64,000 nt of DNA. Source: Rhodosorus marinus CCMP1338 (taxonomy: Eukaryota; Plantae; Rhodophyta). Made by a program: the position numbers and the translations under genes. The DNA is taken from contig JAMWBK010000004.1 in assembly GCA_029953675.1 (NCBI GenBank), forward strand, positions 930,001-994,000. Reading direction: 5' to 3'. This document shows, piece after piece, positions 1-64,000 of this stretch. The notes below the pieces were generated by a model. It had not been told where the DNA came from. It made no database searches and saw only the letters and a list, made by a program, of their open reading frames with translations. Within the stretch, counting starts at the first letter, position 1. Every line of letters begins with the position of its first letter.

Positions 1-313
1 ACACTGGGTGCGTTTTGCAGGCTTACCGCAGACGATAGTCTCCGATCGAGATTCCAAGTTTACCAGGCTCTTTTGCCAGCAACTAATGAGGATGCTCAAG
101 GTAAAAACTCGCTTAAGTACGTCATACCATCCCCAGACGGATGGACAGACAGAACGAGTTAACCAGACTTTGGAGACCCATTTGCGGTGTAACAGTAGAC
201 AAGCGACATGGGCCTCTGATCTTCCCATGGCGGAGCTGGTATATAATACACAAATTTCTGAGTCCAGTAAGTACTCACCGTTTGAGCTCCTATATGGGCG
301 AAACCCTAACCCT
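1..313 (+). mobile_element. Ty3/gypsy LTR retrotransposon integrase core fragment (cut by window edge, 3' end replaced by a non-LTR element)
   Basis: ORF 8..532 N-terminal part: IVSDRDSKF...STSYHPQTDGQTERVNQTLE...W...LPMAELVYNT...SPFELLYGRNP, the typical gypsy rve motif string. Confidence 0.9.
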
Positions 314-1530
314 TTGATCGCGAGCCTCTCGCGGGGTGTCTTGCTTCCCAGCGTACCGGAAAGCGCCCAAGACTTGTTTCTGGAGCTCCAAACCGCCCTG
401 AATTCCTGTACTAGTCTCCCCGAAGCCGTTCAACCCCGTCTTCCTGACTGGCGAGCTGTATTTGACCGGTCTCGAGGCTCCGCCCCAGGGATTCGTCCTG
501 CGCCTGAACCTGTTCTAGGGAACCTGTTCTAGGGGAGATTGACCCAGTGGTTGCCGCAGAAAAAGAAGTTCCAGTTGATCCTCCTGATGATTCCCAGCGC
601 GCTGGGAGCCGAGCTCAAGCACGCACGGATGCGCTGCAAAATATTCTTTCTTGAGACTTGCACCGTGCTGCATATGGCCGACTCCTCGCGCAGATGGTCT
701 CATCTTCTCGCGCTCGCGCCCGCCTACGTAGTCTTGGAGGGGTTATTAGCTCTCAGTGGCTCATGACCGTACCAGCCTTTCCGCCACTCACACTGTCGGA
801 TTTCGAAGTGCGTACTTCACTGCGCTTATACCTCGGCTTACATCAGCCCCCCTGGCCGTACGAGATGGGTTCGTCGTGCCCTCTCTGCTCTCAGACTGAA
901 GACAACGCAGATTTTGGCGCCCACCTGCTCGCTAGTTGCCCGGCGGTGAAAGGTGCTCGAGCCCGCCGCCATACACGGATCTTGAACCTGTTATACCGGG
1001 AACTTCGGCCTATAGTCCGGCAAGCCGGTCTGGAAATCGAACGTGAGAAACCTTTACCCGTCGCGGACTTTCAAAATGATGAACGCCGTGTAGCCGACCT
1101 GGTGATCACCTGTGACGACAGCCGCCGTACCACATACGTTGATCTTGCTGTTCCTAACCCTCAAGCTAGTCGTTATCTCCCGGCTGCGGGGGAGCGCCGT
1201 GGATGTGCCGCCGCCAGCATGAGACGCCGCAAAGAGATCAAATACAGGGGGGCTTTGTCTTCCCCTGGTGTTCGTGCTTCGGCACTAGCCCATCGCTTGG
1301 TACCCCTGATCATTGAGTGCTTTGGGTTCATGGACTCTGTTGGTTCTCGCTGGCTTCGGGAGTTGTTCCGCGAAGGCCCTGACCGTCTTCAATCGTTGTT
1401 TACCCGCTTAAGTTTCCTGCTGTGGCGCATGAATGCCGCTTTGATGTTGGAGGCGCGAGTTCTTCGCCGCACTTAGTCTTTTTTTCCCCTCGGGGTTTTT
1501 TCTTTCAGCCTCCGATTAAACCATTCGTCG
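314..1530 (+). mobile_element. CRE-like non-LTR retrotransposon, family B, 5'-truncated (linker + CCHC + RLE endonuclease + 3' UTR)
   Basis: ORF 658..1476: CPLC...HLLASC...RH...E...RVADLV...YVDLAVPNP...KEIKY...LVPLIIECFG (RLE signature); 3' UTR ends ccgattaaaccattcg. Upstream linker is broken by a 14-nt tandem duplication (aacctgttctaggg 507-520/521-534) and TGG>TGA relative to the copy at 15.7 kb. 5' boundary approximate. Confidence 0.85.
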
Positions 1531-2578
1531 TTTGAACCTACCAGAGCTAACGATAACGGGAGCCTAGTACCTGCGTCTGTCATCAGAGGGCGACAGCTCT
1601 GGCTTGTATCCACATCAACATCGTCCGTACAAGATCGTCTTGGATGTCGATTAAGCTCGTTCGAAGAGAGTGTAGTCGTCATGCTGTAAATACTCTAGCA
1701 CGCAGCGCATGACATGAACATATCACCTCACGTACTAACAATGCAGACGAAGAGCTGAAACATCTGTGCCCGATTCCGTCGCGGGTGCTGGGACGTTACA
1801 TACCTTGACGCGCGCGAAAGAAAATTCAAATTGCCCCCATATCAGGTCGATCCCGGTCAACACCAAGTAAGAAATATGCCTATTAAACGCGTGAGCGTCG
1901 ACTACTTTTTGTGCTAAAGGCAATCCTCGTAACGAGGGAGGGCAGTTGAGGGGAGGACTTTTTGTTGTGCCTTAGGTTCATCAACGTCCGACGCCCGGCT
2001 GTACTCGTTGGTGAGTCAGTAGAGGTTGAAGGGCAACCCACCGTTGTTGCCGTTGCGTGTGGTGCCGAAGGTTTTGTTTTTTTTGTTTTTGCATGGAGTA
2101 CCAGTGAGTCTTTGTTACGTTTTGAGTCTAGGAGAGGAGAAGGTGTGTTCCTTTTGGTTTTCTTCTACTGCTGCAGTCGCACCTAGGAATTTGTCACTTA
2201 GCGCTCGGAGGGGAGTTTGGTCACGAGAGGGGGAGACGTCAACGATCACAGCTGTTAAGGTAGACAGGTCGCAAGAAACATTATCCGCAACATTCGATTG
2301 TCCCAGTGTAGTCAATACGCAAGAGAGAGAGAAGGGGGAGAGAGAGAGTGGGAGCGCGACACAGCGAGCAACATGAAGAGAGTGAGAGGGAGAGATGGAC
2401 AGTAAGCACCCAGTAGATGCATTCGCCATAAGTGGATTCCAGTTTTTCGTCGTGCAAATACTAAACAGGGTTAGGAGAACTTTTTGTCGAAAGTCATCAC
2501 CGTGTTTATTGTCAGAGGAACCAAAGGATTGCCATCATCACATAGGCTACAGCCAAGCACACAAGTTTATGGAGACCT

Positions 2579-2606
<28 letters not shown>
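2579..2606 (+). repeat. (GA)n microsatellite
   Basis: agagagagagagagagagagagagag read directly. Confidence 0.95.
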
Positions 2607-2609
<3 letters not shown>

Positions 2610-3659
2610 GATTGGATATGGACACACATAATATTATAGCGCCGAGCCCCGGTGAGAAGGGGAATGCTCGTAACTCGTAACACGCCAAGAGGAGAAGTGC
2701 ATATGTCAAAAGTAGAACGCCCTACGAGGCTCAAACAGGACCACCGTCAGGTGCAGTAGAATGCGAACGTCCATGGAGTAAAGACCATACAAGGGAATTG
2801 CGTCTGATCAGAGGGAGGTAGCTGGAGGGCCAGAAGAACGTATCCAAGTATTCTTGCAGGGGTAGAAGGATGGGATGGCGGAGAACGATCGTCTGTGTTT
2901 GTTTGACTGTTCCGCAGGAAAACGCACTAGCAGCCCTTACACATCTTTGCTTAGCATCGCCCATGGAAGGAGTAGAATTCATGCGTTCAACACGCGGTCG
3001 ACAGAGCAGGCGTTGGCCCAGGAGAGAGGCCGCGGAAGCGCGAGGCCATAGCAGGACCAGACGAGGGAGGTTAGTCCAGCCTGAACACAGTCCCACAAGC
3101 AACAGTGCCAGACCTACCACACAGGGGAATAGAGTCGAGAACAGTTACCAGTCACCAGCACCCAGTATTCGGAGGTTCAGCGCTCGCGAGTAGCAGCAGT
3201 TAGGAGCAGGTCCACAGACCAGAGTTCCGCTGGAGTATAGAGCGAGAAGCACAAAGCTAGGTGAACGGAGTCGATCGTGATTTGCGTCTGCGAGCTCAGT
3301 TGAAATGTTGCAATTGTTACTGTTTGGGTTTAAGAAGGATTGTGTTGTCTGCATGGAGTGGTGTCGCTCGTGAATTGTGTACAGTTGATTGTTGCAGATG
3401 AGTTAAAGAATTGTGCCTGTTGATTGCACTGTGCTGCGGGAGCTTGATTTGTATTGACTATGATCGCATGGAGAGACGGTGTGAGCTGAAGTTGACGAGA
3501 TAAGTTGAATTGAGTACGCACAAATTCCCCCAACCTTCTCGCTTGTCAGTGCTTTCCGCTTCACTTTTTATATTTTTATTTCTGTAAAATGGATTCTTTG
3601 TAATTGTTTGACTGGATTTTGGGGTAATGCCTGTTTTTCTTCGCATTGTTTTTGCTTCC

Positions 3660-5238
3660 CCTTCGCCCCGAATGAAGTTTCGCTGGCCTCTCTGCCATCT
3701 GCTCTCCGACTCATCGGTGAACGTGAAGGGCTCGAGCACCACGGCGTCGGTTTGGGGAGAGACACCTTCGTCCAAGACTCTTGCGACCGCGTTTTGGCAC
3801 GACATAAGCAGCTCACAGACGCCATTTAGCGCGTACCAGACAGCATGCAGCAAGCGGCATGCCTGCTTTCCCGCTTTTGTGCAGGTCCCCGGCTGAATTA
3901 CTGGCTGCGCAGCTTTCCACCACGTTGGGGCTCGTGGATCGCAGCCAAGCCGACGAGAGCATGCTAAAACAGTGGGGAACGCTCTTGGATGAACCCCTGG
4001 ATGTTGACTCTACTCTCGACAAAGACTCAATTCGTGCCCAGATCGCTCTACCGTTGCGATTAGGTGGATTTGGCGTGGAAGACCGTGGCCACGTATGCTC
4101 GCCTGCTGCGGTCGCCTCCTGCGCCACCGCGCTTCGTACCTTGGTGAGCTTTCGTATGCGAAGTGACTGCCTTTTGGTTCGAGCACTGACTACAGAAGAC
4201 CCCGTGACCCTTCCGCCCGCGCTTTTGAGTATCTATGGTGCGCTGCAACAGGTGTTCTGTAGGTGCACCGCCGTGCCGGACGAGAATCGATCGAGTTTTA
4301 GCTGGCGCAGGGAGCTGTTATGGGGACGTAATGAGGCCATCGAGGACTCTCCCATCGACGGAGTACTCGCAGGCGAAGGGGAAGCCAGCCCCGGGTCACC
4401 TGTTCCAGGTTACCCGGGTCTGAGCCGATTGTGGAGCTCGCGCACTGATGTGATTCAACATAGCCTCACCTGGGGCCAGCATAGTGCCTCTCACATAATT
4501 TTGCTCAACTCTAACCCCTCACACCGCCTACCACCGCCGCTCCCCTCCGCGGATCTACCTGGGTTTGCCACAAGCTCCGTGGCACTCTAGTCGGCCGTCT
4601 TTCTGTCAGGGATGTGAGAGTCGGATTGACGCGTGTGGCTACCACTTCTTGGGTTCATGCGGACTGTTGAGAGGTCTTCATACGAGGCGTCACGCTCGTT
4701 TAAAGTACATCCTCAGCGAATGTTAACTCGGGTTCGGCACACGGTTGCGGTGGAATCAGAACTGCCCAGATCGGTCTCGGACACGGCGCCGCCCCGCTGT
4801 ATCACAGATCTCCTCGTCTCTGACGCTGCCGCCAGACGCGCAGCATATGTGGACCTCGCGATCGCATGCCTTGTGGCAAGCGCCCATCTCACTGCTGCCG
4901 CACGCCGCCGGGGGGCAGCCGCTTCGGCCCTTCGTCGAGTAAAGGAGCAACGGTATGCTGAGAGTATGGCCAGTCTGCCTTGCGCAGAGGGTCGCTTCAT
5001 TGTGGAAAGCTTTGGTCGCGTGGAGAAGTCGGGTTTGGAGTGGTTGCGGAAATGTTTCACTTAGCATCCTACCGAATACTTGGAACTCTTACGCCGTTTA
5101 AGCGTCTCTCTGTTCGATATTCTAGCAGCATGCTTGCCGAGGCACGCCATCGGCGCCTGGGTTTGAACGCTTCCCTACCTAGTTCTTAGTTCCTTTTCAC
5201 GCCTTGCGTAGCGCTTTAGGCTATGCTTATAAAAACCA
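3660..5238 (+). mobile_element. CRE-like non-LTR retrotransposon, family A, 5'-truncated and internally deleted
   Basis: ORFs 3859..4590 (LPLRLGGFG) and 4633..5064 (AYVDLAIAC...KEQRY...VESFG); homologous to 38904-40567; ends gcgtagcgctttaggctatgc+ttataaaaaccagta. Confidence 0.88.
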
Positions 5239-6292
5239 GTAACAACGACGACCCCCCGTGCTTAGGAAATCAATCGATTTCACTCTTTCGTACTACTTTT
5301 CAACTCCTCTGAGGCCCGGGGGAAGAGAGTTCGACCCTCGTAGCTATGCGGTGCCAATCTCTATCGGCTAGTGGCGTCTGCTCACAAAGCAGTTAGCCAG
5401 CAAGGGTCCGGTAGGACACGAAACTCCGTGGCAGACAGTCTGTCCTGCATAATGGATTGAAGACTGATTCAAAGAGATTGATATATTTAGGGGACCAATT
5501 GCAAATGTTTGAAATTTTTCGAAAAGAAAACTGGATTTCTAAAAATGGGCTTTTCGCTTTCCAACGAACACGTTTCTTCTAATTTTCAACGGAATATTCT
5601 TAAGACGGACCGTTCGCTTTGCTAAGGATGGAACCCGAGAATGAGGAGTGTGGTAGAGAGGGTTGCCTCTTGACAAAAGTATCAAAGAAATCGAGGGATA
5701 GGTTTAAAGCATGCCAGTTGGGAGTAAGAAACGATTGTCGCCCGCGTTTCTGTCAGGGGATGTCAGCTTCATGTACACAAGCCTGGGAGTCTTATTTTTC
5801 GGCTTGGCTTCTAGATCGAGCTCGAGCGTGGAATGTTACTAGGAAGAGGGGGAAAAACGGAGGGGGAAAGCGCACACTCGGCAAACTGGTTGGTTTTACC
5901 GATACTCCGCTATTGGTCTTGGCTGCCCGTTTTTCAGTACCGGGAGCCAGCTGAAGGGGCCGCGCTGTTGTGGTTCCATTTATATTTTTTACAAAAAAGC
6001 ATCAGATACCATCCTCAACAAGGAACTCAGGACCTGTGGAATATTCTAAAAGAACTATGCAACAGTTACATCTTACGCAATGACATTCTACGACGACGAC
6101 GGCTACTGAATTCCCAGAATTCAACGCGGATCCAGAGCTCTCTAGTCTCCCGCGTGAATTTCTACCACATCTAGACCGTAGTTGGACTCCGCCGACTTGC
6201 TTACAAGTTCTCGACACCTTGTGCGACATTGTCGGAATGGTACATGGGATTTCTTTCATGCTTGATAAGAATCCATGTTTCCTCGCGAAGAT

Positions 6293-6300
6293 TATAAAAG
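6293..6300 (+). promoter_or_regulatory. TATA box of microprotein copy 1 (equivalents at 9406, 13552, 18509, 24199)
   Basis: TATAAAAG 116-131 nt upstream of the ATG in all five intact copies. Confidence 0.75.
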
Positions 6301-6417
6301 GACTTCGAGCACAAACTCGAGGTTGGAGGTGGTGGTAGAAACCATACACAACGAACAGGGGACAGAGAAAGAGACAAGCAAGTTATAGAGAGATAGACAA
6401 CGAATATAAAAGCAACA

Positions 6418-6621
6418 ATGGTACACTTCAGGAAAGATTCTGAGCACAAGGTCGACGAGGACTACATGCACGACAACGAGCACCACCGGTTCCATGGGCT
6501 AGAGACGCTTAGTGGTGTGTTCCACAGACCTCACGACGAGGAGCACGAGAAGATCAAGGGCGAGAAAGCGATGTTCAGCTGGCTATGGGTGGAGCACAAC
6601 CCCTACAAGGGATTTTTGTAA
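6418..6621 (+). CDS. His/acid-rich 67-aa microprotein, copy 1 (unknown family)
   Basis: MVHFRK...HDNEHHRFHGL..LSGVFHR.H...MFSWLWVEHNPYKG; frame and length conserved in 5 copies, TATA box and caacaATGG context. Confidence 0.8.
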   Translation: MVHFRKDSEHKVDEDYMHDNEHHRFHGLETLSGVFHRPHDEEHEKIKGEKAMFSWLWVEHNPYKGFL

Positions 6622-7287
6622 AGCTTTGTGACGCGCATGGAACTAACGACGCTTTTGCCATAGACAGTTTGCGGGCGTGTGGTTGCTGCAGCCGTGTAAC
6701 AATGTAATTGTGATAAGATTGTAATAGAAGCTGTGATTGAAAGACAAGAGTTCGAGGTGCACTCAGTAGAGGCTTATAAGGGCCAGTTTTTCGTATGGTC
6801 TTTACACCTGAGTCGAATCAGCATATGAATAAAAAATAGAGAAAGTTTTGACATCAATGGTACTGACGCCAGAGACTGGAGTCATGTCGTTGGGCAATTT
6901 CGTTGAGGTAGAGCATGGAACCTTTGCTAACGATATGGGGAGCCCAGTACCTGCGTCTGTCATCAGAGGGCGAGCTCTCTGCATCAACACCGTCCGTACA
7001 CCGTCTTGGATGTCGATTAAGCTTGGTCGAACAGAGTGTAGTCGTCACGCCGTAAATATTCTAGCCACGCAGCACGTACTAACAATCCGACGAAGAGCTG
7101 AAACATCTGTGCCCGATTCCCTAGCGGGTGCTGTGACGTTACATACTTTAACGCGCGTTATAGAAAATTTAAATTCCCCCCATATCAGGTCGATCCCGAT
7201 CAACACCAAGTAAGAAATATGCCAAATAAACTCGTCACACAATCTCCCAGTGAGCATTGATTACTTTTCGTGCTGAAGGCAGTGCTA

Positions 7288-8140
7288 GGAGCTCACGCAC
7301 TGATGTGATTCAGCATAGCCTCACCTGGGGCCAACGCAGTGCAGCTCACGCAATCTTGCTCAAATCTCTCCTACACCGCCTACCACCGCCGCTCGCCTCC
7401 GCGGCCTGGGAGTCCATCTATCGCACGTGTGGTTAACCACTCTGCCTTCGTCACTGGGACACCGTCTCGACGCCTTCCAGTTCCGCGCTTCCGCAAAGCC
7501 TTACCTGGGTTTGCCACAAGCTCCGTGGCACTCTAATCGGCAGTCTTCCTGTCAGGGATGTGAGAGTTGGATTGACCCGTGTGGTTACCACTTCTTAGGT
7601 TCATGCGGATTGTTGAGAGGTCTTCGTACGAGGCGTCACACTCGCCTCAAGTACATTCTGAGCGAATCTTTGACTCGAGTAGGGCATACGGTTGAGGTGG
7701 AATCGGAACAACCCAGATCGGTCTCGGACACGGCACCGCCTCGATGCACTGCAGATGTCCTCGTCTCCGACACTGCCGCCAGTCCTCAGCATATGTGGAC
7801 TTCGCGATCACATGCCATGTGGCAAGCGCTCATCTCAGCTCAAGGCAGACTGGCCATACTCTCAGCATACCTTCGTTCTTTCACTCGGCGAAGGGCAGAC
7901 GCGGTTGCTCCTCGGCGACGGGCGGCATGCGGAACTGTTTTGCTCAGCATCCTATGGAATGCTTGGAACTCTTACGCCGTTTCAGTGTCGCCCTGTGGCG
8001 ATATTCTAGCAGCATGCTTGCCGAGGCGCGCCATCCACGCTTGGGTTTCCGTGTTTCTCTCCGTAGGTCTTAGTTACAGTGCACGCCTTGCGCAGTGCGT
8101 CAGGCTATGCTAGTAAAAACGAGTGAAAACCAGTAACGAC
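7288..8140 (+). mobile_element. CRE-like family A, 5'-truncated copy with internal inversion
   Basis: ORF 7427..8113 (CQGCESWIDPCGYHFLGSC...RRHTRLK); 7835-7927 is reverse-complement of the RLE segment; family A 3' end at ~8100-8140. Confidence 0.88.
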
Positions 8141-9521
8141 CACCCATGGTAGGAAATCAACAGCTGAGATGGTTTCACTCTTTCGTACTGTTTTTCAACT
8201 CTTCTGCCGCCGGGGGGGAGGGGGGGGAAGGGTTTGCCCCTCGTAGCTATGCGGTGCCAATATCTATCGGCTAGTGGCGTCTGCTCACAAAGCATCTAGT
8301 CGGCAATTGTCCAGTAAGACACGAAACTCCATGTCAGACAGTGGATTGAGATTTGATTCAAAGAGATTGATACATTTTTCGGGGGATAAAATGCAAATGT
8401 TTGAAGTTTTTCGTTAGGAAAACTAGGTTTCTAAAAACGGGCTTTTCCCGTTCCAATCAACACGTTTCTTCTAATATTCCGCGGAATATTGTCAAAACGG
8501 ACAGTTCGATTGAAATGAATGAATTGTTTAATGGAGCTCGAGAACGAGAAGGTGGTAGAGAGAGTATATGCCCACTTGACAAAAAAAGGGTATCAAGGAA
8601 ATCGAGCGGGATGGGTTTTAAACATGCCAGTTATGCGTAAAAACGGATTCTCGCCCGCGTTTCTGGTGTGGAAGTCAGTCTCATCTGGTTGGGCGTCTCG
8701 TGTTTCGGCTTGGCCTCTATACCGAAAGCGAAGCGAGGAATGTATTTCTAATGAAAGTTTCTAGGAATAGGGGAAAAACCGGACGGGTAGAGCCCTTCCT
8801 CAGTAAACGGGTCGAGTTTATCGATACTTCGCTATTGGTCTGGACTGTATGGCTCTCAAGGTCGGAAAACAAGATGGAGGCAGCGGGTTTGTGATTCCAT
8901 ATTCTAAAAAAAGAAGCATCGGATCCATGTGGGAGGGTAGAAAGCGCTGAGCCCATGTTGAATTCACCCCCCGACGGAAGATGTGAACTGCGTGCGAGGT
9001 CACAGTTCCATAATCTTTTTTCAGTTGTTCTAGAGGCCCTGAATTCCCTTTCAAAGATCATATTTGACGTAACATGTTGAACGGGGAATTCAGGGACCAT
9101 GTTTAACGAACCATCTTTAAGGGACCGTCTTTAACGGGGAATTCAGGTCCTCTAGAACCCCCCAAAAAGAGTATGGAGCTATGACGTCGCACGCAAAGTT
9201 CACATGTTCGGTCGGAGAGTGTACAGAAATTCCCGAATTCAACCTGGATACGGCGGTTTCTGCCCTCCACGTGGATTTACACCCCATGTAGACCGCGGAG
9301 GACTCCACGGACTGGTTTACCAGTGCTCGACGTCTTGTGCAACATCGGCAGAACGGTTCATTGCATTTTTTCCATTCTCGATGAGGCTATTTTCCCTGTG
9401 AAGACTATAAAAGGCCTCAGAGCACAGACTCGGGTTTGGAGGTGGTGTAGGCAAGCATACACAACGAACAAGAGAAAGAGGCAAGCACGTTACAGAGATT
9501 GACAACGAATATTATAAAAAA

Positions 9522-9731
9522 ATGGTACACTTCAGGAAAACTTCTGAGCACAAGCTCGACGAGGACTACATACATGACAACGAAAACCACCGTTTCCATG
9601 GGCTACAGCGGCTAAGCGGTGTGTTCCACAGATCTCATGACGAGAAGCACGAGGATTTGAGCGAAAAGAAGTCGATGTTCAGCTGGCTATGGGTGGAGCA
9701 TAACCCCTACAAGGGATCTTTCTCAACTTGA
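9522..9731 (+). CDS. His/acid-rich microprotein, copy 2 (69 aa)
   Basis: MVHFRKTSEHKLDED...FSWLWVEHNPYKGSFST; TATAAAAG at 9406. Confidence 0.8.
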   Translation: MVHFRKTSEHKLDEDYIHDNENHRFHGLQRLSGVFHRSHDEKHEDLSEKKSMFSWLWVEHNPYKGSFST

Positions 9732-11255
9732 GAACAACTGCTCATAGAACTAGCTGGGTGATTACCACCGACAGTGAGCAGCGAGTGGTGACTTCAGTCG
9801 ATTGTAAATAGAAACTATGAATGAAAGACAAGATGTCAGCATTGCACTCATCAGATGTTTATAAGGGCCAGATTTTCGTATGGTCTTTGTACGTGTGTCG
9901 GATCAGCATATGAATAAAAAAGAAATAACAGGGAAAAGTTTTGACATCAATGGTACGGTCGCCAGGGCCCGGAATCATCTCGTTGGGGAAATTCATTGAG
10001 CTAGAGCAGGGCACGTCTGCTATCGATGTGGAGTTCCCAGTACCGGCTACTGTCTTGAGAAGGCCGAACGTGCTGGCTGATCTTCGTCTATGTTTGTCGA
10101 TTAAGCTCCGCCGAAAGTAGTGTAGTCGTCACCAGCTAAATAACCAGCAACGCAGCGTAATGAGAGGTGAAGATATCATCTCACGTATTAATAATGCCAA
10201 CAAAGAGCTGAAATGTCTCTGCCTAATTCCCTAGAGGGTGCTATGACGTTGCATACTGACAGTCTGTCCTCCACAATGGATTGAAGATCGATGGAAAGAG
10301 ATTGATATACAGAAGAAGAAATTCAAAATATTTGAAATTTTTAGATAACCACCTGTATTTCTGAAAATGGGCTTTCCCGTTCTAGTCATCGTTGTTCCTC
10401 CCCAGGCTCCAATGTGATACTTTTAAAGCGGACCAGTGGGATAATTCGTTTGTCCCAGGACGAGGGAAGCCGACAACAACAAGCGGGGGAGAATGGATGG
10501 CATCAGCGTGACAAAACTATCAGGGAAACCCGGCGGGATAGGTCCAACACTCGGCCAGTTGGGAGTAAAAAAAGAAAGGCGCCCGAGTTTCTAGGGGCTG
10601 AAATCAGGCTCATGTGAAATAAATTCTGTTTGGGCATTTGTTTTTCGACTGGGTTTCTAGACCGAGCTTGAACCGCGGATGGTTTTTCTTTTATGCGATA
10701 GAAATTGGACCGCTAAAGCGCACCCTCAGTAAACTGTGTCAGTCTCCGATACCTCAATATTGGTCTGGACTGCCTGGTTTTCAACGGCGACAACAAGTTG
10801 AAGGCCGCGCGTTGTCGTTCCAATGGTTCGATGTTTTAGAAAACCAGCATCAGACACAATCTTTGGCGGGGAATTCAGGGCCTCTAGAACCCGAAAGAGA
10901 GTATAGCGCGGTGTCATCGCTTTCAATTCACACTTTCCGTTAAGGATACTGAAATTCCAGAATTCAAGGTGGACTCACCGCTTTCTGCCGTCGGACGTAA
11001 ATTTCTACAGCATCTAGACCGTACAGGACACCGCGGACTTGCTTACATGTTTGAGACATCTTGCGTAACATCGTCGGAAAGGTGCATTAGTTTTTTTACG
11101 TGCCGACAGGGATAGTTTCCCTCCGCAGACTACAAAAGGAGTTCGAGCACGAACTCGAGGTTGGGAGTGCTGTAGGAAGCCATACAAAACGAACAGGAGA
11201 CAGAGAAAGATTGAAGCACCTTACAGAGAGATACACAACGGATATTACAGCAACA

Positions 11256-11458
11256 ATGGTACACTTCAGGAAGGATTCTGACCACAGGCTCGACAAGGAC
11301 TACGTGCATGACAACGAGCACCACCATTTCCATGGATACAGTGGCTTAGTGGTGCATTCCGCAGATCTCACGAAGAGGAACACAAGGAGGTGAAGGACTA
11401 GAAAGCGGTGTTCAGCCGGCTCCGGGTGGAGCACAACCCCTACAAGGGATCTTTATGA
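11256..11458 (+). pseudogene. Microprotein copy 3, pseudogene
   Basis: 1-nt deletion after FHG, in-frame TAG (gag>tag), both conserved Trp codons changed to CGG; TATA box mutated to TACAAAAG (11131). Confidence 0.85.
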
Positions 11459-13677
11459 AGTTGAGGACAACTGCTCATAGAACTAACGAGGAGTTTACCG
11501 CCGACAGTGGGCAGCCGAGTAGTGACTGCGGTCGATTGTAAATGGAAGCTGTGAATGACAGACAAGAGGTCATAGGTGTACTTTGTAGAGGTTATAGGGC
11601 CAGTTTTCATTTTTGTATGGTCTTGCACCTGAGACGAATCGGTATGTGAATAAAAATAATAGAGAAAACTTTTGACATCAATGGCACGGTCGCCAGAGCC
11701 TGGAATCATCTCGCTGCGCAATTTCATTGATCTAGAGCAGGAAAACTCTGCCAACGATGTCGAACCGAATCAGCATGTGAGGAAAATATTTCAGATGAGT
11801 TTGGACATCAATGATACCGTCGCTGTTTTGTTTTATATGAATCCGTTCAGAACCGTCACTCAGATCCTTCGAGTGCTCGCCAGAACCTGGAATCTTCTCG
11901 CTCAACACTTTCAATGAACTACCGAAGGACAGCTCTGCTACGGTGTGGCGATCCTAGTACCTGGGCCTCTCATGGTGGTGGTTTACCCAGTTGGGAGTCG
12001 TCACGACCTAAATAGTCAGCCACGCAGCGAAATGAGAGATGAAGATGTCACCTCACGTATCAAAAAAACCCAAGGAAAAGCTGACATATCTCTGCCCCAC
12101 TCCTTAGAGGATGCTGTGGCGCTACACACTTTAGCCACGCAGCCTTGGAGAGGAAGATATAACCTCACATTATCAACAATGCCAACGAAGAACTGACATA
12201 TCTGTACCCCATTCCCTAACGGATGCCGTGACGTTACATACTTTAGCCACGCAGCGCAATGAGAGATGAAGATATCACCTCACGTATCAACAACGAAAAC
12301 GAAGAGCTGAAATGTCTGTGCCCAATTCCCTAGAGGGTACTGCGACGCAACATGCTCTAAATAGCTACTGTAGAAAGGTCAATTTCCGCGCACATCTGGC
12401 CGATCCCGATCGGCGCTAAGATTCGACCAATTTATTTAAGATATAAACATGACAACTAAGCACGTCAGACAATCCGATACATTACCTCCAGAGCATCGAC
12501 TTTCACCACGCGTAGGGCAATGTTGGTAACATGAAGACCACCAGCACGATGATTTCGTTCTCTCGCGCTGTTGGGCAACTCTTAGGTTGCCCCTAATAGC
12601 TATGACGGTGCTAATAGGTATTGGCTACCATCGTGTGCTCAGAAAGCAGGAGGTCGTCAGTGATCAAGTACAAACACAAAACTCAATTACGGACAATCTG
12701 TCCTCTACAATGGATTGAAGATTGACTCAAAGAGATTGATATATATGAGTACAAAATAGAAATATTTAAAGTTTCTCGACGACAAACGGCAAACGGTGTT
12801 TCTAAAAATAGACTTCACCAGTTCTAGTCACCAAGTTTCTTCTTATATTCAATCGGATATTCTCAAAATTGACCAACCAGTGCGACAGTCGCGTTCTCGG
12901 CGGAAGCCGGAAGCTGATAGTAGCGGAGCGGGAGAGAGAGAGTGTGTGGGCACTCGACAAAAATTTGGTTAATCGGGATAGCAACAGAGCGGTGGAGAGT
13001 GTGTGAACGCTTGGCAAAACTATTGGGTACTCGGGCGGGATAGGCAACAGAATCTTGTTTGGACGTCCTATTTTTCGGGCTTTTCACTGCTGACTTCTAG
13101 ATCGAGTTCGAAGCCCGGAGTGCTTTTTTTTTCTTTTGAGCGGTTCGAGGAAAAGGGGGAAAAACGGGCGCGAAAGCGCTCCATCGCTAGACTGAGACAG
13201 TTCTTACCGATACCACGCTATTGGCCTGGACTGCCTGGCTTTCAATCTTGCGTGACAAGATGAAGGCCGCGCGGGCATGGTTCCATATTGTAAAAAAAAG
13301 GAACCACCAGAGAGAGAGGGTACGGAACAGTTACATGCATGCAGTTCACATTTTACGCCGAAAAGGGTGCTGAATTCCCCGAATTCAAGTCAGGCTCCGG
13401 GCTTTCGAGGTTTCCACATGAATCTCTCACATTTCTAGACCGGTAGGACTCCGCGGACTTGCTTACATACTCTAGACATCTTGTGCAACATCAGTGTTTA
13501 AGTGCATTGGAGTTTTGCCATATCCGACGATTGTATTTTCCCCGCGAAGCTTATAAAAGGCCTCCGAGCATGAGCTTGGGGTTGAAGGTGGTGTGGGAAA
13601 CCATACGCAACGAACAAGACGGAGAAAGAGAGACAAGCAAAGTTACAGAGTGATAAATAACGAATAATACACCAACA

Positions 13678-13881
13678 ATGGTACACTTCAGGAAAGACTC
13701 TCACCAAAGGCTCGACGAGGACTACATGCATGACAACGAGCAGCACCGGTTCCATGGAATGCAGCAACTGAGCGGTGTCTTCCACAGATCTCACGACGAA
13801 GAGCACGAGGAGGTGAAGGGCATGAAAACGATGTTCAGTTGGCTCTGGGTGGAGCACAACCCCTACAAGGGATCTTTCTAA
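13678..13881 (+). CDS. His/acid-rich microprotein, copy 4 (67 aa)
   Basis: MVHFRKDSHQRLDED...FSWLWVEHNPYKGSF; TATAAAAG at 13552. Confidence 0.8.
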   Translation: MVHFRKDSHQRLDEDYMHDNEQHRFHGMQQLSGVFHRSHDEEHEEVKGMKTMFSWLWVEHNPYKGSF

Positions 13882-15690
13882 ATCTGAGGACAGCTACTGA
13901 TAAAACTAACTAGGTGTTTAGCACCGACAGTGCGGCCGCTTGGTGACTGCAGTTGTGAAAGAAAATGATTGAGATTAGAATATAAATGTAACAGCTGTGA
14001 ATAACGGACAAGAGTTCATAGATGCAAAAAGCAGAGATCTAGAAAGGCCACTTTTCCGTATGGTCCCTTGGCCACAGAACTGAATCAGCATATGAATAAA
14101 AGTACTAGAAAAATTTTGACATCAATGGAACGGTCCCCCGCCAAAAAGAAAGAGGGACCCCTCTTTCTTTTTGGTGAGAACCCGTCGAGAACCGTCACTC
14201 AGATCCCTCGGGTGGTCGCCAGATCCTAGCACCGTTCGGCAGTTTCATTGCTTTAGAGCAGGACACCTCTGCTATCGATGTGGCGATCCTGGTACCAGTG
14301 CGCATCATCGGAGAGCGAGTGTGCGGACTCATCTCCAAATCAACCCGATTCATAGAGCAAGGGTTAGAGATGTCGATCAAACTCGACCGAAAAGCAGTCG
14401 TCACGATTTAAAAAGTCAGCCACGCAGCGTAGTGAGAGATGTAGACATCATCTAACGTATCCACAATGCCGATGAAGAGCTGAAATATCCGTGCACAATG
14501 ATCTAGATGACGCTGTGACGTGAAATAATTTGAACCATTTGTCATGGAAAGGTCAACTTCCCGATAGAATTGTTCGATCCGGATCAACACAAAGTTACAA
14601 ATTGGTCAACTAAGCGCGTCACACAATCTAATGCATCGCGCCGAGAGCATCGATTACTTTTTGTAAGGCAGTGCTCGTAACGCGACGCTAGCATCTTGGT
14701 TGCGAAGTCAACACCTCCGGTGATTTCATTCTCTCGCGCCATTGGGCAACTGTTGGGTTGCACCTGGTAGCTATGATTGTGCCAACCGCTATAGGCTGCT
14801 ATCATATCCTCAAAAGCGGACAGATGTCAGCGCTCGAGAAAAAAACATAGAAAGCTCACTATCAGGACAGTTTGTCTTATAAAATGGATTGAAGATTGAA
14901 CCAAAGAGATTGATTATATATCGAGGACAAAACAAAAATCTTTAAAGCTCTTCAAGAACAAAACATTCTTTCTTAAATGGGATTTTCCCTCGTTCCGGCT
15001 ACTACGGTCCTCCTATTATTCAATGAGATACTCCAACGAAACCGTAGGACAGCTCGCTTTGTACGTGAAGAGAGGTAGCGCTGAAGAGGGGTAGCGGATA
15101 ACAACAGTGGCAGAGAGTGTGCGGGCGTTTCACAGAAATATCGAGTCATAGGGCGAGATAAGTTCGAAGCTCGGCCCGTTGGGACTAAAGCAGGATTGTC
15201 GCCCTCGTTGCTAACGGGCAAAGTCAGTCTCATGTGCAATAAATCCTGTTTGGGCGTCCTGTTTTCGACCGGGTTCTAGGTCGAGCTCGAAGCGCGGATG
15301 GATTTTACAGTTGAAATCCCTAGTAGTCAAAGATGGGGAAGAGGAAGAGAGTGGTCTGGGAGGGCTTCAGGGATTTCCTAGATGAGAGCGTGGCGACAAA
15401 ATGCCAATGTCTGCGATGCGGGCAGAACTCATGTTCACCAAACTACTGAAGCTACTGGTCTTGTGACTCGAAGAACCAGTCCAGACGGCTTGCTCCGAGA
15501 GTAAGTCCCCTAGGGGCTAAGGAATACGAACGGCACAAAGAACTCGCCTCGAGAACAAGGGCGGTTGAACTCCGCCACTGGGTTAACTTAAAAAGACACT
15601 AAAACGCGACCAACCATATGGTCGACCCCCAAGTACTCACGCTACCAGAGGACACGAGAAAACTCCCTTAGAAATGCGCTTGTTCTACTC

Positions 15691-16580
15691 TATCCTTTCT
15701 TGGGACTTGCACCGTGCTGCATATGGCCGACTCCTCGCGCAGATGGTCTCATCTTCTCGCGCTCGCGCCCGCCTACGTAGTCTTGGAGGGGTTATTAGCT
15801 CTCAGTGGCTCATGACCGTACCAGCCTTTCCGCCACTCACACTGTCGGATTTCGAAGTGCGTACTTCACTGCGCTTATACCTCGGCTTACATCAGCCCCC
15901 TTGGCCGTACGAGATGGGTTCGTCGTGCCCTCTCTGCTCTCAGACTGAAGACAACGCAGATTTTGGCGCCCACCTGCTCGCTAGTTGCCCGGCGGTGAAA
16001 GGTGCTCGAACCCGCCGCCACACACGGATCTTGAACCTTTTATACCGGGAACTTCGGCCTATAGTCCGGCAAGCCGGTCTGGAAATCGAACGTGAGAAAC
16101 CTTTACCCGTCGCGGACTTTCAAAATGATGAACGCCGTGTAGCCGACCTGGTGATCACCTGTGACGACAGCCGCCGTACCACATACGTTGATCTTGCTGT
16201 TCCTAACCCTCAAGCTAGTCGTTATCTCCCGGCTGCGGGGGAGCGCCGTGGATCTGCCGCCGCCAGCATGAGACGCCGCAAAGAGATCAAATACGCGGGG
16301 GCTTTGTCTTCCCCTGGTGTTCGTGCTTCGGCACTAGCACATCGCTTGGTACCCCTGATCATTGAGTGCTTTGGGTTCATGGACTCTGTTGGTTCTCGCT
16401 GGCTTCGAGAGTTGTTCCACGAACGCCCTGACCGTCTTCAATCGTTGTTTACCCGCTTAAGTTTCCTGCTGTGGCGCATGAATGCCGCTTTGATGTTGGA
16501 GGCGCGAGTACTTCGCCGCGCTTAGTCTTTTTTTCCCCTCGGGGTTTTTTTTTTCAGCCTCCGATTAAACCATTCGTTCG
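15691..16580 (+). mobile_element. CRE-like family B, 5'-truncated, open RLE ORF, 10-bp TSD
   Basis: ORF 15674..16525 almost identical to 658..1476; TSD tgttctactc at 15681-15690 and 16581-16590. Confidence 0.92.
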
Positions 16581-16975
16581 TGTTCTACTCCAAGACCTTG
16601 ACACCTTAACCGCAATCTTCAACCAATGGTTGCCAGCCTGTCGAGTCCAGAAGTAATCATGCTTCATTACATGATAGTAGCAGCTAGTCAGACGGAGAAG
16701 TAATGATGATTCATGATATACGAGCCACGTCAAGAAGTAATCATGATTCAATACATGGAATAAAGATGATTGATTATTAGACTAACAATGATTGAATATC
16801 GGACGTTTTATATCGGCGTTTATCGGACGGGCAACCGGACATGTGTTTTTGAATAATTTCTATCAGAACCCCCTCTTTAATACTGTTTTTCAATAGTCTA
16901 TCCACTTCAGAAACTATCAGTACCGTCCGGTAAACGCTATCGGACGGCACATGACCACACTATTCGAAAAATGCC

Positions 16976-17261
16976 GAAGGTGTCTTCCCGAGGCATTCGT
17001 GCTCCGGCTCCAGCTCATCGCCTGGTACCTCTGGTCATTGAGTGCTTTGGGTTTATGGGTTCCGTTGGTCTCGTTGACCGCGGGAATTGTTCCGCGAACG
17101 CCCTGACCGTCTGTCCTCGTTGTTTACCAGTTCAAGTTTCTTGCTGTGGCGTATGAATGCAGCTTTGATGTCAGAGGCGCACGATCTTCGCCGAACTTAG
17201 TCTGCTTTTTCCTCTTCGGGTTTTCTTTCCCAAGCATCCGATGAAACCGATTCATTCGTTC
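16976..17261 (+). mobile_element. CRE-like family B 3' fragment (older, diverged)
   Basis: AHRLVPLVIECFGFM...; tail ccgatgaaaccgattcattcgttc; possible TSD aatgcc (16970/17262). Confidence 0.8.
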
Positions 17262-17450
17262 AATGCCTGGACCGGTGATGATTGATTATTAGACTAAGAT
17301 TGATTGAATATCGAATGATGTATCGGACCCACCTATCTGACGGGCAATCGGGCCTGTTTTTGAAGGAATTTCAATCAGATACCCGATATTTGTATACTGA
17401 TTTTCAATAGTCTATCCACTTCGAAAGTTTATCGGACGCCCCATGACAGC

Positions 17451-17659
17451 TTTGGGTTCATGGACTCTGTTGGTTCTCGCTGGCTTCGGGAGTTGTTCCG
17501 CGAAGGCCCTGACCGTCTTCAATCGTTGTTTACCCGCTTAAGTTTCCTGCTGTGGCGCATGAATGCCGCTTTGATGTTGGAGGCGCGAGTTCTTCGCCGC
17601 ACTTAGTCTTTTTTTCCCCTCGGGGTTTTTTCTTTCAGCCTCCGATTAAACCATTCGTT
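17451..17659 (+). mobile_element. CRE-like family B 209-bp 3' fragment with 8-bp TSD
   Basis: Reads identical to 1321-1528; TSD atgacagc at 17443-17450 and 17660-17667. Confidence 0.92.
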
Positions 17660-18639
17660 ATGACAGCACTAAGCGCAAGCTCTTAAAGTTTTTGGAAAAC
17701 AATACTGTATTTCTAAAAATGGACTTCAAAAGGCCAAGTCATCAAGTTTATTCTAATATTCAATGCTATACAGTCAAAACGGTCCGATGGGACAAGGCGT
17801 TTTGTCTCAGGAGGAAGGAAGCCGACGAGGACACGCGGTGGTGAAGAGGGTGGTTGGGCGCTCGACAAAAGTATCAGCAAATTCGGGCGAGGTATGTTCA
17901 AAGTTCGGTCTGTTGGGACTTAAAAAGCATTGTCGCCCTCAGTTCTGAACCACGTGGTCGGTGTCATGCGCAATAAATTCTGTTTGGGTGTCTTCTTTTT
18001 CGGCTGGGCTTCTAGATCGAACTCGAAGGTGGTTTTTCTCTTGAGGGCTTTGAGGACAAAAAGAAACGGCAGACGGAGAAAGCGCACCCTCGGTATACTG
18101 TGTCGGTTTACCTATGCCCCACTATTGGTCTGGACTGTCTGGTTTTCAAGGTCGCAAAAAAAAGTGAAGGCCTCTACGGTTGTGGCTCCGTATTGTATGA
18201 AAAAAAAGCATCAGATACTATCCTTAGCAAGGAATTCAGAGCCTCTAGATTCCCTTAAAAAGAGTATTGAACAGCTACCTGGCATGACAATTGATGTTTT
18301 CCTTAGAGCAGCTATGATACTAAACCACCGTACACTGAATTCCTCGAATTGAACGGGATCTAAGACCCTTCTATGCTCCCATGTCGAGCTTTATTACCTC
18401 TAGACAGAATAAGATACCGTAGTCGGTTTGCTTACAAGTTGTCGGCATCTTGTTCGACATGTCGGAGGGGTCCATTGGAGTTTTTTGTCATGCTTTCCCT
18501 CCGAAGACTATAAAAGCTCTTAAAGCACGAGCTCGAGGTTGGAGGAAGTGGTGTAGTAAACCATACACAACGAACAAGAAGCAGATAAAGAGACAAGCAA
18601 GTTATATAGAGAGATAACCAACAACATATTACGGGAACA

Positions 18640-18843
18640 ATGGTACACTTCAGGAAATATTCTGAGCACATTATCGACGAGGAGAACTTGCATGACCACG
18701 AGCACCACCGTTTCTACGGGCTACAGCGGCTTAGCGGTATGTTCCACAGATCTCACAACGACAACGAAGAGCACGAGGAACGAATAGATAAGGTGTTCAG
18801 CTGGCTCTGGATCGAACACAACCCCTATAAGGGACTCCTATGA
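18640..18843 (+). CDS. His/acid-rich microprotein, copy 5 (67 aa)
   Basis: MVHFRKYSEH...FSWLWIEHNPYKGLL; TATAAAAG at 18509. Confidence 0.78.
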   Translation: MVHFRKYSEHIIDEENLHDHEHHRFYGLQRLSGMFHRSHNDNEEHEERIDKVFSWLWIEHNPYKGLL

Positions 18844-19573
18844 GCAAGTGAGGACAGCTTGCATATAGAATTAAATAAGCGCTTACCAGCGGCAATGTGC
18901 GGTCGTGCGGTGACTCCAGTCGTGTAAAACGGTCATGGAGGTACAGATTGAGAAAAAAAAATTAGGAGCTCTGATTGACATAAAGAGTTCGTACGTCATT
19001 CAGTAGAAGTTTTGAAGGGCCTCTGTTTTCGTATGGTCTTCCACCTGAGTCGAATGAGCATTTGAATAAAAATTATTACGGGAGAGTCTTTACAGCAACA
19101 TGCGGTCGTCGGTTTCCTCTTAATTAGAATCCGCTCCGAAATGCCGGTCACACCCATTGGGTGGTCACCAGAGCCTAGAGTCCCGTCACTCACCATCCAT
19201 ATTGAAATAGGGTAGGGTACGTCTCTGCAGTTGCCCGCAAAGCCATTCCATTGCTAGCTCGATGCGCCGTGACGAGGTTTCACTCGGGGTTGATCTCTCA
19301 TAAACACAAATCGCCAAGCATCCTCAAGTAACGTTGTCGAGCAAGCTTGGCCTAAAGCACTTACTATTTTCTCTAGTAGGCAGCTCGCAACAATGTGAAA
19401 GCTGAATATCAGAGATATCACCTCACGTATCAGCAAGGCGAAAGTGGGGTTGTCGATCTACGCTGGATCCCCAACAACGGAATTGAGGTACGTAATGCTT
19501 CAAACCCTAGCCTTGAAGCTTGAATTTCCACACTTGTCCACTTGACGGTGTTCCATGCCTTTAAGAATAGTGT

Positions 19574-19860
19574 TGAATGAATATTTTTAATCGGATCCAG
19601 GTAAAAACCTCCCGAGGGGGGAAAGAGAATACTCCTGAAGTCAACGAGAACCAAAGAAATCCATTAACCCAAAACACTCAATGATCAGAGGTACCACGCG
19701 CTGAGCATTAAAGGCGATGCCCGAATGCCTGGATAAGACGAAGCCCCGCATCTTTCGTTTTTTTGGGGACGTACGTCTCATACTGGCAACGGCAAATCCA
19801 AGGCTGAAAGGAGAAGTACAGATGCCGAGGAGGGCAGTGGGATTGGGCACCATGGGAGGT
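19574..19860 (-). mobile_element. CRE-like family B 3' fragment, degenerate
   Basis: ORF 19641..19901: MVPNP...VVPLIIECFGLMD; minus-strand tail ccgattaaaaatattcattca. Confidence 0.75.
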
Positions 19861-20267
19861 TTTACGCTAACCAGCCGGAGACTGGTACCGAGCAGTTGCA
19901 AGGCATGAAACTGTCATTTTCCATTGAGCAAATAGTGAATTACTCAACTTCAACTCGTATTGAGCTATTCATTTCCTCCTATGATTCTGGGTTTTATCTA
20001 TTCCATCCAACGCTGGATCCGGCTGACTCATTTGCAACTTGTCCACATACTGTCGACTTAGTCCGGAGTCATTCTGTCATGTTCGATAGAACGTTGCTCC
20101 TTCTGATGGCTCTAAAGTCATCATCACTCCAAAGGGATATAGTCATTGGGAAGTCGGTGTGGAGGTGATGTCGGCATTCGTATGCAGCAAGCAAGAGACA
20201 GGGAAAGTGAGAGAGCCCAAGAGACAAACGAGATACAACAGAAAAAAAGAGGATTACTACAGCTCCA

Positions 20268-20461
20268 CTGGCACACTCTACGAAAGTTCTGCGCACAAGC
20301 TCGACGGGGACTGCACAAATTACAACAATCAGTGAGGATTTTACCGAGTGAGCGATGTCTTCCGCCGATTCCCCAAAGAGCTCGAGAAGGTGACCGACAA
20401 GATGGCGAGGCTCAGCTGACTATCGCCCGAACACAACCCCTATATGGGACTTGTGCAATAA
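20268..20461 (+). pseudogene. Microprotein copy 6 (highly decayed pseudogene)
   Basis: No ATG, internal TGA codons, but gcacaagctcgac...gatgtcttccgc...gaacacaacccctatatgggactt (EHNPYMGL) retained; no intact TATAAAAG. Confidence 0.7.
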
Positions 20462-20477
20462 GCCCGAAGAATGCTAT

Positions 20478-21560
20478 GTTCATCCAAGAGCGTTCCCCGT
20501 GCTTCAGCATCGCCTCGTCCGCCTTGGCTGCAATCCATGAGCCCCAAAGTGGTGGAAGGCTTCGCAGCCAGTAATTCAGCCGGCGCCGGGAAAGCAGGCT
20601 TTCAGATTGTAGCATACTGTCCGCGCTCAATGGCGTCAGTGAGCTGCTTATGGCGTGCTAAAAAAAACTCGTTCGCAGGAGTCTTGCACGAAGTTGTCAC
20701 TCCCCAAAGCGATGCCATGGTGCTTGAGCCCCTCACGTTCACCAAAGACTCGGAGACTAGATGGCAGGGAGCCCTTCGAAACTTCACGCGGGGCTAGAAA
20801 ACGGCATTTTTCGGGTTCCACGGTCAGGCCTACTCCCCGTGCTCCTGCTTCGATCTGGGTCAATCCCCGAGCCAAGGTCTCAGGGGTGTCCAGCAACGTC
20901 ACGTCGTCGTGGTAGGTACAGATTCGAAGATCCGGCACCTCAGCCGTCAGTCGCAGGAGCACGAGCTGCAAGGCACAGGCGTGAAGTACAGGCCCAGAAG
21001 GATCACTCTGTTGAACGCCAGTACGTGCTGGAAAAACAGAGCTCTGCGTTGTCAAGTAAGGGAGGCTCCCCCCTCCTTAAATACCGGATAGGAACGGCCA
21101 CGCCTCCGGGAATACCCTTTGAATCACCTCCAAAGCATGCGTCCGCGAGACGCTGTTGAACGCGTTACGGAAGTCAACCACCAAAACGCTCCAATCCGGC
21201 CTACTGGCTCGCTCGAGCTCGATCGCATGCGTGATCAGTTCGCAACCCCCGGAAAATCCTACCCCTACCTGCCAAGGCACATAAAAGCTGTGACTCACTG
21301 GCGTAGGCGCTGGGGTTACCCTTCCGCGGTGCCGCAAATGTACGATGACCCCGCGTTGGGGCGATCACGCATTCCTGCCTGGGCCGGACGCTGTTGACCC
21401 ACGGAGGGCCTACCCAGGACGGGAAAGTCCGCTCCGGCTGAGGGAACATTCGAAGGATGAGGCAGCTCCGCACACCTCTCCGAAGAGGCGCCAGCCGCGG
21501 AACCATATTTGTCACCTCCGGATCCTGGAGCCGCCATCGGCTGTCCTGGGACAGGTTGTT
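20478..21560 (-). mobile_element. CRE-like family A reverse transcriptase fragment (frameshifted, internally deleted; may extend to ~22150)
   Basis: QVGVGFSGGCELITHAIE...VVDFRNAFNSVSR (21077..21337); GVQQSDPSGPVLHACAL...TYHDDVTLL (20648..21055); NYWLRSLP (20412..20630). Confidence 0.88.
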
Positions 21561-22149
21561 GATTGACCTGGTGAAGTTGACTGTCTTCTGCCAAATTGGC
21601 CACTCGGCTGGAATTCAAATTCTCACCCGAATTTGAATTTTCCCTCGCCAGGAGACCCTATTCTAGCCCCCCTAGCTTCTGGGTGAGCTGAGGAATGACA
21701 CCACGATCGCCCGCGGCCGTAATCAGGCTTGTTACAGCAGATAGCAGGGCACGCAGTTGCGTACCGGAGGCGCCCTGTAACTCCACCTGCGTGGACGGCC
21801 CGCGTTAAGAGGCACTGTGTGTCTACCCCCAGTAAACACCTCTGCCCGCGGGGTCTCCGGACCCTCAGGAGTGGAGCGCGGAGGGACCCTGGTCATCACG
21901 GAAAAAATGTGATGAACAGGAGTTTCACGAAGGAACCCGACAAAAAAACCCTCACAAACCAGCGCTCAGACCGAAAACTCTGGATTGAACAAACCCAAAG
22001 GGGAAGAATCCCCGACAACCAACAATAGAACCCGAAAGAGCGAAGAAAAAGTCAGAGAGGATGCGCCTGCAGCGAGGAACACTCTCGGACCCGAACACGA
22101 CTCCAATCGCAACCGAAAACCAACTCAAACCCCCCAAAAAACCCCGGTT

Positions 22150-22290
22150 TTTTTTTTACGGTACACTTGGTCACTCTATCGCGCTATTCTGGCACCGTGC
22201 ATGCTGGCCAAGGCGGCGGTGGCGAGCTTGCATGTTTTGGCTGCTAGTACCTAGTTCGCATTACGCCCTATGTAATGCTTGAGACTATGT
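22150..22290 (+). mobile_element. Old family A 3' end remnant
   Basis: cgctattctggcaccgtgcatgctggccaaggcg...tacctagttcgcattacgccctatgtaatgcttgagactatg aligns to the family A ORF end/3' UTR. Confidence 0.6.
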
Positions 22291-22320
22291 CTTTCAGTCT
22301 CCGGTTAAACCAATTCGTTC
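22291..22320 (+). mobile_element. 30-nt family B tail-only insertion with 9-bp TSD
   Basis: ctttcagtctccggttaaaccaattcgttc flanked by agactatgt (22282-22290, 22321-22329). Confidence 0.8.
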
Positions 22321-22337
22321 AGACTATGTAAGTCAAA

Positions 22338-23215
22338 CCAGACGCTCAGCATATGTTGACCTCGCGATTACATGCCTTGTGGCAAGCGCCCATCTCACGG
22401 CTGCCGCCCACCACCGGGGAGCAGCCGCTTCGGCCCTTCGACGAGTGAAGGAACGACGGTATGCTGAGAGCATGGCCAGTCTGCCTCGCGGTGCGAGGGT
22501 CGCTCCCACCGGTTCCAGCCTTTCATTGTGGAAAGCTTTGGTCACGTGGAGAAGGCGGGTTTGGAGTGGTTGCGGAGATGTGCACTGAGCATCCTGTTGA
22601 ATACTTAGAACTTTTGCGGCGTTTAAGTGTCTCTCTGTGGCGATATTCGAGCAGCATGCTTGCCGAGGCGCGCCATCGGCGCCTGGGTTTGCACGCTTCC
22701 TTCCCTAGTTCTTAGTTCCTTTTCATGCCTTGCGTAGCGCTTTAGGCTATGCTAATAAAGTCCAGTCCAATAAAGCCAGTAAAACATATGCCTGCCCTGT
22801 GGCGAGCGCCCACCTCACGGCTGCCGCCCGCCGCCGAGGGGTAGCCGCTTCGGATGTTCGACGAGTGAAGGAACGACGGTATGCTGAGAGCATGGCCAGT
22901 CTGCCCTACGCCACTCCCACCAGTTCCAGCCTTTCATTGTGGAAGTTTTGGTCATGTGGAAAGGTCGGGTTTAGAGTGGTTGCGGAAATGTTTCGCTCAG
23001 CATCCTACTGGGTACTTAGCGCTTTTACGGCGTTTGAGTGCCGCCCTGTGGCGATATTCTAGGAGCATGCTTACCGAGGCACGCCATCGGCGCCTGGGTT
23101 TGCACGCTTCCCTCACTAGTTCCTAGTTCCTTTTCCCGCCTTGCGTAGCGTTTCAGGCTATGCTAATAAAGTCCAGTCCAATAAAGCCAGCCAGTAAAGC
23201 CCAGTAAGACCCATC
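22338..23215 (+). mobile_element. Two head-to-tail family A 3' fragments (~22338-22785, ~22786-23215)
   Basis: Each has ...VKERRYAESMASLP...RRLGLHAS* and tail gctatgctaataaagtccagtccaataaagccag. Confidence 0.88.
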
Positions 23216-45182: not shown

Positions 45183-46928
45183 TTATGCTTCGACGGGGGT
45201 GAACGTGTAGGTGCAGGTAGCGTTCTGGTAGTACGCATCGCACGACACCTGGTAGGGCTCGGTTGGCGGGTAGAAAGGCATCGCGTTGATGACCGTCCCT
45301 CGAATTGCGGCGTACAGCATCGCGGAGATTCCTCCAGAAATAGGGAGGGTGATGATCCATGAGAGCCCGATCTTTCCAATCAGACCCCAGTTGCTCTTTT
45401 TAAAGCCGTCAGGCTCGTAGAGCCCGATCGCTATGACAGCACCGATCAGGCAGTGGGTGCTGGAAACCGGGATACCGACGTACGAGGCGATGAGAACGGT
45501 GAAAGCAACAGCAAGCTGTGCGCACTGGCCCCTGAGAGGAGTAACGACCGTCAGGTTCTCACCGATCGTCTTCATGACCTTGGCTCCGAAGAAGTACAGA
45601 CCGAAGATGATGAACACGCAGCAGTAGAAGAGCGCCCAGTAGACCGGCTGCGGGGTCTCGACCAACGCACCGGTGTTCAAGGTCTGGTAGATAGCCTGAA
45701 GGGTTCCTGCCGCGTTGGAGATGTCATTGGCTCCCGCAGCGAACGACATGTAGCAGGCTGACAGGACTTGACCGCCTGCGAAGCGCTTCTCGATCTGGAA
45801 GTCCCACACATCGTCTGGCTTGTACAGACTCACATCCTTCTTGTTGCCTTCACCACCAATGAACTTGGTGATGCGCTCGAAAAACTTCCTGATCTGACTC
45901 TTTTGCCTGCTCTGCTTGACTCTGTCCACAGTCACAGTCGTTCCCATTCTCGACAACTTCGCCTCGTCAGTCACCAAGTCCATAGAGTACATGGGTCTGA
46001 TCTTGACTCCGTCCTCCTCGTTCAGAGACAGCTGCTGGTTCAGGTTGTCCTCGATCAGCTCGTCAAGGAATCTCTGGTTCTCTTCCTCGACGAAGCCTCC
46101 GCCCAGATCCATTTTGTCCAGCTTCTTGTTGGTTAGGCCGATCGCCCAGAAGTATCCGACGATTGCCACAATCACACCACACCCAATGGCAATACCCGCG
46201 GCCGGACCGTACCAGTATTCGTCGTAGAGTCCATATCGGACAGTTGTGATGACGAACATGACTGTCGTGAATGTGACGAGGAACCAGACGAAAGCGGTGT
46301 AGATGTGCTGCCTCAGGAGAGCCACCGGCCTCCATTCGGGGTCGTACTCGTGAGTATCCCTGAATGGAATGCAGATCCAGTATTTGGCGGCGAGGTAGAA
46401 GGCCGAGGCAAAAACTCCAGCCAGCAACGGTGAAATAACCCATGAGATCACGATCTTTCCAACTCCCGGCCACCATTGGATTCCACTCGCTCCCAGCTCA
46501 ACCAGCCCAAAGCCAATGGTCGCTCCGACAATGGCGTGCGTGGTACTGACCGGCATGGACAGCCACGTAGCCAGGGACACGAACATACCAGCTGAAAGAG
46601 CGGACGTGAGCATTCCGAGCATGTAAAGGGAGGGGATCTCCTGGAAGTCAGTCCAGCTGACGATGCCCTTTCCCACTGTCTTCGTAACCTGACCCCCGAG
46701 GGCCATCGCACCAAGTGTGATGAAGACGGAGGCCAGGATGCAGGCCATCCTCACGGTCAGTACTCTCGATCCTACGGAAGTTCCGAACAAGTTTCCGACG
46801 TCGTTGGCTCCCATGGCCGCGGATTGCCACATTGTGGCGAACAAAGCCACTGCGAAGATCCAGGTGAACGGCCCCAAGACTTGGGCTGCCACATCGGGCA
46901 TAATATTCACCACCTCTGTCGCAGACAT
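45183..46928 (-). CDS. PiT/PHO4-family inorganic phosphate transporter (581 aa)
   Basis: Two signature halves GANDVGN...PVSTTH and GANDISN...PVSSTH, multiple TM helices, acidic central loop; TA-rich TATA-like tract ~100 nt upstream (47013-47040). Confidence 0.95.
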   Translation of the reverse strand: MSATEVVNIMPDVAAQVLGPFTWIFAVALFATMWQSAAMGANDVGNLFGTSVGSRVLTVRMACILASVFITLGAMALGGQVTKTVGKGIVSWTDFQEIPSLYMLGMLTSALSAGMFVSLATWLSMPVSTTHAIVGATIGFGLVELGASGIQWWPGVGKIVISWVISPLLAGVFASAFYLAAKYWICIPFRDTHEYDPEWRPVALLRQHIYTAFVWFLVTFTTVMFVITTVRYGLYDEYWYGPAAGIAIGCGVIVAIVGYFWAIGLTNKKLDKMDLGGGFVEEENQRFLDELIEDNLNQQLSLNEEDGVKIRPMYSMDLVTDEAKLSRMGTTVTVDRVKQSRQKSQIRKFFERITKFIGGEGNKKDVSLYKPDDVWDFQIEKRFAGGQVLSACYMSFAAGANDISNAAGTLQAIYQTLNTGALVETPQPVYWALFYCCVFIIFGLYFFGAKVMKTIGENLTVVTPLRGQCAQLAVAFTVLIASYVGIPVSSTHCLIGAVIAIGLYEPDGFKKSNWGLIGKIGLSWIITLPISGGISAMLYAAIRGTVINAMPFYPPTEPYQVSCDAYYQNATCTYTFTPVEA

Positions 46929-48272
46929 CGTTGCGTTATTTCAGAATTCGCGAAAGTTCCTCTGCTTCAAACACCACGCAATCTTCTCTTCGGAAGATAT
47001 GTTTGTTCCTCGTACTATATATCTATTTATATATATATGCTCCTTACCATTCTCAAGAGGGTTTAATTTCTTTGCATGGGCAAATCATGCCCCTCCTCCT
47101 TCCAAGACCGCTAGTCTCCAGGTATATATATTGTGTTCCGATCGCTTTCATCGAGCCACTCATCGAAAAAAATTGGTCTTCGCGTGGCCGTATTGAGTTA
47201 AAAACTTCTCTCTCCAATGTTAACGCAGGTCCCCGAGCAGTTTACACCAGCGCAAACGATGTCCACAATTTCTCTCCCGGTATTCATGAGTTTTCTCACT
47301 ACGATGAATATGACCTTTTCTTCAAGGAGCCCAACCAGAATCCAGTCAGGCCCTCTCCAATGGGGAAGGCTGATTCCTAGTAAACCGCCCTTTCGAGACT
47401 ACCAGCATTCGAGAGAACCGGCGTCCGGCGCTGCAATAGCAAAAACAGGAGGAAAAGGGAAAAACAGGTACAAAACATGCCAGACACATAAAAAAACCAA
47501 GAAAATGGACGTACACTACGAACCAGATTCCAGTTCTCACCCATTCCCATCCCCTGTTTGTCTCCAAAAACTTTCCCGACGCGCTTGGCAGGATCAACCT
47601 TCCAAACTTGCCATCTCCGTCACCCCACCACCATTGTTAGGCCGGTGTACCCTCCATCTTTCTCTCACACTCGATCTATTCAACCATCACTCCTCATGAA
47701 ATAGAAATAACTAAAATAGCACTGTTCGTACCCTAAGTCCAGTCAATAAAAGTCTTTTCCCATCGTCAATTCGCTGCAATGGACAATAAAGATTGAAAGT
47801 CTTCCACCAGAGAGCTACCCAATTACGTTATCTGCGATATTTCATCATGCCCAGGAGATCATAAAAATAAGTATATTCATCAATGAAATATATACACCGA
47901 TTCTACGATTAGACGATATGATTCCAATATTAGCTTCCTGCCGTGACTCGGCGGCTCGAACTATTTAAAAAACCGCCCTAGTCGATCGACTTTTGTTGTC
48001 CAGTATTGGATATATGGATGTTCATCTTTTCAAAAAAGTTGAAAAACGCACGTTCTGTATTGGATACGATAAAATTGTCCGTTCTAGTTTTTGAATATTG
48101 ATAAAATTACTCACAACCCTGGAGTGCGTGTATTTTTTTTTGTATAGTGAGGACCACAAAGGTGGGCGAAACCTGACAGCTCTTTAGTGGAAATAAAATA
48201 AAGGGAATTATAAATTGTTGTAAGTATAAAAAAAGGAGGTCGTTGGGAAACCGGAAGCAGCTCACTTTATCG

Positions 48273-48800
48273 ACTCTAGAGTTTCGTACCAACGTGACTT
48301 AATTAAAGTCAACTTTATGACAGCTGTCTCTATATAGGGTTTTGAAGAAAACTAGGGTTGATACATGCTTCTATGAATTAGGATAATAATTAAACATGTT
48401 TTCTAGATATTGCTTTTTCCCGTTGAGGGTGTTGTTGAATATAAACAACTTTTGGTATTATCTGCACTTCCGGGAATCTTTACCAGCATACGAATAAACT
48501 TTCTATTTATAGAAATCCAAATGTATTTTCTTCTAAACTTTTGCGTTGAAATTGGTTCTATAAATGGAAATTTGATTCGATCGGTGTTCAATGAAAGATT
48601 CTGGGGCCGAGAGATACTACCAAAAGTACTAGATATTCAACAACGCTTCGAGCAAAAAAAAGCAATGTTTAGAAAATATGTCAAAGTCTTATCCTAATTC
48701 ACAGTAGCACATATTCAACAACGTTGTTTTAAACGGCATATAGAGACAGCTGCAATACTGCGGACGTTAATCAAGGCCAGTTCGTACGAAATCCTAAAGT
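48273..48800. mobile_element. Decayed MITE/foldback-like element with ~70-bp imperfect terminal inverted repeats
   Basis: 48273-48342 vs reverse complement of 48731-48800: 52/70 ungapped matches by my count, including cagctgtctctatat (15/15); additional internal inverted pairs. Confidence 0.65.
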
Positions 48801-51800
48801 AGGGAGGCTGATTCTGTTTTATCTACGAACACCCCCAGCTTCTATCTTCTTGAAGGAGAAGAAAATTTTCGTTTTTTTATTTCCAATAAAGGAATGTTTT
48901 CTTCTCTTCTAATAAAAGTTATGAAAAATAGGCATATGAACTAGCCCTAGCTTCTACAGGGCGGTCCAGTTATTTTACAGTGAACGTGTTTATTCCGAAC
49001 CCCAGATTATCCTAACTGTAGGTATCGCTCCAGTGGATTAGGGCAGTTTCTCTCACCACAACTGACAAGCCCCTACCGAACCACTACTAGTGGGACTAGT
49101 GCATCCTGGCCCTGGCCTTTGCTCCCGTAAGGTTCATCCGTGAACTGGTAACTCTCTTGCTTGTTGTTTTTGGAAGCATTCGCGTGCCCAGCACTGCCCT
49201 ATTTTTTTGGGGGGGGGGCTCTCGGGGCGAATGCTAGCTACTACCATCCCGTCTCTAGGGTGGTTGTAGCGGGCCTGATACTACAATCTGCCGGGGGGAT
49301 CTCTGTGGAAAGCTGACCGAGCTGTATAGCCACTTCACTTTTCCTAAGAGCTCAGGACGTCATTCGGTTCGTTCGGTTTCCATCGGAAGGCGGTCCTCAA
49401 TTTTTGCGTGCTATCGTTGGAGAATCTGGGAGGTGAATCTTCAAAGCTGAAAACGCCCGACCCCGTGCCTACATGGTTATGGAACAGCTTCACGTCTATG
49501 GCTAATGCCCCGGCGACCGGCGGCAACGAGCCGATTGTGGGAAAGACTACCAAACAGAGGACTCTGATATCTTGTACCATATCACTCAAGGATCTGTAAT
49601 TCCATCAAGATGTAGACTACCCAAGCCACCGGATATTTCTGCTTTTAGTTCCTGACCAGGAGCTTTCTTGACCTTCAGGTGCTACAAGCGTCAAGCGTGA
49701 GCCCGGAAAACTCCCCGAAAGTAAGGTTTCGGGTAGTTTTGAAGCTTGCGAACGGGCAGTATGCCTTATTTTTGAGGGGCAACCAACTGGCGAACTTACT
49801 CTCAGGGGTAATAACGCGGAGGGATCCACTTTTCGCTTCGGATAGAGGTGCATTGGCGAGAGGGAGCATCTTGATCAGATTAACATTACCCTGGCGGGAA
49901 CAACCGCACTCGCCGTCGTGTCAGCGCTTCACGTGTCCGATGATCCGGCAAATTCACGTCTGATTCTGGAACCAAACGAGTGCTTCAATATGCCTGAGAA
50001 GAGTTCTTGAATGTAGCGAAATTTAGCCTCCATTCATGTTTGAAGCTCAGTAAGGCACAAGGTTTCGAAGATGTTCGCAAAGCTCATCCGCATAGTTGGT
50101 AGGCGCCGATATGTTCTTGAAGGAGAGGGGTGGTGGAACCCATTACAAGCTGAATAAAGACACTGAGTGAAGAAGAGGCCGTTAAGGAATCCCAAACTAT
50201 TGAATAGGACGGAACTGAGAAACTGCGTGGAGAAATGTAATGAACAGGGAGAGGGCTTTTACCAAAGAGCGCGTGGTTTTACCAAAATGCAACGCCAAGT
50301 TCTAAAAAAGCGAAATGCGCTAATCTGCTTGATGTTGACTAAAGCATATCAGCCTTGCGTATTGTTGACGAAAATATACTCCTCAGTCTGTTTGTTGTTG
50401 ACGAAAGTACTCTCGTCAACACTTGCATTTGACGGTTTCCTGTCTGTTGTCTTATTGACAGGAGAGTTTTCTCTTGGCACCAGATTCTTATGATGTCGCG
50501 ACTGCATTTCAGTAGAAACTGGGCCCAGCAACTCTAAAACTTTTCTCGCAAGCAAGCAGGTGCTTTCTCGCTTCATTCTAGTCAAGAATTAGGACGAGAA
50601 GCTGCGCACCCCTGAGTATGAACAAAGTATAAGAACAGTAGGTTTGGGCCTAGTGGGACGGGTTTTTCGCTGTTTACGACCCAGAAGTGGTTAAAACTGC
50701 GAAACAGGTGGGTTTAAAGGAGGGAGGGGGATGTGCAGGGGGCTCGCAAACAGCGAAAAACCCAACCCACTTAGACCCTAAGAACGGTGTGCGCTTAATA
50801 GTCCTCGACGTAACCGCCAGGTGACCCCATCATACTCCAGGCGCGTGGTAGAAATGTCGCTGCACAGCATTTCTTCATCGGCAAGAATGTCGTTGCTGGG
50901 CATTTCGTTTTGGTCCTCAAATTAGATTCGAAAGGCTTCAGGGTGTTTTTTTTTGTGTGCAACTCCTACCAAAAATATCTCGCTCTCTTATTGGGTATAC
51001 TGGTATATAAATTATTTATTTATTTATATGGATGCCTATAAAAATGACTAATTACTAATATATAAGCATTGCGTGTCCTCATATTCGAAATATTGATATT
51101 GACGCTTTCTTTGAAAATTTATTTCGATTTTTGCGAATGTTTCATTCGCCTGTTTATCTAGTTTCAACAAATAATAGTTATGTTTCGCGTGCTTAGCTAT
51201 AATAATTGGACAAAAACAATTATAATGACTGAATATTGCTAGAGTCTACATATTCGTTTTGTTTTTCAATATTTGAAGGATAGCGGTTCTCGTGATTTAT
51301 TTAAAATTGGTTGAATTGTGTTGGACTGAACTTAGAATATCATTGCGCTCCTGTCCATCTTATCAGTAGTCGATTGGCCGTTATCGTGGAGGCCGGTTAC
51401 AGCTTTCAACTTGACTTTCTAAGTGTAAGCTGGTGCTCGATAAGATTCCTTTCTAACAGCTTTTGCTACTCCGTATCAACTACTGAACGTGCGCCCTTTC
51501 GTCCGGTGTTTGTGGGTGTGGCGATGGTTGTCACGCTTCTGGACATGCACACCCTGCACTATTCTCTAGGGAAGCTTGGCCATGAGTGAATAATAAAAGA
51601 CAAATAAAAGACCTTGGATTGTAGGGGTTAGAATTTGAAGAAGTTTTTTAAAGAAATCGTATCCTTAGACGCGCACGTTACCGGCAATAACATCGAAATA
51701 TCTGGCATTCGATGAATGGAGTACTGCAATGAAACTTGTATTATCATACAAGATTTGGATTGAGTGGGAGCTACTCACGGCTATATTGGTCTATGCAGCA

Positions 51801-52001
51801 AAATCGACGAGTTAAGTGATGTTTCCAGGCCTAATGAGTCATGAAGAGTAGTTGGGCTTGAAAAGATGAGTTCACCCTCAATTTCCTTATCGTCTTTGAA
51901 CGATTTTCTTTACTGAGGCGTAGAGCTAGCTCTAGATTCAAAGAACGCGTGCATTTCCCCGTGAAGCAGCGGCAGGTGATTAGGGATTGAATGTGTCAAA
52001 C

Positions 52002-54059
52002 TCAGCATGAGGTTGGGACGGAGCATGTCTTGGCAACTGAGCAGCGGGCCTCGATCTGGCACGTGTTAGGAATTGAGCACGTGGCAGCGATGCTGCACGA
52101 CCTAGGAACTCTACAGCTCTTCGCTGCCTTGCATTTCTGGAAAAATGTGATGAAGCAAGTTCCAATTGTTTCAAATCCGCATACTGCCCCATCGGTGATA
52201 GTATCCCATCCACAAATCGCACCGTCTCTGACAATCCTGGTTCCGCACTTGGCTGCACTCGTGACGACTATGCTACCACAGTTAGAAGCACTGGTAACAG
52301 TCCTAAACCCACATTTGGATCCATCAACGATTGTAGCGAGTCCGCACCTGGTCCCGTCGGTGATCAACTTTGATCCACACATCAGCACTGCAGAGTTAGC
52401 CCACGTTGCTATCTCACGCTCGACGCTGCTTCCCATATCTGTGAAGAACTGGGCGGTCTCCTGAATTGCCGTCCTTCCAAAAGCCTCGACCTCACCGGAC
52501 GCATCGTAGATCGAAGCCGCAATCACGTCGCCAGTATCCTCGAAGAAGTCACCCGCCTCGTTCACCACCCAAACGACCTTGCCAGCGACCTCCTTAATCT
52601 TCGCGGTAAAGAACTTGTCGACACCTCCGACCTTTACGCGACAGCTGGCCGAGGCGTTGTCGTAGTTGTATCTGAAATGTAGCGTGAAGGATATTTGGGC
52701 TGTAATACCAGCCCCAATCATGATCTGGACCTCTTCAGTGTTGACCAGGAGTCCAAATTCAAGGGAAGGCGTATCGCCCTCATCTAGCCCGTCCAGGATG
52801 TTGCTCAGGTTTGAAGTGGGAAGGTTAAGTGCTCCGAACCAGTCAGCGTACTCAATGATAGCCTCGACAGCCTTGAGAATGTTCTTGCCGATGGACTTGA
52901 TCACCTCCACCGATCCAAAGCTCGCATTTGCAGATAGGTAGAACCCTGGAAGCAATGTTGTGCCCTTAGCGGTGACCTGGTTGTACGTCGTTGCGAACGC
53001 CGAGAACTCGGCGAGCTGCTGTTCAGGAATGTCTGGAAGGATGCCCCTGGTGACTTTTTTGAGCTGGAGCGACATTGATATCTGTCCATGGATGAGCACG
53101 GAGATGTCAAAGTGTGACACGATTGAAAGAATATCATCACCAGCACTGCTTCCAATCTTGAACGCCCCGATCGAGTTAGAGAACGATTGACGCGAGCCCT
53201 TTACGTTGACTACGCGCTCCAAGAAGCCTCCGAGCGAAACCCAATTTGGAAGTTTGAAGGTTTTTGGGGAGATCTTGACCGAAACACGGTCGTGGTAGGT
53301 CCCTTGAACGTTCGCTTCCTCGACACCGTTTTCGCCGGTGAAGAGCTTCGCAGTGGCAGTGAAGGCATTACTCATGGAAAGCCCCGCGGCGACTTGGTCT
53401 AGGGCTACCTCGGACGCTTTGGAAAGGGCGGCACTGATTCCTGCCGTTGACGATACCGCAGCTGTCGATCCCAGGAAGCAGGAGATCAGTCCTTTGTTCA
53501 GCGCAATAGAAAAGCTCGGCGTGTTATTGCAGTCCAAACTGAAGGCCAGGCACATCGACATCTTGGAGCCTGGCTTGACTTGCGGGCAGATCGGCGTGAT
53601 CACCGGAAGGTTGAAGGCGATCATTGTCCAGTTCTCATCGTATCCCAGAGGAAGCACCTCGCATCCGCTCGTGATGAGGTCCGGCTCGGTCTCGATCTCT
53701 GAGCCATCGAAATCTCCCAAACATATCGGGCTCTTCCAGTAATTGTCAGCCACCGGGTGGGAGCTGACCATGAAATCCGCCAGTTGGTTTACTGCCGACC
53801 TAGCGATCATGTTAAGAACAGCTCCGATAGCAGGATCCGATGAGCCTAGGACGATGTCACCAATCGCATTCCTCAACTCACCCTGAAGATCTTGGATCGT
53901 GTGGCACCCTAGAAACCCCTCTGCACCATCGGGGAAGATACCCCGTAAAGGACAAGTCTGCCTCGACACAGTATCAAAACCAGCCCCGTCCATTGGTACT
54001 CCAGAACAGAGCGCAGTGAAACCAACTAGGCCAAGCAGTAGATAGCCAGTCCTCGTCAT
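52002..54059 (-). CDS. Secreted 685-aa protein of unknown function with Cys-repeat C-terminus
   Basis: Long uninterrupted ORF, signal-like MTRTGYLLLGLVGFTALCSG; seven 11-aa CG-x5-(DG/SA)-x2 repeats, CFITFFQK, seven 6-aa C-x5 repeats and a terminal C. Confidence 0.88.
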   Translation of the reverse strand: MTRTGYLLLGLVGFTALCSGVPMDGAGFDTVSRQTCPLRGIFPDGAEGFLGCHTIQDLQGELRNAIGDIVLGSSDPAIGAVLNMIARSAVNQLADFMVSSHPVADNYWKSPICLGDFDGSEIETEPDLITSGCEVLPLGYDENWTMIAFNLPVITPICPQVKPGSKMSMCLAFSLDCNNTPSFSIALNKGLISCFLGSTAAVSSTAGISAALSKASEVALDQVAAGLSMSNAFTATAKLFTGENGVEEANVQGTYHDRVSVKISPKTFKLPNWVSLGGFLERVVNVKGSRQSFSNSIGAFKIGSSAGDDILSIVSHFDISVLIHGQISMSLQLKKVTRGILPDIPEQQLAEFSAFATTYNQVTAKGTTLLPGFYLSANASFGSVEVIKSIGKNILKAVEAIIEYADWFGALNLPTSNLSNILDGLDEGDTPSLEFGLLVNTEEVQIMIGAGITAQISFTLHFRYNYDNASASCRVKVGGVDKFFTAKIKEVAGKVVWVVNEAGDFFEDTGDVIAASIYDASGEVEAFGRTAIQETAQFFTDMGSSVEREIATWANSAVLMCGSKLITDGTRCGLATIVDGSKCGFRTVTSASNCGSIVVTSAAKCGTRIVRDGAICGWDTITDGAVCGFETIGTCFITFFQKCKAAKSCRVPRSCSIAATCSIPNTCQIEARCSVAKTCSVPTSC

Positions 54060-54360
54060 CTTCTTAGTAGCTTTTTCTTCAGCGTTCTTGAATGTCTGTG
54101 TCTCTGCCTCAAAACAGCTGAAAGCGCCTCTGTTCTCTTGTGGATGGCTTCAGATACAAACAGCTAGATCATCAACAACCAGAGTCGACGCTTCTTATAC
54201 CATTCTCTCCCAAAACCTAGACCCTTGACGTAGGTGTACTGCTGGAGGGGTTGATCCTTTCTGCGGGTGATGGATGGAGAAGCGAATGCGGACGGTCAGT
54301 GTAAGCGAAATTTTGGATTGAAAGCCCTCAAAAGTTATGATTCAATATAGTGTCGGTGGT

Positions 54361-54381
54361 GGTTTGGTTTGGTTTGGTTGG
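54361..54381 (+). repeat. (GGTTT)n short tandem repeat
   Basis: ggtttggtttggtttggttgg. Confidence 0.8.
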
Positions 54382-55019
54382 CCTGGAGTGTGAAGGCGTA
54401 CGGTTGATGATTATGACAAAAAATAACAACGATCTCGGTACGCAGAGCGGAAGAGACTTTTGGGTTCATGGAAGGCTCCAAAAGCCAGTTTTCTGAAAGT
54501 GGGGCCGTGAAGTGTTGATCTCTTTACGTGTAGTGAGAGCCATCGCCAAACGCTTATGCCATGTTCTTTTGATCGTATTTCACTTGTTCGCTTGACAGTG
54601 AAAGCTTCTCCCCGCTCTTCGACAGTGTAAGCACTCACTCGGAGCCATAACCAGTAATAGGATACTTTCTTCACCGTAACTCAAGGCCAAACCCGCCTCC
54701 CGGCAACCGCTGTACGCTCCTTTTAAAGATATTTCCCTTAAATCAGCTCTCCAAGTTGATGAGAGCCTTCTGCCATCCGCATCACTCACCCCAAAGGACC
54801 AGTAAACGTGGCGAAAGACAGTGTGGGGTGGCTTTGGATTAGAAGGGCAACAACACGTACCGGAATCACATAAAATAGAGAGCGAAAGCACTTGAAACTT
54901 TTGGAAGTTCGTAGCGACTAGGTTGTAACCAATCTAGCCGTACTCTTCCACGGAGAGCGGGAGATGCGCAGCGCAGGCAGGTTCTCCGTTGAAGACTATC
55001 AATTTGAGTGTTTGTTTAC

Positions 55020-55470
55020 TGGCTTTATTGGACTGGACTTTACTTGTCCAGTAAAGTCTGGGGTTACGTTAAAGCGCTACTCAAACTGTGAAAAGAAACT
55101 AAGAACTAGGTAGGGAAGCGTGCAAAAAGCCAGGCGTCGATGGCGCGCCTCGGCAAACATGCTGCTCGAATATCGCCACAGGGAGACACTTAAACGCCCC
55201 AAAAGTTCCAAGTATTCAACAGGATGCTCAGTGAAACATTTCCGCAACCACTCCAAACCCGCCTTCTCCACGTGACCAAAGCTTTCCACAATGAAATGCT
55301 GGAACCGGTGGGAGCGTCCCTCAGCGCGAGGCAGACTGGCCATACTCTCAGCATACCGTCGTTCCTTCACGCGGCGAAGGGCCGAAGCAGCTGCTCCCCG
55401 GCGGCGGGCGGCAGCCGTGAGACGGGCGCTTGCCACAGGGCATGTAATCGCGACGTCAACATATGCTGTG
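55020..55470 (-). mobile_element. Family A 3' fragment with open RLE C-terminal half
   Basis: ORF 55077..55499: AYVDVAITCPVASA...KERRY...FQHFIVESFG; tail taaagtccagtccaataaagccagt. Confidence 0.88.
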
Positions 55471-56130
55471 GCGATCCCTACAAGTCTGGTGACCATCACA
55501 ACTTACTATGTTAGTTGTTTTACTAGACTTTACTAGCATAGCCTGAAGCACTACTAGTTGTTTTACTAACACAGTAAGTTGTGATGGTCACCAGACTTTT
55601 ACAGAGTTCAGCGCAACTATTTCATACTAGGTGGCGCTTGGTTATCGTAGACCAGTCTATGTGCAGCACATGATCAGTTATTGGTATTAGGGGACTGGTT
55701 GACTGGTGGAATGGGGGTGGTTATGAATCGATCGTGTGTAACCGTATCGAGCTTGATATGGAAGGTAGCGAAAAACCACTACGTAGAGAGCGCTTCTTTC
55801 TTTATCTCGAATTCTAACTCCTCTTTTGCGTAGTTCCTGACTTCGGGACATGCTCTTTTAACCTAGGTTTAATGCAGAATTCTGGCGTGGTATTCCTGCG
55901 CTTGAGTTGTGCGGGAAGATATCTACGTTGGTGTAAGTCCACAACTTCTGTATTGGCAATCGAAGCGCTAGCTGAATTGTTGGAGCTCCACGGTTTTGAC
56001 TAATGCCTCGCTTCTCACTCCTGACTATGGGACATGCCCTTTGTGCGCAAGCACGGAATTCAGAGGCCTCCAGTGCGTTCAGATGTGCGGAAAGAGATCT
56101 ACATTAGGTCTAAGTCCTCAAATTCTAGAT

Positions 56131-56178
56131 TGGACAATGGAAGAGGTAGCTGAATGGTTGGAGCTCAACGGTTTTATC
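56131..56178 (+). pseudogene. Possible SAM-domain remnant
   Basis: WTMEEVAEWLELNGF resembles SAM helix 1 (W-x2-E-D/E-V-x2-W-L); surrounding frames are interrupted. Confidence 0.3.
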
Positions 56179-59100
56179 ATGCCTCGCTCCTCAAGAATAT
56201 CATCTCCTATCGCTGAGAGCGGGTCTAAGTAACGTGGATGTATCGCAGGACCGAGCTCCAACTCGAGCTGGCTGTGCTCGGTGTGATCATCATGTGTTGA
56301 AGCGCAAGACTGAAGCTTTTTTTCTGTTCAGCTGTCAGGTTTCCCGGGACGATCGATAATATTCGACTACAGCTCGGTATATACTGCAATTTGGTCGCTT
56401 CCTGGCTGAGAACTCGACTCTGTTCCACGTCTCCGCGCTAACGACCCTGAACAAGACTGCTCAAAACTGACCAGTTACAACTGCTGTGCTGACCACCTCT
56501 GTCAGTGAGTTTTATATGTTCATGAATAGCCTGTGGTCAAATGAAGGCTCGGAAGCACGATAACTCATGCCAAGTGGGGTTGAGGAATACTTTCCGAACG
56601 CCACAGTGGAAACGTGTCAGGATATGGAGGCTTATGGAGTTTGGCTGAACCTGGTGAGCTTCTAGAAGCACAGATGTCCTGTTGTAACAGATGCGAGTAT
56701 ATTTAACCCTTTTCTGCTCTAGCCAATTATTTAGGGTGTTTTCACTCACAAACTGTAATCTGAAACCACAAAGATGGTCGCAAGGAATGACAAGTTCTTC
56801 AATGCGCAGAATTCAATTCAAGTCAACGCCACAAGCCATCTTTAGAAACTCGGCAAGGTCGAGAGGTCCGCTTAGTAGTACATATTGGAACTCAGGAGGT
56901 TACAGGCTCTTTTCGACAGTGGATGTAAACACTTGTCCACAGATGAAGGACATATCGTTTGACAAAGTAACCTCAAGGAAGCTGACTCCAATCAAAAAAG
57001 ACGTGAGGATTGATCTGAGAACGCTTCCAATTGTTTTTTAGGAGCAGTGATGGTTAGCTTAGTTCTGCGTGGGGAGCGCAAGGGCAGCCTTCATGAAATT
57101 ACAGAAATTTAAAAACTTTTCCTCTGGCTTATACCCAGTTGCACTCTCACTACTTCTCATCCTCGTTTCGCTTCGTTCGGTACTCACCGCAGTTCGTGAT
57201 TCCGATCACCTCCACCATATTATATTCATCCGTATGTCCCACTAGTCTAGTGATCGTTTCAATATCTAACACCCTATCGTACCATATAAGCGTCGCTGTC
57301 CCCTCCATCAGACCCTCAGCGTGCTGCGATCACCAAAAGTTGTGTTTCCGCAAACCATACTGATTGAAACTCCAGTGTAGCGTTTCTAAACTGTCCGTTT
57401 GCAGGATTTGAGACTGTTCGCCGCTCTTTTCTTTTTTAGGCATTTGGCAATGGTGATCGTTTTGTTGGGGGAAGACGCAAGGTGTTCCACTTGTTCAGCT
57501 GAGATTTGCTGGTTCTATTGTGAAGCGATGTGTCATCTTCAATGGAAATGCTGAGTTGAAAACTCTCTTTCAGACTAGTTACCATGAGGGTGCAAAACCA
57601 CTCCTTTATAGGCAACCAGTGACAGCGCGCTAAAGGACGATAAAACGAGTAGAGGAGATAAGGAGCATCCTCAGCGGGTGATGACTACGGTTTTTGGGAA
57701 AACTTATCTGCGTAGATGAATCGCCCGCCATCTCATACCACCATTAGGGTGATTTACATTAGTGTAGACAAGCTATAGCATAACCTTGACGCTTTGGCTA
57801 ACTGTGTTCGAGGCCTGGCTCACGAGAATCAGTGGCTCTTCTTGAACAAGTGAGGTGAGTGAGGTTGTTTGTGTATTTGGATAGCTGTCGCATTCCCCAT
57901 CTGAGTCTTTTTTTTGCGCGCACTGGCCAGTGTCTTTGGGACTGAACTGTCCGAACCTACACCATCAACCTGTTCTCGCCGAAGGCGATACCGTTTGACC
58001 CAGAGATTAGCAAGAAACGTCCAGTACCGTTCCGCCATTCTTGATATACGAACCATTGTCCTCACCAATTACTCTTTTTAAGGAAACTCTGCATCTTCTC
58101 TGCAAACCTCGCCCAGTCACCTCACGGAGCGAAAAGACCACCACCTCCCTTGTTCACTGGTTTTTATTAGCACTTGAAACACGCTTACAACTATCTAGGA
58201 GCGAAAAAAGCTCAGGGAACGATTTGAGTTGATACCCTCTAATCTCCATCTTCTAATCCTCCGCTTCTATATTTCCACCAACTCAACCCATGTCCGCCCT
58301 CCATAATGACAAGCCGTAAACCTCACCACCCTACCCAGTCAAAACCGCTACCCGGAACCAGGAGATTCCTTTAAGCTTACAAAACTATACTATCATGACG
58401 AAAAAGCCATTCACCATCCACCACGTGGTTTTGCTTTATAGGACATAGAGTTTCTATAAATAAACCGATATGTGAAAATATTTACACCCAGCCCATCTGT
58501 TGAGTGTTTATTTAGGATCTCTATAGGGGAAAAATGAGTAATACTATTATGTTTTTTATTTGGTAATTAATATGTGCGGTAACATATTCCATAAAGAAAA
58601 GGAGGTCTGATTGAATTATCAGAAAGAGATCTAGTAGCGGAATGGATTTTGAGTAAAAATCTCGGGTTTGGCTATTTATGGAATACTAATACCCCAATTT
58701 GGAAAAGAGAGTGTTTTGGTAGTAAGCAACAACTTGGGTGGAATTGGTGACGCAGCTGGTTAAGATGGACTGGAGAGGTTGTTTCATTTTTTTTTTCTTG
58801 TTGTTGTTAGAGAAGCATTTCAAACAGGTGACTAAGATCAATAGCCCTACTGGAAGATAGCGGTCACCGTACCCCAGGATTTTCGGACTTTTCGTGGTAA
58901 AATTTGTAGAAGAGTTAGCACGGAGTTGTTTATAGAACTCCCGTGTTTTCGTTGAGGTTATTTGTACGATATCTGGAGTAAACGGTTCAAAAGCGACGCC
59001 AAGCGGTACTTACATTGTTTGCTTCTCACGAGCAAGGGTTTCCGATAGTTTGCGCAAGGGGTTCGTTAATCAACCAGCAAATAGATCCGTGTCTCTCAGC

Positions 59101-59222
59101 AGCTCTCTGTAAACCAGTTACCCTATCTGCATGGGACTATATTAGTCTGTGCTCAGCAACTGGGTTGCTGTGAGAGTTGGGATGGCCGCTGTACACTGCG
59201 ATGAAAAATATGTGTGGGAAAG

Positions 59223-59924
59223 ATGGTGTTTGAATTATACCGGGAGGAGAACAGACCAGACGTACAGATGGATACTCTAGGCTATGAAAAGCGGACCCGG
59301 CCACGCCCGCGGCGTCCGGGGATGTACGGAATTTGCTTCGAAGACGAAGATGTGCTTAGACTGACTGGAGATGATCTAGTTTCAGTGCTGGCAGACTATG
59401 TAGAGGATCTTTGTAGCTTAAAAAGTGGAGGGGAGCAGACGGACGTATTACTGCAATCGTTTGGGCGACGGAATCAGACGCTGAAAATCAAAGACTACAT
59501 CTTGAGGCTGTACAAGTACCTCGATTGCTCTGATGCCTGCTACATCATAGCCCTGGTCTATATGGAGCGACTGCGAGCAAGAACCCGCCGATTGTCATCG
59601 TACAACAATGCTAATATGCATAGAATTTTTGCGGTTTCAATGCTGCTCGCGATCAAGTACCTGGAGGACGTGTGCTACACAAACGATGACTACGCAACTG
59701 TCTTTGGCATGAGAGGAATACAGGAGATCAACCTTCTCGAGAAACGAATGCTATCGATACTTGGATTCAACCTGTACATATCCACGGCGGAATACTTCGA
59801 CCTCAAAGCTCGTCTTGTGCGCGACCATCTATACAATACCGCGCGGCCTCGCTTGACGTTCCAGGTCACACGAAGCCACGGGGTATCGAGAGATGCATGT
59901 GAACGTCTCGCTCAGGAAGCTTAA
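59223..59924 (+). CDS. PHO80-like cyclin (cyclin P/U class); start codon uncertain (59223 or 59268)
   Basis: IKDYILRLYKYLDCSDACYIIALVYMERL...NMHRIFAVSMLLAIKYLEDVCYTNDDYATVFG...EINLLEKRMLSILGFNLYIS matches the PHO80/PCL cyclin-box pattern. Confidence 0.9.
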   Translation: MVFELYREENRPDVQMDTLGYEKRTRPRPRRPGMYGICFEDEDVLRLTGDDLVSVLADYVEDLCSLKSGGEQTDVLLQSFGRRNQTLKIKDYILRLYKYLDCSDACYIIALVYMERLRARTRRLSSYNNANMHRIFAVSMLLAIKYLEDVCYTNDDYATVFGMRGIQEINLLEKRMLSILGFNLYISTAEYFDLKARLVRDHLYNTARPRLTFQVTRSHGVSRDACERLAQEA

Positions 59925-61764
59925 TGATGTGTATCGAGTTGTGAGCTCATCATTGCTATGATTTATTGCGACGGCGATAACATCAGATCATCGCACTTAT
60001 TATTAACCCAGGAACTTAAAATTAGGGCAAACTTTAGGGCAACAATGACATCGCGATCTCCGGGAAGGTATTAGAGGAGACATGACTACGGGTGCTCCCT
60101 TTCCGAGAGAAAACGAACGAAGGCATATCTTCTTAGATCCTCGTTTGCAAGGGATGAGCTTTCCCAGATCTGATTATCAGGCCGGGGATAGGAGAGGGTT
60201 TCGAAGACACAGTAGGGTGACGCTCCATCATTGCGCAGATAGAACGAAGTATTTTTTGGTGTAAATAAAATATTCTCAAACACAAGAAAGCCCTGTAATC
60301 TTCAGGAGGCAGCCACCCCACATCCTATGCAGATCGGGACTCTACTTATTCAGTGTCGCTTTGTGCCGATATTCTAGCCTCATGTTGGCCGCTACCGACG
60401 TCTGGGCTTGCATGGATCCGTTCCTCGCTCCTATTTTGTGTTACGCCTGCGAAACACGTTCAACCAGTAAAGCTACCAAATGAGCAGGCGATATTACCCG
60501 TTCCAAAATCTCCCGACGACCACGGCATTGAAAAAAAAGAAAGAACGGATCCTCTTCTACGATAGTCTACAACGGAACCTCCATAACTAAGTTCTGGACA
60601 TTTTACAGCCTCGCGCTATCAACCAGTCCAGCCGCGAACCGCTGCGCCAGGAAGCACTTAGTTTTTATCCGCGCCCGTGCCAAGCAAATCATCAATCAAT
60701 AAAACCAATTTCGTCAATTATTCAATATATCTCAACTCTATTCTCGTCCCAATTTGTGTAGAATAGTAGTGCAAATTCAGACGGGTTCATTTAATTTGAT
60801 TTATTCAGCAGTACTAATATGTACTACGCAAGCAAATCGTTCTTTTCTATAAATATATACTATATTTATTGATAGGAACGTCCAGGTTCCATTTTTATCC
60901 AATTCGGAGATAGATAATTTTAAATATTGCGTATTTTAAAGTATTCTTTAATTGTACTTTATTTCAAGATAATAGTATTCAATATAAATATATATTAGAA
61001 TACCATATGATTATTGGTCACATTCACACCGGGATGACGTGTTTTGGATATGTTATGGCCAATGACAATATAATACTTACATAATTTTGCTTTTAATTAT
61101 ATATTCTATAATAAATACATGTAATTTATATTTATATTGAGTAAATTTGTTTGCAGTGGTTGCTCTTATATTGGGTGCCCCGAGGGTTCCTTCGAGATCT
61201 AGGAAAGGCTTAGGGGAATCCGTCGGGGAAGGGCTCTGGGCGCGAATGCTAGCAACAAAGACCACTTCTGAGGGTTTTTGCGGATCGTTTAGTTCTTTTT
61301 CATATGTTAATCGCTGTGCTTTTCTTCCCGCAAAGTTTGTCCGTCTCCTGAAATAGATCGGTGTTGGGCGGATTTCGAGTTATGGAGTGTGATTTCAGAT
61401 TAGCACGTTGTCGACCTGGAGAGCGAGGGACGAGCTATTTTGGACACCTGTTGTACGGAACTCCGGTTTTCTTCCTATTGAACCAGTTTGGTCGTTGAAA
61501 AGACTGAGAGTTCCGAATTACTAAAGTCCGTACGACCCGCGTACCGAACTGATCATGAGTCTTGTTTGGAAGCCCATTCTCCCCCGCGTCTGTCCTGTCC
61601 GTGTCGATAGCCTCGAACTCATTTGGCAACGGTACGATGGCAGACCGCGGAGAGAAAATTCTTCTTAGATTGGCTTTTATTGATGAATATAACTATGTAC
61701 GAGGCTAGTTTCCAATTGAACATGGAGCAGCCACCTCGCCAGGATCTCAGGGAGGTTGAACAAT

Positions 61765-62169
61765 CTAACACATGATCGGGTGTCCAAAGTGGTTGAAGCA
61801 GCATGCATGGCAATGCTTAGAGCACTTCGCGCGGACGGCGGGGTCGGCGCACTTGGCAATTGGGAGAGACGAACACTTCTCTGAGAGGTCCTTGCACGGG
61901 CAATGGCCGCAGTATCGGTTGCACCTCCTGGAGAACCAGGCAAACTTATCGCAATAAGACTTTGGCCTCCTGCTGCACCACCTCACACGGTCTTTGCACG
62001 CCACTGCCGGAGCTGCCGGGCAATTGTCGCAGAGCACGGGACATCTCGTCTGGAATTCCGCTGAAATACATCGGCCATCCGACGCTCCATCACAGAACGG
62101 GGACTCGTCAGAGCATCCCACAGCAACGCTAGCAAGTGCTATAAAAACAAAGGCAACGAACAGCTTCAT
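61765..62169 (-). CDS. Secreted protein with three ShKT-like six-Cys domains (134 aa)
   Basis: Signal MKLFVAFVFIALASVAVG; three C-x6-C-x7-C-x7/9-C-x3-C-x2-C units ending CPVLCDNC, CNRYCGHC, CSKHCHAC; extra CFNHFGHPIMC tail. Confidence 0.85.
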   Translation of the reverse strand: MKLFVAFVFIALASVAVGCSDESPFCDGASDGRCISAEFQTRCPVLCDNCPAAPAVACKDRVRWCSRRPKSYCDKFAWFSRRCNRYCGHCPCKDLSEKCSSLPIAKCADPAVRAKCSKHCHACCFNHFGHPIMC

Positions 62170-63420
62170 GTTTTCTTTTTCAAACCTTCTTTCTCGTTTT
62201 CTCCCCTCTCTTCTCAGTGATTCTTCTTGGTTTCTTGACCCAGCGCTGGAGCAACATTGCACCCCATAGACCCTTGCTGGCTTCTTATACCCTCCGGATC
62301 CCTTAGGGTGCTTCCTGGATGGTGACCTCTATCCACTATGTAATGATTTGATCAGACAGAAGCTAGCCATTGAACGACAAGGGATCGGGGTTCTTAGTCA
62401 ACCTTGCTCGGTCGACGTGGAAACGAATGTGGACGCCAGCAGACCTCGTCCAGGATCCCACAGTCAGATGTTGATGGTTTCAGTGGGACCTGGGTTGCCC
62501 ACTTTGACCGGTTTGGCTAAACATTTCAATCTACAGATCTTAATGAGATCGATCATGCGCCACGATGCTGACGGCATCGAAGGCCGGCGGCGCGGGATTT
62601 GCGCTGCAATGCAAAGAAGGCGCTTTGGGCGGCAACTCCCTCGCGTCGAGGTTTTTAAATCCCTTAAGATGGCTCTCCGGGTCTGTTCTTTTTGCCAGTT
62701 TTGCCTGCTCCATACGACAACACCGCTCTTGCCGGAATCGTCGGTGAAACGGTGTTAGCCATGGCCCATCACCGTTCAGGCTTTAACCCTGCCCCCACTC
62801 AAAATTAGAATCGACTTACATTTTCCCTTTGTTGCCTCGGAGACGCTAAACAGGTAATCTCTGCAAGCAAGGACTCACACGCAACCTCGTCAACTCTAAG
62901 CCTGCCCAGCCAGTTGGCCAAAAATGTCCCCCTATCTTGTTGGCAATCCTCTTAATTGATTGCTTGATCAGTCCACTAATTTTTTGGATTGTCTATCAGT
63001 CAAATCCAACGGGCAAGCCTTGTGAATATTTCGCCAACGAAGTGGAGGAAGAAGAAGTTGTTACCTGTTCGATAGTATTTGTTAGGGGTACGATCTCGAG
63101 CCAAAAGTGCAAACATTCATATTTAATAAATTTTTGTAAATCTAATTGATCTTCATTCGAGAAGTACTAAAGGGGTGGTTTCTTGCCACTGGTGTGAGCT
63201 TGAACTCTTAGAGTTGCCTTGGTTGTGAAAAGGTCTATTTTTTTGTTTTGTTATAATTTTATCATTGGTTTTCCTTCAAGTTCTATTTGCTTGATGTTTT
63301 TGTATGTATTTATTTTTGTGAGGATCTGCTCGCCCGTTCGCCTCTTTCAGATACAGTCTCTTTAATTGGTGAGTACTATCAAATTATTTACTATTATATT
63401 GATCAATTTCATGTATTAAT

Positions 63421-63612
63421 TTAATAATTGGGCAGGCGTCCAAGCTCGTTGGTTATCATTGGTGTAATTATTGTTGCGTGTATGAAATAAACTAAAAAAG
63501 TTATAAGTACAATCAATATGCCAATGCGGATGTGTTTTGTCCTCTTCACGAGGAACCCTCGCATAAGTTTAAACATTGCTATGATCGCCCTGGGAATATA
63601 GGAACGTCCCAT
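63421..63612 (-). CDS. Small ORF with one TM-like helix (possible first exon of a type II membrane protein)
   Basis: KRTKHIR basic patch followed by IGILIVLITFLVYFIHATIIT; no further motif. Confidence 0.3.
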   Translation of the reverse strand: MGRSYIPRAIIAMFKLMRGFLVKRTKHIRIGILIVLITFLVYFIHATIITPMITNELGRLPNY

Positions 63613-64000
63613 AGCAGCCTAGTCAGAATCACACCGCTCGACATTCCTTTTACTAAGCGGTGCCTATTGTGTGAGCATGTTTCTGACAACCGGTGAAGCT
63701 GGCATGGCTCTCATGGCTGCTTAACTGGGATTACGTTAGTCTGGGCTTACCCTAGACACGCAGAAGGCATAAGAAACATCTATTAGCTCTCGTTTAGACG
63801 CGTCGAGGAAGACACCCAGTTAAATAGAACCGAACGAGAGTCAAGGGAGGCATATGCTCCTCGACCTTCATTCGGCCTAGAGAATATGTGACGCGACGAG
63901 GCTTCGTTCCTTTTTATCTGCGGGTGGCTTTGACGTGCATGCGTTTTGTACGATGACTTGTGAGCAATTGAGAATATGGGAGAAGGTTCTCGGGGTCGTG

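Follow-up and report, generated by a model that had tools for sequence, protein, structure and literature searches.

The question raised by this locus is how the cysteines of an unusually regular protein tail pair with one another, and what such a tail does for the protein that carries it. The gene lies on the reverse (-) strand at 52002..54059 of the window, by which we mean the whole analysed stretch of 64,000 nucleotides (positions 930,001 to 994,000 of contig JAMWBK010000004.1, assembly GCA_029953675.1) of the red alga Rhodosorus marinus CCMP1338. The last 125 residues of its product hold 16 cysteines, arranged 8 + 8 around the motif CFITFFQKC.

The gene and its cysteine ladder

The open reading frame is intronless, specifies 685 amino acids and a TGA stop, and is identical to the gene called on this contig of the assembly. 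Two full-length paralogs, each on other contigs, are 55% and 45% identical to the 685-residue protein, which is predicted to be secreted and to consist of a body followed by a cystine-ladder tail. Next to the gene lie two genes for PHO4 phosphate transporters and one for a Pho80-like cyclin. All its features lie on the (-) strand. The putative signal peptide (residues 1-20, MTRTGYLLLGLVGFTALCSG, 54000..54059), read from the sequence, has a basic start, a hydrophobic core and the small residues CSG ahead of VP, in keeping with the secretion proposed in the first-pass annotation; AF2 places a helix at residues 2-16 with low pLDDT. The body (residues ~21-528, 52476..53999) is modelled mostly at pLDDT 80-95 with about 20 beta-strands (residues ~110-517) and long helices, and contains 9 cysteines and an Ala/Ser/Gly-rich helical segment of low AF2 confidence at residues 189-217. 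The linker (residues 529-560, 52380..52475), with AF2 helices at 529-545 and 548-557 (pLDDT >90), leads into the ladder and carries a conserved Trp (..ATWANSAV..), W553 being invariant in the paralogs. The beta-rich body of some 500 residues and the helical linker surmised at first reading are thus supported by the model.

The ladder itself lies within positions 52005..52410, which encode residues 550-685. Its first arm (residues 561-634, 52158..52379) consists of seven units, all beginning with Cys-Gly, and the cysteines at 561, 572, 583, 594, 605, 616 and 627 follow one another at 11-residue spacing six times. The 11-residue period first ascribed to all CG units holds for six of them, the seventh being shortened to 8 residues; this 8-residue spacing occurs twice, involving Cys 635 and Cys 643, which flank the tip. 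The tip (residues 635-643, CFITFFQKC, 52131..52157) is a hydrophobic, aromatic loop between the central cysteines at the midpoint of the 16-cysteine list. The second arm (residues 644-685, 52005..52130) is made of seven 6-residue units of the form Cys-x-V/I-A/P-x-S/T, its cysteines from 649 to 685 repeating the 6-residue spacing seven times, and the 16th cysteine is the final residue of the protein. The units around the FITFF tip are exactly those listed originally, and the spacing of the cysteines is confirmed. All 16 ladder cysteines are invariant in both paralogs, and Tandem Repeats Finder detected no DNA-level repeat in the ladder sequence; with conservation in such distant paralogs and no repeat in the DNA, the pattern reflects neither chance nor a recent duplication, and an origin of the ladder as a recent tandem duplication artefact was rejected.

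Co-variation of the two arms among homologs

An exhaustive search of representative sequences (one per 50%-identity cluster) returned 197 matching representatives, which divide into body-only, ladder-only and body-plus-ladder proteins. A word-indexed protein search recovered just the two paralogs when queried with the single sequence, and only 12 proteins with a 42-sequence ladder alignment. A genome scan with P0024 alone returned only a Rhodothermales MAG protein, matching the P0024 C-terminal domain and lacking the ladder, and viral contigs, in a narrow test, had no match to a degenerate DNA pattern that represents a single unit of arm 1. From the representatives about 100 non-redundant ladder modules were delimited, cysteine totals being counted over 105 modules and arm balance over 86 complete ladders. 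The arms were assigned by a midpoint test on the cysteine list, and the significance of arm balance was determined by permutation.

The total of ladder cysteines was even in 92 of the 105 modules, and in homologous modules the midpoint of the cysteine list coincides with the change from 11- to 6-residue spacing. The two arms carried equal numbers in 80 of the 86 complete ladders, as compared with 35 +/- 4.4 when arms were randomly re-paired 10,000 times (maximum 52), although the permutation statistics, here and for the covariation given below, may be inflated by shared ancestry among the sequences. Independent variation of the two counts, named beforehand as the outcome that would speak against nesting, is therefore not what the homologs display. 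Among complete ladders the count per arm ranges from 5 to 15 and is odd in 46 of 86, so that purely within-arm bonds are excluded for about half of them. The exceptions comprise the 6 unbalanced ladders and the 13 modules with an odd total, most of which appear to be truncated or mis-delimited.

Insertions in the ladder units are rare overall, and several are matched across the arms. In P0034, P0060 and P0072 the same rung combines a 15-residue unit of arm 1 with a 10-residue unit of arm 2; in P0094 the corresponding lengths are 18 and 12 residues, and in P0020 (15 + 15 cysteines) alternating types of arm-1 unit face alternating 6- and 10-residue units. The subfamily of P0073, P0079, P0125 and P0143 departs from this rule, having a 15-residue unit without a counterpart insertion in arm 2 and extra cysteines clustered by the tip.

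Residues of the two arms also covary when aligned in the nested register. Position 4 of arm 1 and position 5 of arm 2 share an MI of 0.299 against 0.077 +/- 0.016 in within-protein shuffles, the covariation of arm-1 acids with arm-2 bases has z = 13.6, and D/E stands opposite K/R/H at these positions in 121 of 179 rungs; of the six regular rungs in the Rhodosorus protein itself, just one is such an acid-base pair. Position pairs with z > 4 numbered seven in the nested register and one at register -1, with none at +1, +2 or -2. By these evolutionary statistics the arms are shown to contact one another in a nested antiparallel register.

Structure prediction is consistent with this arrangement. 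AF2 supplied with a 67-sequence alignment gave a mean pLDDT of 84.9 and a pTM of 0.75, with the ladder arms at 84-95; the three paralogs alone gave a pLDDT of 32. In arm 1 (pLDDT 84-95) each unit is predicted as a 5-residue strand followed by a 4-residue helical turn that finishes with the Cys. Arm 2 (pLDDT 85-94) is predicted as a strand that runs almost unbroken over residues 649-682, and the tip is of low pLDDT (52-65). Of the two structural checks proposed at the outset, the AlphaFold one thus yields a secondary structure that matches a hairpin, and the Foldseek one found no similar solved structure. The family profile of arm 1 reads C100 G87 .. V/I81 T55 D/S/N91 A/G80 A59 and that of arm 2 C100 x V/I72 A/P81 x T/S78. 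Helix termini follow N- and C-capping residue rules, and the D/S/N at position 8 and the Gly at position 2 of arm 1 fit an N-cap and a C-cap, respectively.

We therefore propose that the protein ends in one copy of a hitherto undescribed extracellular module, a self-contained and asymmetric cystine-ladder hairpin that takes up the last 125 residues. Arm 1 would run outward in 11-residue units, each a 5-residue beta-strand and a one-turn helix with its Cys last and a Gly cap, turn at a hydrophobic, aromatic and often also basic tip, and come back as arm 2, each 6-residue strand unit lying antiparallel to one arm-1 unit. Every rung would be closed by a disulfide, the candidate pairs being C561-C685, C572-C679, C583-C673, C594-C667, C605-C661, C616-C655, C627-C649 and C635-C643. 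At about 20 A per rung, as standard strand geometry gives, an 8-rung ladder would reach some 140-160 A if the ribbon is straight; the disulfides, the straightness and the length are inferred from this model. The nested, stapled hairpin suggested at first sight is in this way strongly supported by the co-variation of the arms, their odd counts, the matched insertions, the register-specific covariation and AF2, and we regard it as very probably correct for the C-terminal 125 residues.

Distribution and possible role of the module

On comparison of homologous sequences the ladder is shown to be a mobile module. Its carriers are soil-type, myxobacteria-like contigs, red algae and a labyrinthulomycete, among which it may have been transferred horizontally, and its partner domains include Peptidase_S8, M23, trypsin, GH16, Ricin B, SLH, dockerin and TSP3. 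The body is separable as well, as it occurs in other proteins that have no ladder, namely P0004, P0006, P0011 and P0016 of Rhodosorus, P0015 of Mucochytrium and P0057 of the diatom Seminavis, the last a Kringle fusion. The 685-residue protein and its paralogs match no family in Pfam-A or NCBIfam, and in sets of 10, 67 and 58 homologs these databases covered only the partner domains and never the ladder. In the PDB, phmmer and profile searches returned only scytovirin (E 0.024), a chance C-x5-C match, which agrees with the initial impression that no family could be recognised. Foldseek gave no significant hit among solved structures of the PDB (best E 0.15, probability 0.08), and among the viral models of BFVD its best hit had E 0.03 with a TM of about 0.1. 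The body matched nothing in Pfam, PDB or BFVD, and a literature search on disulfide or cystine ladders, hairpins and CX10C with CX5C motifs found nothing relevant.

As the chain comes back to its starting point, the ladder would stick out like a finger instead of spacing two domains apart, with the tip as its sole distal feature and its length set by the number of rungs. Aromatic residues make up 14% of the tip regions in the family as against 6% of arm 1 and 2% of arm 2, and at least one is present in 77 of the 87 tips; the tip of the Rhodosorus protein has a single basic residue. Judged from composition and domain partners, the ladder may use its tip to hold or dock a secreted protein at a surface, the candidates being a membrane and an anionic polymer of the cell wall or mucilage, and in Rhodosorus marinus the finger would dock the body of about 500 residues. 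This anchoring function is a tentative proposal, to which we give distinctly less than an even chance; the nested hairpin and the anchoring taken together, as a blended judgement, are moderately probable.

The reading that competes best with anchoring is that of a passive rod, a rigid and protease-resistant strut or an oligomerisation shaft whose hairpins bundle into a fibre and whose tip binds nothing. The wide variation in length, from 5 to 15 rungs with conserved unit chemistry, would suit such a role, as would the face of the ribbon that the family profile marks as rich in Thr, Ser and Ala and that could pack on other copies, and the staphylococcal SasG-type repeats set a precedent for long, thin beta rods that lack a classical core. 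However, a ladder that returns to its start is unable to space two domains, and the distinctive aromatic, Gly and basic character of the tip kept across distant homologs suggests selection on the tip, which makes the passive rod rather unlikely in our estimation.

We consider it more improbable still that the whole protein is a fusion or pore-forming machine, a membrane-piercing spike in which the ladder presents a fusion loop. A hydrophobic, aromatic tip at the end of a predicted disulfide-stabilised beta-hairpin, together with a beta-rich body of long strands and the low-confidence helical segment at 189-217, could be taken for such a design. Yet Foldseek found no significant match to solved structures, among which fusion proteins of solved structure are presumably represented, or to viral models, the 685-residue protein has neither a transmembrane anchor nor a hydrophobic C-terminus (it ends ..CSVPTSC), and ladder and body each occur without the other. 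As the ladder is found, bacteria included, on peptidases, glycosidases and lectins, it appears to be a general module for surface attachment or projection rather than a fusogen. The fusogen role first suggested thus finds no support; of the accompanying guess of a membrane-inserting spike or adhesin, surface attachment or projection is tentatively favoured.

A reading with local disulfides, in which the arms fold separately, arm 2 as a narrow beta-helix and arm 1 with bonds between neighbours, and the equal counts are coincidental, is largely refuted and very improbable. Cysteines at every sixth residue of arm 2 recall the beetle (Tenebrio-type) antifreeze proteins, and the even counts of 8 and 8 make within-arm pairing arithmetically possible in the Rhodosorus protein, but the odd arms of the homologs are unsatisfiable by local pairing, the arm counts track one another with insertions at the same rung, residues of the two arms covary specifically in the nested register, and AF2 predicts extended strands and no coil, with no beta-helix antifreeze match by Foldseek in the PDB. 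That the regular ribbon face binds ice or another crystalline lattice, as Thr frequent at arm-1 positions 3, 5 and 7 and Thr/Ser in 78% of units at arm-2 position 6 might hint, is hardly credible for a sheet of only two strands that is present in a marine alga of mesophilic habit and in myxobacterial contigs of soil type, is partnered with hydrolases and lectins and had no structural match among antifreeze proteins.

Returning to the nested hairpin with a docking tip, its broadest statement is that the ladder is a previously unrecognised fold and family, tunable in length, with arrays that co-vary, probably spread by horizontal transfer and used to plant enzymes and binders on a membrane or cell wall by its tip, the body being a second such fold; for this statement as a whole the chances fall somewhat short of even. 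If the model is true, it would add to the extracellular building blocks a thin rod that is probably stiff and resists proteases, with a length set by the number of its disulfide rungs. It would also pose an evolutionary puzzle, two unlike repeat arrays far apart in sequence changing copy number in step. The ladder is common in environmental sequence data and has no family name, solved structure or literature, and once it had a name, hundreds of 'hypothetical' proteins of myxobacteria, red algae and stramenopile protists could be annotated. For protein engineering, an attractive scaffold would be offered by a hairpin that is pinned by disulfides, programmable in length and free at its tip, and for red-alga biology the ladder singles out a paralog family of seven or more secreted proteins.

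Comparison with known systems

Among the closest counterparts are the theta-defensins, protegrins, tachyplesins and gomesin, which like the proposed ladder are antiparallel two-stranded hairpins with nested, ladder-like disulfides. Such cystine-ladder beta-hairpin peptides are often cationic and hydrophobic and act on surfaces or membranes. Convergent indirect evidence from homologs and model indicates that the ladder probably shares with them the nesting of disulfides across an antiparallel hairpin. However, these peptides are free, symmetric molecules of about 18 residues with 2-3 rungs, and the ladder is not; it has 8 rungs (5-15 in homologs), 11 residues per rung on one arm against 6 on the other and a helical-turn bulge in each arm-1 unit, is built of repeats inside proteins of 200-1000 amino acids, and matches the peptides neither in sequence nor in fold.

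Arm 2 resembles the Tenebrio-type antifreeze beta-helix in that, for several tens of residues, every sixth one is a Cys, and a Thr-rich composition is common to both. The disulfides of the antifreeze proteins are local to each coil, whereas the counts, odd arms and covariation of the ladder require bonds between arms; the every-sixth-residue pattern fills their whole domain but only arm 2 of the ladder, arm 1 having a period of 11, and Foldseek found no match. Nested pairing of regularly spaced cysteines on antiparallel arms, as proposed for the ladder, occurs in twin Cx9C (CHCH) and CX3C helical hairpins (PMC12114033). These hairpins have two helices with equal spacing and two disulfides and reside in the mitochondrial intermembrane space, in contrast to the C-x10-C and C-x5-C spacings, predicted strands, up to 15 putative disulfides and secretion of the ladder.

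HAP2-type class II fusogens, as predicted for the ladder, end a disulfide-stabilised beta structure in a hydrophobic loop on a beta-rich extracellular protein. Their three-domain ectodomain with a membrane anchor has no parallel here, there being no fold match in the PDB and no C-terminal hydrophobic segment, and unlike them the ladder has bacterial carriers and is attached to unrelated enzymes as well. As a projection with matched arms and tunable length, the ladder can be compared with the coiled-coil stalks of SMC proteins and dynein and with SasG-type rods, and as in the SMC and dynein stalks, the two arms of the ladder would have to keep equal lengths, since the pairing extends from one end to the other. 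Those stalks are coiled-coil helices and the SasG-type rods three-stranded sheets, both without disulfides, whereas the ladder is composed of two different repeats, an 11-mer and a 6-mer, that are gained or lost together.

The ladder gene and its neighbourhood

The ladder gene is a single open reading frame of 685 codons (window 52002..54059, minus strand). It belongs to the nuclear genome of the unicellular red alga Rhodosorus marinus CCMP1338 (assembly GCA_029953675.1; PMC10250338), where a gene called on contig JAMWBK010000004.1 encodes the identical protein. The interval 52002-52410 encodes residues 550-685 and the stop codon, and the tail carries 16 cysteines. The cysteines of arm 1 are placed at residues 561, 572, 583, 594, 605, 616 and 627 with a spacing of 11, those of arm 2 at 649, 655, 661, 667, 673, 679 and 685 with a spacing of 6, and the central cysteines 635 and 643 are each preceded by an 8-residue step, C685 being the final residue of the protein. 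The units listed in the first-pass annotation were all read exactly as listed, which confirms its observation, except for the seventh Cys-Gly unit, which is 8 residues long and not the full 11. No DNA-level repeat was detected in the gene by Tandem Repeats Finder, so that the periodicity is an old one, preserved in the protein sequence. Signal-peptide features are present at the N-terminus, and a hydrophobic C-terminus is absent. Two full-length paralogs with 55% and 45% identity are located on other contigs with different neighbours, and none of the 16 tail cysteines varies among the three proteins, which also have the 8 + 8 layout in common.

Comparison with paralogs P0002 and P0003 also drew attention to C473 (window 52641-52643). 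A C-x10-C pair shortly before the end of the body (the part of ~500 aa N-terminal of the ladder) is conserved in most family members, but the window protein has phenylalanine in place of the first cysteine of the pair. C473 is thus left without the partner it normally has, and the cysteines of the mature protein come to an odd number (25).

With its few long ORFs the window resembles eukaryotic DNA. The gene is flanked on one side by two PHO4-family ORFs, a complete phosphate transporter gene of 581 aa (45183-46928, minus strand) and a partial 207-aa piece (40594-41217, minus strand) that is possibly an exon or fragment, and on the other side by a Pho80-like cyclin (PF08613; 59214-59924, plus strand), which together give the neighbourhood a phosphate theme. 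This theme is not shared by the two paralogs, near which (loci L003 17966-19330 and L001 1-1208) other secreted-looking repeat proteins are encoded, namely a HemolysinCabind protein with calcium-binding repeats of the RTX type and a Pel9A-like beta-helix protein. The highest G+C of the window was found at 36001-40000 (58-59% vs 42-53% elsewhere), where two long ORFs (37419-38525 and 38904-39983) had no Pfam match, and an ORF with a C2 domain (PF00168; 31389-32105, plus strand) probably represents a single exon of a longer gene. Nothing in the locus content is viral or toxin-related.

The ladder arms are matched in length and paired antiparallel

The first-pass annotation had proposed a hairpin with nested disulfides and had named independent variation of the two repeat counts among homologs as the finding that would refute it; five lines of evidence showed that the counts do not vary in this way. 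Of the 105 modules in which the 11-residue spacing occurs at least three times in a row, 92 had an even cysteine total, and in these the midpoint of the cysteine list coincided with the switch from 11- to 6-residue spacing. The switch is a short hydrophobic, aromatic and often also basic loop such as CFITFFQKC, CVSSLFSSC, CGWNWFTGLFGGKSAKSC and CLINPLKWGKC. The arms were balanced in 80 of the 86 complete ladders, while 10,000 permutations that joined arm 1 of each protein to the tip-plus-arm-2 part of a different one gave a mean of 35 +/- 4.4 and a maximum of 52, a statistic that, like the covariation, is to be read with the common ancestry that remains among representatives less than 50% identical to one another. 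Half-sizes ranged from 5 to 15, and the arm lengths are held equal over a three-fold range. An odd number of cysteines per arm (5, 7, 9, 11 or 15) in 46/86 ladders makes purely within-arm bonding impossible there. Of the 86 complete ladders, the other six were unbalanced, and one subfamily, which has extra cysteines near the tip, lacks the matched insertion described next.

Irregular units are also matched across the arms when rungs are numbered from the tip. In P0034, P0060 and P0072 the rung that holds a rare 15-residue arm-1 unit also holds a rare arm-2 unit of 10 residues, in P0094 an 18-residue unit faces a 12-residue one, and in P0020 (15 + 15) two alternating types of arm-1 unit face alternating 6- and 10-residue arm-2 units. 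In the nested register, where arm-1 unit i is paired with arm-2 unit N-2-i, arm-1 position 4 and arm-2 position 5 had a mutual information of 0.299 bits, against 0.077 +/- 0.016 when arm-2 units were shuffled within each protein (0/2000 shuffles reached the observed value), and acidic residues lay opposite basic ones in 121 of 179 rungs. The full position-by-position scan yielded seven pairs with z > 4 in this register, among them a V/I-V/I pair (arm-1 position 6, arm-2 position 3). Register -1 gave a single such pair, between position 7 of arm 1 and position 6 of the neighbouring arm-2 unit, and registers +1, +2 and -2 gave none. The coupled pairs fall on antiparallel diagonals, and the two arms are thus in rung-by-rung antiparallel contact.

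An AlphaFold2 model built from a 67-sequence alignment had a mean pLDDT of 84.9 and a pTM of 0.75, whereas a three-sequence input gave a pLDDT of 32. Each 11-mer of arm 1 (pLDDT 84-95) is modelled as a strand of 5 residues (positions 3-7) and then a helical turn of 4 residues ending at the cysteine, a unit that fits the family profile (C100, G87, ..., V/I81, T55, D/S/N91, A/G80, A59); by the general rules of helix capping, the polar position 8 would be the N-cap and the glycine at position 2 the C-cap. Arm 2 is modelled as a near-continuous strand with a one-residue break per unit (pLDDT 85-94), and confidence is low at the tip (residues 630-648, pLDDT 52-65). For the body, the model predicts ~20 strands, some of them 14 residues in length, together with several long helices; helices 529-557 precede the ladder. 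From strand geometry, the ladder would measure ~20 Å per rung. The nested hairpin is thus strongly supported by independent evolutionary evidence and a confident model, while the bonds themselves we infer; every rung would be a disulfide, giving eight nested bonds in the window protein, of which C635-C643 would lie outermost, at the tip, and C561-C685 at the base.

A mobile extracellular module

The window protein had no match in Pfam, NCBIfam or PDB sequences, which upholds the earlier statement that no family was recognised. When 1.84 billion cluster representatives were searched exhaustively with HMMER, the 197 matches fell into three classes, namely the body alone (query residues ~30-555), the ladder alone (~555-685, with unrelated N-terminal parts) and both together. 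The body occurs in at least seven Rhodosorus paralogs (P0001-P0004, P0006, P0011, P0016), in transcriptomes of the red alga Bangiopsis (P0008) and the labyrinthulomycete Mucochytrium quahogii (P0012, P0015), and fused to Kringle domains in the diatom Seminavis robusta (P0057). Most ladder-only proteins are of metagenome origin. P0024 and P0032 lie in dense, bacterial-type gene neighbourhoods, and the TldD gene adjoining P0024 is nearest to Haliangium, Kofleriaceae and Polyangiaceae, indicating a myxobacterial contig, while P0020 is on a 178-kb contig whose gene calls are sparse and eukaryote-like. The partner domains are all extracellular (Peptidase_S8, Peptidase_M23, trypsin, GH16, Ricin-B and fascin-type trefoils, SLH, dockerin, TSP3, metallophosphoesterase and beta-lactamase), and the ladder is a mobile extracellular module.

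Many ladders (P0021, P0025, P0032, P0033, P0084, P0152 and ~40 others) are followed by a conserved domain of ~70 residues with cysteine spacings near 36-6-17-10 and often C-A-P-F at the protein C-terminus; it had no match in Pfam or NCBIfam and might serve in sorting or attachment. A second post-ladder type of ~190 aa in the P0024 group (loci L005/L006) recurs in a Rhodothermales MAG protein (L007 1744-4200) that has cysteine-rich repeats of another kind and no ladder.

Possible role and relation to known systems

As the chain returns to its start, the ladder cannot link domains and must project from the protein as a finger, whose only distal feature is the tip. Aromatic residues make up 14% of tip regions vs 6% of arm 1 and 2% of arm 2, clusters of Lys or Arg are often present at the tip, and arm 2 is Lys-rich in many members. 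Together with the partner domains, this composition suggests an adhesive or anchoring finger that may dock secreted proteins on a surface. Candidates for this surface are a membrane interface and an anionic polymer of the wall or mucilage. The functional part of the first-pass interpretation is a guess, and its more specific reading as a fusogen finds no support, as no fold similarity to any solved structure was found, a membrane anchor is absent, and ladder and body occur independently.

The structural comparison proposed at first pass produced a confident model and no known-fold match: Foldseek against 350,542 PDB chains gave a best E of 0.15 (probability 0.08, TM ~0.1) and against BFVD a best E of 0.03 (probability 0.04). 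The one PDB sequence matched in profile searches was scytovirin, through a chance C-x5-C similarity. No Pfam or NCBIfam model covered the ladder in the ~130 homologs scanned, and literature searches found no published description. The ladder module is an undescribed family of unusual architecture, with a fair chance of deserving the name of a new fold, although the underlying principle of disulfide-stapled hairpins is already known. Four known systems come closest to it by principle, and it belongs to none of them. Cystine-ladder beta-hairpin peptides share its nested disulfides but are tiny and symmetric, and the beetle antifreeze beta-helix shares the 6-residue cysteine spacing of arm 2 but forms local bonds; the other two are the twin-Cx9C helical hairpins and matched-arm stalks such as antiparallel coiled coils.
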